From the NCBI GenBank assembly GCA_964527715.1, contig CAZGOD010000005.1:22793-86792 (forward strand): DNA of 64,000 nucleotides. Direction: 5' to 3'. The notes beneath the pieces are model-generated. The model was not told where the DNA came from, did not search any database, and was given only the letters and a program-made list of their open reading frames with translations. The translations under genes were made by a program, and so were the position numbers. Positions 1-64,000 of this stretch are shown in pieces; position 1 is the first letter of the stretch; each line of letters starts with the position of its first letter. This DNA is from an uncultured Thermoplasmatales archaeon. Lineage in GTDB: Archaea > Thermoplasmatota > E2 > DHVEG-1.

Positions 1-777
1 ATTGTTAGTCTGATATTGTTAGGGCTTGGTGTAACTAGTCCAGCGGGTATGGCTATTGCTATTTTCATATCTGCGGTTATCTGTATCGGTGGTTCGATCT
101 CTGGGGATCTCTTGCAGTCTATGGCCTGTGGTCAAATGCTTGGTGCTACACCTAAAAAGTTACAGATTTCAATGACCCTTGGAGTTCTTGCGGTATCTGG
201 TGTTGTAGGAATTGTTATAGGAGTTCTTCATAAAGCATTTGAAATTGGTAGTCGTGATCTCTCGGCGCCTCAGGCTTATCTTATGGCGGGTATTGTCAAG
301 GGTGTACTAGGGGGAGAGATGCTCTGGCCATATGTGTTTGTAGGAATGGTACTAGCTCTTGTCTTGATTCTTATTGATTTACCGGTTTTACCAGTTGCAA
401 TAGGGATCTATTTGCCTTTCACTTTGTCTATACCAATTTTTGCTGGTGGAGGTATACGGCATCTAACTGATAGATTCCTCAAAAAGAGGTATGGAAGTGC
501 GGAGGAGGAAGAGATCAGTGATTGGGAGCTTGCAATTAAACAAACTAATGTGAAACCAAAGGAGAAGGTGGTACGAAATGGTCTTTTATTTACAGCTGGT
601 CTTGTAACTGGAGAAGCCCTAATGGGTGTTATTATCGCTGTGATTGTTGTGATGAATATTAATCTTGAATTCTTCAAATATGCTCCTTGGTGGCCTGGTT
701 TATTAATTTGGTTGTTCATAGCTGTATTGTTAGCGTATATCCCAATTAGGGAAATTGTAAATAAAAAAACTCGCTAA
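1..777 (+). CDS. C-terminal fragment of a polytopic membrane transporter. The reading frame is open to the window start, so the gene begins upstream. Possibly OPT oligopeptide-transporter family.
   Basis: No stop between position 1 and the first listed codon. About 6 hydrophobic helices, Gly-rich membrane motifs, and a charged loop (EEEEISDWE). The family assignment is tentative. Confidence 0.45.
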   Translation: MVSLILLGLGVTSPAGMAIAIFISAVICIGGSISGDLLQSMACGQMLGATPKKLQISMTLGVLAVSGVVGIVIGVLHKAFEIGSRDLSAPQAYLMAGIVKGVLGGEMLWPYVFVGMVLALVLILIDLPVLPVAIGIYLPFTLSIPIFAGGGIRHLTDRFLKKRYGSAEEEEISDWELAIKQTNVKPKEKVVRNGLLFTAGLVTGEALMGVIIAVIVVMNINLEFFKYAPWWPGLLIWLFIAVLLAYIPIREIVNKKTR

Positions 778-832
778 TAACCTATTTTTATTTTTGATTT
801 AGATTTTTCCAAAATCTCTTTATATACAAAAT

Positions 833-1558
833 GTGATAGAATATACTGTGGTAAAAGAGATAGAAAACAAAGCTGACAAAGGGGAGGAAGATACTACTTC
901 TAATGTAAAGACTCATAACGAAATCCAGAAAATGATCAGGGATGTCGAGAAATTTGAAAAAAACTTCAAGGAATATGACGGAATAGAAATAGAAGAAGAT
1001 GATCCAGAAGATATTGAAATAGAGGATGTTGAACTATATCCTGTTGATACTGAATCGGAGGAACCAGAATTTACTAATCAAGATATTCCTGAACAAATTG
1101 TTGAACCGGATATATCTGAGGAAGAATATGATGAGTCAGATATTCAGCCTAGAGGGAGAATCACTGGGATTCAACAGTTAAAAGAATTCGCGGAATTAAC
1201 TGAGGCGGAACAACAGGAGGAATTACCTGAGCCAATAATAGAAACAGATGAACCGGATCAGGAAGTTGAATTACAGGAACCAGTTGAACTACCTGGGCCA
1301 GTTAGTGAAGTAGTGGGAGAAAAAGTACCACCTAAAAAAGATGTAACAAAAACTGAGCCTTCTAAGACTAAGCCTGCTTCTTCTGCTGTTTTTAATGTTG
1401 GTTTTGGTGATGATGGTAAACTTGTGAATCTTGATATGAAGAAACCAAAACCTAAAAAAACGAAGGAGAAATCAGAAACTGAGAGTAAATCTTCTAAGTT
1501 TAAGGGTGGATTAGGTAAACTTAAGAAAGCGATACCTTTCAGGGGAAAAGAAGAATAA
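833..1558 (+). CDS. Hypothetical, strongly acidic low-complexity protein (Glu/Asp/Pro-rich core) with a Lys-rich basic C-terminal tail. The start is uncertain: GTG at 833, with an alternative ATG downstream.
   Basis: 241-aa ORF with a biased composition (runs of E/D, PEP/EEP repeats, then KKPKPKKTKEK). A stem-loop plus T8 terminator-like element lies just downstream (1579..1611). No recognisable catalytic domain. Confidence 0.4.
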   Translation: MIEYTVVKEIENKADKGEEDTTSNVKTHNEIQKMIRDVEKFEKNFKEYDGIEIEEDDPEDIEIEDVELYPVDTESEEPEFTNQDIPEQIVEPDISEEEYDESDIQPRGRITGIQQLKEFAELTEAEQQEELPEPIIETDEPDQEVELQEPVELPGPVSEVVGEKVPPKKDVTKTEPSKTKPASSAVFNVGFGDDGKLVNLDMKKPKPKKTKEKSETESKSSKFKGGLGKLKKAIPFRGKEE

Positions 1559-1578
1559 AAAAGTAGGTGGTATTTTTA

Positions 1579-1611
1579 GGTGATGATAGGGGGTTCACCG
1601 TAATTTTTTTT
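1579..1611 (+). terminator. Stem-loop (GGTGA / TCACC) followed by a T8 run, downstream of the acidic-protein gene.
   Basis: Seen directly: ggtga-tgataggggg-ttcacc followed by gtaatttttttt. Confidence 0.4.
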
Positions 1612-1628
1612 GGCTTATAGATGCTTGT

Positions 1629-1742
1629 CTAATCTGTTTGGTTTGCTAGTTGTCTTATTCTGTTACTTACGATGAATATTTCCATTGTGGATTTTAGTTC
1701 GTTCAATTCTTGTTGGGTTCTTACCTCACTGACGATTTTCAT
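1629..1742 (-). CDS. Candidate 37-aa small ORF (MKIVSEVRTQQELNELKSTMEIFIVSNRIRQLANQTD) with a strong Shine-Dalgarno sequence.
   Basis: ATG preceded by AAGGTGGTGA at -8. Absent from the 60-aa ORF track. No homology recognised. Confidence 0.2.
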   Translation of the reverse strand: MKIVSEVRTQQELNELKSTMEIFIVSNRIRQLANQTD

Positions 1743-1883
1743 TTTTTTATTCACCACCTTTTCTAAGTTATACTCTGTAACTAATAGTATTTAAACATAT
1801 TGTGTAATTGTGTCGTGTATGTAATTATAACAAATAGGAGAAAACCATTAAATAAACCCTTATTATTCCCAAGGACAACAACT

Positions 1884-4706
1884 ATGAAACCAAAAAACTA
1901 CAACTACCAAGATATAGAAGAAAAATGGCAAAAACAATGGTTCGAAAAAAAAATCTACGAATCTAAAAAAGAAAACAAAAAAAAATTCTTCTTACACTTT
2001 GCTTACCCTGGGGTATCAGGATACCTACACGTAGGACATATGAGAGGGTTCACCTACTGTGACATAATCGCCAGATATAAACGAATGATAGGATACTCAG
2101 TACTATTCCCCGCAGGATTCCATGCCTCAGGAATACCCTCTGTTGGGTTTGCAAAAAAAGTAGAAAGAAAAGATCCAACAACTATCAAAAATCTAAAAGA
2201 ATACGGTGTTTCAGAAAGCTTAATTAAAAAACTAGTTAATCCTGAGGAAGTCGTACGATATTTTGGTGAGGTATATGTAGAAGATTACTGGAAAAAATTT
2301 GGTTTTCTTATAGATTACTCTAGGACAATGAGTACTATATCAGATGGTTATAAAAAATTCATTGAATGGCAGTTTAAAAAACTAAAACAACAGGATTTAC
2401 TCGTTCAAAAACCTCATTTTGCCCCGTTTTGTGCTAATTGTGGACCAGTTGCTGTTGACAAATCAGAGACAGATATCTCCAGGGGTGGATCAGCTGAGAT
2501 CCTTGAGTTTACAACTATTAAATTCATTATGGAAGATGATACAGTTTTACCAGCTGCAACACTTCGTCCTGAGACAATTTTTGGTGTTACTAATATGTGG
2601 GTAAACCCTGATGTTGAATATGTGAAAGCCAAAATAAACGGTGAAACATGGATACTCTCAAAAGAGGCATTTGATAAACTCACATATCAACTTGATAATG
2701 TTGAGCTTCTTAAAGAAACCATATCTGGTAAAGACCTTATTGGTAAAAAATGTAAGATACCACTAGGTGATAGATGGGTACCGATTCTATCTGGGACATT
2801 TGCAGACCCAGGTGTTGCCACCGGGATAGTTATGTCTGTCCCAGCTCATGCACCATATGACTGGATTGCATTAGTAGAATCAAAGGAGGATATTGCTCCT
2901 ATCACGATTATCGATGTTAAAGGATATGGAACCAACCCTGCTAAGGAAGCCTGCGATGAACTAGGTATTAAGAGTCAAACTGAAACAGAGAAACTTGACC
3001 TAGCAACAGAGGAAGTATACAAGAAAGAGTTTCACACAGGGTACCTCAATGAGAACTGTGGAATATACGCGGGTATCAGTATCTCTGATATAAAGGATGA
3101 AGTTAAAAACGAGCTTATAAACAAGGGGCAAGCTGTTGTAATGCGAGAGTTCTCAGAACAGGTAATATGTAGATGTGGTGGTAATGTTCTAATAAAACAA
3201 ATACCTGATCAATGGTTCATAAAATACAGCGATCAGGAGCTCACAGAGAAATCAAAAGACCATGTAGCTAACATGAATATTTACCCTGAGGACTATAAGA
3301 AAGAGATGCCAGGTGTCCTCGACTGGTTTGATGACCGAGCATGTATACGACAGGGTTCATGGCTTGGAACTGAGTTCCCATTTAAAAAAGACTGGATAAT
3401 AGAGCCAATATCTGATTCTACACTTTATCCAGCTTATTATATCATTTCAAAACATGTAAATGAAAATAAGATAAGACCCGGGGATATGACAGAGGAATTC
3501 TTCGACTACGTATTCCTGGGTAAAGGCAAACCCAAGAATCAGGTATGGAGTGAGATTAAATCTGATTTTGATTTTTGGTACCCAGTTGACATCAACCTAG
3601 GCGGTAAGGAACATAAAACTGTGCATTTCCCAGTGTTTTTAATGAACCATGTAGCTGTTATGCCCAGTGATAAGAGACCCGATGGTATCTTTGTTCACTG
3701 GTGGGTTACACAAAAAGGAAAAGAAAAAATCAGTAAATCCAAGGGTGGCGCTGAGCACATAAATGAAGCTGCAACCACTTATGGTGTTGACGCAATGCGT
3801 CTATACTATGCACATGTTGGTTCCCCCTTTGTAGATATAGAATGGGACCCTGAGATTGTCCTCAAATACAAGAACAAGGTTGCGAATATTTACAAATTAA
3901 TTAATCAGCTGGCAAATGTTAAAGAAAAAGAGGATAAAAATCTCGATAACTGGTTGAAAAGCAGTCTTAACCGTAGGATACAAAAAACCCTGGAGGCTTT
4001 TGAAAACTTTGATCTTCGTATCGCTTCTAATGAGATTTTCTTTGAATGTCAGAAAGATATACAATGGTACTTAAAACGAGGTGGTGGAAACAAGGAACTA
4101 CTTGAAAAATATGTTAACACTTGGACAAAACTTATGACACCAGTGACACCACACCTATCTGAGGAGCTATGGCATATCCGGGAAAAAACCCTTGTCTCAG
4201 ATGAAACCTATCCTAAGTTCAACTCTACGGATATATCTGAAAAAGACGAAGTTGGTGAATACCTTTTATCTAAGGTTGTTGAGGATATCCGTGAAATATT
4301 AAAAGTCACTAAGATTAAACCAAAAAAGATCTGTCTTTATACTTCACCAGTTTGGAAATGGGGTGTATTCAGAAAAGCAATAAAGCTTGAATCAGAAGGC
4401 AAACTAGATGTTGGAAGTATGATGAAAGATATCATGTCAGATCCTAATATGAAACCTATAGCTAAACAGGTTTCTCAATATGTTGGTAAACTACCTGGTG
4501 AGGTTAAAAGACTTAGTGATACTGATAAGAAACAATACTTGATTGATTTCAAAGAAAAAGAGTATCTAGTAAACGCTGAGGAATATCTTAAAAGTGTTTT
4601 TTCCTGTGAAATTGAGACTTATACTGTTGATGAAAAAAACCTTTATGACCCCACGAGTAAATCCAAGTTTGCTATTCCACTACGACCAGCTATTTACGTG
4701 GAGTAA
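1884..4706 (+). CDS. leuS: Leucyl-tRNA synthetase, archaeal/eukaryal type.
   Basis: HIGH-class motif HVGHMRG near the N-terminus, KMSKS motif KISKSKG, an archaeal-type editing domain, and about 940 aa in length. The likely start is MKPKNY at 1884 rather than the upstream in-frame Met. Confidence 0.9.
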   Translation: MKPKNYNYQDIEEKWQKQWFEKKIYESKKENKKKFFLHFAYPGVSGYLHVGHMRGFTYCDIIARYKRMIGYSVLFPAGFHASGIPSVGFAKKVERKDPTTIKNLKEYGVSESLIKKLVNPEEVVRYFGEVYVEDYWKKFGFLIDYSRTMSTISDGYKKFIEWQFKKLKQQDLLVQKPHFAPFCANCGPVAVDKSETDISRGGSAEILEFTTIKFIMEDDTVLPAATLRPETIFGVTNMWVNPDVEYVKAKINGETWILSKEAFDKLTYQLDNVELLKETISGKDLIGKKCKIPLGDRWVPILSGTFADPGVATGIVMSVPAHAPYDWIALVESKEDIAPITIIDVKGYGTNPAKEACDELGIKSQTETEKLDLATEEVYKKEFHTGYLNENCGIYAGISISDIKDEVKNELINKGQAVVMREFSEQVICRCGGNVLIKQIPDQWFIKYSDQELTEKSKDHVANMNIYPEDYKKEMPGVLDWFDDRACIRQGSWLGTEFPFKKDWIIEPISDSTLYPAYYIISKHVNENKIRPGDMTEEFFDYVFLGKGKPKNQVWSEIKSDFDFWYPVDINLGGKEHKTVHFPVFLMNHVAVMPSDKRPDGIFVHWWVTQKGKEKISKSKGGAEHINEAATTYGVDAMRLYYAHVGSPFVDIEWDPEIVLKYKNKVANIYKLINQLANVKEKEDKNLDNWLKSSLNRRIQKTLEAFENFDLRIASNEIFFECQKDIQWYLKRGGGNKELLEKYVNTWTKLMTPVTPHLSEELWHIREKTLVSDETYPKFNSTDISEKDEVGEYLLSKVVEDIREILKVTKIKPKKICLYTSPVWKWGVFRKAIKLESEGKLDVGSMMKDIMSDPNMKPIAKQVSQYVGKLPGEVKRLSDTDKKQYLIDFKEKEYLVNAEEYLKSVFSCEIETYTVDEKNLYDPTSKSKFAIPLRPAIYVE

Positions 4707-4709
4707 AAA

Positions 4710-5405
4710 ATGCAAGATGAACTTGTGAAAACTTCTCAGGAAACATGGGATGCTATTGCTAAGAGTTTTGATATTACAAGGCGTAAACCATGGAAACAAG
4801 TCATTGATTTCGTAGAGAAACTACCTGAGCCTAGTGTCGTCGCTGATGTTGGCTGTGGAAATGGTAGACACTTTATACCCTGTGCTCAGCATTGTAAAAA
4901 AGTCATAGGTCTAGATATTTCTCAGGAGCTTCTAAATATCGTTCAGAAAAAACTAGATGAAAATAATCTTAGGAATGTTAATCTTGTTCACTCTGACATA
5001 GTAAACATGCCACTTGAGAACTATAGTGTAGATTATGTGCTTTTCATTGCATCACTTCACAATATTAAAGGTAGAGATAGACGTATACAGGCTCTTAGGG
5101 AAGTAAAGCGTATATTGAAAAAAGATGGAGAGGCATTGATAAGTGTCTGGTCACGCTGGCAGGATAAATATAGGAAACAATTCCTGAGGAAATGGTTTAC
5201 TCAAACTGGTGAAGAAGAATTTGGAGATATTGACATTTACTGGAAACAGCATGGTCTTAATATTCCACGTTTTTATCATTTGTATAGTAAAAGGGAATTC
5301 ACTAGTGATCTTCAGAACGCTGGGTTTAAAATAATAGATTTACAAGAGGTTAAATTACATTCAACAAAGCATCCTGATAATTATTTTGCAATTGTTACTA
5401 AATAA
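4710..5405 (+). CDS. Class I SAM-dependent methyltransferase. It starts 3 nt after the leuS stop, so it is probably co-transcribed. Possibly a Trm9-like tRNA methyltransferase.
   Basis: Motif I VADVGCGNGRH, an acidic residue at the end of beta-2 (IGLDIS), and about 230 aa. The functional subclass is inferred only from the coupling to leuS. Confidence 0.7.
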   Translation: MQDELVKTSQETWDAIAKSFDITRRKPWKQVIDFVEKLPEPSVVADVGCGNGRHFIPCAQHCKKVIGLDISQELLNIVQKKLDENNLRNVNLVHSDIVNMPLENYSVDYVLFIASLHNIKGRDRRIQALREVKRILKKDGEALISVWSRWQDKYRKQFLRKWFTQTGEEEFGDIDIYWKQHGLNIPRFYHLYSKREFTSDLQNAGFKIIDLQEVKLHSTKHPDNYFAIVTK

Positions 5406-5410
5406 AGATT

Positions 5411-5454
5411 GTGTGATAGGGTTTTATAAAAACAAAAAAACAAAACTATTTTTT
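5411..5454. repeat. Copy of a recurring intergenic element, GTGTG(G)GGTTTTATAAAAACAAAAAAACAAA(A)CTATTT. Probable bidirectional oligo-T terminator between convergent genes.
   Basis: About 31/32 nt identical to 55360..55392. Related shorter copies are at 17507..17537, 22081..22122 (reverse complement), 29590..29633 (reverse complement) and 49761..49790. Confidence 0.5.
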
Positions 5455-5549
5455 CTTATGTTTTAGAGCTCTATAAAGAAAATATATTAAGCCACCATAA
5501 AGTACAACTGACCCAAATATTAGCATTGCTATCGCAGATAATGGTAAAG

Positions 5550-7034
5550 TCATAATTCTTTTTCCCCTTTAACTTTCATAAAGACAAATGATAAGACAAA
5601 TGCAGCAATTGCTAAGCATACACCTCCTATCATTAGTGCAAATGTTGAATAATTTTCATATCTCCCTGTGATATTTTCATAAATAACCATTAAAAACAGA
5701 CTGATCAGGATTATTGGATTTACATATTTAATAAGTATTTCCCACCAACGTCCTATTTTTATTTCCGATGTATCATTTGCATGCTTCCTCAATCTTCTAA
5801 TATTAAACATGTATCCTACTACGATACATTCAAAGAGAGCAATTAACGCAAGTCCAAAATTAGCAATGAAATAATCTGTAATTGATAACCAATGAAGACC
5901 ACTACCGGTAGTATATATTAGTCCTGCTAAGAAACCTATAAGGCAAACAATTGCTGTAACTTTTTGTTTACTAATTTTCCATTTATCAGTTATACCAACA
6001 GGTAGAGGTTCAACCATTGAAAACGCGCTATCTATTCCAAATGTTAATAGAGCAATGAAAAATATTATTCCAAAGAACGCTGCTGCAAATGGTAAAAGTG
6101 TTACAGCAGTTGGATATGCAATAAATGCTAACTCCGGACCAACTTTTGCAACTTCAGTTACACCCACCCCAGTTGAATAAGCAAGATATCCAATTACGCT
6201 GAAAACTGCAAATCCTGCAAAAAAACTAGTACCAGCATCAGCTAAACAGGTTATTATTGCATTGTTGTTAATATCAGATTTTTTTGGTAAGAAACTTGCA
6301 TAAGTAATCATTATTCCTCCAGCAAGACTAAATGACCATAAAACCTGTGAATATGCTGCTAGCCATATTTCAGCATTCCATAGTTTTGAAAAATCAGGAG
6401 TAAGATAATAACTAACTCCTTCTATAGCTCCAGGGAGAGTTAACCCTCTAATTGCTAAAATAACAAGTAGTATTGTTGGTAATGGAACAGTTATTAAAAC
6501 TACTTTTCCAATATTTTTAACACCTTTTCGAATTATTAAATAGATTAACAGCCAAATACAAAGTAATCCTAAAACAACTGGTAATCTTATTGACCCAAGA
6601 ATCTCTGGGGCATTTGTTAAACCTAAGAAATCACTGATAAAAAAACCTTCAGAATTTGATCCCCAACGTAAATCAAGAGAATAAATCATATAATTAAAGC
6701 ACCATGCCATTATGACAGAGTAATAAATAACTGTAATAAACTCGACAAGTAGGGGCCACCATCCAAGCCATTCCCATTTACGACCAATTTTAGCAAAAGT
6801 CTTAGGAGCTCCACCCTGGGACCAATGTCCTAATGTAAATTCAAGGATCATTAAGGGAATTCCGAGTGTAAAAATTGCTATAAAGAAAGGAATTAAAAAG
6901 GCGCCTCCACCATGTTTGTAGCACATATAAGGAAAACGCCATATATTTCCAAGTCCTACAGCTGAACCAACTGCTGCCATTATAAAGGCAAATCTTGAAT
7001 TCCAGTGTTCTCTTTTTTCCGAAATCAGGATCAC
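5550..7034 (-). CDS. Sodium-dependent transporter of the neurotransmitter:sodium symporter (NSS/SNF, LeuT-like) family.
   Basis: N-terminal signature W.SR.AFIMAAVGSAVGLGNIWRFPY, 12 predicted TM helices, 494 aa. Confidence 0.9.
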   Translation of the reverse strand: MILISEKREHWNSRFAFIMAAVGSAVGLGNIWRFPYMCYKHGGGAFLIPFFIAIFTLGIPLMILEFTLGHWSQGGAPKTFAKIGRKWEWLGWWPLLVEFITVIYYSVIMAWCFNYMIYSLDLRWGSNSEGFFISDFLGLTNAPEILGSIRLPVVLGLLCIWLLIYLIIRKGVKNIGKVVLITVPLPTILLVILAIRGLTLPGAIEGVSYYLTPDFSKLWNAEIWLAAYSQVLWSFSLAGGIMITYASFLPKKSDINNNAIITCLADAGTSFFAGFAVFSVIGYLAYSTGVGVTEVAKVGPELAFIAYPTAVTLLPFAAAFFGIIFFIALLTFGIDSAFSMVEPLPVGITDKWKISKQKVTAIVCLIGFLAGLIYTTGSGLHWLSITDYFIANFGLALIALFECIVVGYMFNIRRLRKHANDTSEIKIGRWWEILIKYVNPIILISLFLMVIYENITGRYENYSTFALMIGGVCLAIAAFVLSFVFMKVKGEKEL

Positions 7035-7040
7035 CTTTTT

Positions 7041-9845
7041 TTATCCCAGGTTACATGGTTCATATGGGTTAAACGCTGGGTCACCATACAGACAATACTC
7101 TTGGTAACAAACATATTTATTTTCGATAGCTGTTGTCTTTGTCTCTTGATTATTGAATAGACCAAGAGGAGGTGTCCAGTACATCGAATATTCTGCATCC
7201 TCTGGTAGATACCTATTTCTAGCATTTCGTAAAGCTAAACCTACACTGACATCTTTTTCTTTTAGTTCTTGCAACATATTTTCGTACATTTTTTCTCCAA
7301 AATGTGTTTCTGGATAAATACCATTCCTTGCTTTAAGTGAAGTCGAAATAAACCCAGGAATGGTACCAAGTGCCGTCGAACTCGGTCGATATGGTTCAAG
7401 GTATCCACCTGCAACATTCGTTGGCGTAGGTGAAACTATGATTGCATTCATACCAGCATGTAGAAAAGCCTGGCTAATACATGTTCCAGGATGTCTTCCT
7501 TCAATTGCACCAACGAGGCAGCTTTCGAAAAACTTGAATGAGGGCCCAAAATTCATGTTTTCTACACCTCTAACATAGTAATCTCCAAGAGCTCCTAAGG
7601 ATGAACCAGGGCCAAATGGTTTACCGACACGAGCAATTATTTGCAGTAATATTGGTAGAACTACATAACCTAAACCTATACCTGATAAGGCAACATTTCC
7701 AATACCATATCCGGGTTTATCACCGTGACCATTGATAAAAATGAAATTACTATTTTCCTGATCTTCGCCTCCAGTAACCCGGTCTTCTCCGAGGGATAAT
7801 TTTAACTGAAGCTTTGATAACAATAGACGGTTTAACAAGTTAGCTTTCTTTAATAGACTAATGGCCTGGTTACTAAGACCCTTTCGTGATGCTTTGAAAT
7901 AGGTATCTCTAGTTGTTTTAAAGCCCATTGGCTCTAATGAAGTTTTTTGTATTCCATCAGCAACATATTTACTAAATCCTGTTGGCCATTTCATTGGTTC
8001 ATTATAATCTTCAGCAACATGGTCTGTACTACCTAAGTTAGTTGCTAGTGCATAGAGGATAACAGGTGTTGCAAACTCCACACCGCATCCTGTTTGAACC
8101 GTTGCTCTGTCCTTCCAATCACCTAGACCATCAATGATTCTATCATAGAATATTGTTCTTGTAACCAACGCGCTAGCATCTTGCATATCCCAACCAGTAA
8201 TCCTACCAACAATGTTCTCCTGAGTAGGATACTCTGAATAAACGTCATTTTGCACATTCTCCCAGCCAGGAATTGGATCAATATTTCCATAGAGTACATC
8301 AGTTGATGTGCCGCCATATCCGACGGTCGCTTTATATATATACTGCGGTAGAACAGTTGCACCGCCTACTAAAGCAATATAAACTGGATTCTCTAAATAA
8401 TAGTCTCTTAAATCCTTAACATCTCTAGGATCGTTAACTCGGATATTAGCAAGCTTAGCAAGTAACTTATTCAACGGCAAATGGATGTTATTATAGATAT
8501 GATCATTAGAAGCTCCTCTTAACTCTTCGTTACTTCTTGGCATGTAGTGTCCTGGGCAGGTCTCTACCTTTTCAGTTAATACATTATCATTGGCAACAAA
8601 GGCAAATTCGGGCTTACCAAAAATAATACCTCTATGATAAGCCGTCAAATAAGGGGCAATAGAAGAAAGCCCCTTCATCATAGGATAAAGGGGATCACTG
8701 AGCTTTTCAATAGTAACAGTGGCCTTAACCTCACCCTGCTTTTTAACAATCCAGTGGGGAGATGCAGTTACAGTATATTCAGTTCCACCCATGTCGTAGA
8801 GAACTGCCTCAGCATAATATTTATCGACAATCGTGTTACCCTTTGAGTCATATATTGATGGAGAGGTAGTAGTAGAACCACTTAGTAGTCCTTTAACTTT
8901 GAAACCTACATGATCACCTAAAAGGTCTACATGTTCAGGGTTAAGATTAACACCTTCGAACTTGACCAAAGCATACTTATAGTCTTTCGGAATGGTAAAC
9001 TTACCAAGTTCAAAATCGAGGTTTCCATTATTTTGTATTGCCGTTTTTAAAAGTGCGACAAGCTGTATTGAAGATACAGTCTTCAATTTAACAGGGCCAA
9101 AAGTCTCTGTCATACTATCTAAAATATCAGGTTCTCTTACATCAATTGGATTAGTCAGAGTAATATAATTAACATTGCCAAACTTTTCCCTGACTAGATC
9201 AATAGATGCATTAACAATGTCGTTAACATTATCAAATCTTAAAACTTCACCGAAACCTTCGATATCACCACAAACAATCGACTTCTCAACACCAAGATTC
9301 TCAAGAACTTTTTTAACATCGTCATCCAACTCATCAACAACAATGAGAGGTATACTAAGATACGATGCTAAAGGAGCAGCAAGCACTCCAAGGTTATAAC
9401 CAGATTGATTATTCTGGATAATAAGTGCTGCATCGCTGCTCTTCCAATAGCTCTCTGCAATGTCAAGGGAGAGATCCTTTAGAGATCTAGAATCACCAAC
9501 TGCTAGATCTGGAGTTATTCCAATCATATCCTTAGCCCTTATAACAGCACGAGAGGGGTTAATATAATCTTCAATGTAAAGAGGTATAACTCCTGGCTCT
9601 TTATTTTGGTTATAATGAACTGCTAGTGGTGTGACAATAAGTGCAAAGAAAGGATTACTATCTGAAACAGATATTCCACTAGGTAAACTAGAAAAACTGC
9701 CTGAAACATCATAAAAATCCTTTACAGTGATAGATTCACTTATGTTCTCTTCAAATGGATTCCAGACATGTATGCCAATGGATGCTATGATTAATACCAG
9801 CACTCCGCATATAGCGATTAATTTATCTTTCGCTTTTTCTTGCAT
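7041..9845 (-). CDS. Large membrane-anchored extracytoplasmic protein. Putative clan CD (caspase/gingipain-like, C25/C11-type) cysteine peptidase.
   Basis: N-terminal signal anchor. A hydrophobic strand + His-Gly block (FIFINGHGD) and a downstream hydrophobic strand + Ser-Cys block (FKFFESCLVGA), as in clan CD His/Cys dyads. The spacing between the two is longer than in gingipains, so the family call is tentative. Confidence 0.35.
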   Translation of the reverse strand: MQEKAKDKLIAICGVLVLIIASIGIHVWNPFEENISESITVKDFYDVSGSFSSLPSGISVSDSNPFFALIVTPLAVHYNQNKEPGVIPLYIEDYINPSRAVIRAKDMIGITPDLAVGDSRSLKDLSLDIAESYWKSSDAALIIQNNQSGYNLGVLAAPLASYLSIPLIVVDELDDDVKKVLENLGVEKSIVCGDIEGFGEVLRFDNVNDIVNASIDLVREKFGNVNYITLTNPIDVREPDILDSMTETFGPVKLKTVSSIQLVALLKTAIQNNGNLDFELGKFTIPKDYKYALVKFEGVNLNPEHVDLLGDHVGFKVKGLLSGSTTTSPSIYDSKGNTIVDKYYAEAVLYDMGGTEYTVTASPHWIVKKQGEVKATVTIEKLSDPLYPMMKGLSSIAPYLTAYHRGIIFGKPEFAFVANDNVLTEKVETCPGHYMPRSNEELRGASNDHIYNNIHLPLNKLLAKLANIRVNDPRDVKDLRDYYLENPVYIALVGGATVLPQYIYKATVGYGGTSTDVLYGNIDPIPGWENVQNDVYSEYPTQENIVGRITGWDMQDASALVTRTIFYDRIIDGLGDWKDRATVQTGCGVEFATPVILYALATNLGSTDHVAEDYNEPMKWPTGFSKYVADGIQKTSLEPMGFKTTRDTYFKASRKGLSNQAISLLKKANLLNRLLLSKLQLKLSLGEDRVTGGEDQENSNFIFINGHGDKPGYGIGNVALSGIGLGYVVLPILLQIIARVGKPFGPGSSLGALGDYYVRGVENMNFGPSFKFFESCLVGAIEGRHPGTCISQAFLHAGMNAIIVSPTPTNVAGGYLEPYRPSSTALGTIPGFISTSLKARNGIYPETHFGEKMYENMLQELKEKDVSVGLALRNARNRYLPEDAEYSMYWTPPLGLFNNQETKTTAIENKYVCYQEYCLYGDPAFNPYEPCNLG

Positions 9846-10158
9846 GTTTTTCTACCCATTTATTATTTATAGTTGCATGTTTTATTTATAACTAATGTTA
9901 TTATTGATACAACTTCTGGCTATATTAGTTATCATAGCTCTTATACTGTTATAAAGGCTAAATTTCCGCATTTATAGTTATTATTATCACATTTTATTAC
10001 TATTTTAAAATAATCTGAAGAAGTTATTATGCATAATCCGTAATAATAATAATGATTTAATCTCAACTCAGAACAAACAACAGATAAAAACCGCCTAAAC
10101 TACAATGTTACTATTATGTAATAATTACTACTAACAAAATAATTAATTTATATAAAAT

Positions 10159-11577
10159 TTACATTTCTATTTTTGAAGTAGTTAGATAACTTACTATAAT
10201 AAGTACAATAATAGCGATAGCTATTCCCCATATCGCTGATAGAAAACCATAACCCAGTAATAATTCAAATTGGAATAAAAACACAGAGATTTCACCAACT
10301 ATTATGCTAGCTATACAGCCATATTTTGTAGCTCTTTTCCAATAAAGAGCCGCAATCGCAGTGGGGCATAATACTGCTAGACCTGAAAACGTTGTTGAAA
10401 CAAGTGTTCCCATTATTCCGACCTTTGGATCATATCCGCCGATTACGAATAATATTGCAAACAATGAGAGTATAATAATCAAAATCTTACCAAATAATAT
10501 CTCACTAACACGCTTCTTTTTTACTGGAATGTCTCTTGAAAGCATAGTTGAAAGTGAAAGAAGCTGAGAATCAGCAGTACTCATTAAAGCAGCAAGCGCT
10601 CCGACCATTACAAACGCGAAAACAAAGGAGGGGGTATAGGTTGCTACCATCATAGGTAGAACCATATCCTCCGATCCAGCAGCAATTTCAAGACCCGTTC
10701 CATGTGCCCAAACACCGATGAGAACCGGGAATAAAAACAGAAACGATACAACTACAGGGTAAAGGATCATGGCCCTTTTCAAAGATTTCTCATCTTTTGC
10801 TGTGTAAAACCTTGAAAAAACCTGGGGAAACATTGGATCAGCGAATATCCAGAGTAACATAAATGAGAACCACATCTGCGGCATGAAAAAATCACCACCA
10901 CCGGGGCGAGTAAAAAGCTCTGGTTTAGCAGCATACGTGGCTGTATTTGCTGCTTCAAAACCACCAAGTTCAACTGCTATAAACACAACCGCGAGGGTCA
11001 TAGCAATTATCATTATCAAACCCTGGACGACATCGGTCCATCCAGATCCTCTCATACCACCTGATAAAACATAGACCATGATCACTATCATAGTAATTAT
11101 TGCCCCTATCTGCCAGGTGATCTCTGGCACCATATAATTGATTAGTAAACCTGCCCCAATCGCCTGAGTTGCTAAATATGGAATGGTAAAAATAACCATA
11201 ACAAACATGAATATCAGGCGAAGGCTAACACTGTTGAATCTATCACCTATGAGCTCTGGAGGTGTTATGTAGCCTTTTTTTCTCCCGAGTTTCCATACTT
11301 TTCTACCGATGATGTAGAACATTATGGCCATTATAGCGGTTCCAAAACCCATTATCCCATATTGCCCAAAACCACTTGAGTAGGCTTTACCTGCAAATCC
11401 TAGAAACGTAAATGCAGAGAAATTTGTAGCTGCTAAAGTAAAAAACAATATGAGCGGGCCAAATGTTCTATTAGCTAGAAAATAGTCCTCAGGGGTCTTT
11501 TTAGTTCTTTTATGGGCAAATATTCCTAGGGCGATGAGAAAAATAAAATAAATAACAACAAGCCCTATGAATATCAC
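10159..11577 (-). CDS. Sodium:solute symporter (SSS family, PutP/PanF-like).
   Basis: About 13 TM helices. The N-terminal region (DYFLANRTFGP...FTLAATNFSAFTFLGFAG) is typical of the SSS family. Confidence 0.85.
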   Translation of the reverse strand: MIFIGLVVIYFIFLIALGIFAHKRTKKTPEDYFLANRTFGPLILFFTLAATNFSAFTFLGFAGKAYSSGFGQYGIMGFGTAIMAIMFYIIGRKVWKLGRKKGYITPPELIGDRFNSVSLRLIFMFVMVIFTIPYLATQAIGAGLLINYMVPEITWQIGAIITMIVIMVYVLSGGMRGSGWTDVVQGLIMIIAMTLAVVFIAVELGGFEAANTATYAAKPELFTRPGGGDFFMPQMWFSFMLLWIFADPMFPQVFSRFYTAKDEKSLKRAMILYPVVVSFLFLFPVLIGVWAHGTGLEIAAGSEDMVLPMMVATYTPSFVFAFVMVGALAALMSTADSQLLSLSTMLSRDIPVKKKRVSEILFGKILIIILSLFAILFVIGGYDPKVGIMGTLVSTTFSGLAVLCPTAIAALYWKRATKYGCIASIIVGEISVFLFQFELLLGYGFLSAIWGIAIAIIVLIIVSYLTTSKIEM

Positions 11578-11795
11578 TTTTTATCCTCCCAATAATTTTT
11601 TGAAAACACATAGAAAACAAGTGAGGTGAATAATGTTAGAAACAACGAGTAGTACATCCAGAGAGGCAGCCCAAGGAACATTGGATGTGATTGTTCCCAA
11701 CCCCAGAAATCTAGGGATATAATGAATAGTACAATGAAGAGGATGTACCAGATGATATTTTTCTTATTTGGAAACCAGAATGGTATTTTTTTCAA
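11574..11795 (-). CDS. Small two-TM membrane protein, DUF3311-like partner of the SSS symporter. ATGA start/stop overlap with the downstream symporter gene.
   Basis: 73 aa. Genes of this kind (DUF3311/YhdT-type) classically sit immediately upstream of SSS transporters. The 4-nt overlap indicates translational coupling. Confidence 0.55.
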   Translation of the reverse strand: MKKIPFWFPNKKNIIWYILFIVLFIISLDFWGWEQSHPMFLGLPLWMYYSLFLTLFTSLVFYVFSKNYWEDKK

Positions 11796-11931
11796 ACTAT
11801 CATTTCCCTAGTTAAATTATCTTTTCTGTTTCCTGGTTTTACGGGCTGGAAACAGCAAAAAAACAATGCCCTTAATGATATTCCAAATTGGCATTAATTA
11901 CGAAAGTGTATTTAAAATTTTTAGTTTATTT

Positions 11932-12747
11932 CTATGTTACTTCTATATCACGATGCTCAAAATAAAGCATAGATATAATTAAGCAAACAGTGGTAACAGC
12001 TATTAGAACAATAACTCCAGAAATGTCAACCTTTCCAAATTTTAATGAATCATATGGATTAAAATAGTGAGTTATTGAAACATAACCTATGCCTTCATAA
12101 TCGGGTACAATTTTAGAAATTGATTCAAGTACATACATGCCCATAAGTAATGCAATGAAGAAAATGCTAGCCTTCATTTTTTCATCGATTATTACGGAGA
12201 TAAGTAGCCCTATACCAATTACTGCAAGTAAATAAGGGATTGATGCTAAATGAGTTAAAAATAAATAATAAAGATTCAAGTCTTCTCCAATCGCGACAGT
12301 GGTACCTATAACTGTTAACATCGTTGCAAAGTTAATAATTAATATTAGAGGAATTAATCCAATAAATTTTTCAAATACAATCTGTTTTCTTGAAACAGGG
12401 TTTGACATCAGTAAATCAATTGTTTTTCCTTCAATTTCTTTAGATATCTGAGATGCTGCAATAAAACCGAGTAAAATTCCTAAAATAACAACCCAAAATA
12501 TTTGATAGAGCTCCAGATTTATAAAACCAACATAAGTGGCCATATCAGCCGCAGCTGGGCCAAAAAATGGTTCAAATGGTTCTGCTCCACCTGTTGCTAT
12601 CATATCTTCTAATACGCCCTTAAAAGATGGAAACATTCCACAATACATTGCTGCCATTCCCATGAAAAGAAGAGTTATAATAATTGTAATTTTTTTATTA
12701 TCTTTCATTGTTTGAAAAGCAATTCTTAAACGAAATATATCATTCAT
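11932..12747 (-). CDS. ABC-2 type transporter permease.
   Basis: 6 predicted TM helices. Overlaps the upstream ABC ATPase gene by 4 nt. Confidence 0.7.
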   Translation of the reverse strand: MNDIFRLRIAFQTMKDNKKITIIITLLFMGMAAMYCGMFPSFKGVLEDMIATGGAEPFEPFFGPAAADMATYVGFINLELYQIFWVVILGILLGFIAASQISKEIEGKTIDLLMSNPVSRKQIVFEKFIGLIPLILIINFATMLTVIGTTVAIGEDLNLYYLFLTHLASIPYLLAVIGIGLLISVIIDEKMKASIFFIALLMGMYVLESISKIVPDYEGIGYVSITHYFNPYDSLKFGKVDISGVIVLIAVTTVCLIISMLYFEHRDIEVT

Positions 12748-13613
12748 GTTTGTCCCTCATAATAATGGATAAAAATATCTTCTAATGCAAAGTCATTGAT
12801 TTCTAAGTCTAAGATTGTATATTTTGATAGTTTCTTGATTAATTGGTCAATATTATTTGTAACAACAAACTCTATCCAACCATCTTTGATTTTAATGTCC
12901 TTTGGTCCTTTGAATGTTTCAGGTTTTCCTTTGATTTTTAAGCGGATTTTTTTCCCCCGTTTATGTTTTAAAGTTTCAACATCTTCAAGAGCTACTAGTT
13001 CCCCGTTTCGTATTATACCTACACGGTCACAGATTTTATCAACCTCACTTAAAATATGTGAGGAGAAAAGCATAGTTTTACCTTTTTTCTTTTGTTTTAA
13101 TATGAAGTCATAGAATTTCTGTTGTAAAAGCGGGTCTAAACCAGCGGTTGGTTCATCCATAATTACCATCTCAGGATCATCCATAAAAGCTTGTATAATC
13201 CCTAGTTTTTGTTTCATCCCCTTAGAGTATCCTTTGACTTTTCTTTCTAGTGGAACCTTGAATATTTTTAGTAGTTCATCAAGTAATGTCATCTCACGGC
13301 TTCTAAGTGCAGCGAAGTAATCCAGGAACTGTTTACCTGTTAGATGACCATATATGTTCAGGTCACCTGGGATGTATGCGACTTCTCGTTTGATTTCTAC
13401 GATATCTTCTTCAATGTTTTTTCCAAAAATAGTAGCACTACCACGCGTTGGCTGGAGGTATCCAAGAAGTGTTCTGATTGTAGTAGTTTTACCCGCTCCA
13501 TTGGGTCCAAGGAATCCAAAAACTTCTCCTTTTTTCACTGTAAAACTAAGGTTTTCTACTCCCTTGATTTCTCCATAATACTTGGTTAAATTTTTAGTAA
13601 TTATAACATCCAC
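12744..13613 (-). CDS. ABC transporter ATP-binding protein (ABC-2 exporter type).
   Basis: Walker A GPNGAGKTT, signature-like YSKGMKQKLGI, Walker B IMDEPTAGLD, H-loop SSHIL. Confidence 0.9.
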   Translation of the reverse strand: MDVIITKNLTKYYGEIKGVENLSFTVKKGEVFGFLGPNGAGKTTTIRTLLGYLQPTRGSATIFGKNIEEDIVEIKREVAYIPGDLNIYGHLTGKQFLDYFAALRSREMTLLDELLKIFKVPLERKVKGYSKGMKQKLGIIQAFMDDPEMVIMDEPTAGLDPLLQQKFYDFILKQKKKGKTMLFSSHILSEVDKICDRVGIIRNGELVALEDVETLKHKRGKKIRLKIKGKPETFKGPKDIKIKDGWIEFVVTNNIDQLIKKLSKYTILDLEINDFALEDIFIHYYEGQT

Positions 13614-13675
13614 AAGGCATCCACGCTAAAAGTAACAAAAAAGTTTATTTAAATATATTGAAAATAGTTTTAGAG

Positions 13676-14047
13676 TTAAGCTGCGATCATTTCGTTAATG
13701 TTCGTTATTAACTCGCTAACATCAAAAGGTTTGGTGATGTAATCACGTATGTAGGATTCAACTCCTCTCATTTTTTCGTGATCCTGTGTGCCTTTTGCTG
13801 TTAGTATTGATATTGCAACGTTTTTTGCTAGTCCTTTATCGATTATTTCTTTTATTGTATCCCATCCATCCATAAAGGGCATCATTATATCCATTAGTAT
13901 TATGCCTTTGAAGCCATTCTCTAGTTCTTTGATACAATCTTTTCCACTGTCAACAGTGAAAACCTCGTAGCCTTCTTTTTCAAAAATTCTTCTTATAACT
14001 ATTAATACATCAGGGTCATCATCTACGATCATGAGTTTTTTTTCCAT
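13676..14047 (-). CDS. Stand-alone response regulator receiver (CheY-like REC) protein.
   Basis: MIVDDDPD acidic pocket, phospho-acceptor Asp in ILMDIMMP, conserved T (LTAKG) and K-P (KPF). Confidence 0.85.
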   Translation of the reverse strand: MEKKLMIVDDDPDVLIVIRRIFEKEGYEVFTVDSGKDCIKELENGFKGIILMDIMMPFMDGWDTIKEIIDKGLAKNVAISILTAKGTQDHEKMRGVESYIRDYITKPFDVSELITNINEMIAA

Positions 14048-14159
14048 TCTTCCTCTCTCCTTCTCCTTTATAAGAGTTAAAATGCGAATGTTAACATGTT
14101 ATACTTTGAAGTGCTTTATATATAAAGATATCGTGTGATTTTTGCAAATTGAAAAAATA

Positions 14160-14912
14160 CTACTTTAGAATCATCTTATATAATATATTGCTAAGTTCGC
14201 CAATTTGCTCAGGAGAAAGCGCCTCAACTCTATTATTTAAAAAAGGAACATCAACGAAATCATTTTTATACAAAAGTTCCAGAGTGTTCTTTATTTTTTT
14301 ACGTCTATGATTAAATAATTCCCTTGTTAAATCAAAAAAGAATTTCTCATTCAAAACCTTGAAAGGGGCTTCCTGCCTAGGAGTCAACTTGATCATGGAC
14401 GAGTCAACTTTTGGCTGCGGATGGAAATAAGTTTTAGGAACTGTATCAATGATTTCACAACAGGCTTTATAATATACACCTACAGAGAGACGGGAATAAT
14501 CCTTGTTTCCAGGTGTTGCGATCATTCTAGATGCAAATTCTTTCTGGTAAATAAGTACAGCAAGGTCAAAATCATAATCTAGTATTTTGAATGTAACTGG
14601 GGATGATATTTGAAAGGGTAGATTTGAAACAATTTTGTTAAAACGTGGTAGAGTTTCAAAATCAATTTTTAATATATTGTTATGTAATAGTTCTACGTTA
14701 TCTGGTAAAAATTTTTTGAGATTTTTTACAAGTTTTTTGTCTATTTCAACTGCGATTACTTTTTTTGCTCTCCTTGCTAAAAGATTTGTTAGAATACCGT
14801 TACCGGGTCCTATCTCCAATACTATGTCATCCTTGGTAATATTTGCATGTTCTATTTCTCTCTCAGCTATTTTTTTATCAACTAAGAAATTTTGACCAAG
14901 TTTATTTTTCAT
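14160..14912 (-). CDS. ksgA: 16S rRNA (adenine1518/1519-N6)-dimethyltransferase KsgA/Dim1.
   Basis: N-terminus LGQNFLVD, SAM motif LEIGPGNGILT, motif IV VSNLPFQIS. Confidence 0.9.
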   Translation of the reverse strand: MKNKLGQNFLVDKKIAEREIEHANITKDDIVLEIGPGNGILTNLLARRAKKVIAVEIDKKLVKNLKKFLPDNVELLHNNILKIDFETLPRFNKIVSNLPFQISSPVTFKILDYDFDLAVLIYQKEFASRMIATPGNKDYSRLSVGVYYKACCEIIDTVPKTYFHPQPKVDSSMIKLTPRQEAPFKVLNEKFFFDLTRELFNHRRKKIKNTLELLYKNDFVDVPFLNNRVEALSPEQIGELSNILYKMILK

Positions 14913-14916
14913 AGTA

Positions 14917-15510
14917 CTAATAATGATGACCCTTTGAGACCGGGGGTCGAGTGAAAAGACGATATTTCTGATTAGGATCAGTGAGTTCCAGTTCTATTCT
15001 TTTCGCGATAAGTTTATCAGGTGCACGTAGGAAATCTATACGTTCACACATTTCATTAAAACTACTAAATGGTTTTTTCCTACGTTCCTCAAGGATATCA
15101 TGCATCATTTTTTTACCAAGACCCGGGAGAAGCTCTAGTACGTGAAAACGAGTAGATATCGCAGGTGAATCATTATAGAACTTGATGAAACGATCCTCAT
15201 TATCTTTTACTACGTCAAGTAGGACATAGGGCATCTCGCCATGTGCTGTGGAGGTCATATCCTCATAGTTAATTCTACCTTTGATTTTCGCAATTTTTTG
15301 TCTTTTATCAGCATCCTTTCCAACATATATTTTTTCACCAATGGTAAAGGATGATTCCTTTTTGGGGACTAGTTCAAGTAATGTAAACTGACTCTCACCT
15401 ACCGCATAGACCAGTGATTGTCTCTTATGAGGGGGTAAGTCTCCTCTACCCTTGGCTAGGTAATCTAAAACATATACATAGTCCTCCATTTTTTTAGACC
15501 TCCCGCTCAT
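14917..15510 (-). CDS. DUF655 family protein, the conserved archaeal neighbour of rpoF and ksgA.
   Basis: N-terminus EDYVYVLDYL..GR and a C-terminal helix-hairpin-helix-like region. The position between rpoF and ksgA matches the conserved archaeal cluster. Confidence 0.65.
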   Translation of the reverse strand: MSGRSKKMEDYVYVLDYLAKGRGDLPPHKRQSLVYAVGESQFTLLELVPKKESSFTIGEKIYVGKDADKRQKIAKIKGRINYEDMTSTAHGEMPYVLLDVVKDNEDRFIKFYNDSPAISTRFHVLELLPGLGKKMMHDILEERRKKPFSSFNEMCERIDFLRAPDKLIAKRIELELTDPNQKYRLFTRPPVSKGHHY

Positions 15511-15849
15511 CTACTCTATATTATATTTACTTACTATTTCTAATATTTTTCTTATATCAGTTTCACCTATTGTGATTCTCTCCTTCGCTAGGATGGTTTT
15601 GATGTCATCCTCGGTTTTTGGGAGTATATCAGCTATTTTATACACGTGATTTTCATTTAGGATTTCAAGTTTTTTTAACTCATTTATTAGATCATTTGTT
15701 TTTTTAACATTGAGTTTTGCAAATTTCTGAGCATGCTCTAGCGCAATTTTTTGTTCGTATAGCATTTCTTCTCGTTCTTTGCTAATTTTTTTTAGAATGT
15801 TTTTTACTTCTGCTAGTGAAACAGGTTTTAGTTCTTCTTCAGGGCTCAA
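15511..15849 (-). CDS. rpoF: DNA-directed RNA polymerase subunit F (Rpo4/Rpb4 homolog).
   Basis: 112 aa, helical, typical size and composition. The position immediately downstream of rpl21e, with only 1 nt between genes, is as in most archaea. Confidence 0.75.
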   Translation of the reverse strand: MSPEEELKPVSLAEVKNILKKISKEREEMLYEQKIALEHAQKFAKLNVKKTNDLINELKKLEILNENHVYKIADILPKTEDDIKTILAKERITIGETDIRKILEIVSKYNIE

Positions 15850-15850
15850 T

Positions 15851-16144
15851 TTATTGCACTCTCCTTAAATGCTCAGATCTAATTATCAATGTTTTATGTT
15901 TTTTACCATCGTTTATTCCAACTAGGTATGATTCTCCTTGTTTCCCTTCGATTTTACCTGTGTAACCCTGGAATCTTATATGTGGCATGCCTTTGTGAAC
16001 TGCAGAGTCTATAACGATGTTTACTGAGTCTCCTTGTTCAAATTGTTGCAATGCTCTTGTAATCGATTTTATACCTCTGTCTCTTGGTCTTTTTCTTAGT
16101 ATGTTTCTGCTTTTGCTTCTAATACCTTTTGATCGTTTAACCAA
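15851..16144 (-). CDS. rpl21e: 50S ribosomal protein L21e.
   Basis: MVKRSKGIRSKSRNILRKRPRDRG N-terminus, 97 aa, basic. Confidence 0.9.
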   Translation of the reverse strand: MVKRSKGIRSKSRNILRKRPRDRGIKSITRALQQFEQGDSVNIVIDSAVHKGMPHIRFQGYTGKIEGKQGESYLVGINDGKKHKTLIIRSEHLRRVQ

Positions 16145-16147
16145 TTT

Positions 16148-17377
16148 TTATTCCCCCTTGATTTCTATCACGTCTAGTTGTGTAACGTTACAGGGAACAC
16201 CGATTAGTTCACTAATGCTCGGTTTTGTTTTTCCATTGTCACCAGATACCAGTTCCTTTATGTAGGTGCCTGATTCTGTTTCTAAAGTCAATGTTGATAT
16301 ATTGCCATCTATCTTTTCAACATTACAGTTGTATACATACTTAGGTCTAATCAAATCAGCTCGTCTATGAGCCACCCTAGATGGTGTAGATTGACTTATC
16401 TTTTTACCTCGTAATGACTGAGCAGCCTTTATAAGTTTTTCGTATTTTACAGGTTTTTCGCATTTAAAAATAACCCGGTAGATTTTCTTTAGTTTGGCGC
16501 CTTTAATTCTTGCTACTTCGTCTCTATCGGAAAAACGAAGATCATTGACCTCGATTACATTCTTGTTTTTTTTGTTAATAGCTGATTCGATCTTAGTTAA
16601 ACCAATGGTTCTAACCTTTGGGTTGTTGATTTCTAGGATAAATGGGCGTCCGTTTCCAAGCATGCGGACGTCAATGTCTTCTCTACCTGCTCCATGGAAT
16701 GATTCATCATTTCCATGTGTTTCTCTTAAAAATATTTCTGCGACTAACTCTTCGACACTTGTATCATAGATTTTACCAGTGTAATTGCATTTTTTGCAGC
16801 CTTTTCCTCTGCAAATTTTACAGAACCATTTTGTCTGAGGGATTTCTCTACTAAATTTTTTGTAACGCCCATAAATAAAAAGAGCGTGTATCTGCAAGTT
16901 TACAACATCGAAACATGTGTCGACAACTGTCATTATATCTGGTTTTTCAAAATTAACTTCTTTTCTGAGTTTTTCCTCTAGGATTTTTCCAGTTTCTCGG
17001 TTTAGCTCTGTTTTAATGGATTCAGAAAACTCGGAACCTGTATACTCATAAAGTTTTTGTTCTCTTTCTAGTATATCCTCATCAATTTTTGTACCAACAA
17101 GAAAAGTATCAAACTCATAACTTTTTAGGGATTTTGAAATTAAATCTACAAAATGCGGGATTTCCTCTATAAGACCTTCACAGAGCCAGCAATCACATAT
17201 CTCTGTTTTCTTGTTTTTTTTAGTAAGATTTCTAATAGCCTCCCCTCGATCCTGGTTTGTTTTTCCTTTTTCAATTTGTGCAAAAACTCTTCCCAGGCAA
17301 TGATCGCATAGTTTGTATTTTTTTAGGGTTTTTTCTGCTATTTGAATGTTTTTTTTATCTTTCAGACTATTAGTCAT
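16148..17377 (-). CDS. pus10: tRNA pseudouridine(54/55) synthase Pus10.
   Basis: N-terminal zinc ribbon CDHCLGR...CDCWLCEG, a second CxxC...C.KC cluster, and a THUMP plus catalytic domain of the expected length (409 aa). Conserved synteny with rpl21e. Confidence 0.7.
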   Translation of the reverse strand: MTNSLKDKKNIQIAEKTLKKYKLCDHCLGRVFAQIEKGKTNQDRGEAIRNLTKKNKKTEICDCWLCEGLIEEIPHFVDLISKSLKSYEFDTFLVGTKIDEDILEREQKLYEYTGSEFSESIKTELNRETGKILEEKLRKEVNFEKPDIMTVVDTCFDVVNLQIHALFIYGRYKKFSREIPQTKWFCKICRGKGCKKCNYTGKIYDTSVEELVAEIFLRETHGNDESFHGAGREDIDVRMLGNGRPFILEINNPKVRTIGLTKIESAINKKNKNVIEVNDLRFSDRDEVARIKGAKLKKIYRVIFKCEKPVKYEKLIKAAQSLRGKKISQSTPSRVAHRRADLIRPKYVYNCNVEKIDGNISTLTLETESGTYIKELVSGDNGKTKPSISELIGVPCNVTQLDVIEIKGE

Positions 17378-17599
17378 CTGAAGGGCTTAACAAGAAATAG
17401 TATTTTAAATATTAGTATACGAAGATATACTCAATGGGTTTAGCAACTTTTTTAACAAGAAAAATCAATGCTGAAAATAAACCCATGTTTTAAAACCCAT
17501 TTACTTTTTGTGTGGTTTTATAAAAAAACAATTTTTTCATCTTTTTATAATATCTTTTAAACTGTTTGATATTTTTGGCTTTGCACAACGATCTCTGCT

Positions 17600-19027
17600 C
17601 TATCGATGAAGCTCATAAACTTGTTTGTTGACCTCTGCCATCCGTTCAACAAGAACGGTATGCTCTTTGTCATAAGGGTTAACAACACCAGTACTAGTAA
17701 CAACGCCTTCCTTCGCCCTATCAACAAGACTAAACCAATGATGACCTACCATATACGGTTTTTTCAAACAATTACGAGTATACCATTCATAATAATTGGC
17801 TTTGCTCTCTTCTGATGATCTAATTCTCAGAAATATCAAGACGCCTAGAGGATCACTGTTCCATTCAGAGACAATTAATGGTTTACCCGTAATATCATAA
17901 TATCTTTTCATCCAATCATCAAGGGGGACTAGATCTCTAATTAGAATCTGTATTCTCTTAAGAGGATCGTACACCCGCTTGCAATCACGATAATTGTTGA
18001 TGCTTATAACATCACAATATTTTCCGCACTCCTCTATCACACCTTCAGGTGCTCCCCATGGATGAAAACGAACACCGAGAATCAAATGATTAGGATCATA
18101 ACTTCTCAAAATCCCTGTTATATTTTCGAAATATATGTGTGCAACCAACCGAGCAAAATCTTGAATATCTGATTTAACTCTTGGGATAAAATGCTGCGCC
18201 TTCCAACCCACCCTACCAAGTTTTACTACATCATAAAGCTCATCGAAACTCTTCAAATTCATATTCCAAACTCTATTAAATACTTCAATACCATCATCCT
18301 TATATCGACTGATGAGAAACTCAACTGCTTTAAATTTCCCTGGCTGAAGCTTTTCATATGGCACAGACATATAAACTTCTAAAAGAGACTCTGTGGAAAA
18401 ACCCCTAATATTAGGCTCCCAATGTATCTCATTGTCCAACCAATATCCAATCAAATAAGGATCATCTTTTAAACTCTCTGCAACTTCACTTATACCATTC
18501 TGTACAATTTCCCACCAAAAAGGATCAAAAACATCAGGAATATCTTTTTTTACAATTTTGCGCCATTGATCCCTGCCGTCTAACCTAAAAATAAAAGTAT
18601 GAGTATATGGGATAGGATCATCCACAAATAAACTATAATTACTCCAAGCACTCAGTGTGTTAAAACTCCATATCCTAAGTCTATCCCTTGTAACATTAGC
18701 CCACTCCCTATAACTACCATATTTCTTAAGAACATTAGCATCATAAATATAAGAAAATTCTGTTTTAACGACGTTGACTCCAACAGAATAAAACGCATAG
18801 CCATCAGGAGTAACAAACCACCATACGCCGTCGTCATCCTGAGTAACTTCAAAAAATCCGGTACCATCTGTAAGTTTTATATCTAAACAGCCTTGATACT
18901 TAGATGATGATGAAATTTCTACTTGATCTTTTTCAATTGATGCTGATGAAACATTACCTGATATAATAAAAAGCAGTATGGTTAGGATTAAGATTTTTTT
19001 TATAATGCAGACTACTAGGATTCTCAT
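17600..19027 (-). CDS. Secreted protein with a signal peptide. Putative TIM-barrel glycoside hydrolase of clan GH-A. Paralog of the partial gene at 63704..64000.
   Basis: N-terminal signal peptide. A candidate acid/base motif WLDNEIHWEP (NE-P) and a candidate nucleophile motif LIVSEWNS. The family was not identified precisely. Confidence 0.4.
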   Translation of the reverse strand: MRILVVCIIKKILILTILLFIISGNVSSASIEKDQVEISSSSKYQGCLDIKLTDGTGFFEVTQDDDGVWWFVTPDGYAFYSVGVNVVKTEFSYIYDANVLKKYGSYREWANVTRDRLRIWSFNTLSAWSNYSLFVDDPIPYTHTFIFRLDGRDQWRKIVKKDIPDVFDPFWWEIVQNGISEVAESLKDDPYLIGYWLDNEIHWEPNIRGFSTESLLEVYMSVPYEKLQPGKFKAVEFLISRYKDDGIEVFNRVWNMNLKSFDELYDVVKLGRVGWKAQHFIPRVKSDIQDFARLVAHIYFENITGILRSYDPNHLILGVRFHPWGAPEGVIEECGKYCDVISINNYRDCKRVYDPLKRIQILIRDLVPLDDWMKRYYDITGKPLIVSEWNSDPLGVLIFLRIRSSEESKANYYEWYTRNCLKKPYMVGHHWFSLVDRAKEGVVTSTGVVNPYDKEHTVLVERMAEVNKQVYELHR

Positions 19028-19202
19028 AGTATTACTATTTATATTCTATCATTGATATATAATGTTTATGGTCCAATTATTAAATTTGAGATGGTTTTTT
19101 TTGTTTTATAAAGCACTAACACACAATCATAAAAAAGTGTCTAACGCTACCTTTTTAACAAGTAATTATATACAGGGTTAAACCTGGAGAGGCAAAAACA
19201 TT

Positions 19203-20507
19203 ATGGTTGAAATTTCTCCATTTAAAGGTATAACTTATAACAAGGATAAAATAAGCAAACTTGGTGATGTAATGTCCCCGCCATATGATATAATTTCTTC
19301 AGAGATGCAAGATGAACTATATGAAAAAAATCCATATAATTTTGTGAGGTTCATACTTGGTAAACAAAACCCAGGTGATACTGATACTAACAATAGGTAT
19401 ACTCGGGCTAAAGAGCTATATGATAAATGGATAAATGAAACAATACTCGTTGGCTCAGATAAACCAGCTATTTTCCCGTATAAAATCAATTACAAGGCTG
19501 ATAACCAGTCTAAAACCATGAATGGTTTCTTTGTTTTACTGAGGTTGGATCCTGAGTATAAATTTGTTAAAGCCCATGAGAGGACACTTCCCAAGCCAAA
19601 AGCAGATCGTTTGAACCTTATGAGAGCTATGAATGCGAACCTTGAACCAATACAGCTTTTATACATCGATGAAGAGCAGAGTATAAGGAAAAAAATTGAT
19701 GAAACAATTGGTGAACCCATTGTTGATGTAACTGGGTATGATGGTTTTAGTCATAAGCTTTGGAAATTAGAAGATGAAAGCATGATTTCTATGATAAAGA
19801 ATAGTCTCAAAGATAAAATCTTGTTTATCGCAGATGGACATCATCGGTATCAAACAGCGGTTAACTATGCAAGTGAGATGAAAAACAAAACTGGTGATAA
19901 GGATGAAAAAGCACCGTTTAATTATAGGATGGTGATCCTTGCTAATATGTTTGATGAGGGTCTTTCTATTCTTCCCACTCATAGATTGATAAAGAAACCT
20001 GATGTTGATGTTGAGGGTTTAATAATAAAATTACGTGAATATTTTATCGTTGAAGAGAAAAAAATTATGGATTCAAAGTATAGTTATGGTGTTGTTAGTG
20101 AGAAAATTAAGGATGAGATTAAAACAGATAGTGAGCATAAATTCGTGATGTATCTGAAGGGTAGGTATTATGTTTTAACACTTAGAGATGAAAGTGTTAT
20201 GGATGGTTTTGCAGGTGATCGTTCAAAGACTTGGCGTAATCTTGATGTGTCTATTTTGCATAAGATTATTCTTGAGGGTTTGATAGGTATTGGTGATAAG
20301 AATCTTGAGGATCATGTTAGGTATACTCGTGTTGATGAAGAAGCGGTTAGATTTGTTGATGAGGGTAGGTTTGATTTTTCTTTTCTTATGAATGCTACTC
20401 GGATTGAGGAGTTAAAGGCTATTGCTGATGCTGGTGAGCATATGCCTCAGAAGTCTACTTATTTTTTGCCTAAGATGTTGTCTGGTCTTGTTATGTATGA
20501 AATGTAA
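19203..20507 (+). CDS. DUF1015 family protein.
   Basis: N-terminal I.PFKG..YN......LGDVMSPPYDIIS matches the DUF1015 signature. 434 aa. Confidence 0.6.
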   Translation: MVEISPFKGITYNKDKISKLGDVMSPPYDIISSEMQDELYEKNPYNFVRFILGKQNPGDTDTNNRYTRAKELYDKWINETILVGSDKPAIFPYKINYKADNQSKTMNGFFVLLRLDPEYKFVKAHERTLPKPKADRLNLMRAMNANLEPIQLLYIDEEQSIRKKIDETIGEPIVDVTGYDGFSHKLWKLEDESMISMIKNSLKDKILFIADGHHRYQTAVNYASEMKNKTGDKDEKAPFNYRMVILANMFDEGLSILPTHRLIKKPDVDVEGLIIKLREYFIVEEKKIMDSKYSYGVVSEKIKDEIKTDSEHKFVMYLKGRYYVLTLRDESVMDGFAGDRSKTWRNLDVSILHKIILEGLIGIGDKNLEDHVRYTRVDEEAVRFVDEGRFDFSFLMNATRIEELKAIADAGEHMPQKSTYFLPKMLSGLVMYEM

Positions 20508-20729
20508 TTGTTTTCATGGTCTTTTTTTTTTATATTTTTAGTAAAATATTTTTGGATTTTTACATTGTGACATTTTTGCTAGAAAGTATTATATACCATT
20601 AATGACAAATATTAACATGATATAGTTTGACTATGTCACGGGACTCTTTATTTATAAAGGGGTGAACATAAAATGTTAGAAGATAAAATAATGAATGATA
20701 TTTTTGAAGAGAAGGTGGCGGATAAGTAA

Positions 20730-20840
20730 ATGCCTGCAATAGCTTTTGTTTTAATTGGTTTTGGAGCAGGCTTATTAGTAATGGTTATAATAAGTGTTTA
20801 TAGATCATTTTTTAAAATTTGGAATGAGGGGTTAGATTAA
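20730..20840 (+). CDS. Candidate 36-aa hydrophobic peptide (MPAIAFVLIGFGAGLLVMVIISVYRSFFKIWNEGLD). It is preceded by an 18-aa ORF (20673..20729) that has a good Shine-Dalgarno sequence.
   Basis: AAGGGGTGA Shine-Dalgarno 7 nt before ATG 20673. The second ATG follows immediately after the TAA stop. Followed by a hairpin plus T-run terminator. Confidence 0.2.
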   Translation: MPAIAFVLIGFGAGLLVMVIISVYRSFFKIWNEGLD

Positions 20841-20863
20841 AAATCATAAAAAAATGAAAAAAT

Positions 20864-20900
20864 GAGATAGTAAAAAATGTCTATCTCAAATTTTTTATTT
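20864..20900. terminator. Bidirectional stem-loop terminator (GAGATAG-loop-CTATCTC) flanked by T-runs on both strands.
   Basis: Perfect 7-bp inverted repeat with a 10-nt loop. TTTTTTATTTT follows on the plus strand and TTTTTTCATTTTTTT on the minus strand. It lies between two gene ends. Confidence 0.5.
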
Positions 20901-21320
20901 TGGTATTACTTTTTTTGGTATGTCGATTTCTTCAGTCTTACCAGCATCCCAAATAGCACGGATTGCTAGAAGACCAGCAGCTGGTGCAGCAAATATGAAC
21001 AAGTATCCTGTTATGTTGGTGAAATATGGTTCAATACCTGCCCATGTTCCGATAGTCCATGTGGTAGAAGCTGCGCCTATCATAACTAATATTAGTGCCG
21101 CTATCAAAAATGTTGGTACTTTTTCTTCAGATATATTACCAATCGCGAAGAATGACAGTATACCAACGACAAATCCAAGCACTGCTAGTAATGCTGCGAC
21201 ATATGCGTCCGGATCTGCGTACCAATCGGCTCCAACTATTAAACCGACTAATATTGCTATTATTACTCCTAATAGGAATAACCAACTTCCTATTTTCTTG
21301 AATATTGCTTCCATCTCCAC
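20895..21320 (-). CDS. Small 4-TM membrane protein of unknown family. Paralog of 40165..40596.
   Basis: Shares KIGSW.FL.G..IA.LVGL at the N-terminus and AP.AGLLAI.AIW..GK at the C-terminus with the second copy. Confidence 0.6.
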   Translation of the reverse strand: MEMEAIFKKIGSWLFLLGVIIAILVGLIVGADWYADPDAYVAALLAVLGFVVGILSFFAIGNISEEKVPTFLIAALILVMIGAASTTWTIGTWAGIEPYFTNITGYLFIFAAPAAGLLAIRAIWDAGKTEEIDIPKKVIPK

Positions 21321-21662
21321 TCCTCTATATTTTTATTTACCCCTAAAAATATGATGAGATTATTTAAGTCTTTAGTGTAAAAGAACCAATAAGTGTATAT
21401 GTAGGTGAATAGATACATCCTCTGGAGTATATCTTATAGAGTATTTTGTCAAAAAGTAATTTTTCCCATTTTGACGTTTTTATAAGTTAATCTTATATAT
21501 TTCTAATAATAAATCTTAACATGTTACTCTATAATATCTAAGTAACCCAACAGTGGAGGGGGTCCCAAGTAATTTTAATTCACCTCTTCTTGCATCTTAG
21601 ACCCCCTCTTCAACCCCCTTATTTTATAGGAAAAATTTAAGTTACTAACACTGATATTAATA

Positions 21663-22001
21663 ATGGGAAGGGATATGAAAACAATAATGGTAGTAGATGA
21701 TGAAACAGATATTCTTGAACAGGTAAAATCATCACTTGAGGAAGATGAATATGAAGTTATCACCGCTTCAAGTAGCCGTAAAGCATTAGAGCTACTGGAG
21801 GGAGAAAGAGAAAACGATTTTGATCTAATACTGATAGATACACCCTTACCTGATAAAACTGATACCTCGTCTGCATTGTTTTCAATGGTACCAAAATCAA
21901 AGACATCGATTAATATGGATAAAGATGAAAACTTTTTACAAAAACCTTTCACAAGGGAGCAACTAGTTGATTTCATAAAAAGCAAGATTAGAGTTGATTA
22001 A
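21663..22001 (+). CDS. Stand-alone response regulator receiver domain protein (somewhat atypical REC). The likely start is MKTIMVV at 21675.
   Basis: VVDDETD acidic pocket, acceptor Asp in LILIDTPLPD, K-P in LQKPF. Confidence 0.7.
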   Translation: MGRDMKTIMVVDDETDILEQVKSSLEEDEYEVITASSSRKALELLEGERENDFDLILIDTPLPDKTDTSSALFSMVPKSKTSINMDKDENFLQKPFTREQLVDFIKSKIRVD

Positions 22002-22119
22002 AGTTTTTATAAAATTAGTGTTTTTAATTAAAAATAACCATAAGGAGAAGCTTACATTTATGTAATTATTATTATATTAATAAAACCCCACATACAAAAA
22101 AAGAAAAAAAGAGGATTTT

Positions 22120-23991
22120 TTAGAGACTGGTTGAGCCGTTGCTTTGACTTTGTGATTGACTGCTAGGGCCACTCTGACTGCTTTGCTGGTTCTTAGGCAT
22201 AGTAACAGTAAGCGTGCCCCAGTTACTCTCAGCGCCATGAATATTTGTAGCTTTAGCTTTGATATTGTATGTTCCTTCTATATTCCAAATATGACTAACA
22301 ATAATTTCTTCACCGGAAACAAATAGTCCTTCAACAACCTCAATATTATCGTCACCCCAATCAATTGTATATTTAGCTATATCATCACCGACTGGGTCAA
22401 TTGAAACGAATGTATAGTTGTATTCTTTTCCTACTTTTCCAGATGTTGGACCTGTTATAGTTGGTGGTTCTGGAGGATTAATATTAACAGATAAATAATC
22501 AGACCACTCACTTAAAGGTCCTTCTTCATCCTTTGCTCTCACTCTTACATCATATCGACCTGAAGACATCCATGTATGAGTTGCATTCGCAGTTTGACCT
22601 GACTCATGCGGGCCAAGCCATTCACTGTATGTACCATCTCCCCAGTCCCACATGTAAGATATATTATTTCCTTCAGGATCATAGGTATTAGTCTCGTAGA
22701 TGTAATTAACTCCTGGTTCACCAGGAGTCTGACCAAAAGGTTCTTCTGGTATATTAGGCGGATAGTTAACGTCATCTTTAAAACAATAGATATCAGCATA
22801 CCATGAACAAACTATCATTTTTCCATTTGCGATGACCGGATCGGAGTTTATGTAATCGTAACCGTCTATGGTATACATCCATATAAGATCACCACTCATC
22901 GCATTAAGACAGTAAATATTTTTGTCATATGAACAGACATAAACTTTTCCATCAGCAACTGTAGGATCCGCCCAAGAAACCATACCTGCTGTAAAATCCC
23001 ACAAATGTTGTCCTGTTTCAGCATCAAGACAGTACAACTTTCCATCTTTGGACGTAACATAAACTCGATTATATGCAATAGTTGGAGAACATACTATTTT
23101 ATCTCCAGTTTCAAATTTCCATATACAATATTTTGTTTTAGCATTAATACAATAGATATTACCGCCATCATTTCCAAAATAGATTTTACCATCATACGCT
23201 GTAGGTGAATTGAAAATTTCATCATTAGTATAATATTTCCATAATTTAGTCCCTGTATCTGCATCTATACAATAAAGAATACCTCCTTCATCACCAACAT
23301 AAACTCGACCATTGCTAAGACATGGAGGACAAAAAGTTGTACAATCCAAGTTACATTTCCATATTGTTGATCCATCCTCAACATCTAGGCAGTAAAGAAG
23401 CCCCTTATTAAATTCGAAAGGTGTTGCAACATATAGTTTCTTATTATGAACTAATGGTCTACGTATTTGCCCCTCTAATCGAACTGACCATTTTAAACTT
23501 CCATCATCTGCATCTAATGCATATAGGTTATCATCAAAAAAAGATGGCATAGATGGAATAAAAACAGTACCATAATCAACTGCAGCGCAATCTTCAAATA
23601 CTATGCTCCCGGGAGGATTAAAAGTCCAAATAGCTTCTCCTGTTAGCTCGTCAAGACAAAATACTGTTCCATTAAGATCCCTAGTACCAAAGTAGATTTT
23701 CCCCTCATATATAACAGGGTCACCAACAATTTCACGCGTGTGAGAACCATATTTAGATAAATCTAACATCCACAAAATGTTATTTGTTTCAGGTGCTTGT
23801 GATAGAGAGTAGCTTAAACGCTCAGAGTCATGTCCATCCATCGGCCACCAATCATTAGGCCTACTTTCATTAGGTATATAGATCTCTTTATTTACATCTC
23901 CATAAATCTCTGCATCTACAGTCACGATCGTTGACATTAATAACAAGCCTATTACAATGGTTGATACAATTATTTTTTTCATTTTTATCAC
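22120..23991 (-). CDS. Secreted PQQ-like beta-propeller repeat protein with two C-terminal PKD domains and a Ser/Gln-rich tail.
   Basis: Signal peptide. Eight or more repeats of the type DGKIYFG....LYCLDA.TG..LWK. PKD motifs YMWDWGDGTYSEW and YTIDWGDDN. C-terminal SQSGPSSQSQSQS. Confidence 0.8.
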   Translation of the reverse strand: MIKMKKIIVSTIVIGLLLMSTIVTVDAEIYGDVNKEIYIPNESRPNDWWPMDGHDSERLSYSLSQAPETNNILWMLDLSKYGSHTREIVGDPVIYEGKIYFGTRDLNGTVFCLDELTGEAIWTFNPPGSIVFEDCAAVDYGTVFIPSMPSFFDDNLYALDADDGSLKWSVRLEGQIRRPLVHNKKLYVATPFEFNKGLLYCLDVEDGSTIWKCNLDCTTFCPPCLSNGRVYVGDEGGILYCIDADTGTKLWKYYTNDEIFNSPTAYDGKIYFGNDGGNIYCINAKTKYCIWKFETGDKIVCSPTIAYNRVYVTSKDGKLYCLDAETGQHLWDFTAGMVSWADPTVADGKVYVCSYDKNIYCLNAMSGDLIWMYTIDGYDYINSDPVIANGKMIVCSWYADIYCFKDDVNYPPNIPEEPFGQTPGEPGVNYIYETNTYDPEGNNISYMWDWGDGTYSEWLGPHESGQTANATHTWMSSGRYDVRVRAKDEEGPLSEWSDYLSVNINPPEPPTITGPTSGKVGKEYNYTFVSIDPVGDDIAKYTIDWGDDNIEVVEGLFVSGEEIIVSHIWNIEGTYNIKAKATNIHGAESNWGTLTVTMPKNQQSSQSGPSSQSQSQSNGSTSL

Positions 23992-24191
23992 CTTTTCCTA
24001 TATGTTTTTATCTTCAAGTATTCGCCTTTGGAGTTTATAAAGCTTATCTGACAAATCTATTCTAAATAGTATATATATTTTATAGCTCAATCGTTTAATG
24101 TTGAAATTTAACCCAAATTTTTTTATGCAACAAAATGACAAACACAAAAAGATTAAAACCAATTATGTAAAAAGCAAGATGAAATAAAAAC

Positions 24192-24776
24192 CTAGTTTTG
24201 ATTCAATGCTTTTTCTATTGATTTAAAATCTTCAACTAATATTTCCAGGGTATTAGGGTTATAAGTAGCAATAGCTGGATGATACATTGGTATCACCTTG
24301 ATTTTCCCAGAAAGCGTGTTAACAGTATGTATTTTCCCATGGATACTACTTATTTTATCAAATTTAAGCCCAAATTTTTCAAAAACATATGATGCTGCAA
24401 AACTACCAAGTGGAACAATTATCTCTGGTTGAATAATCTCCATCTGCTTGTTAAGATATGGTGTACAAGTTTCTATTTCGCTCTGCAGGGGATTTCTATT
24501 ACCTGGTGGTCTACATTTAAGAATATTAGCAATATAAACAGCATCTCTGTCTATCCCTATTGATTGTAGTAGTTCATCGAGGATTTTACCAGCTTTTCCA
24601 ACAAAAGGTAAACCCTGTAAGTCCTCATTGTAACCAGGTGCCTCGCCTATAAAGAGAACCTTGGTATCTACACTTCCATCACCGGGTACAGCGTTCTTCC
24701 TAGTTTTCCAGAGATCACATTTTTTACAGTTTTTAACTAGAACACTGATATCCTGCATTTGATCTTTTTTGGACAT
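24192..24776 (-). CDS. udg: Uracil-DNA glycosylase, family 4 (thermophilic/archaeal type, 4Fe-4S).
   Basis: CKKCDLW...Cys cluster, motif A GEAPGYNED, FVGKAGKILDELL. Confidence 0.85.
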   Translation of the reverse strand: MSKKDQMQDISVLVKNCKKCDLWKTRKNAVPGDGSVDTKVLFIGEAPGYNEDLQGLPFVGKAGKILDELLQSIGIDRDAVYIANILKCRPPGNRNPLQSEIETCTPYLNKQMEIIQPEIIVPLGSFAASYVFEKFGLKFDKISSIHGKIHTVNTLSGKIKVIPMYHPAIATYNPNTLEILVEDFKSIEKALNQN

Positions 24777-24823
24777 TTAATGAACTGAATCTAGGTTTAT
24801 CTTTATATGTATTCACCATATTC

Positions 24824-25273
24824 TTGGTTCTACATAGTTGGAGAGATAGCATGCAGAGTAAAGAAAAAGATAATTTAATTTTTATAAGACTCTTCCCAGA
24901 TGAAAACTTGAATGACGAGTTAAAAAAAACATGCCAGGCTCACGATGTTAAAACCGCTATTGTAATATCTGGAATAGGTCAACTGAAAAATGTTCAACTT
25001 GGTTATTTCAAAAAGAAAGATGATTATTCACCAGAGGTATTTGATAAGCCCCTTGAATTACTATCATTATCTGGTAACATATGCCGAGAAGAAGATGATT
25101 ACAATCTTCATTTGCATGCTGTTCTCGGGGATGAAAAAAAGAATGCTCTAGGTGGTCATCTAATAGAGTCCCAGGTAGAGGTCACAGGTGAAATAGTATT
25201 ACTTAAGACAGAAATACCAGTAGAAAGAAGACTTGATGAAAAAACTGGTTTAAAAGTTCTCTTTCTTGAGTAA
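24824..25273 (+). CDS. PPC (DUF296) domain protein. The likely start is the internal Met at about 24851.
   Basis: HLHAVLG....GGHL.E..VEVTGEIVLL matches the PPC/DUF296 core. Confidence 0.55.
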   Translation: MVLHSWRDSMQSKEKDNLIFIRLFPDENLNDELKKTCQAHDVKTAIVISGIGQLKNVQLGYFKKKDDYSPEVFDKPLELLSLSGNICREEDDYNLHLHAVLGDEKKNALGGHLIESQVEVTGEIVLLKTEIPVERRLDEKTGLKVLFLE

Positions 25274-25325
25274 AAGTTATTATACATGAACAGATTTACA
25301 TAAGACTTGGAGGGATGAAAAAAAT

Positions 25326-25571
25326 ATGACTGAATTCGGAGAACTTGGTGGAAAAATTAAAACCCTTAAAACTGCTCGTGGCATCCTAAATGAGGAGTAT
25401 TCCCAGTCTGAGTTTCATAAGAAAAAAGAGGCGAATCCTCATTCAACTGTGCCACCTTCTCCAGAAGATGAGAATATCTATAAGCTTTTAACTGCTATTC
25501 AACAACTTGATCATTATGTTAAGAAATTCCAAGATGAACAATTCACTCTTTTGAAAAAACAAGAAAAATAA
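25326..25571 (+). CDS. Hypothetical 81-aa protein.
   Basis: ORF only. Confidence 0.3.
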   Translation: MTEFGELGGKIKTLKTARGILNEEYSQSEFHKKKEANPHSTVPPSPEDENIYKLLTAIQQLDHYVKKFQDEQFTLLKKQEK

Positions 25572-25595
25572 TAAACCCATGTTTTAGTCCGGGTT

Positions 25596-27131
25596 TTATA
25601 GTACATTTCTTCTAATACCAAACATAGATTTTACTAAAACAATGATTGGAATAATCTCTAGTCTACCTATCCACATGTTAAAAATCAGCATTGTTTTCGC
25701 ACCAGGGTGCATAGATATACTTGTCATACCTGTGGTGAGACCAACGTTACCCTGAGCTGAGCATACCTCAAATATCACATTGCCTAGGGTTTCTTTGGGG
25801 AATGCTGCGGCTATAAACATTATACCAACTGATAATAGTATAACCCACATAAACGATATTATTGCTGCCTCGTTGATGAGATCCATCGCGTCATCTCTTG
25901 AAAGAGATTTATCACCAAGTTTATGAACAAAAACACGGCGTGGTGTTGATATAGCTCTTTTTATCCTCCAGCCAACACCCTTGTAGAGTAGTATCGCTCG
26001 GAATAGTTTTATCCCACCAGCTGTTGAACCAGCTGCTCCACCAATGATCATAGCAAAAGCCATTATTAGTTTCGCAGATTCCGCCCACTCTAGAGAAATG
26101 ACTTCTGCTGATTCTGATGCGAAACCAGTACAAGTAGCTGCTGATACAAATTGAAAACCAGATTTTTTCAATGATAATAGAAGATTCTCGTTATAGTAAT
26201 CTAGGTTGACTATGGTGAGAGCTATGACTCCTAGGATGATTAATGCGACTAGTGCTTTAAACTGAGGATCTGAGAAAAACTTCTTCATCCTGCCTTTCAA
26301 AAGATGGTAATGAGCTGCAAAGGCTATAGCTCCTGCGAACATGAGCGCTAGGATAGCTATCTGTGTGATATTGCCAAAACCTACCAAACTATTATCTGTA
26401 ACAGAGAAACCACCAGTAGCAAGACCAGTCATAGCATGGTTAAGTGACTGCCAAGCATCCATACCATTTGTTGTCAGCCAGCCAATAATAATCAAAGCAA
26501 CGATACCTATAATGGTATATAATAGGAATATCCACCAGATCGTTCGCACTGTTGAAGTAATAGATGGATGTGTTTTTTGATCACGAGCTTCTCCTTTGTA
26601 TAGTACAAAAGAACCAGTACCTGGTCTTGCAAGAATAGAGAGTGTTAGAACAATAACTCCTACTCCTCCAACCCATTGAATTAGTGTACGCCAAAACTGC
26701 AACGTGTATGGCAATGCTGCCTCATTTGCAACCATGGTAAGACCAGTACCAGTCCAACCAGACATTGACTCAAAAAAAGCAGAGAGAGGGTCCATATGAC
26801 TAGTTCCACTGTATGGAATCAGCCAGAATGGGATACTACCAATAATGGAAATAAAAAGCCATCCAAGCGCAGCTGTCACCATCGCACTTTTGAAATCAGG
26901 TGGATCAGCTTTTTTAAAAGCATAATACAGAGGTAGACCAGCACCAAAAAACACAGCAGCAGTGACCAGAATAGGCCCAAGCGCCTCAACATTACCATCT
27001 CCGTATTCCCCAAAATACAGAGGTACAATTAATGCAATTAGGGTTACAAACCCTACAATGATGAATATACCACCGAGGTCCCTGGAGACACTTCTAGCAT
27101 CACTCATATTACCTGTTTTTCTCCTAAACAC
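25596..27131 (-). CDS. trkH: TrkH/KtrB-family cation (K+) transporter.
   Basis: Four selectivity-filter-like repeats: GWTGTGL, TGLATGGFS, CTGFAS, NVGLTTGM. 511 aa. Confidence 0.85.
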   Translation of the reverse strand: MFRRKTGNMSDARSVSRDLGGIFIIVGFVTLIALIVPLYFGEYGDGNVEALGPILVTAAVFFGAGLPLYYAFKKADPPDFKSAMVTAALGWLFISIIGSIPFWLIPYSGTSHMDPLSAFFESMSGWTGTGLTMVANEAALPYTLQFWRTLIQWVGGVGVIVLTLSILARPGTGSFVLYKGEARDQKTHPSITSTVRTIWWIFLLYTIIGIVALIIIGWLTTNGMDAWQSLNHAMTGLATGGFSVTDNSLVGFGNITQIAILALMFAGAIAFAAHYHLLKGRMKKFFSDPQFKALVALIILGVIALTIVNLDYYNENLLLSLKKSGFQFVSAATCTGFASESAEVISLEWAESAKLIMAFAMIIGGAAGSTAGGIKLFRAILLYKGVGWRIKRAISTPRRVFVHKLGDKSLSRDDAMDLINEAAIISFMWVILLSVGIMFIAAAFPKETLGNVIFEVCSAQGNVGLTTGMTSISMHPGAKTMLIFNMWIGRLEIIPIIVLVKSMFGIRRNVL

Positions 27132-27184
27132 ATAATATTAAATTTTTTTTCAACAAAACAATAAAATAACAACTACTTATATTT

Positions 27185-28069
27185 TTACAGATTCTTAATC
27201 TCTTTTATTCTTCTTTCCATGTTTTCTTTGAGATCTTTTGATATATCTCTCCTGGTAAAGGCATCTGCTCTGGCAGCAATTGATATATTCGCTGCTATTA
27301 CCCGTGCGATTTTGCCTCTATAGTTTCTATGGGCTTTGTTAATGGATTGATGCTGGAAAATCACACCATGTTTAGGAGGTTTTCCACCTTCTTTTTTAAA
27401 TCTGAAAAGAGCTTTTTCAGCTCCTAAAACCTGAATCGTTGAAGCAGGCATAACCGCTAGTTTTTCCAATCTGCCTGCGTATGATATCAGTCTTGCACCA
27501 ATTAAGGATCCGACTATCATACAAGTATTTGGAGCTATCTTTTTCATATCAGATTCAATTTGTTGTTCTAAGGTTTTTATCCCGGCGTCAACAGTGGAAA
27601 ACGTGTTTTTAAGTGGCTGAATTTTTTTCTCTGGTGTTGGTACCGCTGACCAGCGTTCTAAACGCTCTGAAAGAAGGTTAGATGTCTGTATAAGATCATC
27701 AAGAGCATTAACCATTTGGATAACTTGCAGATCTTCTGATTCAAGTTTTTTCTTAACGTTTTCTCTAGTTACCAGAATCGCGGCTTTATGAAGCAAATTT
27801 TTAGGGTAATCAAAATCTTCTGGTTCTATCCCTGTGTTTTTAAAAAACTGGTCAGTTGGGCTGTAGTCACCTATTTTCTCTAGTCTCTTCTCATTTACTT
27901 TTACTTTAACATTTTTTATGAGTTTCTTTTCATGGGGTAGTACCTCTTTTTTGTTTATTTTCTGTAGTATTTTTGCGATTTCTTTTTCATCTTTTGGGAA
28001 GAGAATCTTGTTTTTTATACCCTTTTTATCGCAGAGGAATGTGCCGAACCATTTTGTTATAAGATACAT
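27185..28069 (-). CDS. nop5: Nop5/Nop56/58-family box C/D snoRNP protein, short form with NOSIC and Nop domains.
   Basis: Nop-domain core IGARLISYAGRLEKLAVMPASTIQVLGAEKALFR...K.PKHG.I......I and the downstream RGKIARVIAANISIAARAD. Confidence 0.8.
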   Translation of the reverse strand: MYLITKWFGTFLCDKKGIKNKILFPKDEKEIAKILQKINKKEVLPHEKKLIKNVKVKVNEKRLEKIGDYSPTDQFFKNTGIEPEDFDYPKNLLHKAAILVTRENVKKKLESEDLQVIQMVNALDDLIQTSNLLSERLERWSAVPTPEKKIQPLKNTFSTVDAGIKTLEQQIESDMKKIAPNTCMIVGSLIGARLISYAGRLEKLAVMPASTIQVLGAEKALFRFKKEGGKPPKHGVIFQHQSINKAHRNYRGKIARVIAANISIAARADAFTRRDISKDLKENMERRIKEIKNL

Positions 28070-28125
28070 GTGAATACTTGAGACTTGATAAGAAACTTTA
28101 TTTAATTTATTTTACGCTTTAAAAA

Positions 28126-28389
28126 TTAGATAGAAAATAATAGACCAATTGGGATGAACAACAGACTAAGGATAATCCCTGTTAAACCTAGGTATTTGTC
28201 TTTATTTGATCCCCAGTATGCCATAAGGCCAAAGATTATTGCTAAAACTATCATTGGTAGCTCTAAGATTATGTAGAAAAAAACCTCTGAGAAGAACTTA
28301 AATATCTCTGACCATACTATGAAAAAAGGTATAACGCTTAAAATTAGTGATAATATTCCAAAGCCTATCTGTTCTTTTTCTTTAACCAT
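28126..28389 (-). CDS. Small 3-TM membrane protein.
   Basis: 87 aa, hydrophobic. Lies 21 nt downstream of the 51-aa basic ORF. Confidence 0.45.
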   Translation of the reverse strand: MVKEKEQIGFGILSLILSVIPFFIVWSEIFKFFSEVFFYIILELPMIVLAIIFGLMAYWGSNKDKYLGLTGIILSLLFIPIGLLFSI

Positions 28390-28410
28390 TTCTGTTTTCC
28401 TTTGAATCTT

Positions 28411-28566
28411 TTACCTGTTCTTTCTATGTGTCTGATTTTTTTTAATCCTAGCAGGCATTTTAGGTTTTCTTATATGTTTTTTTCCTTTCTTTTTTGATTC
28501 CTCGTTAGGAAGATTTATATTCATGCCTTTTTCAATATATCGTCTTTGTCTCTCTTTTTTTGTCAT
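28411..28566 (-). CDS. Unlisted 51-aa Lys/Arg-rich ORF (MTKKERQRRYIEKGMNINLPNEESKKKGKKHIRKPKMPARIKKNQTHRKNR). Possibly a small nucleic-acid-binding or ribosomal-type protein.
   Basis: Strong GGGAGGAAAAA Shine-Dalgarno directly upstream of the ATG. Lies between the tautomerase and the membrane-protein genes. Too short for the 60-aa ORF track. Confidence 0.4.
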   Translation of the reverse strand: MTKKERQRRYIEKGMNINLPNEESKKKGKKHIRKPKMPARIKKNQTHRKNR

Positions 28567-28586
28567 TTTTTCCTCCCTTAACTATA

Positions 28587-28784
28587 TTAAGATATGTCTT
28601 TAAATTTCTCTGAAGCAGGTTCTCCTTCGATTCCCCAGTGTGATTTAGGGATTTCATGGATAATTACTTCTACAGCGCGAGCAGGGATACCTAAATCAAC
28701 AAAGACCTTAGTGATTCCTTTAATTACAGTTTTGGCTTTTTCCTCTCCGAACCCTTCCCAAACGTTTACATGAACTGTCGGCAT
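28587..28784 (-). CDS. 4-oxalocrotonate tautomerase family protein.
   Basis: 65 aa. MP(T)VHVN N-terminus with the catalytic Pro1, and ...VIIHE.P..HWGI.G. Confidence 0.75.
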   Translation of the reverse strand: MPTVHVNVWEGFGEEKAKTVIKGITKVFVDLGIPARAVEVIIHEIPKSHWGIEGEPASEKFKDIS

Positions 28785-28886
28785 ATTTTTTTCTCTCCAT
28801 CCTAGATGAAACTATTTTTTTAATTTAAAACTTCGGTTTGGTGTTTTTTATGCAACAAAATGAGAAACATTAAAAGAAAGATATTT

Positions 28887-29546
28887 TTATTTCTTCTTTG
28901 CTGTCCAAGTTATACCATCTAAAAGCTCAGCATCAAAAGGCGCATTTTTACTACTAACATAATACGTAGTCATTTCTCCTGGAGAAGTTACTTCTAATCT
29001 TAGTTTAACTTCCCACTCCCAAGTCGTTTGTTTTGTTCCATTATTAATAAACCAATACCCAAAATCAGATAAAGTAATCTCATTAGATAATGTATCATAA
29101 TGCCAAAGAAATTTTATTCTTTCTTTAAATGTTAAATTCGGCCCGATAAAAAAACCATCATGCCGTCCAACTGTCCCATCATAACTGATATTTATTGTAC
29201 AACAAGTACCATTAACACATAATATCTCGTTTTGCTCGCAAGTCCACTCATTAATAATCTCATCAGGGAATCTAAATAAAATATAAGAAAAAGCTGACAT
29301 GAGAACAACTATGGCAACTACGATTACACATACAACATTGGTATTCTTACTAGAAATTTCTCTTTTAGTTTTTCTTTTTACTAAGATATATACAACATAA
29401 CCTATCAGCAAAGCAGGAACTAAATATATGAGCCATAGAAAATTTGTTAGCATCCAAAGGTTAAATGTGGCTATTGTAAGAACAACTGTAGAGATAAGCA
29501 ATGATAAAAGAGTGGTTGTTACGATTTTACCATAAAGTTTCGGCAT
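28887..29546 (-). CDS. Membrane protein with 3 N-terminal TM helices and a Cys-containing extracytoplasmic C-terminal domain.
   Basis: Hydropathy. CEQNEILCVNGTCC cluster. No family recognised. Confidence 0.45.
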   Translation of the reverse strand: MPKLYGKIVTTTLLSLLISTVVLTIATFNLWMLTNFLWLIYLVPALLIGYVVYILVKRKTKREISSKNTNVVCVIVVAIVVLMSAFSYILFRFPDEIINEWTCEQNEILCVNGTCCTINISYDGTVGRHDGFFIGPNLTFKERIKFLWHYDTLSNEITLSDFGYWFINNGTKQTTWEWEVKLRLEVTSPGEMTTYYVSSKNAPFDAELLDGITWTAKKK

Positions 29547-29707
29547 CTCAGTTGTCCTCTCTACTCAACCAAATAGAGTGTATGATTTTTTGTTTTATTA
29601 TAATAACCCCACACAACAAACAAAAACAAAATGATGGACTTAAAGTTTATATACTTACCATTTAATATATAATAGTTTATAATAAGTGAAGTAATCCAGG
29701 ACTAAAA

Positions 29708-30589
29708 ATGAAAAAGATAATAGTAATTGGAATAACATTATTATGTTTAACAACATGTTTCTTACCTATTACTAATGCAAAATCCATAGAAATTGAATCA
29801 TCCTCAAAAGACAACATCGAATCAGTCAATGTTTTATGTTATATTATCAAAGAAGATGGAAAAGAGACAATAAAAAGCTCAATCACAAGTGATGAATTAA
29901 TTCAAGTTAAAGAAACGCTAAAAAAGATACAAACAGCAATAATAACATTACGATTAAAGGAATCATCAAAAGATGAAAAAGCAAATGCAAATAATATACT
30001 AGAAAACTCATATTCAAAACTAAAAAAGTTTGGACTTTTATCAGATGATATAGACAAGGAAAAATTTGTTGATATAACAACCGGAGAAAATAATATATTT
30101 GATAACTCAAAAAATCAAAAAATAATTGATTTATGCAACAGGTTTTTAAATACAAATGATGATGAAAATAGCTCCTTTGCAATGTCAACATCATTTATGG
30201 GAAATGGATCAAATGTTAACACTTTAAACATAATTGATGTTTTTGCTCCAGTTATACCAGTTTTATCGTTTTTCTTTAGTAATTTCGCAAATGTATCAAA
30301 AGTATTATCATTTATTTTTTTATTTACATTAATTTTATTAGTTACCCCAATTCATTTTCTATCTGGAATTTTTAATGTATTTTCAACTGTTACTGGGAAT
30401 CACTCAATAACAGCATTAGGCAACAACACATATGGGATTGATGAAAATCCAGGAATTTATACAAAATCATTTTTTATAATGACTTCTGGATTATGGATTG
30501 AAATTCCAACTAATTTTTCAGACAATTATCCATTTTATAGTTCAGAATGGTTTTATGTCGGCGTAGGACTCTGGACAGGTATAAAATAA
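29708..30589 (+). CDS. Secreted or membrane-anchored Asn/Ser-rich hypothetical protein.
   Basis: Signal peptide, a low-complexity N-rich middle, and a hydrophobic C-terminal region. Confidence 0.45.
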   Translation: MKKIIVIGITLLCLTTCFLPITNAKSIEIESSSKDNIESVNVLCYIIKEDGKETIKSSITSDELIQVKETLKKIQTAIITLRLKESSKDEKANANNILENSYSKLKKFGLLSDDIDKEKFVDITTGENNIFDNSKNQKIIDLCNRFLNTNDDENSSFAMSTSFMGNGSNVNTLNIIDVFAPVIPVLSFFFSNFANVSKVLSFIFLFTLILLVTPIHFLSGIFNVFSTVTGNHSITALGNNTYGIDENPGIYTKSFFIMTSGLWIEIPTNFSDNYPFYSSEWFYVGVGLWTGIK

Positions 30590-30662
30590 TATTTCAAAAA
30601 AAGAAACCGCATCGAAGCTAACTTATTAATATTACTTTTTACTTTAAGGGTGAGGTGTTAAC

Positions 30663-31571
30663 CTGGTAGACCTCACCACAGAAATCCAGAATTTAAAGTT
30701 AAAAAACCCAACAATACTTGCATCTGGTCTTATGGATGAGGATGCCGGTAGTATGAAACGAGTTATTAATTGTGGCGCAGGAGCTGTTGTTACAAAATCT
30801 ATCGGGTTAAAACCAAGAGAGGGCTATTCTAATCCAACAGTTATAGAACTTGAACATGGTATTTTAAATGCTATAGGACTGTCTAACCCAGGTATAAAAA
30901 ATTTTGAAGATGAGATTAAAACTCTAAAAAAATCCAATATAACAGTATTCGGCAGCATCTTTGGTTCAAACACAAACGAATTTATAGAACTAGCTAAAAA
31001 AATGCAAAACTACGGCGTAGATGCCCTTGAATTAAACATGAGCTGCCCACATGCAAAAGGATACGGACTAGAAATAGGATCCGACCCAAAACTAGTAAAA
31101 GAAATAACCTCCAACGTAAAAAAATCAGTAAACATCCCAGTTTTCGTAAAAATCTCCCCGAATCTAATGAACATAGTAGAAATCGCTAAATCCGCAGAAA
31201 AAGGAAACGCAGACGGCATCGTAGCAATAAACACCGTCAAGGCTATGAAAATAGACCTCGAACTCAAAACACCAGTACTCTCAAACAAAACAGGGGGCTA
31301 CTCAGGTAAAGCAATCAAACCCATAGGTGTACGATGCGTATACGATATATCAAAAAACATAAAAATACCAGTCATAGGATGCGGCGGTATAACCACCGGA
31401 GAAGACGCAATAGAATACATCATAGCTGGTGCATCAGCAGTACAAATCGGATCAGCCATATACTACCGAGGAATCGATGTTTTCAAAAAAATCTGCGACG
31501 AAATAAAACAATGGATGAAACACCAGGGATATAATACTTTATCAAAACTAGTTGGAGCATCACATAAATGA
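30663..31571 (+). CDS. pyrD: Dihydroorotate dehydrogenase catalytic subunit (class 1B PyrD). The N-terminus extends upstream of the first ATG and no canonical start codon is available.
   Basis: LKLKNPTILASG (beta-1), the NAIGLSNPG loop, and the active-site region NMSCPH. The frame is open only back to 30654. Candidate non-canonical start CTG at 30663, after a GGTGAGGTG SD-like motif. Confidence 0.85.
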   Translation: MVDLTTEIQNLKLKNPTILASGLMDEDAGSMKRVINCGAGAVVTKSIGLKPREGYSNPTVIELEHGILNAIGLSNPGIKNFEDEIKTLKKSNITVFGSIFGSNTNEFIELAKKMQNYGVDALELNMSCPHAKGYGLEIGSDPKLVKEITSNVKKSVNIPVFVKISPNLMNIVEIAKSAEKGNADGIVAINTVKAMKIDLELKTPVLSNKTGGYSGKAIKPIGVRCVYDISKNIKIPVIGCGGITTGEDAIEYIIAGASAVQIGSAIYYRGIDVFKKICDEIKQWMKHQGYNTLSKLVGASHK

Positions 31572-32347
31572 ACTACCCAAAAGTAACAAAAATAATCAAA
31601 ACCATAGAAGAAAACCCTGATGTAAAAACACTCCTTTTCAAACACCCTGAAAAAACTAAATCAGGACAGTTTTTCATGATATGGATCCCCAACGTAGATG
31701 AAATACCCATGAGCGTCTCATACATCAACGATGACATCAAAGGAATAACCTTCAAACGAGTCGGAGACGCAACAAACAATCTCTTCAAACTAAAAAAAGG
31801 AGACAAAATAGGAATCAGAGGTCCATATGGAAAAAACTTCAAAATAACTGGTAGAAACATCCTCGTCGTAGGCGGTGGAACAGGTATAGCAATGCTAGGG
31901 CCAACAGTCGAAGAAGCAACAAAAAAAAGAATCAACTCAACAATTATACTAGGAGTAAAAAACAGAAAAGAACTATTCTTTGAAAACAGGTTCAAAAAAT
32001 ATGGTGCAAAAGTATACATATCCACTGATGATGGATCAAAAGGCTACAAAGGCATAGCTACAGACCTCGCAAAAAAACTACTAAACGAAAACAAATACTC
32101 CTCTATCCTAACATGTGGACCAGAAACAATGATGAAAAAACTACTAGACATCTCAAAAAATATACCATTCCAAGCGTCACTAGAAAGATACATGAAATGT
32201 GGCTTCGGCATCTGTGGTCAATGCTGCATCGGTGAAGGACTAAGAGTATGTGAAGACGGACCAATTTTCGATGGAAAAACATTAAAAAACATCAAAGACT
32301 TCGGCGTCTACAAAAGAGACGCCGCGGGGAGAAAAATCAAATTTTAA
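31568..32347 (+). CDS. pyrK: Dihydroorotate dehydrogenase electron-transfer subunit PyrK (FAD plus 2Fe-2S).
   Basis: FAD/NAD-binding fold with GGGTGIA. C-terminal Cys cluster CGFGICGQCC. ATGA overlap with pyrD. Confidence 0.85.
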   Translation: MNYPKVTKIIKTIEENPDVKTLLFKHPEKTKSGQFFMIWIPNVDEIPMSVSYINDDIKGITFKRVGDATNNLFKLKKGDKIGIRGPYGKNFKITGRNILVVGGGTGIAMLGPTVEEATKKRINSTIILGVKNRKELFFENRFKKYGAKVYISTDDGSKGYKGIATDLAKKLLNENKYSSILTCGPETMMKKLLDISKNIPFQASLERYMKCGFGICGQCCIGEGLRVCEDGPIFDGKTLKNIKDFGVYKRDAAGRKIKF

Positions 32348-32374
32348 AACCAAAAAACCGTGGAGAAGTAAAAT

Positions 32375-32794
32375 ATGGTTGTCCACAGCGATGAAATAAA
32401 AATAGAAACCCATGGAGAAGTAGACATAATAAACATCACCGATAACATCCAAAAAATCATAAATAAATCAAAACTTAAAAACGGTATCGCCTGTGTTTTC
32501 GTACCAGGATCAACAGGAACAATAACAACAATTGAATATGAACCAGGTCTCAAAAAAGACCTACCTAGAGCCCTTCAAACAATAGCCCCAAAAGGTGTTC
32601 ACTATGATCACCATGAAACATGGCATGATGACAATGGACACTCACATATACGCGCAAGCCTTATGGGACCAAGCTTAACAATTCCAGTTAAAGATGGACA
32701 ACTAGTACATGGAACATGGCAGCAGATAGTTTTCGTAGAATTAGATACAAGACCAAGAAACCGAAACATCATAGTTCAAATAATAGGGGAATAA
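32375..32794 (+). CDS. YjbQ/UPF0047 family protein (secondary thiamine-phosphate synthase-like).
   Basis: 139 aa. Typical UPF0047 pattern (GSTG..T.EYEPGL..DL......P....Y.H......N..SH..ASL.G.S...P...G.L.LGTWQ.I...E.D). Confidence 0.7.
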   Translation: MVVHSDEIKIETHGEVDIINITDNIQKIINKSKLKNGIACVFVPGSTGTITTIEYEPGLKKDLPRALQTIAPKGVHYDHHETWHDDNGHSHIRASLMGPSLTIPVKDGQLVHGTWQQIVFVELDTRPRNRNIIVQIIGE

Positions 32795-33630
32795 AACCCT
32801 GTAAAGTTAAAACAAATATAGCTAGGGCTGTCACCACCGTATAAAATATTCACTTTTTCTCTAATTGAAAAACCAAAGATTGTTAACTTCACTGATTTTA
32901 ACTCCATTGGTTCATCGATTTCCCCATCGATTGTTATTTTTTTCTCTTTCCAAAAAATATTCAGCTTTCTAAGAGATTTCTCTATTTTAAATATTTCATC
33001 ATCTGTTTCATTCTGAAATGTTAACTGAACACTATCTAGAATTGTAAATCTCGGTTTTTCAAAAAATATTACTAAATCCCATGAACACGGCTGAATTTTT
33101 ATAGATTCATCAAACTCATAAACTAGTTCTCCTGGGGGATTTGATTTAATTTTACCAAACGAAGCTTTGGCTTTGTCATTATTAAAAGATGATTTCTCAG
33201 TTGTTAACCTCCCAGAATCAAGATAGAACTTGTACTCCTGTGGGTAAATCATTATCTGATGCTGAGTAACAATTAATTTTTCATCATTATCTAAAACATA
33301 TAATAAAACAGGGAATACTATTGGATACTCTATGTTGAACTCGCTCTGAAACTCGTAATTATGTTCAACAATTTCTCCCTCAACTGTCTCCCCGTCACCA
33401 AAATCCCATCTATAGTTTATAATCTCTCCATCTTTGTCATATGACTTTGAAGCGTCAAATTCTATGGAATCCCCAAAATATGCTTTCTCGGGAGCAGTTA
33501 TAACTGCTATTGGCGGAGAGTTAGATAATCCCTGTTTGTTTTGCTCTGTTGGTTCCTTTTCATTTACACAACCTGTCAGTAAGGATACTAGTAGTATCAA
33601 TATCACAATCGTGGATGTTTTTTTGTTCAC
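32776..33630 (-). CDS. Lipoprotein-type secreted protein with a PKD domain.
   Basis: Lipobox-like LLTGC after the signal peptide. PKD motif YRWDFGDGE. Confidence 0.55.
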   Translation of the reverse strand: MNKKTSTIVILILLVSLLTGCVNEKEPTEQNKQGLSNSPPIAVITAPEKAYFGDSIEFDASKSYDKDGEIINYRWDFGDGETVEGEIVEHNYEFQSEFNIEYPIVFPVLLYVLDNDEKLIVTQHQIMIYPQEYKFYLDSGRLTTEKSSFNNDKAKASFGKIKSNPPGELVYEFDESIKIQPCSWDLVIFFEKPRFTILDSVQLTFQNETDDEIFKIEKSLRKLNIFWKEKKITIDGEIDEPMELKSVKLTIFGFSIREKVNILYGGDSPSYICFNFTGFYSPII

Positions 33631-33767
33631 TTTGAACCACTCATATTTATATCCAGCAAATTATTATTCTTTTATATAAATTTTCGTCAATAAACCCAAA
33701 ATATTATTATATTATTAAAAGAACTATATATTGAAACAATAAAAAAAACCTAAATTTAGGGGGAAAA

Positions 33768-36700
33768 ATGCCTACTAAGAAAACACTAGTAATCTACAGT
33801 ATAATCATATTTTCTCTTATATCCCCAGCTTTAACAATAACAGTTAGCTCAGCCTCAGGTCCCCCACCATTCTGGAACCGAAGTTGGTCTTACCGGCAAG
33901 AAATACAAATCCCAATCCCAACAGATAACTCTTTTGCAAAATTTCAACCAATAGACCTCAACATCAAATTTAAAAACCCTTCATGGGCAATAGATGAAAA
34001 CCAGCACTCAATTAGAATCTGCTGCTGGGATGGAAACCAATGGCATGAACTAGAATCACAGATCTATGACCTTAAACACACCGATTCAAACCATATAAAC
34101 AAATGCAGAATTGTTTTTCTAATACCTGAAATAGCAGATGGAAACGAACAATATTTTATATATTACGATGAAAGTAGTAAACCTTCACCTAATTATATAG
34201 ATCACATACAAATCGAAGATGCATATTATTACTATGAACCCATCTCAGATATCTCAGCTGAAGGCGATTACTACAAAATAACCCAAGATGGCGTTATTGT
34301 CTATGGCATAGGACAAAAAGGACAGATCCTAAATCGTAAGATCTCCCAGGCCGTAATTAATTTAGAACCTGGGAGTAAAGAATTTGGTATCATTAATTCT
34401 GATGTTGTAGGTTCTTTTGCTTTTTCTTATCACAAAGGAGTAGAAGAAGAGGACGAAGTCTCATCAGATCAGAAACTTGTTTCCAAAGAGATATTCATCG
34501 ATGGAAATTTAATGGGAGAAGTAGGCATCATCAGTGAATCCTCCAGTAAAAACCTACTTACCACTAACATTTACAAATATTATTATTGTCCCAATAGTAA
34601 CTTTAAACGTATTTCTATAAACGTGAAACACGAAGTCTTAGAAGAATCAATTGTAGAAGGAATAGAAAATGTCGATGGACGTTTCGGCGCATTAGCATCT
34701 CTTAAATCCAGAAGCGAAAGAATACATAGAATGCGCTTCGGTGAAATCCTCCCATACCTACATGTCTACGATGAAAACAATAACATTAGACAATATCATA
34801 TGAACCTAAACCCAGAAACCAAAGACCGAGAATGGATAGTTCCCCTTGAAGATGACTGTGACATTGGCGACGAAGCATGGTTCTCATATGATGAAGGAGA
34901 AACAGGTAAAGCCCATGCAGTTATTTTTTATTCAAATGAAAACGTTGTTAAACAAGGAACTAATGAAACAGATGGCATTCAGATCAAAGTCGCTGAGAAA
35001 GAATACCTAGATATCGTTGGAGCTGAGGTTGACTACGCCGCTATTAACTTCGGTAGAAACTCCTTTGAAAAACACGGCGCCCATGATTTAACTATTCCTA
35101 ATGACCTTATCATAGAGTTTAACGCAGAATTATTCACCACACTTGAAGGCGGATATAACGATGTCATAGAAGAAGCTAAACTTTTTAGAAAACTAGTTAA
35201 ATATCGCGAAGAAGGCAAAAGTGGTTTATTTGAAGGAGAAGAAAACACATACACTTTAACAGTAATACCAAAAATCACAGGTAGAATACTATCCCATCCA
35301 ATTCTATCTAATATCACAGGATTTAATTTACTCAACACCTGGGCAGAATTATACAAAGATGATACACTTATTTCAGTTAGATACCCAGTTAAACCATTTC
35401 TTGGAGCACCAGTTATAAAATTCCCAAAGATACCACCAGGGGAATACATTGTAAAAATCTATCATCAACTCGGGAAACGTGAAAAATGGTATATCGGTGT
35501 TGAACCTGTTAAAATTGAAGAGGATACCAAACTACCAATATTTTGTACCTGGCAAAAAAACATAAAAATATCCTCCCTCGATCAATATAACAATGGCATA
35601 CACGGCATAGAATTAACCATATTAAAAAATGATACCATCATCGTTAAAAACGAAACACTAGAAAACGGACTAATAGAATTTAAAATCCCGTTTAGCCTAC
35701 GTGAAAACTATGTTTTAAAAGCTTTCTACAAAGGTTTCATCATCTATGAAAAAGAAATAAAACCAATGAAAAAAAAGATCGATATCACCCTACATTTATA
35801 TGATTTAACTATAGACGTAAAAGATAAACTCGGCCTACCACCAGGCGTTGATGTCCGTCCATTTTTAATAAGCTCAGAAATGTACAACCCATATGAGATA
35901 ACACCTGAAAACATCGGATCTGGTAAATACATTTTTAGAAACATACCCCCTGCGATCTATGATCTTCAAATATCATTTGGTAGATTCTCTGATAAAAAAA
36001 CCATTACACTACCCAGCGATAGCGATGTTATAAATATCAAATTCACCGCATCATTTAACCTAGACATAGAATTATTTGACGTACATGGAAACCCAATTCA
36101 AAACAACAATCAAAAAATAGACATAATAAGAAACGGACAAATAATACATGAATCAATAGAACCACATGAAAAAATAAACCTACCACCAGCGAAATACACA
36201 ATTAATGTTCACTCTGATGATGAATTAACTGCTACAAAAAACATACAATTAACCAACGATAAAAACCTAAAAATTGTTACAACACAAAAATCAATAATAC
36301 CCCTCCTAGTCATAGGATTAATTATAGTTTTCATAGGAGAAATAATTGTATTACTCATTTTCAAAAGAATTTCTTTAAACACCTTTTTGAAACTATTAGC
36401 CATGGCCCTCATACTAGCATCATTATTCCAACCATGGTGGACATTAAACGCTTCAAGCAATGACTCCCTAGCTACTAAAAACACTGAGACTTTTATACTA
36501 CCACAGGTAACAATAGAAACAATTAATTACAATGGTAAAACAAATCTAGATCTTGCAACAATACCAGAAATATTCACTGATTTCTTAGGAGCTCTATTAT
36601 TTATCGTAGTATCAGGTTTTGTTTTGATGGGTATAAGCTTTTTACCAAACATCTTTTTAAAACGACGGTATGCAAAAATATTAATTTCCGCTAGCATCAT

Positions 36701-36968
36701 ATTTTTAGTATTAGTAGCAGTAGCTTTTTCATTTGGTATGTCAAAAATATGTGAAATCGGTCTAGGCAGCCTGCAAGGAGAAGGACCTCTTGAAGTAACT
36801 CTACCAAACAGTGAAACAGCTTTTATGTCTGCTAACTGGGGTTTAGGCCCTGGTTTTTACCTATGTATCTTAGCAACGGCTATTACAATAATCGCAGGTT
36901 TAATTGATTCAATTAAAAAAGAAAACTGGCCAAAAGCACTTCGAAATAACAAAATTTTAAAATTCTAA
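33768..36968 (+). CDS. Large (1066 aa) surface protein with an N-terminal signal peptide and a C-terminal cluster of about 4-5 TM helices. Hypothetical.
   Basis: Hydropathy only. Mostly beta-rich extracytoplasmic sequence with no recognised catalytic motifs. Confidence 0.5.
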   Translation: MPTKKTLVIYSIIIFSLISPALTITVSSASGPPPFWNRSWSYRQEIQIPIPTDNSFAKFQPIDLNIKFKNPSWAIDENQHSIRICCWDGNQWHELESQIYDLKHTDSNHINKCRIVFLIPEIADGNEQYFIYYDESSKPSPNYIDHIQIEDAYYYYEPISDISAEGDYYKITQDGVIVYGIGQKGQILNRKISQAVINLEPGSKEFGIINSDVVGSFAFSYHKGVEEEDEVSSDQKLVSKEIFIDGNLMGEVGIISESSSKNLLTTNIYKYYYCPNSNFKRISINVKHEVLEESIVEGIENVDGRFGALASLKSRSERIHRMRFGEILPYLHVYDENNNIRQYHMNLNPETKDREWIVPLEDDCDIGDEAWFSYDEGETGKAHAVIFYSNENVVKQGTNETDGIQIKVAEKEYLDIVGAEVDYAAINFGRNSFEKHGAHDLTIPNDLIIEFNAELFTTLEGGYNDVIEEAKLFRKLVKYREEGKSGLFEGEENTYTLTVIPKITGRILSHPILSNITGFNLLNTWAELYKDDTLISVRYPVKPFLGAPVIKFPKIPPGEYIVKIYHQLGKREKWYIGVEPVKIEEDTKLPIFCTWQKNIKISSLDQYNNGIHGIELTILKNDTIIVKNETLENGLIEFKIPFSLRENYVLKAFYKGFIIYEKEIKPMKKKIDITLHLYDLTIDVKDKLGLPPGVDVRPFLISSEMYNPYEITPENIGSGKYIFRNIPPAIYDLQISFGRFSDKKTITLPSDSDVINIKFTASFNLDIELFDVHGNPIQNNNQKIDIIRNGQIIHESIEPHEKINLPPAKYTINVHSDDELTATKNIQLTNDKNLKIVTTQKSIIPLLVIGLIIVFIGEIIVLLIFKRISLNTFLKLLAMALILASLFQPWWTLNASSNDSLATKNTETFILPQVTIETINYNGKTNLDLATIPEIFTDFLGALLFIVVSGFVLMGISFLPNIFLKRRYAKILISASIIFLVLVAVAFSFGMSKICEIGLGSLQGEGPLEVTLPNSETAFMSANWGLGPGFYLCILATAITIIAGLIDSIKKENWPKALRNNKILKF

Positions 36969-37474
36969 TTCTCCGCTAATTTCTTTAACCGTTCCGTTCC
37001 ATCTATATCTTTTATAATATTATAGACGGTTTTTGGTACAAGGTTTTCCCATTGTTCCCCATTGATTATTCTACTACGTATCTCCTTACCGGAGTATATA
37101 TCTCTCTTATAAAACGGTGTTTCTTTAACAACGTATCCTTTTTCTTCAAATAAATTCTTAGTAATAGGACTATTTGAGATTACTAAATCAAAATCTGAAA
37201 CAATTGATACAACATGGTCCACCCATTTAGGAGGATTATGGATATCTGGAATTAAAACAATCCTATAGTTTTTAACATTTATTTTTTCAAGGGATTTTCC
37301 TATCATTTTTTTCCTCTCGTCCAGTGTAAAAGGATTCTCCAATGCGTTTCCATATTGGGATGATCCTATCCCAATGATTATTTCATCGTATTGCTTTGAA
37401 GCGTTTTGTATAACCCGCATATGTCCCTTATGAAATGGTTGAAAACGTCCTATGAATAAAGCATTCATAATCAT
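36965..37474 (-). CDS. nadM: Nicotinamide-nucleotide adenylyltransferase (archaeal NadM type).
   Basis: GRFQPFHKGH (H/T-x-G-H nucleotidyltransferase motif), 169 aa, and the ISNS..T motif. Confidence 0.85.
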   Translation of the reverse strand: MIMNALFIGRFQPFHKGHMRVIQNASKQYDEIIIGIGSSQYGNALENPFTLDERKKMIGKSLEKINVKNYRIVLIPDIHNPPKWVDHVVSIVSDFDLVISNSPITKNLFEEKGYVVKETPFYKRDIYSGKEIRSRIINGEQWENLVPKTVYNIIKDIDGTERLKKLAEN

Positions 37475-37672
37475 TCCAGAAAGATGAATGTTAGATACAA
37501 ATATAAACTATACTTTTAGGTCATTTCGGATAAAATTTTATTATAATAACATTTTCCCTAGTTTTTTTACGTATAATAACTCGTTGTTCCCCCTATAAGG
37601 GTTTTTTTTATCTATTTTGTTACTATAAAAACACAAACTATATATATAAAATCACACAAAATAGTTATTGTT

Positions 37673-37790
37673 AGGGGGTCTAGCTCGAAAGGTGATATAA
37701 ATGAAACATCTAATACAAAGATGGCCGTCATTTAATATGAGCAAGACCCCATTACTAAGTGTTGCTTATATTATTTAAATATTTTCTAAA
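37673..37790 (+). ncRNA. Candidate small structured RNA. A roughly 13-bp closing stem (GGGGGUCUAGCUC / GAGCAAGACCCC) encloses about 52 nt that contain two small hairpins. A TATA-like box lies about 24 nt upstream and a U-rich tail follows.
   Basis: Seen in sequence. No protein gene on this strand within about 2.3 kb. TATATATAAA at 37641..37650. Not a tRNA: the cloverleaf fails. No C/D or H/ACA boxes. Confidence 0.3.
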
Positions 37791-37888
37791 AACAAGCCAT
37801 TTTTTAAAGATATTTTCATAAAAATCCTTGATTATATATATTATAATCCATTTTTAAAAAACTTTTACAAAACAATATTTTTTATAGA

Positions 37889-39982
37889 TTATGTTTCACC
37901 TTTTTTCTTAGTAAAATCATGACGAGCTGTTATTTTTTCTTCAGATTCCAACTCAATTTTCGCTGATACATCTAAAGGCTTCATCGCTCTAAGTTTCTTC
38001 AATAACTCTTTTTTACCTGGACCTTCAAGAGCATTTTCTATAACCTCTGTTAACGTATCAACAGGAATAATCTCAATTTTATCCTTATATTTATCTTCAA
38101 CTAAAACATCATTAAGATTTGCCCTTGGAACTATTACTTTTTTAACACCTGCTTCAGCAGCAGCCTCAACCTTTGCTGTAGCACCACCTATAGGCAAAAC
38201 AGTACCACGAATACTAAGTGAACCAGTCATAGCAACATCCTGAGAAACAGGCACACCCTCCATAGCAGATATTACAGCAGTTATAACAGAAAGACTAGCT
38301 GAATCACCCTCCAACCCCTCATAAGTCCCGATAAACTGAATATGTATATCATGTTTCGAAATATCCTTACCCATATATTTCTTAATAATAGCTGAAATAT
38401 TCAAAACAGATTCCTTAGCAATCTCACCAAGTTTACCAGTAGCTATAACTTTACCCTCAGCCTGTGAACCCGCAGGAGTAACCTCAGCAACAATAGGCAA
38501 AACAAGACCACTAAACTCACTCATAGATGGATCCGCAGAATGAACAGCTAGACCATTAACAACACCTATCTCAGCACCCCTGGTTTTAAAAGAACGATAC
38601 TCTTTACGATGCTCAATAACCCTATCTACAACCTGTTGTTCAAGCGATTTCGCAATTTTCTTAGCCGCTAAAACATGCTCCTTTGTAACAATTTTATCCC
38701 CCTTTTCAACTGCTATATCACCTGCTGAACGAATAAGACCACCTAACTCACGGAGACGCAGAGAAAGTTTACCTTTTCTACCCGCTCGTCTTTTATCCTC
38801 ATGTATAGTTTCAGCAACAGCATCCTTATCAAAATGAGGAATCTTACCATCCTTCTGTACTTCCTGAGCAACAAAACGAATAAGTTTCGTCCTATTTTCA
38901 TCAGTATCATCCATGCTACTATTCAAATAGATCTCATAACCATAACCACGTATCCTAGAACGCAAAGCTGGATGCATTCCTTTTAACGCATCAAGGTTAC
39001 CCGCAGAAACCAGGATGAAATCACATGGAACTGCCTCTGTTTTAACCATAGCACCAAAACTACGCTCAGATTGACCAGTGATCTGAAATTTTTTCTCCTG
39101 AATAGCAGTGAGAAGATGCTGCTGTGATGGTAAATTCAATGTGTTAATTTCATCAATATATAGTACACCTTTATGGGCTCTATGAATAGAACCTGCTTCA
39201 ACGAGCTGATGCGGCGGTGTCTCTAAACCAGCGGATTGAAACGGGTCATGTCTAACATCACCAAGTAGAGCCCCTGAATGAGCCGCTGTAGCATCGATAA
39301 AAGGTGGCATATCCTTTTTTTCATGAGATACTAAAATTTTTGGAACCTGATTTAAACTATTACGTTGCGTCAACCCTCCTCTTGAAAAAATTATAAAAAT
39401 CATAAAAGCAAAAATCCCACCAATGAGCAAATATTCAATGTTAATCTTATCACTAGTTCCTGATAACACCCCATAAAAAGCTGCAAAAGCAGAAAGAAAC
39501 AGAATCATAAGAGCTATTGAAACTATCATACTGCTCTGCTGTTCTTTTTTCTTTTTTGCTTCTCTTCTCTGTGCCTTCACTATCTCATTTGCTTTCCCAC
39601 CAGGTACAACTCTTATATGCGGAGTATTTGAATCATCATTATTTGGATAAGCAATAATATCCTCTAACTCTTCTTTTGGAAGGAACACTGTCATAGCCCG
39701 GGCAACCATAGACTTCCCAGTACCCGGGTCACCAATAAGCATAACATGACGTTTTTGCTCTGCTGCTTTCCTAACAATTTCAACAGATTTATCCTGACCA
39801 ATAACTTGATCTAACAAAATCTCAGGAACCTCGATATCTTTGGTGGTTTTGAATTTTTGAGATTTAATCCATTGGTCAACAGGTGGTAACTCCTTTCTTT
39901 TCTTTTTTTTACCACTAGACTCTTTTTTTTCAATTTTCTGTAGCAATCTATCTACCTTGTAAACAATATCTTTATAACTCAC
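37889..39982 (-). CDS. lonB: Archaeal membrane-bound Lon protease (LonB).
   Basis: AAA+ Walker [11 protein letters not shown], a two-TM insertion inside the ATPase domain, S16 protease domain with catalytic Ser in GDSASLS, and a downstream Lys. Confidence 0.9.
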
Positions 39983-40164
39983 GACTAACCAACTCTAATT
40001 AAGAGTTTTCTCACCGCTGTTGTATATCCGAAACATATATCAACTTTTCTTTTAAATAATTATCAATTTACCTATACAAAATCTATTTTTATCGTCAAAA
40101 AACTAGAAACATTTATAAACTTCGAGATATTTTTTGCTTTTCAAGAATTTGTATAAAAATTTGG

Positions 40165-40596
40165 GTGGAGAAAAAAATAATGGCAAAGGATATGTATACC
40201 AAGATAGGAAGCTGGGCGTTTTTGATCGGCATACTAATAGCACTAATTGTCGGTCTCTATACTGCATATACAATAGAAGCAGAAGGAGAAACTATGTTTC
40301 TCGCTACTGATGCCGGCGGATGGGTTGTCTGGCTACTAGCAGTACTCGGTGCAATTGTAGGAATCCTAGCATTCATCGGTAAGGGGACAATTACTGCGAA
40401 GGAAGGACCTGGCTTTTTAATGGCAGGAATAGCACTTCTGGTAATGGCACCGGCATTCTGGACAATGACCACATGGATAACTGGTCCATGGATAGGGGGT
40501 TTGTTAGCCGGCATATCAATGTGCCTAGCAATATTTGTCGCACCAGCTGTTGGCCTATTAGCAATAAAAGCAATATGGAAGATGGGAAAAGACTAA
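40165..40596 (+). CDS. Small 4-TM membrane protein. Paralog of 20895..21320.
   Basis: Shared N- and C-terminal motifs (see 20895..21320). Confidence 0.6.
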   Translation: MEKKIMAKDMYTKIGSWAFLIGILIALIVGLYTAYTIEAEGETMFLATDAGGWVVWLLAVLGAIVGILAFIGKGTITAKEGPGFLMAGIALLVMAPAFWTMTTWITGPWIGGLLAGISMCLAIFVAPAVGLLAIKAIWKMGKD

Positions 40597-40624
40597 ACTT
40601 TTCTTATCTCTCTTTTTCTTTTCT

Positions 40625-40783
40625 TTATTTTAAAAAATACCAAGCTAAAAAGAATAATATACCTATTATCATGAAGACTATCCAAAGAATGTAACCGATT
40701 TTTATTCTAACTAACCATTTTGCTTTTTTCTCAGGAGTATCAAAAAATCTTCCCAAAATAGGGTCATCTTCAATCCTTGTCAT
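40625..40783 (-). CDS. Unlisted 52-aa single-TM protein (MTRIEDDPILGRFFDTPEKKAKWLVRIKIGYILWIVFMIIGILFFLAWYFLK). It begins 2 nt after the atpD stop, in an ahaG-like position.
   Basis: ATG at 40783, directly after the atpD TAA (40786..40788). One strongly hydrophobic C-terminal helix. Too short for the ORF track. Confidence 0.4.
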   Translation of the reverse strand: MTRIEDDPILGRFFDTPEKKAKWLVRIKIGYILWIVFMIIGILFFLAWYFLK

Positions 40784-40785
40784 AC

Positions 40786-41430
40786 TTATGCTTTTTTTGA
40801 TTCCATAAGGGCTTTAATACGTTTTCTACGAAGGAAATCCTCACGTTCTCTCTCCTCAAGTTGCATTTCAATATACTTCCTTGTAGCATGTAGACTAGGT
40901 ATTAAATTATTCTCAAGAACATTAACTCTTCTCTTGGTTTTTTCTATCTCAATAGCAAGAGATTTTATTCCCCCTTCAAGATCAGCGAGATTAAGTAACT
41001 TAGACATTAAATCATTGAATTTTATCTGTGCATCATCAAATTTTGAACATGTTTCAAAAAAACCATAAAACATGTTATCCTCTTTTTTTAAGTTCTCCGT
41101 ATCTACTTTTGGGATTTTTACTCCCATGATATTATCTTTTTCAAAACCTATTTCACCCATGTCATCTGCTAATTGTGAGATTTCTTCAACTTTTTTTTCA
41201 CCCATTATCATCTGAGCCTGTATCAAAGATAGATATGCATCTTTGAATTCATCATCTATCTCTTTTGATAATTGATTTCTCTTTTCAATTATGCTAAAAA
41301 ATCTTTCAACTATTGCATCACGTTTTTCCTCTAGTAGTTTATGTCCTTTTTCTGCTAAGGTTAGTTTTTTCCGTATTTCCAGTAGTTCCATCCGTGTAGG
41401 GTTTACACCCTCAATTTTTTGCTCCGTCAT
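40786..41430 (-). CDS. atpD: A-type ATP synthase subunit D.
   Basis: N-terminus (V)NPTRMELL...K..L..A..GH.LL..K.D. Confidence 0.9.
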   Translation of the reverse strand: MTEQKIEGVNPTRMELLEIRKKLTLAEKGHKLLEEKRDAIVERFFSIIEKRNQLSKEIDDEFKDAYLSLIQAQMIMGEKKVEEISQLADDMGEIGFEKDNIMGVKIPKVDTENLKKEDNMFYGFFETCSKFDDAQIKFNDLMSKLLNLADLEGGIKSLAIEIEKTKRRVNVLENNLIPSLHATRKYIEMQLEEREREDFLRRKRIKALMESKKA

Positions 41431-41432
41431 TC

Positions 41433-42836
41433 TCAGCTACTCTTTTTTCCTTCTTTTTCTTTTTTAGAGTATTTTTTGATATATTTTTCATCTATTTTTT
41501 TAAGCTCAGAAAGAGGTAACGCAGATAACAATTCCCATCCAATTGTTAATGTCTGTATTATACTTCTATCATCATGACTACCTTGACGTACAAACTTGTT
41601 TTCAAATTCATCAGCGAATTTCAAATATTTTCTATCACGATCTGACAGTGCATCTTCTCCTACTATTGCTACTAGATCACGTAGATCACATCCCTCAGCG
41701 TATGCAGCATATAACTGGTTGGAAACACCTGCATGGTCCTCTCGGGTACGTCCTTCTCCTATTCCACGATCCATTAGACGTGATAAACAGGGTAACACTG
41801 CGATAGGTGGGTAAATATCTTTTTTATGAAGTCCCCTCTCCAACACAATCTGCCCCTCAGTGATATAACCAGTGAGATCAGGGATTGGATGTGTTATATC
41901 ATCATCAGGCATGGTAAGCATAGGAATCTGTGTTATCGATCCTTTTTTACCTTTGATTCTACCAGCTCTCTCATAAATCATGGCGAGATCGGTATACATA
42001 TAACCAGGGTAACCACGTCGACCTGGCACCTCTTCTCTAGCTGCTGCTATTTCACGTAGTGCCTCTGCATAATTCGTAAGATCCGTTAAAATAACGAGTA
42101 CTTGCATGTCCAAATCAAAAGCTAGATACTCAGCACAAGTAAGAGCTAGACGTGGTAGAATAATACGTTCAATAGTAGGATCATCTGCTAAGTTTAGGAA
42201 CATAACTGTACGCTCAAGAGCACCAGTGTTTTCAAAATCCTTAATAAACAAGTTAGCCTCCTCAAATGTTATACCCATCGCGCAGAACACCACTGCGAAT
42301 TTTCCCTCTTTACCAAGAACTTTCGCTTGCCTAGCAATCTGAGCAGCAATCTCATTATGAGGCAGACCAGACCCTGAAAAAATAGGGAGCTTCTGACCAC
42401 GGACAAGCGTGTTAAGACCATCTATAGTGGAAACACCTGTCTGAATGAACTCACGTGGATACTCACGCGAGTATGGATTTATAGGACTACCATTAATATC
42501 CCTTCTATCCTCAGGGATAATAGGCGGTGCATTATCAATAGGGTTACCCATCCCATTAAAAACCCGACCAAGCATATCTTTTGATACACCCAATTTCATT
42601 GTTTCCCCTATGAAACGAGCAGAGGTTTTATCAGTGTCAAGACCACGGGTACCCTCAAAAACCTGGACAACAGCTTTATTCATAAATGCCTCTAAAACCT
42701 GCCCAGTTCTCTCTTCACCAAAAGATGTCCTAATTTTAACAACTTCATTATATGCTACATCCTTTATCCCATTGACAATCATAAGAGGACCAGTAACCTC
42801 AGAAACTGTGGTATATTCTATGTCCTTATTGCTCAT
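41433..42836 (-). CDS. atpB: A-type ATP synthase subunit B.
   Basis: Non-catalytic nucleotide-binding subunit. 467 aa, no intein. Confidence 0.9.
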
Positions 42837-42839
42837 GTT

Positions 42840-44618
42840 TTATCTAACCCCCTTGACAAGAGTTTCTATTTCTTTCCCCATTTCAGCCTCAATTTCTTTG
42901 AAACGTTTTTCAAACTGTTTATTTGAAACTGTTTTCATCCTAGCTAGGTTCTCACGAGAATGCATAGAAACGATATCATCAATATGAACACCTTTATCAG
43001 ATGCCTCAAGTATTTTATCCGAATACAATAGCATCAACCGGAGCATCTCATATTGTTTTTTACTTGGACAATAGGTATCTACCTCATGGAATGCACTCTG
43101 TTGAAGGAAATCCTCACGTATCATCCTCGCACTCTCTAAGAACGCCCGCTCCCGAGGTGGTAATGCATCAGGTCCAACAAGTTTCACGATTTCCTGTAGC
43201 TCTGATTCTTTTTGAAGAATAGCCATAGCGCGGTTACGTAGTTTAAGCCAGTCACTACCAATTTCTTTATGCCACCATTCACGGACTTCATCAAGATGAA
43301 GTGAATAGGATTTCAACCAGTTAACAGATGGAAAATGTCTCCTATCAGCTAAATCCGCATCTAACGCCCAGAAAACTTTGACAATACGAAGTGTGTTCTG
43401 AGCCACGGGTTCTGAGAAATCACCACCCGGTGGAGATACTGCGCCCATAACAGAGACAGATCCCTCTTTGTTTTTTGTTCCAAGTAGTTTTACTCTACCC
43501 GCTCGCTCATAAAATTCAGCTAAACGCGAAGCAAGATACGCCGGGTATCCCTCTTCACCAGGCATCTCCTCTAACCTCCCAGAAATCTCTCGCATAGCCT
43601 CAGCCCAACGAGAAGTACTATCCGCCATTAGAGCTACATCAAAACCCATATCACGATAGTACTCCGCGATAGTTATACCAGTATATACACTAGCATCACG
43701 AGCAGCAACAGGCATATTCGAAGTATTAGCAATAAGCACTGTACGATTCATCAAAGGCTCACCAGATTTAGGATCCTCAAGCTTAGGGAACTCACGTAGT
43801 ACATCTGTCATCTCATTTCCACGTTCACCACATCCTACATAGACGACTACTTGAGCATCACTCCATTTAGCAAACTGATGAAGTGCAACAGTTTTACCAG
43901 TTCCAAAACCACCAGGTATCGCAGCAGTTCCACCCTTAGAAACAGGGAAAAACGTGTCAACAACCCGTTGACCCGTTATAAGAGGCAGAGTAGGATCATA
44001 TTTTTTTGCAACAGGCCGGGGTTTACGAACTGGCCATCTATGCATCATCTGAAGTTTTACATCACCCTTATCTGTTGATGCTACAGCAATATCATCCTCA
44101 ACAGTAAAATCTCCTTCTTTCTCAATTGATAAAAGTTTACCAGTTATATCTGGTGGAACCATAATTTTATGTTTAACAATAGAGGTTTCCTGTACCTCCC
44201 CTATAACATCACAGCCTTCTAGTTTATCACCAGGTTTCACATTTGGTTTGAAATGCCATTTCTTTTTACGATCCAGCGCATAGGCTTCTACACCACGTGT
44301 TATGAAATCACCTGTTTCTTTGAAAATATCAGGTAACGGTCTTTGTATACCATCATAAATATTTGTGAGCAACCCAGGCCCAAGTTCCACAGATAGGGGC
44401 ATACCAGTCGATATAACTTTTTCACCAGGTTTCAAACCCGTGGTATCTTCATAGACCTGTATTATTGCGTTATCCTCATTTAAACGGATTATTTCACCTA
44501 TCAAATTTTCTTCTCCAACCCTTACAACATCATACATTTTTGCACCACGCATACCATCTGCTTCTACGACTGGGCCAGAGATTCGAATGATTTTTCCTTC
44601 TTGTTTTCCTTCAGACAT
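42840..44618 (-). CDS. atpA: A-type ATP synthase catalytic subunit A. The start is reassigned to [18 protein letters not shown].
   Basis: Walker [17 protein letters not shown] Shine-Dalgarno 8 nt upstream of ATG 44618. No intein. Confidence 0.9.
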
Positions 44619-44643
44619 AATTTTTCTGCCTCCAAACATTTTT

Positions 44644-44967
44644 CTATTTAACTTCAACTCCAACTGCTTTTTTTACAAGATGTGAAACAAAATCTACATG
44701 ATCCTCAATTCTTCCCCTTTTATCGGGTATCTCCAAAACAATAGGGATATTATTTCTAAGCCTGTAATCCTTAAGTGTTTTACCAATATCTTCTGAGATT
44801 TTTTCAGTTATAAAAACAATACCTATATCCTCTCTATCTGTCAGGTTATTCCAAATTTTAACAGCATCCTCTCCGGGTGTGTATAATTCTTGTACCCCTG
44901 CTAGTCGTAGTCCAACTGCTGTGTCTCTGTCACATATACCAATTATTTTCACTAGGATGCCTCCCAT
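44644..44967 (-). CDS. atpF: A-type ATP synthase subunit F.
   Basis: 107 aa. Position between the C and A subunits. Confidence 0.8.
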
Positions 44968-46070
44968 ACAAGGTATTTTTTAATAATATCTGGCGAAAGT
45001 TTTTCACTTACGCCTTTTGCTATGATTTTAAGATTTCTTATTTCAAACTCTTTTGATACAAGGAACCTAATCGTAGGGCCAATGTTGATATAGTTCTTCA
45101 TTGAAAGATCCCCTACTAGTTTCAAAAACTGACCATCAAGTGCTTTTTCAAGAATTTGTACCGAGTCTTCTTTGTTGTATTGTTCAATTGCGTTTTTTAA
45201 CACATCATAATACGAGGTACCCTCAATGCTAGCAATCACCTGTGATACTGAATCAACCTCTGTCATCTCATTAAATTTCCATGGCGCAATTTCTCGTCCT
45301 TCACCAACGAAAAGTTTCTTACATGATTCCTCATTGTAACCAAGTTTTTTTGCTCGTAGAACATTTTTTATGTTCCGTATGTCCATCATTGTACTGATAA
45401 ATTTCTGTGTTGGTTTTTCACAGTTATAGGGTAATTTTACCTGTTTAAACTTGTTGATTACATGTTTATCTATGGCTGTGTCAAACATGAGAATATCCAC
45501 TTTTTCATCTGATACAGCATCTATTACTTCTTGTTCAAAACCATAGTCTTTCAGTATCTTTGGTAACTCTCCCTTCTCAGCATCCTTGATTTTCTGTAAT
45601 AACTCTTTTGTCTCCATGGGAATAGACTCATCAATTTCTATCTCCTCGGTTTTACCTAGCAACATTTTTTTAAGCTCGTTTTTAACCAAGTAAATATTCA
45701 TTTTTTCCCGGTACATATCATAGAAACCCTTCATTTCTTTTGAACTACCTTTTTTCATCATCTCAACTATATGGAGAAAATTATCATCCAGGGATTTCTG
45801 AACTGAATATGTATCTTCACCAACTACATTGTAATCTTTAGCTGAGTTAACTGTCTCCTTAAAAGTATGAAGATCTCTACTCTCCACTATGTTACTAAGT
45901 TCCTTATCCGTTACATACGGGTTTCCCATCGCTTCAAACAAAGCATTAGGATAAGCGAATTTAACATGAGTTAAGAAAGGCCTGAAAATCAACCCCATAA
46001 TAACTACAACAATGGATAGAATAAGAATCCAGAAAAACAAATTATATGGGTTTAATAACCATTCAAGCAA
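44952..46070 (-). CDS. atpC: A-type ATP synthase subunit C (V-type d homolog).
   Basis: 372 aa, helical. Operon position. Confidence 0.8.
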   Translation of the reverse strand: MLEWLLNPYNLFFWILILSIVVVIMGLIFRPFLTHVKFAYPNALFEAMGNPYVTDKELSNIVESRDLHTFKETVNSAKDYNVVGEDTYSVQKSLDDNFLHIVEMMKKGSSKEMKGFYDMYREKMNIYLVKNELKKMLLGKTEEIEIDESIPMETKELLQKIKDAEKGELPKILKDYGFEQEVIDAVSDEKVDILMFDTAIDKHVINKFKQVKLPYNCEKPTQKFISTMMDIRNIKNVLRAKKLGYNEESCKKLFVGEGREIAPWKFNEMTEVDSVSQVIASIEGTSYYDVLKNAIEQYNKEDSVQILEKALDGQFLKLVGDLSMKNYINIGPTIRFLVSKEFEIRNLKIIAKGVSEKLSPDIIKKYLVWEAS

Positions 46071-46084
46071 TTCAACACCCTATT

Positions 46085-46648
46085 CTATTCAGAGAAAAGC
46101 ACCGTCCCTACCTTTCTTCTTATTTCATCTTTCTTCCGCTTTATTACACCATCAAAAGTATTATCCAAGGTTATTTTTCCATCAATAGATCTTAGTATTA
46201 CTCCTCCAGATTTCTCCACGGTTCTTATTACTTCCAGTCCCATGTTTTTAGCGATTTCTCTGTCAATACTTCTTGATACGATCACGTTACATCGTCCACC
46301 AAGTTTTTTGAGCCCCTCTTCTGTCAGCTTTGTAACTGTTTTCTTATATTCCGCCTTGCTAAGCGTTGACAGTTTATGATGCGCTTTTGTAAAACAATCC
46401 TCAATTATTTTTTCCCTTGCGTTCATTATATTCCTTTTCGTGTCTTGACTTGCTTTTGAAATCTGGATTTTTTTAATGTTTTCACTTTGTTTTTCCCCAT
46501 TTTGTAAGATTTTTTCTGCTTCTTGTTCTGCTTCTTTTTTACTGTCATTTATTATCTGAGTGGCTTGTTTCTCTGCTTCTTTTAGTATCTGTTTTATCTC
46601 TTTTTCTGAATCTTTTTTGATTCGTTCAATGATTTTTTCTGCTGTCAT
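46085..46648 (-). CDS. atpE: A-type ATP synthase subunit E.
   Basis: 187 aa. N-terminal charged coiled coil plus a C-terminal globular domain. Operon position. Confidence 0.8.
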   Translation of the reverse strand: MTAEKIIERIKKDSEKEIKQILKEAEKQATQIINDSKKEAEQEAEKILQNGEKQSENIKKIQISKASQDTKRNIMNAREKIIEDCFTKAHHKLSTLSKAEYKKTVTKLTEEGLKKLGGRCNVIVSRSIDREIAKNMGLEVIRTVEKSGGVILRSIDGKITLDNTFDGVIKRKKDEIRRKVGTVLFSE

Positions 46649-46659
46649 ATTACTTCCAT

Positions 46660-47265
46660 CTATAATAGTCCTAATCCAGTCATGAGAAGTATGCCTACGA
46701 GTAAACCGAAGATAGCAATAGTCTCAGGCATTACAGTATAAATTATTCCTCTAGCTGCAACATTTGGGTTTCTAGCTGTGGCACTTATTGATGCACTTGC
46801 TACCATACCTTGATTAGCAGCTGAAATACCTGTAAGTCCTACTACTAGTCCTATTCCTATTGCAGATGTTCCAATCATTGGGTTAGATAGATCTGCTGAT
46901 GCGCTTCCACCTAGGAGCCCCGCACCCATCATTAGTAATATAGCTGTTAGAAGTCCATATACTGCCTGAGTCATTGGTAATACCTGGAAGACTAAGCATC
47001 TACCGAATAACTCTGGTTTTTCACCTGTTACTGCTACCGCAGAGGTTCCAGCTAACATTAGACCAAGCGCGGATCCTACTCCCGCTATGCCCATCGCAAG
47101 TGCGCAACCTATTACAATCATTGACTGCGTTTCTCCTTCTTTCCCGGCTAAAGGCTCTGCTGCTGCGGTTCCCGCTGTCATTATAAGAGCCATGATAGCC
47201 AGTAGGATTAGTGCTGCTCTTACTTTCATTTTTCTTTTTTCCATTCTTTTTTCCTCCATATACAT
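46660..47265 (-). CDS. atpK: A-type ATP synthase proteolipid subunit K (c). Duplicated 4-TM form with an N-terminal extension.
   Basis: Two hairpins. Only the second carries the carboxylate (MPETIAIFG). The first has LPMTQAVYG. Gly/Ala-rich helices. Confidence 0.85.
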   Translation of the reverse strand: MYMEEKRMEKRKMKVRAALILLAIMALIMTAGTAAAEPLAGKEGETQSMIVIGCALAMGIAGVGSALGLMLAGTSAVAVTGEKPELFGRCLVFQVLPMTQAVYGLLTAILLMMGAGLLGGSASADLSNPMIGTSAIGIGLVVGLTGISAANQGMVASASISATARNPNVAARGIIYTVMPETIAIFGLLVGILLMTGLGLL

Positions 47266-47281
47266 TTTTTTTTAACCTATT

Positions 47282-49276
47282 CTACTCCTTTGTTTTAGTA
47301 TATTTTCTTTTTATAGAGAAAGGCTTAAATTCATGTCCACCTCCCTCATAAAACCTGTTGAAAAATTCAACATATTGAAGCCTAAGAGAATGAACCCCTG
47401 CTCCGAGAGCTTGAAGCCCTAGATTTATTGCATGCATTAATACAAGTAGAATTACCATTACTATCACACCAATAATTTGGATTGGTATCATATCAGCGAA
47501 TAACTTTGCAATAATGTTAAAAGCAAGTGCCATACCTGCTGTAGCAAGACCCAGTGCAAGAAGACGTGCATATGAAAGCCAGTCGCCAACAAAACCAGTA
47601 ATATCAAAGAAACCAAGTGGACCAGCATGCCATATTCGTAAAACAAGACCAATAATCACAAGAATAAGTGCAAAATAAAATTCAACTGTTCCTAAACTCA
47701 CCAGGTGAAGCAAAGAGTCTCCCAGGAGTAAACCTCCACCAAGTTCTAATAATAGCCATGAGGAATGATTTGCAAATAATTCCTTAAAATCCCTGTTTTT
47801 ATAGGATTGATAAATAGCTAGTATAATACCTATGTTAAGATGTATCAAACCAAAAAGAAGTGCTATCGTCAGAATTGTGAGAGGATCGCGAAGAGGCTCA
47901 ATAGGTAGATGTACACCCCCGATAGTTAGACTATAAAGAGGCTGATCTGGGTTGTTATAAAAGAACCGTGGTATAAGATCCCCAAAAAAACCATTAGTTA
48001 AAAAACCTACAATCGTGGTTGTTAGACCAAGCCATATACCTAAAAAAGCCCAGCCTCTGATAAATCCACTAAATTTTGAAAACTTAATATACCCAAATAA
48101 AGAAAGTGAAAGAATTATAAGACCATAACCAGCATCTCCAAGCATAACACCAAAAAACAGGACAAAAAATATACCCATGATAATCGTAGGGTTAATCTCA
48201 TTATACTTTGGAGTAGAAAAAAGCTCAAGAAGTGTACGGAAAGATGATGCCCATTTAGGTGTCTCAATATAAGTAGGTGGGTTATCAGGGTTAGCACTGG
48301 GTGTCTCTAAATTACAAACAACATGGTTTTTAGCTACATCATCAACCGAAGCCTTTAACTTATTCTCATTTTTTTCTAAAGCCCATCCTTTAATGACATA
48401 GGTAGTGTTAGTTTTTGCAAAGTTTTTAGTGACCTCTTTTCTCATCTGTTCAAGTTGTATCTCCTCACGTAATGCAAGTAAATCCGGTAGATGATCCTTA
48501 GCATATTTCCGAAGTTGTGCAACAATTTTTCCTCGTTCTTTACCTATTTCTTTTTTATCTTGCTTTAACTGTTCAAGAATCTCATTTGGGGTTCCAGACA
48601 AATTATCAAGGTTGAACTCAATGATTCCTCCCCGGGATATTTTATCGATTTTATCTTTCTCAGATATATGTGCAACAACTACTACTGCCCATTCAACGTT
48701 TTTACCTGTTCCAAATTGTTTAGAAAAAATAGTGACGTTTTCAATTTGATCAATTGCTTTTTTCAGGCCCTGAAGATCAATGGTTTTACCTGCTTTAACA
48801 ATGAGATAATCTGTTTCACCAAGATATGAGAGATCCATTTCGAAATCTTTTAGATACTCAACCTGCTGGATAACATTCTTTATATCCTCTCTTTTTTCAC
48901 TTAGCTCCTTTAGTTGTTGTTCACCCTTAATTATATGTTTTTCAATTTCATCTAATACCCCTTCAGCATATGAACAAAGCTCATCAAGAGTTTCCTCATC
49001 AACATGTTTAACCTCGGGCAACTGAGGACGCAATATAGCTTTGAAACCACCAGGCTTTTTTTGTATGCTATTTAAAATATCAATAATTCTGCTCAGTCTG
49101 AGCTCATAAGTTGTACAAACACTAGCATCAGGATGCATACTAGCATTTTTAGCGTATTCCGAGGTTTCAGGGTCTTCTTTTGCTATATCAATTATCTCCA
49201 TCAAACCAGTTTCATGTAGTCTCTGTATAACGTCTTCTATATAGTTTTGATGTACAATTAATGTAACCTTTCTCAT
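47282..49276 (-). CDS. atpI: A-type ATP synthase subunit I (a subunit).
   Basis: Hydrophilic N-terminal half and about 7-8 C-terminal TM helices containing the conserved Arg region. 664 aa. Confidence 0.85.
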   Translation of the reverse strand: MRKVTLIVHQNYIEDVIQRLHETGLMEIIDIAKEDPETSEYAKNASMHPDASVCTTYELRLSRIIDILNSIQKKPGGFKAILRPQLPEVKHVDEETLDELCSYAEGVLDEIEKHIIKGEQQLKELSEKREDIKNVIQQVEYLKDFEMDLSYLGETDYLIVKAGKTIDLQGLKKAIDQIENVTIFSKQFGTGKNVEWAVVVVAHISEKDKIDKISRGGIIEFNLDNLSGTPNEILEQLKQDKKEIGKERGKIVAQLRKYAKDHLPDLLALREEIQLEQMRKEVTKNFAKTNTTYVIKGWALEKNENKLKASVDDVAKNHVVCNLETPSANPDNPPTYIETPKWASSFRTLLELFSTPKYNEINPTIIMGIFFVLFFGVMLGDAGYGLIILSLSLFGYIKFSKFSGFIRGWAFLGIWLGLTTTIVGFLTNGFFGDLIPRFFYNNPDQPLYSLTIGGVHLPIEPLRDPLTILTIALLFGLIHLNIGIILAIYQSYKNRDFKELFANHSSWLLLELGGGLLLGDSLLHLVSLGTVEFYFALILVIIGLVLRIWHAGPLGFFDITGFVGDWLSYARLLALGLATAGMALAFNIIAKLFADMIPIQIIGVIVMVILLVLMHAINLGLQALGAGVHSLRLQYVEFFNRFYEGGGHEFKPFSIKRKYTKTKE

Positions 49277-49297
49277 TGGAGCTGGAAATAAAATTGT

Positions 49298-49636
49298 TTA
49301 CTCCCCCTTTTCAACCTCTTTTATTATCAACTCAACAGCTTTTGAAATTTTTTCATCAACGTTTTTTTGTATAGCTGTGATTTCTTTTTCACTCTGGCTC
49401 TTTATCTTAATGATATCTTTTTCTGCAGAGTCCTCAGCTTTCTTTAACATTTTTTTAACTTTATCCTCTACAGTTTTGATAATTTTTTGTTTTTCCTTCT
49501 TAGCGTCCCCATAAGATTTTTCAATGATTTTCTCAGCATCTTTTTTTGATTTTTCTATTGACTGAAGAGCCTTATTTTCAGCTTCCTTGATATCTTTAAT
49601 TGTTTTAGATGCCATACTTGATACCCGTAATAACAA
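49298..49636 (-). CDS. atpH: A-type ATP synthase subunit H. The start may be the internal Met (MASKTIKD).
   Basis: Charged coiled-coil protein of 100-112 aa at the head of the operon. Confidence 0.7.
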   Translation of the reverse strand: MLLRVSSMASKTIKDIKEAENKALQSIEKSKKDAEKIIEKSYGDAKKEKQKIIKTVEDKVKKMLKKAEDSAEKDIIKIKSQSEKEITAIQKNVDEKISKAVELIIKEVEKGE

Positions 49637-49928
49637 ACTATTTATTTTTATTTAAGCATAATAAATAGTTCCCTTCGGAAAGTCTTCATTGACTTTCTTA
49701 TAACTCGGGTTATCTGTAATCTATTAAAATAATTTACGTGTATTTTATTTAATTAATTCTTTTTGTTTTGTGTGTGGGGTTTAATTATTGTTATTATTTT
49801 AAATAACAAAAAACTAGTTGGTTGCAAAAGTTTCCTTCTCCTATAAAGTTTATATACTATAAATATTATATGTTATGAGTAATACTATTAATAGCATTCG
49901 GCTAGTGAAAGCCTAAGAGGGATTAAAT

Positions 49929-52448
49929 TTGAAGAAAATTCTGGTGATAATGATTACAATAATATTTATCTGTTTAACTTTTGGTCCACTTATAGAGGCA
50001 CACTCAGTTAAAATTAGTAGGGAAAAAATAGGAGAGCTTTTTGGCATAAAAGAGAATTTTTTTCAAAAAGATGTCAATAATCTGATTTTTGAAAGTGAGT
50101 ATGAGCCTGGTGAAATCATTGTTAAATTCAAAGAAAAAGTGGATATATCTATAAAAACTGTTGGTGGTCATCATAGAGTTGGTTTAGAATCTATAGATAA
50201 GTTAAATGAGATATATCGTGTGACCTCTGTCAAAAGAATATCAAAAGAAAAATCAGATTCTATTTTCTCAAATGTTTATAAATTCAAGGTCTGTAAAGAT
50301 ATGGATCTTTCGTTGATTTTAGCAGAATATAACAGTGATCCTAATGTGGAATATGCTGAGCCGAACTACATTTATCATACATGTGTTGTTCCTAATGATT
50401 CTCTATATCCAATTCAGTGGTCTTTAGATAATGTTGGTCAGGAGTATCCAACAGATGGAAGATACTCGTATCCAGGCTTGTTTGATAGTGATATTGATGC
50501 TCCTGAAGCATGGGATATAGAAACTGGTAATAGCAGTATCGTTGTAGCAATTCTTGATACTGGTGTTGATTATGAACATCCAGACTTAGTTGATAACATT
50601 TGGATTAATGAAGGGGAAATCCCAAATAATGGTATCGATGATGATGGAAATGGTTATGTTGATGACGTGAGAGGTTGGGATTGTCCTAATAGTTCTCGTT
50701 TTGGTGATGGTAGCGATCCAATGGATGCTTTTGGTCATGGTACACATTGTGCGGGTACTGTTTCTGCAGTGACAAATAATAGTATCGGCGTTGCTGGTGT
50801 TTGTTGGAATTGTAAGATTATGGCTGTTAGAATAGGTTCATATGGAATAAGATTAGAAGATGCTGTAAATGGAACAGTTTATGCTGCTGACAATGGTGCA
50901 GATGTTATCAGCATGAGCTGGGGAGGTCTTGAGGAGTCACAACTATTAAAGGATGCTTTAGATTATGCTTATAGTAAAGATATTGTTCTTGTTGCTAGTG
51001 CTGGGAATTCAAATGTAGATTTAGCATTTATCCCTTTTTATCCAGCTGGTTATGATAATGTTATAGCTGTTGCTGCAACGGATTCGTCTGATAAAAAAGC
51101 AAGTTTTTCATGCTATGGTTCACCGGTTGATGTTGCAGCACCTGGTGTTGATATTCTCTCCCTTAGAGCAGAGGATACTGATATGTATGGTGATGGAAGT
51201 CATATTGTTGATGAGGAGTATTATGTTTCCTCTGGTACAAGTATGGCTTGTCCGCATGTCGCTGGTTTAGCAGGTTTGATTTTATCAAAAAACCCGGATC
51301 TTACTCCTTTGGAGGTAAAAACAGTTTTGCGTTCTAGCACCGATGGAGTAAATTCATCTTTATATGCGGGTGTTGGAAGAATAAATGCTTATAAAGCCTT
51401 ACAGAAAGCTTATCCGGTTATTGTAAACCTAGATTTTTCCATGGATGTTAGGGAGGCAAAGGGCTCTATAGATATAAGAGGTACAGCAGTTGGTGAAGGG
51501 TTTCAACAGTATATTGTAGAATATGGCAAGGGTGCTTATCCAGATACTTGGGTGGAGATATGTAACTCAACTGAAAGCATAGAAAATGATCTTATTACCA
51601 CATGGGATACAACTGTTTGTGAAGAGATCTTTTATACTATTAGATTAAAAGTAATATATGATAATGGAACATATGAAGACCGGGTTTCTTTTTTAGTAAA
51701 TAATTTTGTTAACACACTCTATGTAGATGATGATGGAGATGAAGATTTTAGCAGTATTCAAGCAGCGGTAGATAGTGCTGGTAATGATGATATAGTCTAT
51801 GTGTTTAATGGAACATATCATGAAGAAATTCTTGTTATCAAACCAATAAGCTTGATAGGTGAAAACAAAGAAACAACAATAATCGAGGCCTCTGTTCTTG
51901 CATTAAATATACTAGGTGATGGTTTTAAAGTAAGTGGTTTTACGTTTTTATCATGGGGGATTGCTATTATGGTTCAATCACATAATGTTACAATAACCGA
52001 CAATATTATACAATCTCCATGGCCACATTGGAGTGATGGGATATTTGTTCTTGGGCCTTCTGGTATCACAATATCATATAATACAATTAAAGAAACCCTT
52101 ACTGGAATATTATTCGTTTCGGAAGGTAACAGCATCATCCATCATAATAACTTCATAGACAACTTAGATCATATTGAGTCCTTACTTCTTGTTGTGGGGT
52201 CATTAAAGGATCTAAGGAACTCTAAAAATAAATATTACGAAAACTACTGGGATGACTGGATTGGATTGAAATATAGGATTTTTAAGAGAGCTCCGAAACG
52301 TATCGAAAAACAAGTGCTATGGTTGTGGGTTACGCAGATAGGAATTTTTTCAAAAAGAGATATAGGTTTGCCAATAGCGTTTCTCAGTGCGTATGATTTT
52401 GATTGGCATCCTACTTCAGAACCTTATGATTATGGAGGGGGAATATAA
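49929..52448 (+). CDS. Secreted subtilisin-like serine protease (S8) with a C-terminal right-handed parallel beta-helix domain.
   Basis: Signal peptide. Catalytic triad blocks VAILDTGVD (Asp), HGTHCAGTV (His), GTSMACPHVAG (Ser). C-terminal beta-helix cap YVDDDGDEDFSSIQAAVDSAGNDDIVYVFNGTY and tail NYWDDW...EPYDYGG. Confidence 0.85.
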   Translation: MKKILVIMITIIFICLTFGPLIEAHSVKISREKIGELFGIKENFFQKDVNNLIFESEYEPGEIIVKFKEKVDISIKTVGGHHRVGLESIDKLNEIYRVTSVKRISKEKSDSIFSNVYKFKVCKDMDLSLILAEYNSDPNVEYAEPNYIYHTCVVPNDSLYPIQWSLDNVGQEYPTDGRYSYPGLFDSDIDAPEAWDIETGNSSIVVAILDTGVDYEHPDLVDNIWINEGEIPNNGIDDDGNGYVDDVRGWDCPNSSRFGDGSDPMDAFGHGTHCAGTVSAVTNNSIGVAGVCWNCKIMAVRIGSYGIRLEDAVNGTVYAADNGADVISMSWGGLEESQLLKDALDYAYSKDIVLVASAGNSNVDLAFIPFYPAGYDNVIAVAATDSSDKKASFSCYGSPVDVAAPGVDILSLRAEDTDMYGDGSHIVDEEYYVSSGTSMACPHVAGLAGLILSKNPDLTPLEVKTVLRSSTDGVNSSLYAGVGRINAYKALQKAYPVIVNLDFSMDVREAKGSIDIRGTAVGEGFQQYIVEYGKGAYPDTWVEICNSTESIENDLITTWDTTVCEEIFYTIRLKVIYDNGTYEDRVSFLVNNFVNTLYVDDDGDEDFSSIQAAVDSAGNDDIVYVFNGTYHEEILVIKPISLIGENKETTIIEASVLALNILGDGFKVSGFTFLSWGIAIMVQSHNVTITDNIIQSPWPHWSDGIFVLGPSGITISYNTIKETLTGILFVSEGNSIIHHNNFIDNLDHIESLLLVVGSLKDLRNSKNKYYENYWDDWIGLKYRIFKRAPKRIEKQVLWLWVTQIGIFSKRDIGLPIAFLSAYDFDWHPTSEPYDYGGGI

Positions 52449-52451
52449 AAT

Positions 52452-53747
52452 ATGGATTCTAATTGGAATTTATTAAAAAAATGTACAGCGTTATTGGTAA
52501 TGTCAGCGTTATTAATACCAAATGTTGTATCTATTGTTGAAGGTGATTTGTTAAAGATAAATGGTAACGAGACTATTGTAACTAATTTTGGTGATATTAT
52601 TACAGTCGATGATGACGGTGACGAGAATTATACAAAGATACAGGATGCCATTAATGCATCAAATCCTGGGGATACTATACTGGTATTTAGCGGTGTTTAT
52701 AGAGAAAACATAGTTATCAATAAACAACTAAGATTAATCGGTGTAGAAGAAAATGATGAAGGAATCCCAGTTATAGATTCAAATGGAACTGGGTCTACAG
52801 TAGTGATTAAAGTGGATAATTGTTTATTTGAAGGCTTTAAAGTGATAAACAGTAGCACCACGAGTTTACCCCAGGGTGCTGGTATAAAAATATTATCAAA
52901 TAATAACACGCTTAATAATAATACAATTTTAGATCATGTATATGGAGTTTTCTTAGAGGAAGCAGGTAAAAATAGAATAAATAATAATACTATATCATTT
53001 TCTTATAATGGAATTTTCCTTCTAGATAACTGCCATGAAAATCGTATTGACAGCAATATTTTTTATAACTGTAGTAATGGTGTTAGGGTATGGTATCATT
53101 GTAACAAAAATACAATAGCCAGTAACACCTATGTAAATAATAGTGTAGGAGTTTTTTTCTCAGAATCCTCAAATAATGTTATTATAGATAATGTTTTTCT
53201 TGAATCAGATTATAGTGCTATACGGTTATACTGGTCTAGTAATAATGTAATCTCTGAAAACTATATCTCAGAAGAAAATTATGATTACTCTAAAGGTTAT
53301 TACAGCTCTACAAAGGCTATTTTTCTTAATGAGGATTGTAATAATAACTGCATTACAAAAAACACCATATTTTTAATTGGTGGCTGGGGAATTGAAGTAA
53401 TATTGTCAAAAAATAATGTAATTTCTAGTAACAATATCTCAAAAATTGAGAATTCAAATTTTAGTTGGTGTGGAATTCGATTGGCATTGTCTAATAAAAA
53501 TGTTATCAAATACAATAATTTCCAGTGTGTCGATAACAGTGAAGGGAAATTTGGGGAAGAGAATGTTAGAGCTGATTTTCTGCATTCCCTCTTTAACACT
53601 TGGTTTAGAAACTACTGGGATGACTGGAATAAGTTAAGGGCACGACCAATTAAAGGTGAGATTAGATTAAGAAAATATGGCACTATGCTAGCGATTCCTT
53701 GGCGTAATTATGATCGCCTACCATCAAGACAACCTTATGATATCTAA
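52452..53747 (+). CDS. Secreted right-handed parallel beta-helix (NosD/pectate-lyase-fold) repeat protein.
   Basis: Signal peptide. Cap motif TVDDDGDENYTKIQDAINASNPGDTILVFSGVY. Repeated N-rich beta-helix rungs. The C-terminal NYWDDWNKL...QPYDI tail is homologous to the subtilase C-terminus. Confidence 0.75.
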   Translation: MDSNWNLLKKCTALLVMSALLIPNVVSIVEGDLLKINGNETIVTNFGDIITVDDDGDENYTKIQDAINASNPGDTILVFSGVYRENIVINKQLRLIGVEENDEGIPVIDSNGTGSTVVIKVDNCLFEGFKVINSSTTSLPQGAGIKILSNNNTLNNNTILDHVYGVFLEEAGKNRINNNTISFSYNGIFLLDNCHENRIDSNIFYNCSNGVRVWYHCNKNTIASNTYVNNSVGVFFSESSNNVIIDNVFLESDYSAIRLYWSSNNVISENYISEENYDYSKGYYSSTKAIFLNEDCNNNCITKNTIFLIGGWGIEVILSKNNVISSNNISKIENSNFSWCGIRLALSNKNVIKYNNFQCVDNSEGKFGEENVRADFLHSLFNTWFRNYWDDWNKLRARPIKGEIRLRKYGTMLAIPWRNYDRLPSRQPYDI

Positions 53748-53868
53748 ATCCCTATAACCTTCTTTCTTTTTGTTTGTGATATTGTTTATTAGTTTTTATA
53801 TAACAAAAAGGTATATAGCCGTATCACAATACTTATATATATTGTATATAATAAATAGACTGGTTTTT

Positions 53869-55131
53869 ATGAGAACAAAGAAAATAGTAACGATATCCCT
53901 CTTATTGTTATTCATTGGAGCAACTATTACTCCTAATTCATTAGGTCTTTTTATTGAAAATAGAACGATTCATCTAAACACAGAAGATCAAACAACTAGT
54001 GATACTCTTTTTGATCTACGTATCAATCTATTAATGAAACTCGGCCATTGGCCTTCACTTTCAGCATGTATTATTAAAAATGATAGTGTTGTATGGACAA
54101 AAGGCTATGGAGAATACGATATTGGGAGTATTAGAAAAGCATCTAATGATACGATTTACTTGATTGGATCTTGTACAAAAACATTCATAGCAACAGCGGT
54201 TTTACAACTCTATGAACAAGGAATTATTGATTTAGATGATAACGTTAGTGAGTGGTTGCCTTTTGACCTTAAAAACCCTAACTATCCTGAGATTAATATT
54301 ACTTTTAGAATGCTATTAGCACATCAATCAAGTAGGTTTTGTACGTACAATGGTCCAGCTGATATGAACCTCAACATAATTAAAGCAGCAATTTTAATAA
54401 AGAACGCACTTACATATTGTTTAAATCCTCCAATGGACATTCATGAATGGTTGATGGATTATATTGCTCCAGATGGGGATAAATATGACCCTGCTCTTTG
54501 GGGGAATTATACACCTGGAAAATACTATAATTACTCAAATGATGGATTTATAATTCTTGGATACCTTATAGAATCTATAACTGGTCAACCATTTGATGAA
54601 TACTGTGAGCAACATATTTTTACTCCTCTAGATATGAACAACACTAATTTCCACCCTGCTGATTTAGATGACGATAGATTGGCAGCACCATACTTATGGT
54701 ATGGAACATATGTACAATTACCTCACTATGATATGGGAGCTTTAAATCCTGCTGGTGGTATAAGATCTACAATTGATGATTTATCAAAATATCTTATTGC
54801 TCATATGAATAATGGTACATACAAAAACATACGTATTTTACAAAATGAAACAATTAATTTAATGCATAGTGTCCAATATCCCAACTCTAATTATGGTTTA
54901 GGTTGGATTATATCTAATACTACCTCAGGTGATGTATTTGAAGGGCATAGCGGTGGTAATTTTGGTTCAATAACTCAAATGTTTGCTTTGAGAAATAGTA
55001 GTATCGGCGCGATCGTATTTTATAATCAGAATACTCCTAGAGCTTTATTTAAAGCTAGTATGGGTCCATTTGAAGCATTAGCGCTTGGGGCTCTGCAAAA
55101 TATGTTATTTAATAAGGGAATGAGCCTTTAA
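53869..55131 (+). CDS. Secreted serine hydrolase of the beta-lactamase/PBP family (class C-like). The start is reassigned to MRTKKIV at 53869.
   Basis: Ser-x-x-Lys active-site motif SCTK. Signal peptide after the Met at 53869. A TATA-like box 25-30 nt upstream suggests a leaderless start. Confidence 0.75.
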   Translation: MRTKKIVTISLLLLFIGATITPNSLGLFIENRTIHLNTEDQTTSDTLFDLRINLLMKLGHWPSLSACIIKNDSVVWTKGYGEYDIGSIRKASNDTIYLIGSCTKTFIATAVLQLYEQGIIDLDDNVSEWLPFDLKNPNYPEINITFRMLLAHQSSRFCTYNGPADMNLNIIKAAILIKNALTYCLNPPMDIHEWLMDYIAPDGDKYDPALWGNYTPGKYYNYSNDGFIILGYLIESITGQPFDEYCEQHIFTPLDMNNTNFHPADLDDDRLAAPYLWYGTYVQLPHYDMGALNPAGGIRSTIDDLSKYLIAHMNNGTYKNIRILQNETINLMHSVQYPNSNYGLGWIISNTTSGDVFEGHSGGNFGSITQMFALRNSSIGAIVFYNQNTPRALFKASMGPFEALALGALQNMLFNKGMSL

Positions 55132-55355
55132 ATAATCCTTTTTTCTTTAACATTTGATACTTGATCTATAAAGCTTAAATACTTTGCTGGATAATTTGTT
55201 TTTAGGCGATATAAATGAGTATGAAAACTGTTTGCCCCTGGGCCATCGGCCTTGTGGTAGACTTGGCTAATAAAAAGAAAAAGAAATAAAGAATAGATAA
55301 TACCAGAATCAAAACACTATGAGTGATCTCTAACCCTTTCTCCTTTTTTTTGTTT

Positions 55356-55393
55356 GTGTGGGGTTTTATAAAAACAAAAAAACAAACTATTTA
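55356..55393. repeat. Second full-length copy of the GTGTGGGGTTTTATAAAAACAAAAAAACAAACTATTT intergenic element, between the convergent serine-hydrolase and infB genes.
   Basis: Direct comparison with 5411..5454. Confidence 0.5.
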
Positions 55394-55413
55394 TTAGGGT
55401 TTTCATGAAGAAA

Positions 55414-57177
55414 CTACATCCCCCAAAACTTGTCAGTTTTTCTTTTAATATCAAAGATTTTATTCAAAACATCTTTTTCATCAGCGTTTAAAACATCCAT
55501 TTCCCTTAGTTTCTTTGCATCACTAGCAGGTATATCAGTATATAGTATGTCCTCTCCTTTAATCTGTCTTCCAACTGTAACACCTTCTATAGATATTGCT
55601 ACTTCTTGTCCCTGCATAGCCTCTTCAACTGGTTTATTCTCAGATTGTATACCTTTTATAGACCCGATAGCTTTACCATCTTCTTTCATCAACCGCATAC
55701 CACTTTTTATACGACCACCAAGTATTCTCACACCAATAACTGCTGGATGGCTCGCTCTGAAAACATATTCTGGTAAAAACTTGATCATTCCAGGGTGAAT
55801 ATAATCTCCCCTTCTCTTACGTTCAAGTTCTGCTTTTTTCCTTTCCAACCATTCATCATACTTTTCTATTATTGTATAGATCACATCTTCATTGAAAATC
55901 GTAATATCCGCAGTAGAAAGCTCTTCTTTTGCCTCAGGTAGTATTTTCACATTGAAAGCAAAAATTAGTTTGTTAAGCGGTTCAAGGGTAGCATTTGTTT
56001 CTGTTATATCTCTTTTTGCGACGTTACCTATCTCTGCTTTCCTAATTTTTATTCCTTTTTCCCTTGATTCCTTGATTAGGGCTTCTAATGATCCTATTGT
56101 ATCAGCTTTTATTATTATCCCTTGTTCATCTAGTTCAAAATCTATCTTAGTTTGACTTTTAATCTCATTAATCACATCTTCAAGATTATCTTTGACTACT
56201 CTTATCGGGGCACCGGGTATTACATCCTCAAGATCTGGAGATGCGATTTTGATACCGCATGCCGCATGCACTTCATCAACGCTATCAAAACGTTCACGTG
56301 GATCACGTATTTCATCAAGAGGTTTAGGTTTCAACAGCGCTCTTATCTTAGTTACAACTGGTTCATCTTTTGTTCCAATGACTATTTTATCTTCGCTTTT
56401 TATGGCACCGTTATAAATAATAGCATCAATAGTTGTACCAAGGCCAACTTCTTCTTTGACCTCTAGGACACTTCCTTTCCCAGGTCCCGTTTCTATGTGT
56501 AGTTTATCTTCGAGAAAACGCTGAGCAAGTCCTACAAGGATCATAAGTAGCTCAGGTATGCCTTCTCCTTTTTTTGCTGAAATTGGTATTATACCAACAG
56601 TTTTCCTGAAATCCTTTACGTTATAATAGAGATCAGAGTTTAAATTATTCTCAGATATCACTCCTATCATTTCGTAGAGTCTTTCCTCAAAAACGTTTTT
56701 CACATGTACACGTTGTTCTGCTATACGTTTTTTAGCAACATTTTTACTTGTTTGCCACCCGGAAATTGCATCTATCTTATTCGCAGCAACTATGAATGGT
56801 GTTTTATATTGTTTTAAAATCTTAAGAGACTCATAGGTCTGCGGTTTAAACCCTTCATTAATATCTACAATTAATATAGCAAGATCAGCAAGTGATCCAC
56901 CACGAGCTCGTAAAGTTGTAAAAGCATGATGACCGGGTGTATCAATAAATAAGAGACCAGGTAGTGAAAATTTTTTTCCTTTTAGCAGTTCCCCGCAGAG
57001 ACTGTATACTACCTCAATGGGCACTTCAGTTGCACCAATATGCTGTGTTATAGCACCTGATTCCCGTGATGCCACTGTGCTACCTCTAATGTAATCTAAT
57101 AGTGTTGTTTTCCCATGGTCTACATGACCTAGTACACTGACGATGGGTTGTCTAACGTATTTTATTTTGTTAGTCAT
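55414..57177 (-). CDS. infB: Translation initiation factor aIF5B (IF2 homolog).
   Basis: G1 VLGHVDHGKTTLLD, G3 DTPGH, G4 NKID. 587 aa, no intein. Confidence 0.9.
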   Translation of the reverse strand: MTNKIKYVRQPIVSVLGHVDHGKTTLLDYIRGSTVASRESGAITQHIGATEVPIEVVYSLCGELLKGKKFSLPGLLFIDTPGHHAFTTLRARGGSLADLAILIVDINEGFKPQTYESLKILKQYKTPFIVAANKIDAISGWQTSKNVAKKRIAEQRVHVKNVFEERLYEMIGVISENNLNSDLYYNVKDFRKTVGIIPISAKKGEGIPELLMILVGLAQRFLEDKLHIETGPGKGSVLEVKEEVGLGTTIDAIIYNGAIKSEDKIVIGTKDEPVVTKIRALLKPKPLDEIRDPRERFDSVDEVHAACGIKIASPDLEDVIPGAPIRVVKDNLEDVINEIKSQTKIDFELDEQGIIIKADTIGSLEALIKESREKGIKIRKAEIGNVAKRDITETNATLEPLNKLIFAFNVKILPEAKEELSTADITIFNEDVIYTIIEKYDEWLERKKAELERKRRGDYIHPGMIKFLPEYVFRASHPAVIGVRILGGRIKSGMRLMKEDGKAIGSIKGIQSENKPVEEAMQGQEVAISIEGVTVGRQIKGEDILYTDIPASDAKKLREMDVLNADEKDVLNKIFDIKRKTDKFWGM

Positions 57178-57241
57178 AGTTATCGCCTTGGCGTTGCTAA
57201 ATTAGAGTATCCTTTTTAACTTTTGTTGAGTTTAGGATTAT

Positions 57242-57673
57242 GTGAATAATCCAATAATAAAGAAAGTAGAAAACAAAGATGAACTAAAAAAAGTTATTGA
57301 GATACGTAAACGTGTTTTTATACAGGGTCAGAATGTACCTGTTGATATTGAACTGGATGGATTAGATTCTGAGGCTACACATTTTATCATGTATCTAAAT
57401 GATAAGCCGATAGGTTGCGCGAGAATTCGTAAAAATAAATATGTGAAGCTAGAACGAATAGCAATTATCGAGGAGTATCAGGGTAAAGGATTTGGTGAAA
57501 AACTTACAGAATTTTTGATAAATTACTGTAAAAACATGGGTTTTGATGAGATAATTTTACATTCTCAGACTTACGCAACTGGTTTCTACAAGAAACTTGG
57601 TTTTAAAAGCCGAGGTGAACCATTTTATGAGGCAAATATTGAGCATGTAGAAATGTATCTAGATATTAGTTGA
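57242..57673 (+). CDS. GNAT family N-acetyltransferase.
   Basis: Acetyl-CoA-binding motif A RIAIIEEYQGKGFGEKL. Confidence 0.8.
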   Translation: MNNPIIKKVENKDELKKVIEIRKRVFIQGQNVPVDIELDGLDSEATHFIMYLNDKPIGCARIRKNKYVKLERIAIIEEYQGKGFGEKLTEFLINYCKNMGFDEIILHSQTYATGFYKKLGFKSRGEPFYEANIEHVEMYLDIS

Positions 57674-59125
57674 TTCTCTGATTTTGTTTTTAGTGTATAA
57701 TCCTTTTATGTATATTTTACCCCATGCAAAAGATACCAAAGATCCAGTGATATTTGCTATTACAAGAGCCCACCATATTCCTACAAGTCCAAGGTTGAAT
57801 AGACAGCATAACGCTATTGCAAATATAGGTGTTAATGTAATTGTCCTTAGTAATGTGGCTATTAAAGAGTAAATACCTTTCCCCGTTCCTTGGAACATAG
57901 CCGATGATGCAATTCCTATAGCAGCACCAGGGTAAAACAAGCAAGAAATTTTTATAAACGTCTCTATGTCTGGACGTAACTCAGGTAATCCCTGTCCAGT
58001 TGTGAAAAGAAGTGTTATCAACGGTGCAACAATAAAAATCGCAGTAGCAACTATAATTTCAACTATTAATCCAACTTTTACAGAAAACAAAAAAGCAGTA
58101 TTGAGTTTGTCATAATTTTTTGCACCATATGCCGCACCTGTAACAGTGATAACTGCAGTTGCAAGGCCTAGTAGCGGTAAAATTGCAGTCATAACAACTC
58201 TCCAGCCTATGGTATAAATTGTAATTCCTGCATCGCCAGCTAGAACAATTTTTAGGATAATAATATTGATTATCAGCATTGTAAAAGACATTGAAAGTTG
58301 TTGTATTGATGCTGGAAAACCAACTTTAAAAATATCAAATATTATATCTTTTTTAAATTTGAAATGTCTAAGTTTAAAATCAACATATGTATCTTTTTTG
58401 GAAAATAACCAGTAAATAATTATCAAGGTAGTAATCGTCATCGAGAGAATTGTTGCATAAGCTGCACCAGCTACACCTAGTTTTAAAGTGTATATAAACA
58501 ATGGATCCAGTATAATGTTAAGTAATGTACCAAGAACTATAGCATACATAGCTCTTTTAGCATCACCTTCACCTCTTAAAATCGCTGTTCCAACATTTAT
58601 AAAAAATATTACTATACTACCCGCAAAAATAATTTTACCATAGGTCACAGCATATGAGAGAGATTTACCAGCACCAATAATATTTAGTAAAGGTTCAGAT
58701 AAAAAGAACAAGAGTATACTAAAAATTATTGCAATGATTATGGTTGTTATAATAGAATGTTCAGCAACGTTATCCGCGCCCTTCTTATCATCAGCACCTA
58801 TCCTCCTAGAAATTGCTGAAGAAGCTCCAACACCGATACCAGTGGATAGTGCTATCGCCATCATAAAAAAAGGAAATATCAGACCAATTGCAGCAACACC
58901 AAGATCACCAATTCCAGGCACGGTTGAATCTGTAAAAAATTCTTTGCCAATTCCAGATACAAATAATGTGTCAACAAAATTATAAATTGTTTGAACTGAC
59001 ATTGCAATTATCATTGGTATTGCTAGTTTGATAACTGCTTTTTTAGGGTCACCTAATAATGTTTCTACTCCTTTAGTATGATTTGATTTATTAGAAGAAG
59101 ATGCGTTTTTCACAAAGCGGGACAA
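57659..59125 (-). CDS. MATE family efflux transporter.
   Basis: 12 TM helices and the two-fold repeat organisation typical of MatE. 488 aa. Confidence 0.75.
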   Translation of the reverse strand: MSRFVKNASSSNKSNHTKGVETLLGDPKKAVIKLAIPMIIAMSVQTIYNFVDTLFVSGIGKEFFTDSTVPGIGDLGVAAIGLIFPFFMMAIALSTGIGVGASSAISRRIGADDKKGADNVAEHSIITTIIIAIIFSILLFFLSEPLLNIIGAGKSLSYAVTYGKIIFAGSIVIFFINVGTAILRGEGDAKRAMYAIVLGTLLNIILDPLFIYTLKLGVAGAAYATILSMTITTLIIIYWLFSKKDTYVDFKLRHFKFKKDIIFDIFKVGFPASIQQLSMSFTMLIINIIILKIVLAGDAGITIYTIGWRVVMTAILPLLGLATAVITVTGAAYGAKNYDKLNTAFLFSVKVGLIVEIIVATAIFIVAPLITLLFTTGQGLPELRPDIETFIKISCLFYPGAAIGIASSAMFQGTGKGIYSLIATLLRTITLTPIFAIALCCLFNLGLVGIWWALVIANITGSLVSFAWGKIYIKGLYTKNKIRESTNI

Positions 59126-59344
59126 CCTTAAAACTTATTTCAACTTTTCGATTAATATTGTTATATCTTACATTTGCAGCCTTTGTCTCTTAAATTTTTA
59201 ATTTGTTCTTCAATGGAATTAACAAATTCTTTTTGTTTATTAAAATTGACCATAATGCATGTAGCTCTCTATGTTCACCTAATAAATGATTATGGCATAA
59301 TTTATTGGTAGGAATATCCCATATTCTCATACTCTGCTACCTGT

Positions 59345-60106
59345 TCATGTAGGTCTTAGTGTTCCTGCAAAGACTTGCCATGCAAGTGCTGATTTAGCTA
59401 CCAGACTGAGTATAATATACACCCTCTCTCCATACAAGTAGTCTCTCCATTTACCGATTTTCTTGTACTGTAAAACCATGTTAACTGCGAATAAATTGAA
59501 GAAAATCGCTATTGAAACAAAAATACCTATTACAAAAGTAGGGATAACATCTATAGCTGCTATAAGTGGTATAAATATAACTAACCAAGGAACAAAACCT
59601 GCAATACATCCAATAGTGTATGACGTCCAATTTGTTTCTTTTGTTGTTTGATTATGTATCTCCATCATAAGTCCCATAAGATTCATAACTGCGGTAAGTG
59701 TAAACAAAGCAAGTAATGTTCCAAAATCATAAATTGCTGTTAACATCGCAATTATTACAATCATTAATGATGCGCTAAAAGAATATTCATACCATCTAGC
59801 AGGGTTTATATGTTTTTTAAGTTTTTCAACATACCATTCATATAAAACCGTTGATAATAGGAAATGTGCTGTTGCAGATATAAATAAAAATATTGCTACT
59901 AAGGGCCCGATTCTAACATCAAAAAAAGCTATAGCCTCTGAGCCTATCCCACTACCAGGTATATAAATTGGCTTATTGTAAGTCACAGTAACAAAACTAT
60001 CATTACTTAAAACAACCATTAAAATACCTTGGATAAGATGAATAAAACCCATCGCTCCATTAAATTGTCTCAAACCTCTAAAAACAATCTTTTTATCTTT
60101 TTTCAT
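59345..60106 (-). CDS. Heliorhodopsin, a 7-TM microbial rhodopsin with inverted topology.
   Basis: 253 aa with 7 predicted TM helices. N-terminal L(R/Q)QFN...G..HL(I/L)Q. TM3 RW.EYS.S(A/S)S.MIV.IA with the counter-ion Glu. GCIAG.VPW. Last helix ILSLVAKSALAWQ.F.GTL with the Schiff-base Lys. All are hallmarks of characterised heliorhodopsins (48C12, TaHeR). Confidence 0.75.
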   Translation of the reverse strand: MKKDKKIVFRGLRQFNGAMGFIHLIQGILMVVLSNDSFVTVTYNKPIYIPGSGIGSEAIAFFDVRIGPLVAIFLFISATAHFLLSTVLYEWYVEKLKKHINPARWYEYSFSASLMIVIIAMLTAIYDFGTLLALFTLTAVMNLMGLMMEIHNQTTKETNWTSYTIGCIAGFVPWLVIFIPLIAAIDVIPTFVIGIFVSIAIFFNLFAVNMVLQYKKIGKWRDYLYGERVYIILSLVAKSALAWQVFAGTLRPT

Positions 60107-60218
60107 TTTCTATAAAACTCCAAACTCATTAATCAATTACTGTAATATTGTTTTTCTAGATAACTTTTCCCTTATACAACATATTGTTTAAATATAACTT
60201 CCCTATTCCGAGATTAAT

Positions 60219-60602
60219 ATGGCACTATGGCAAGGTAAAAGTAGAAGAAGTGAAACCGGCCGAAGAATCCGCTATTCACGTAGTAAAAGAAAATTTGAAA
60301 TAGGACGAGAACAACACCTTACTACTATTGGCCTTACAACACTTAAAAAAGTACGAACCAAAGGTAAAAACCAAAAAACTCGTGCTAAAACCACTAATAT
60401 TGCTCATGTAGTTGACCCTAAAAACAATAAAACAACTAAAATAGACATATTATCTGTAATAGAAAACAAAGCTAATATCCACTATGTGCGAAGAAACATA
60501 ATTAACAAGGGTGCCATTATTGAAACAAAACTAGGAAAAGCACAGGTTACATCTAGACCAGGACAATCAGGAACTATAAACGCTGTTCTTCTTTCAAAAT
60601 AA
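60219..60602 (+). CDS. rps8e: 30S ribosomal protein S8e.
   Basis: MALWQGKSRRSETGRR N-terminus, 127 aa. Confidence 0.9.
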   Translation: MALWQGKSRRSETGRRIRYSRSKRKFEIGREQHLTTIGLTTLKKVRTKGKNQKTRAKTTNIAHVVDPKNNKTTKIDILSVIENKANIHYVRRNIINKGAIIETKLGKAQVTSRPGQSGTINAVLLSK

Positions 60603-60625
60603 AAAAAGATTTGTTGTGATATATC

Positions 60626-60901
60626 ATGGTGTCCAGAGGAGAGGACAAATACGTTATATGGCCTATTTATTTTGACAAAACAGTATCAAGACTACAGGGT
60701 AGAAAAGTCTCTAAAAAATATGCTATTGAAAAACCCACCATAGAAAACGTTACAAAAGCTGCTAAATCCCTTGGTCTAAACCCCGTGGTGGAACAAAATA
60801 TTCAATATCCCTCAAGAAATTGGAAAAAAGAAGGAAGAATACTGGTTGATAAGAAAGACTCTAAAAGCAAAATACTAGTAAAAATAGCCAACAAACTATG
60901 A
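60626..60901 (+). CDS. srp19: Signal recognition particle protein SRP19.
   Basis: IWPIYFDK..SR..GRKV.K..AIEKPT N-terminus, 91 aa. Adjacent to rps8e as in many archaea. Confidence 0.85.
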   Translation: MVSRGEDKYVIWPIYFDKTVSRLQGRKVSKKYAIEKPTIENVTKAAKSLGLNPVVEQNIQYPSRNWKKEGRILVDKKDSKSKILVKIANKL

Positions 60902-63478
60902 TTATTTTTTACTTGCTTTTTTTAATGTGAAATGAAACTTTGCACCTTTATCTTTACCAGGACTTTCCACCCAGATCCGTCCACCATGTTTCTCAACTAT
61001 ACGTTTACAAATAGGTAAACCCAACCCACATGATTCAAAATTAGACCGCGACTCATCTCCCTTATAAAACTCATCGAAGATATGATTCATTTGTTCCTCT
61101 GATATACCGATACCAACATCACTAACTGTAACAGTCACTGTATCTTCATCTTGCTCTGCATCAATGTTAATTTTGTCCCCCTCAGAGCTATATTTAACCG
61201 CGTTATCAATCAAGTTATCAAACAACTCAAGAATTCTCAGTTTATCCGCTTTTACTATGAGATCATTTTTAACAGCGTTATCAATTTTTACCTTTTTCTT
61301 CTCAAGAATCACTTTGTTATTAACAATAACTCTATTTATCTCATCAGATAAGTTAACATTTTCAATATCAAGCTTAGTACTCGGTGAATTCAACTGAGTA
61401 AGCTCCAAAGTGTCAACGACAAGGTTTTTCATATAATCAACATTCTTCAAAACAGCCTCAAGTAACTCCTGTGACTTAGGATCATTCTGCCTTTCTTTAA
61501 CAATTGGTAAAAGAGTTGTAAGTGGAACCATCGGATTTTTAAGATCATGACCAAGCTGCCCAATAAACTCATCTTTCTGCTTCAGCAGCTTTTCCACTTC
61601 AACAGTCCGTTCTCTCACCTTTTTTTCAAGGTTTTTATTTAAATCTGTAAGTTGCCTCATCGCACTATTCCTCTGAACAGCTACAGCTGCTTGATTCACA
61701 AAAGTCTGAATTGTATCAAGACTCTCTATCACATGATCTTTATAGGCAACTATGGAAACATTACCAAATACCTTCCCATCTTTAACAAGCCCCATAGTAC
61801 AAATCTCATCAGTGTTCATCAAATTTCTAATAGCCTGACAAACCTCTTTAGACTGATGAGAATGAAGTTTTTTAAACTCTTCTTTAGAGACTTTTACTAA
61901 ATCACCATTTAAAATATTCTTCTTCCATTCCTCATCATTAAATTCTAAATTAAAACCAACAAGATCTTCTTCATTTTCAATTTCGCCTATATTCTCAATT
62001 TTTTTATCAAAACCATATGTCCTGTTTATCTCAAATTTATTTGTTTTTTCATTGAACAAGGAAATACAAATAAAAGCGTTACTTGCAAGTTCATGAATTT
62101 TTTCCCCTATATAACCATAGACATCCTCTTCAATTGGAAACTGGTTAAGCTCCATAGCAGTTTTAGATAAGAAATCAGATTTCTCCTCCGCTTTTTTAAA
62201 ATCGGTTATATCACGTGAAATCCCCATAGTACCAATTATTTCACCTTTCTTATTATATCTTGGAATTTTAGTAACAGAAACCCAACGACTATTGCCCTTT
62301 TTATCACTCAGTTTTTCAATCTTATTTATGATAGGTTCACCTGTTAACATAATATCTGTGTCATCCTGATGAATATCTTTTGCTTCGTTTTCTGGTAAAA
62401 AATCAAAATCAGTTTTACCTAGCATCTTATCAGGAGTAATATTAGAATGCTCTGCTTTTGCCTTATTCACCTTGATAAACCTACTATTTTTATCTTTAAA
62501 ATAGACCGAATCAGGGACATTATCAAGAAGTGACTCCAGTAACTCCTGCTCAGCCTCCATCTTATTCTCAATACGTTTCCGCTCACTAATATCTTTTACA
62601 ATACCGATAGATCCAACAACCAATCCATCAACATTTTTCAAAACACTCAAAGAAATGTCAACATCTAAAGGATCAAGTTTCTTACGTAAAACCCGGGTTT
62701 CAAGATGATGCTGCATTCCCTTATCTCGGACCCTCTCAGATCTAATCTTTTTCCATTCCACCGATGAATAAAGAGAACTCACAGGTTTCAAATACAAATC
62801 ATCCTCACCCATATTAAGCAATTTCTCAGCGTATTTATTCCAAGAAACAATCTCCTCATTCTCATTAGTAAGCATAATGCCCACTGCAGAGTTCTCAAAA
62901 ACAGTCTTATACCTGCTTTCAAACTCAGTCAACGTCCTCTCCGTTTTTTTCAAACGAGTAATATCCGTAACAATACCAACAGAACCAACAATCTTACCCT
63001 CACTCCCCCTAAGAACAGATAACGAAACTTCCACATCAAAAGGATCACCCTCTTTCTTATTCATTTTTGTTTCAAGTTTGTATTTCATTCCTTTTTGTCG
63101 GACGTCTTCTTTCCGTATTTTCTTCCATTCCTTAGGGGGGTATAGTATGCTTACATGTTTTAGATATAGGTCTTTATCTGTCATGTTGAAGAGTTCTTCA
63201 GCGTATTTGTTCCAGGATACAATTTGTTCTTTTTCATCTGCGATAGTTATTGCTACAGCATAGTTTTCAAAAATAGTCTGATATCTCTCTTTTATCTCCT
63301 CAAAATCAATATCTGATTCTTCTCTCTCGATTTTTTCTCTAGAAAGATTTAGAGTTTCATCGTCAACTGAGTTATCAGGTTTTTCTTCTGATTCAAGTTT
63401 TGTAACTGTTTTATTATTCAATTCATTAAGCCGTTCTTCTTCCCTAAGCTCTTTTACAATATCAGGAATCATTCTCAT
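60902..63478 (-). CDS. Soluble multi-sensor histidine kinase: two tandem duplicated PAS domains, a third PAS, a GAF-like region, HisKA and HATPase_c.
   Basis: PAS1 and PAS2 are about 60 percent identical (YQTIFENYAVAITIADEKEQIVSWNKYAEELFNM vs YKTVFENSAVGIMLTNENEEIVSWNKYAEKLLNM). H-box LGHDLKNPM. G-box GLGLPICKRIVEKHGGRIWVES. No TM segment. Confidence 0.85.
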   Translation of the reverse strand: MRMIPDIVKELREEERLNELNNKTVTKLESEEKPDNSVDDETLNLSREKIEREESDIDFEEIKERYQTIFENYAVAITIADEKEQIVSWNKYAEELFNMTDKDLYLKHVSILYPPKEWKKIRKEDVRQKGMKYKLETKMNKKEGDPFDVEVSLSVLRGSEGKIVGSVGIVTDITRLKKTERTLTEFESRYKTVFENSAVGIMLTNENEEIVSWNKYAEKLLNMGEDDLYLKPVSSLYSSVEWKKIRSERVRDKGMQHHLETRVLRKKLDPLDVDISLSVLKNVDGLVVGSIGIVKDISERKRIENKMEAEQELLESLLDNVPDSVYFKDKNSRFIKVNKAKAEHSNITPDKMLGKTDFDFLPENEAKDIHQDDTDIMLTGEPIINKIEKLSDKKGNSRWVSVTKIPRYNKKGEIIGTMGISRDITDFKKAEEKSDFLSKTAMELNQFPIEEDVYGYIGEKIHELASNAFICISLFNEKTNKFEINRTYGFDKKIENIGEIENEEDLVGFNLEFNDEEWKKNILNGDLVKVSKEEFKKLHSHQSKEVCQAIRNLMNTDEICTMGLVKDGKVFGNVSIVAYKDHVIESLDTIQTFVNQAAVAVQRNSAMRQLTDLNKNLEKKVRERTVEVEKLLKQKDEFIGQLGHDLKNPMVPLTTLLPIVKERQNDPKSQELLEAVLKNVDYMKNLVVDTLELTQLNSPSTKLDIENVNLSDEINRVIVNNKVILEKKKVKIDNAVKNDLIVKADKLRILELFDNLIDNAVKYSSEGDKINIDAEQDEDTVTVTVSDVGIGISEEQMNHIFDEFYKGDESRSNFESCGLGLPICKRIVEKHGGRIWVESPGKDKGAKFHFTLKKASKK

Positions 63479-63703
63479 GAGGCATCCTTCATCCCATACT
63501 ACTATGTGAACGTTATCTGTAGTAATAAATTGTTTATATAAAACTGTTATGTTATAGTGAGTATTTTATTGTCGTTTTATAGAGCCATTTGTCCTTCCCC
63601 GATAAGAATAACAAAATGTTATTATATTGACATTAGACTTTTGTTTTTGTTAATCATTTTACAATACTTTAAAATATTATCCATGTGATATTATAATAAT
63701 ACT

Positions 63704-64000
63704 ATGAGAACCCGAGTAATCCATATTATAAAAAAATTTTTAACCTTAACCATATTGCTCTCTATCATAACGAGTGGCCTTTCATCAGCATCAATTAAAA
63801 AAGATCAAGTAAAAACCCCGGCATCATCTAAATACCTTGGCTGTTTAGATATAAAACTTACAGAAGGAACAGGATTTTTTGATGTTGCCCAGGATGAAAA
63901 TGGTGTATGGTGGTTTGTAACTCCTGAAGGAAACATTTTTTATTCAATGGGGCTAAATTGTGTCTTAGCTGACCAAAGACCCGAGTACACTAAATCTATT
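63704..64000 (+). CDS. N-terminal fragment, running off the window end, of a second secreted GH-A-like hydrolase. Paralog of 17600..19027.
   Basis: About 65 percent identity to the N-terminal 95 aa of the 17600..19027 protein, including the signal peptide and the GCLDIKLT(D/E)GTGFF...GVWWFVTP(D/E)G block. Confidence 0.55.
   Translation, partial: MRTRVIHIIKKFLTLTILLSIITSGLSSASIKKDQVKTPASSKYLGCLDIKLTEGTGFFDVAQDENGVWWFVTPEGNIFYSMGLNCVLADQRPEYTKSI

Follow-up and report, generated by a model that had tools for sequence, protein, structure and literature searches.

A TaHeR-clade heliorhodopsin gene followed by the remnant of a Pyr_excise glycosylase gene in an uncultured Thermoplasmatota archaeon

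The physiological role of heliorhodopsins (HeRs) is being pieced together partner by partner, the partners being glutamine synthetase, photolyase and an ABC transporter. The structural archetype is the archaeal TaHeR of Thermoplasmatales archaeon SG8-52-1 (PDB 6IS6, 7U55 and 7CLJ), which showed neither light-driven ion transport nor a pH change, whose photocycle exceeds 1 s, whose λmax is 543–555 nm, and for which the Schiff-base Lys238 and the residues of the surrounding cavity have been described (PMC9385722). TfHeR binds a CPD photolyase and stimulates it approximately 3-fold (PMC9769723), and OcHeR up-regulates a multidrug ABC transporter, OmrDE (PMC11109279). In 2021, the HeRs of Thermoplasmatales were reported to be linked with UV-repair genes, carotenoid genes and histidine kinases (PMC8612252).

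We analyzed a stretch of 64 000 nucleotides (hereafter, the window) carrying a HeR gene. The archaeal origin given in the original prediction agrees with the genes of the window, which include an A-type ATPase operon, aIF5B, S8e, SRP19, Nop56/58, Pus10, Rpo4 and LonB. The ATPase A subunit encoded in the window shares 84% of its residues with the SG8-52-1 protein and 86% with the one from a 'Ca. Thermoplasmatota archaeon'; on this comparison, the host is assigned to the uncultured Thermoplasmatota and to the same lineage as the host of TaHeR. Members of this lineage, like SG8-52-1, typically come from sediments. The features around the HeR gene are as follows.

57242–57673, plus strand: GNAT acetyltransferase (PF13673, PF00583), convergent with MatE
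57659–59125, minus strand: MATE-family efflux transporter (MatE; PF01554, E 1e-49), downstream of HeR and the pseudogene
59161–59330, minus strand: remnant of a Pyr_excise (pyrimidine-dimer DNA glycosylase) pseudogene, beginning 14 nt past the HeR stop codon
59227–59235, minus strand: junction of a 160-bp deletion with AAAAAGAA microhomology, from a MAFFT DNA alignment of the window, L088 and L087
59345–60106, minus strand: HeR gene, 253 aa, ATG start, full-length, short form without an N-terminal zinc ribbon
60107–60218, no strand: divergent intergenic region between HeR and S8e, 112 bp, AT-rich, with TATA-like runs read by eye
60219–60602, plus strand: S8e (PF01201), divergent from HeR
60626–60901, plus strand: SRP19 (PF01922), divergent from HeR
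60902–63478, minus strand: sensor histidine kinase of 858 aa (PAS-PAS-PAS-HisKA-HATPase by Pfam), 795 bp upstream of the HeR start

The 253-aa product matched the Pfam profile PF18761 over its entire length (positions 1–242 of 242; 312 bits, cut-off 26.7, E 3.2e-93) and the NCBIfam equivalog NF038020 'heliorhodopsin HeR' (332 bits, cut-off 100). No second Pfam family, and hence no Bac_rhodopsin (type-1) match, was found at E ≤ 0.01. A phmmer search of PDB sequences retrieved 6is6 (TaHeR; E 2.4e-110) and 48C12 (E 7e-52). When the protein was aligned with these two, LRQFNGAMGFIHLIQ of the window HeR was placed against LQNFNRIAGVFHLLQ of 48C12, and GCIAGFVPW was invariant. The counter-ion Glu107, within RWYEYSFSAS, corresponds to Glu108 of TaHeR and Glu107 of 48C12, and the TM7 Schiff-base lysine, Lys238 within SLVAKSALAWQ, corresponds to Lys238 and Lys241, respectively. 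The residues His23, Gln26, His81, Asn101, Arg104, Glu107, Ser111, Glu149, Glu227, Ser234, Lys238 and Trp243 were invariant in the two alignments A1 and A2; the Schiff-base cavity set (His23, His81, the Arg104–Glu227 pair and the single counter-ion Glu107) is thus present in full.

The AlphaFold2 model (pLDDT 78.7) contained seven transmembrane helices and a long ECL1 β-hairpin (residues 38–65, with strands 38–49 and 53–65). Compared using Foldseek, it resembled 6is6 most closely (TM 0.90, E 1e-25) and then 48C12 (TM 0.83). A type-1 rhodopsin identity was rejected, given that the best type-1 structure reached a TM of only 0.60 (E 6e-4) and the corresponding Pfam match was absent. Counts of positively charged residues (6 Lys/Arg in the N-terminal 14 aa, 4 in the TM2–3 loop and 5 in the TM6–7 loop, compared with 1 in each predicted outer loop) predict an inverted topology with a cytoplasmic N-terminus. 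The heliorhodopsin call of the original prediction, made from the quoted motifs, the TM3 Glu, the TM7 Lys and seven predicted helices, is therefore borne out by the profiles, the alignments and the model, and none of the refuting outcomes that it had named (no profile match, no TM7 Lys on alignment, a better type-1 match) was observed; the predicted topology is also the one that it expected.

We also considered whether the gene might encode the zinc-ribbon form of the family. This was rejected: the protein starts 8–9 residues before the conserved core, whereas P0045, P0057 and P0086 carry approximately 50 additional residues that include two CxxC pairs, and the 112-bp gap upstream of HeR, which presumably holds the promoters of both HeR and S8e, is too small to encode such an extension. 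The short-form HeR clade is itself large and conserved among the database matches. The dN/dS ratios of HeR against four relatives were 0.043, 0.068, 0.142 and 0.065, values that describe long-term selection and say nothing about the need for HeR since the recent deletion in its neighbor; purifying selection has accordingly maintained the gene. Its coding sequence was identical in three independent metagenomes. The ORF is a genuine, ordinary and intact heliorhodopsin of the TaHeR clade.

Four of the genes around HeR had been named in the original prediction as MATE, GNAT, S8e and SRP19, and these assignments stand. The accompanying statement that none of the neighbors is related to photobiology overlooked the 219 bp that separate HeR from MatE, a stretch that contains the remnant of a gene for a putative UV-lesion (pyrimidine-dimer) DNA glycosylase. 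Positions 59229–59330 encode aa 1–34 of this protein, and a different frame from approximately 59170 to 59235 (stop at 59161–59163) matches aa 85–107 of the intact 109-aa glycosylase; the pieces lie in two small ORFs (59190–59330 and 59161–59253). A tblastn search with the intact glycosylase of locus L031 matched both pieces, again in different frames. PF03013 was detected in the 46-aa remnant ORF above its cut-off of 23 bits (34.9 bits, E 2e-8). The match is limited to profile positions 1–38 of 81, whereas an intact homologue scores 89 bits. The gene is intact, at 109 aa, in loci L088, L086 and L031.

The origin of the remnant can be read from the comparison with L088, in which an intact Pyr_excise gene begins 14 nt past HeR, that is, at the same position as the remnant. 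The 8-mer AAAAAGAA occurs in L088 at both edges of the segment that the window lacks, and the blastn alignment of the two sequences is interrupted at 59227/59235, where its segments overlap by 9 bp. The deleted length of 160 bp is not divisible by 3, so that the reading frame was shifted; codons 35–84 are missing, and no complete in-frame domain is left. The partial profile match and the internal deletion with its frameshift identify the window copy as a pseudogene. The remnant was 100% identical in the three independent metagenome contigs L001–L003. Sister lineages at 87–90% DNA identity thus either have the glycosylase gene or have lost it through a clean deletion, with HeR intact in both cases.

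The link of the lost protein to T4 endonuclease V is of moderate strength by profile comparison. The 109-aa protein showed no significant match when searched against PDB sequences, and its comparison with T4 endonuclease V by hhalign gave a probability of 55% (E 1.2e-4). We therefore refer to the 109-aa archaeal proteins as putative CPD glycosylases of the T4-endonuclease-V family.

In sister lineages, HeR is thus followed by an intact gene of this family, and in another close relative (L086) the gene order is HeR-MsrA-MsrB-Pyr_excise; in the organism of the window, a slippage deletion of 160 bp has disabled this partner gene but spared HeR. A more specific proposal, which we regard as doubtful, is that HeR and the small Pyr_excise glycosylase form a functional pair in one Thermoplasmatota lineage, possibly as an operon given the 14-nt gap, and that HeR would thereby render a UV-repair enzyme that normally works independently of light responsive to visible light, in parallel to TfHeR and photolyase. 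If this were true, the organism of the window would be a natural partner knockout that keeps HeR, which would imply at least one further output of HeR. Our literature search found no paper linking HeR to the Pyr_excise glycosylase family. A general coupling of HeR and glycosylase was not supported, because HeR was found in only 3 of 80 metagenome loci that had been retrieved by searching with the glycosylase; conversely, Pyr_excise lay within 10 kb of HeR in 3/80 HeR genome loci.

The deletion also bears on the possibility that HeR is an intact but idle relic in a dark-sediment organism that is losing its light-response genes one by one, with HeR due to follow the glycosylase. The recent loss of the gene beside HeR, the lack of a visible chromophore pathway in the window and the typical recovery of the lineage from sediments are all compatible with such a course. 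However, the HeR ORF is full-length and none of its functional residues is missing, its dN/dS ratios lie at 0.04–0.14, its coding sequence does not vary across the three metagenomes, and the clade to which it belongs is large and conserved. We consider this explanation extremely unlikely.

We next compared the neighborhood of HeR across relatives, using S8e, SRP19, MatE, GNAT and aIF5B as tblastn queries on 80 genome loci that included 10 kb of flanking sequence. The arrangement of PAS kinase, SRP19-S8e, HeR and MatE was confined to loci with a HeR at least 90% identical to that of the window (L001–L003, L087 and L088), with 90–94% for relatives. S8e and SRP19 adjoined HeR in none of the 80 other genome loci, nor in L004 and L086, whose HeRs are 89% and 92% identical and whose genes downstream of HeR also differ from those of the window. 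Conserved housekeeping synteny was accordingly rejected, as these neighbors adjoin HeR only in contigs of the same species or genus. Since the arrangement is confined to close relatives, it says little about the function of HeR, and the adjacency of S8e, SRP19 and GNAT appears incidental. The 'clear genomic context' put forward in the original prediction therefore carries little information, and the conspicuous housekeeping neighbors are uninformative.

Among the 80 genome loci, other neighbors recurred. A photolyase, UvdE, DUF523-DUF1722 or Pyr_excise gene was located within 5 kb of HeR in 17 loci, a phytoene synthase gene within 5 kb in 10, and a photolyase gene within 2 kb in 7, although these counts include shared ancestry and may represent 3–4 independent gene arrangements. 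Across Thermoplasmatota, HeR genes thus adjoin photolyase, UvdE and carotenoid genes, a link known since 2021, when the same pattern was described for Znf-HeRs (PMC8612252). The window itself contains no match to DNA_photolyase (PF00875) anywhere in its 64 kb, and no tRNA or Rfam family was detected in it. As a separate observation, the commonest HeR neighbor across the loci is an uncharacterized protein of 216 aa, which is absent from the window locus.

A histidine kinase is the neighbor for which a signaling role has been put forward in general terms (Bulzu et al. 2021), and HeR might feed such a two-component pathway by passing a light signal to the PAS-PAS-PAS kinase at 60902–63478. The kinase gene is on the same strand as HeR with its end 795 bp from the HeR start, it is kept in place in L087 and L088 at 87–90% nucleotide identity, homologous PAS kinases lie approximately 1–2 kb from HeR in L014, L020, L046 and L059, and HisKA genes near Thermoplasmatota HeRs have been reported (PMC8612252). 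However, the kinase and HeR do not form one operon because the oppositely transcribed S8e-SRP19 pair stands between them, and the arrangements in L014 and L020 are the same and hence not independent. Homologous kinases were found within 2 kb of HeR in 4/80 loci and within 10 kb in 9/80 (1.19 Mb), which corresponds to approximately 1 per 130 kb, a density no higher than the one per 64 kb of the window itself; enrichment near HeR was therefore not demonstrated. The kinase is also apparently soluble, and a search of its 858 aa for a LOV motif or other light-linked feature found none. On balance, we judge a light signal through this kinase to be unlikely.

On the other side of HeR, the MatE gene invites an analogy with OcHeR and OmrDE, in which HeR would control the efflux pump in a light-dependent manner. 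The true MatE start is likely the GTG at 59113, which gives 484 aa in agreement with the gene calls of L001 and L088 and lies 47 nt past the stop codon of the pseudogene, so that HeR, the glycosylase or its remnant, and MatE lie on one strand with gaps of 14 and 47 nt and may share one transcript; a drug exporter under HeR control also has a precedent in OcHeR (PMC11109279). Against this, the search of the 80 other genome loci gave no MatE homologue within 5 kb of HeR and a single match at a distance of 7.1 kb, on a halobacterial contig; the close relatives L004 and L086 carry other genes than MatE downstream of HeR, and MATE and ABC exporters are unrelated families. Control of MatE by HeR is thus very unlikely.

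The original prediction had reported that blh and crt genes are missing from the 64-kb window, and this was confirmed: no retinal or carotenoid gene was found among ORFs of at least 110 aa, and rescanning ORFs without a Pfam match at E ≤ 1 revealed nothing relevant. This lack would be compatible with the uptake of carotenoids from outside, and thus with a HeR that harvests light or transports ions instead of sensing, either by moving protons as the viral V2HeR3 does or as a two-chromophore protein with an exogenous xanthophyll antenna. V2HeR3 is reported to transport protons (PMC9448325), and a 2025 preprint proposes that more than 90% of HeRs, TaHeR included, have a carotenoid-binding lateral fenestration (bioRxiv 10.1101/2025.11.27.691015). 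However, TaHeR, which is 71% identical to the window HeR, displayed no light-driven pH change (PMC9385722); moreover, the antenna idea is built on docking and bioinformatics, and an antenna alone would not define an output. A harvesting or transporting role is accordingly highly improbable.

Taken together, these observations lead us to favor, as the probable explanation of the locus, a short-form HeR of the TaHeR clade in a Thermoplasmatota host that acts as a retinal light sensor in a response to light damage. We infer the behavior of the protein by analogy with proteins that are 42–71% identical. It would reside in the membrane with a cytoplasmic N-terminus and bind all-trans retinal through Lys238, Glu107 being the sole counter-ion, absorb green light at about 540–555 nm, and pass through a slow, seconds-long photocycle during which no ions would be moved across the membrane. 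As a light sensor or regulator, it may directly contact partner proteins through its cytoplasmic face, and the response to light damage is its likely physiological setting.

The original prediction had considered an archaeal HeR in a clear genomic context to be worth following up. Archaeal HeRs are, however, nothing out of the ordinary: the structural archetype TaHeR comes from the same lineage, the UV-repair link was published in 2021 (PMC8612252), and this locus opens no new category. The sole new detail is the broken, putative UV-damage repair gene directly after HeR, which is intact in sister lineages. It adds a T4-endonuclease-V-type glycosylase, together with MsrA and MsrB in one relative, as a further class of repair genes among the neighbors of archaeal HeRs. 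Lineages with and without the glycosylase, in which HeR is intact, also offer a natural comparison, through which a dependence of HeR function on the glycosylase could be probed.

Among known systems, TaHeR is identical to the window HeR at 71% of positions over the full length, and the two are of nearly equal length. They share Lys238, the Arg–Glu227 pair, His23, His81/82, Gln26, Trp243 and the counter-ion Glu (107 in the window, 108 in TaHeR); both belong to the short form that lacks a zinc ribbon, and their hosts are close relatives. The differences are a divergence of approximately 29%, one-residue indels in ECL1 and in the TM5–6 loop, and Ala103 in the window HeR in place of Tyr104, a reported Schiff-base cavity residue of TaHeR. 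The closest sequence neighbors are the Znf-HeRs of Thermoplasmatales (Bulzu et al. 2021; 68–75% identity), and approximately two thirds of the best 120 database matches to the window HeR are forms of about 300–320 aa. Association with UV-repair genes is common to both, whereas the window HeR lacks the N-terminal CxxC-(17)-CxxC domain of approximately 50 aa, and its repair neighbor is a Pyr_excise glycosylase instead of the photolyase or UvdE reported for Znf-HeRs.

With respect to the glycosylase, the Pfam threshold for the family of T4 endonuclease V (DenV; PF03013) is exceeded by the remnant, at 34.9 bits, as well as by its intact 109-aa relatives, at 89 bits, and the archaeal EHRELH aligns with the T4 EYRELP that holds the catalytic Glu23. 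The relation is distant, in that the archaeal proteins have 109 rather than 138 aa and carry a C-terminal CxC motif. In the TfHeR-photolyase system of Trichococcus flocculiformis (Shim et al. 2022), the HeR gene adjoins the gene for an enzyme that removes pyrimidine dimers, as it apparently did in the ancestry of the window. The host of TfHeR is a bacterium and its partner a light-dependent class 2 CPD photolyase, whereas the ancestral partner in the window lineage would be a small, light-independent protein of the glycosylase family, now a pseudogene. TfHeR, with its binding and stimulation of the partner through cytoplasmic loops, is the best experimental model for such a pairing.

The original prediction placed a heliorhodopsin (HeR) gene on the minus strand of the window, and both the ORF and the family assignment were upheld.

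59345..60106, minus strand: HeR ORF, 253 aa, ATG start, matching PF18761 and NF038020

The Pfam family PF18761 (Heliorhodopsin) covered the whole ORF (E = 3.2e-93, 312 bits, profile positions 1–242 of 242) and was the sole family matched, with no signal for the type-1 family Bac_rhodopsin at E ≤ 0.01. The NCBI HeR equivalog model NF038020 scored 332 bits (cut-off 100), and the top PDB sequence match was TaHeR, the crystallised HeR of Thermoplasmatales archaeon SG8-52-1 (6is6/7u55; E = 2.4e-110), followed by 48C12 (about E = 1e-52). The ORF is a real gene, and a chance ORF is ruled out. All four HeR motifs quoted for it were found, with the alignment as claimed.

When the protein was aligned with TaHeR, 48C12 and 28 relatives from databases, the expected Schiff-base lysine of TM7 was present as Lys238 and was invariant, as were the counter-ion Glu107 (TaHeR Glu108), Arg104 and Glu227, which form a second ion pair in the Schiff-base cavity, and His23, His81, Gln26, Trp243, Ser111, Ser234 and Glu149. 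The same residue set is described in the structural papers on TaHeR (PMC9385722; bioRxiv 10.1101/2025.11.27.691015). In contrast, Ala103 (codon 59798–59800), which was invariant among 30 close relatives aligned, replaces the cavity-lining Tyr104 of TaHeR and Phe103 of 48C12. The TaHeR Tyr104 position is described as lining the Schiff-base cavity (bioRxiv 10.1101/2025.11.27.691015), and Ala103 may give a larger cavity or alter anion binding or colour.

An AlphaFold2 model (pLDDT 78.7, pTM 0.71) showed seven helices and a long ECL1 beta-hairpin, and superposed on 6is6 with a TM score of 0.90 (71% identity), on 48C12 with 0.83 and on the best type-1 rhodopsin with 0.60; together with the lack of a Bac_rhodopsin match, this refuted a closer match to type-1 rhodopsins. 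Six Lys/Arg residues were counted in the N-terminal tail and four and five in the loops of the same side, compared with one each on the opposite side. Because of this distribution a cytoplasmic N-terminus is favoured, which fits the topology originally predicted. Three independent public metagenome contigs carried exactly the same coding sequence, and dN/dS values of 0.04–0.14 (four relatives compared) indicated strong purifying selection. The weaker explanation that HeR is an idle relic is contradicted by these values and by the intact functional residues.

The window carries archaeal marker genes (an A-type ATP synthase operon, aIF5B, S8e, SRP19, Nop56/58, Pus10, Rpo4, KsgA and LonB). Relatives of its HeR from named genomes were almost all Thermoplasmatota MAGs, and a housekeeping protein, the ATPase A subunit, was checked as well: it shared 86% identity with its match from a 'Ca. 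Thermoplasmatota archaeon' and 84% with the subunit of SG8-52-1, the source of TaHeR. Accordingly, the window HeR is related to TaHeR in a vertically consistent way, and an archaeal copy is not unusual, since the structural archetype comes from the same lineage.

Pfam identified MatE (a MATE efflux transporter), GNAT, S8e, SRP19, aIF5B and a PAS-HisKA kinase as neighbours, in agreement with the four flanking genes first named. The order kinase-SRP19-S8e / HeR / MatE was seen again only in three database loci of the same species (L001–L003, 100% identical) and in two close relatives, L087 and L088 (87–90% nucleotide identity to the window). Among 80 genome loci of other species, S8e, SRP19, GNAT and aIF5B were never found within 10 kb of HeR, nor MatE within 5 kb. 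Two further relatives had different flanks: a C25 peptidase and an MCM-like ATPase in L004 (HeR 89% identical), and purE and MsrA in L086 (HeR 92% identical). Such a distribution makes the housekeeping context a lineage-specific feature that reveals little about function, and what had been called a clear genomic context appears incidental. The possibility that the adjacent MATE pump is the HeR target is likewise weaker, as the pairing does not recur beyond the genus.

The 219-bp gap between HeR and MatE contained two short ORFs on the same strand in different frames.

Beginning 14 nt past the HeR stop, same strand as HeR: first remnant ORF, MRIWDIPTNKLCHNHLLGEHRELHALWSILINKK..., Pyr_excise match
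HeR–MatE gap, same strand: second remnant ORF, ...QKEFVNSIEEQIKNLRDKGCKCKI, corresponding to the C-terminus of intact 109-aa members
59227–59235: deletion junction in the DNA alignment

The first matched Pyr_excise (PF03013) with 34.9 bits against a threshold of 23, over profile positions 1–38 of 81 only (Pfam). Pyr_excise comprises pyrimidine-dimer DNA glycosylases, with T4 endonuclease V as the founding member. Intact 109-aa members occur near HeR in other archaea, and at the same position L088 has an intact 109-aa gene, 14 nt past HeR and 47 nt ahead of MatE. Alignment at the DNA level revealed one clean 160-bp deletion in the window, which removed codons 35–84 and shifted the frame; the 8-mer AAAAAGAA flanks both ends of the L088 segment that was lost. 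Such a structure is the hallmark of a deletion by replication slippage or microhomology. Because the deletion was present in three independent assemblies it is no assembly artefact, and because the 34 remaining N-terminal codons encode exactly the L088 protein sequence, it is recent relative to lineage divergence. The statement that no neighbour was related to photobiology had overlooked this disrupted UV-repair gene.

The 109-aa archaeal putative glycosylases had no significant PDB sequence match. Profile comparison with T4 endonuclease V gave only 55% probability (E = 1.2e-4), and the alignment pairs their EHRELH with EYRELP, the catalytic Glu23 motif of that enzyme. At L086:5862-7880, MsrA begins 2 nt after HeR (92% identical), followed by MsrB and an intact Pyr_excise gene on the opposite strand, a putative compact cluster for the repair of photo-oxidative and UV damage.

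In 79 loci, every ORF up to five genes away from HeR was clustered, the clusters were named via Pfam, and neighbour counts were refined by tblastn in the 80 genome loci.

Genes within 10 kb of HeR (loci out of 80; raw locus tallies, without genome-wide background)
Unannotated secreted protein, ~216 aa: 17/80
DUF523-DUF1722 (YbgA-like): 13/80
UbiA prenyltransferase: 13/80
ABC ATPase with N-terminal zinc ribbon: 12/80
Phytoene synthase: 12/80
PNPOx-like protein: 10/80
CDF cation-efflux transporter: 9/80
UvdE: 9/80
PAS kinase: 9/80
Photolyase: 7/80
MsrA: 4/80
Pyr_excise: 3/80 (L031, L039, L076)

Several loci have an arrangement in common, so the counts are non-independent. Of the 80 loci, 17 had one or more UV-repair-type genes within 5 kb of HeR. 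The same queries detected no UvdE, photolyase or phytoene synthase in glycosylase-baited loci totalling 487 kb; as a control this is weak, given the different taxa. Near Thermoplasmatales HeRs with an N-terminal zinc ribbon (Znf-HeRs), Bulzu et al. (2021) described carotenoid genes together with photolyase, UvdE and, occasionally, kinases (PMC8612252), and the present pattern reproduces that report. The link to Pyr_excise is narrower: this gene was near HeR in the window clade (L086, L087, L088 and the window remnant) and in L031, L039 and L076, and HeR appeared in only 3/80 loci when the glycosylase was the bait. A search of the accessible literature found no paper tying HeR to this glycosylase family. 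That the neighbouring PAS-HisKA kinase transduces the HeR signal is a weaker explanation, as kinases show no demonstrable enrichment near HeR and S8e-SRP19 separate the two genes in the window.

The commonest neighbour, the ~216-aa protein, has a signal peptide (MKRLIIVFFTLISSILCLLPTVLAHVPYLEHRDSS...; e.g. L007:264-914 (-), with HeR at 1217-1957; also L019, L022, L029, L025, L018, L012, L020, L055, L065, L016, L031 and others). It lay within 2 kb of HeR, usually directly adjoining, in 16 of its 17 loci, and also occurred in 8/80 Pyr_excise-baited loci. It had no Pfam or NCBIfam match, is not at the window HeR locus, and is a candidate uncharacterised HeR-associated protein. The ABC ATPase (ABC_tran and DrrA C-terminal domain; L008:7767-8927 (+) and 11 other genome loci, within ~2 kb of HeR) has an N-terminal CxxC...CxxC zinc ribbon resembling the Znf-HeR fusion domain (MVEIKIQCPTCKHQMTVQVQPDETIFITCPQCGTHGKYTYG); a ribbon common to HeR and the adjacent transporter ATPase may be a docking module. 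CDF metal transporters (Cation_efflux and ZT_dimer) lay 50–330 bp from HeR in eight genome loci, and are notable because zinc binding has been reported for TaHeR and 48C12 (as cited in PMC8612252).

L014:784-1713, minus strand: CDF transporter beside HeR; also in L016, L020, L065, L046, L052, L009 and L024

The predicted absence of retinal-biosynthesis genes held for the 64-kb window: no Blh/BCD, carotenoid oxygenase, lycopene cyclase, phytoene synthase or phytoene desaturase was found by family search among ORFs of at least 110 aa, and the six ORFs without a family match remained unassigned at E ≤ 1. Positions 1–64000 contained no tRNA genes or Rfam families at the gathering threshold. Between 20895 and 22001, ORFs overlap on both strands without family matches, apart from a 112-aa ORF (21663-22001, plus strand) that matches only the first half of the response-regulator receiver domain (profile positions 1–54 of 111); this region may represent a regulator gene disrupted by truncation or a frameshift. 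A 1066-aa ORF (33768-36968, plus strand), flanked by a PKD-domain protein and a cytidylyltransferase, had no Pfam match at E ≤ 1e-4.

By homology to TaHeR and 48C12, we infer that the window HeR would bind retinal within seven helices of inverted topology, that Glu107 would balance the protonated Schiff base at Lys238, and that the protein would absorb green light with a photocycle lasting seconds. TaHeR shows no net ion transport (PMC9385722), and a transport or antenna role is a weaker reading. Characterised HeRs work through partner proteins that they bind and modulate at the cytoplasmic side, namely CPD photolyase (PMC9769723), glutamine synthetase (PMC9529153) and an ABC exporter (PMC11109279). 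Because of the HeR gene contexts in Thermoplasmatota, the most probable setting in the window lineage would be a response to light-induced damage, namely UV lesions and methionine oxidation.

The window HeR is an ordinary, correctly identified member of a well-studied clade. Its exact sequence is already public in metagenomes, and TaHeR, which is 71% identical and from the same archaeal lineage, is represented by three crystal structures. The sole new element is the adjoining Pyr_excise gene, recently lost by deletion and intact in sister lineages, which extends the known association of HeR with UV repair by one gene family and makes those lineages and the window a natural partner-loss comparison.
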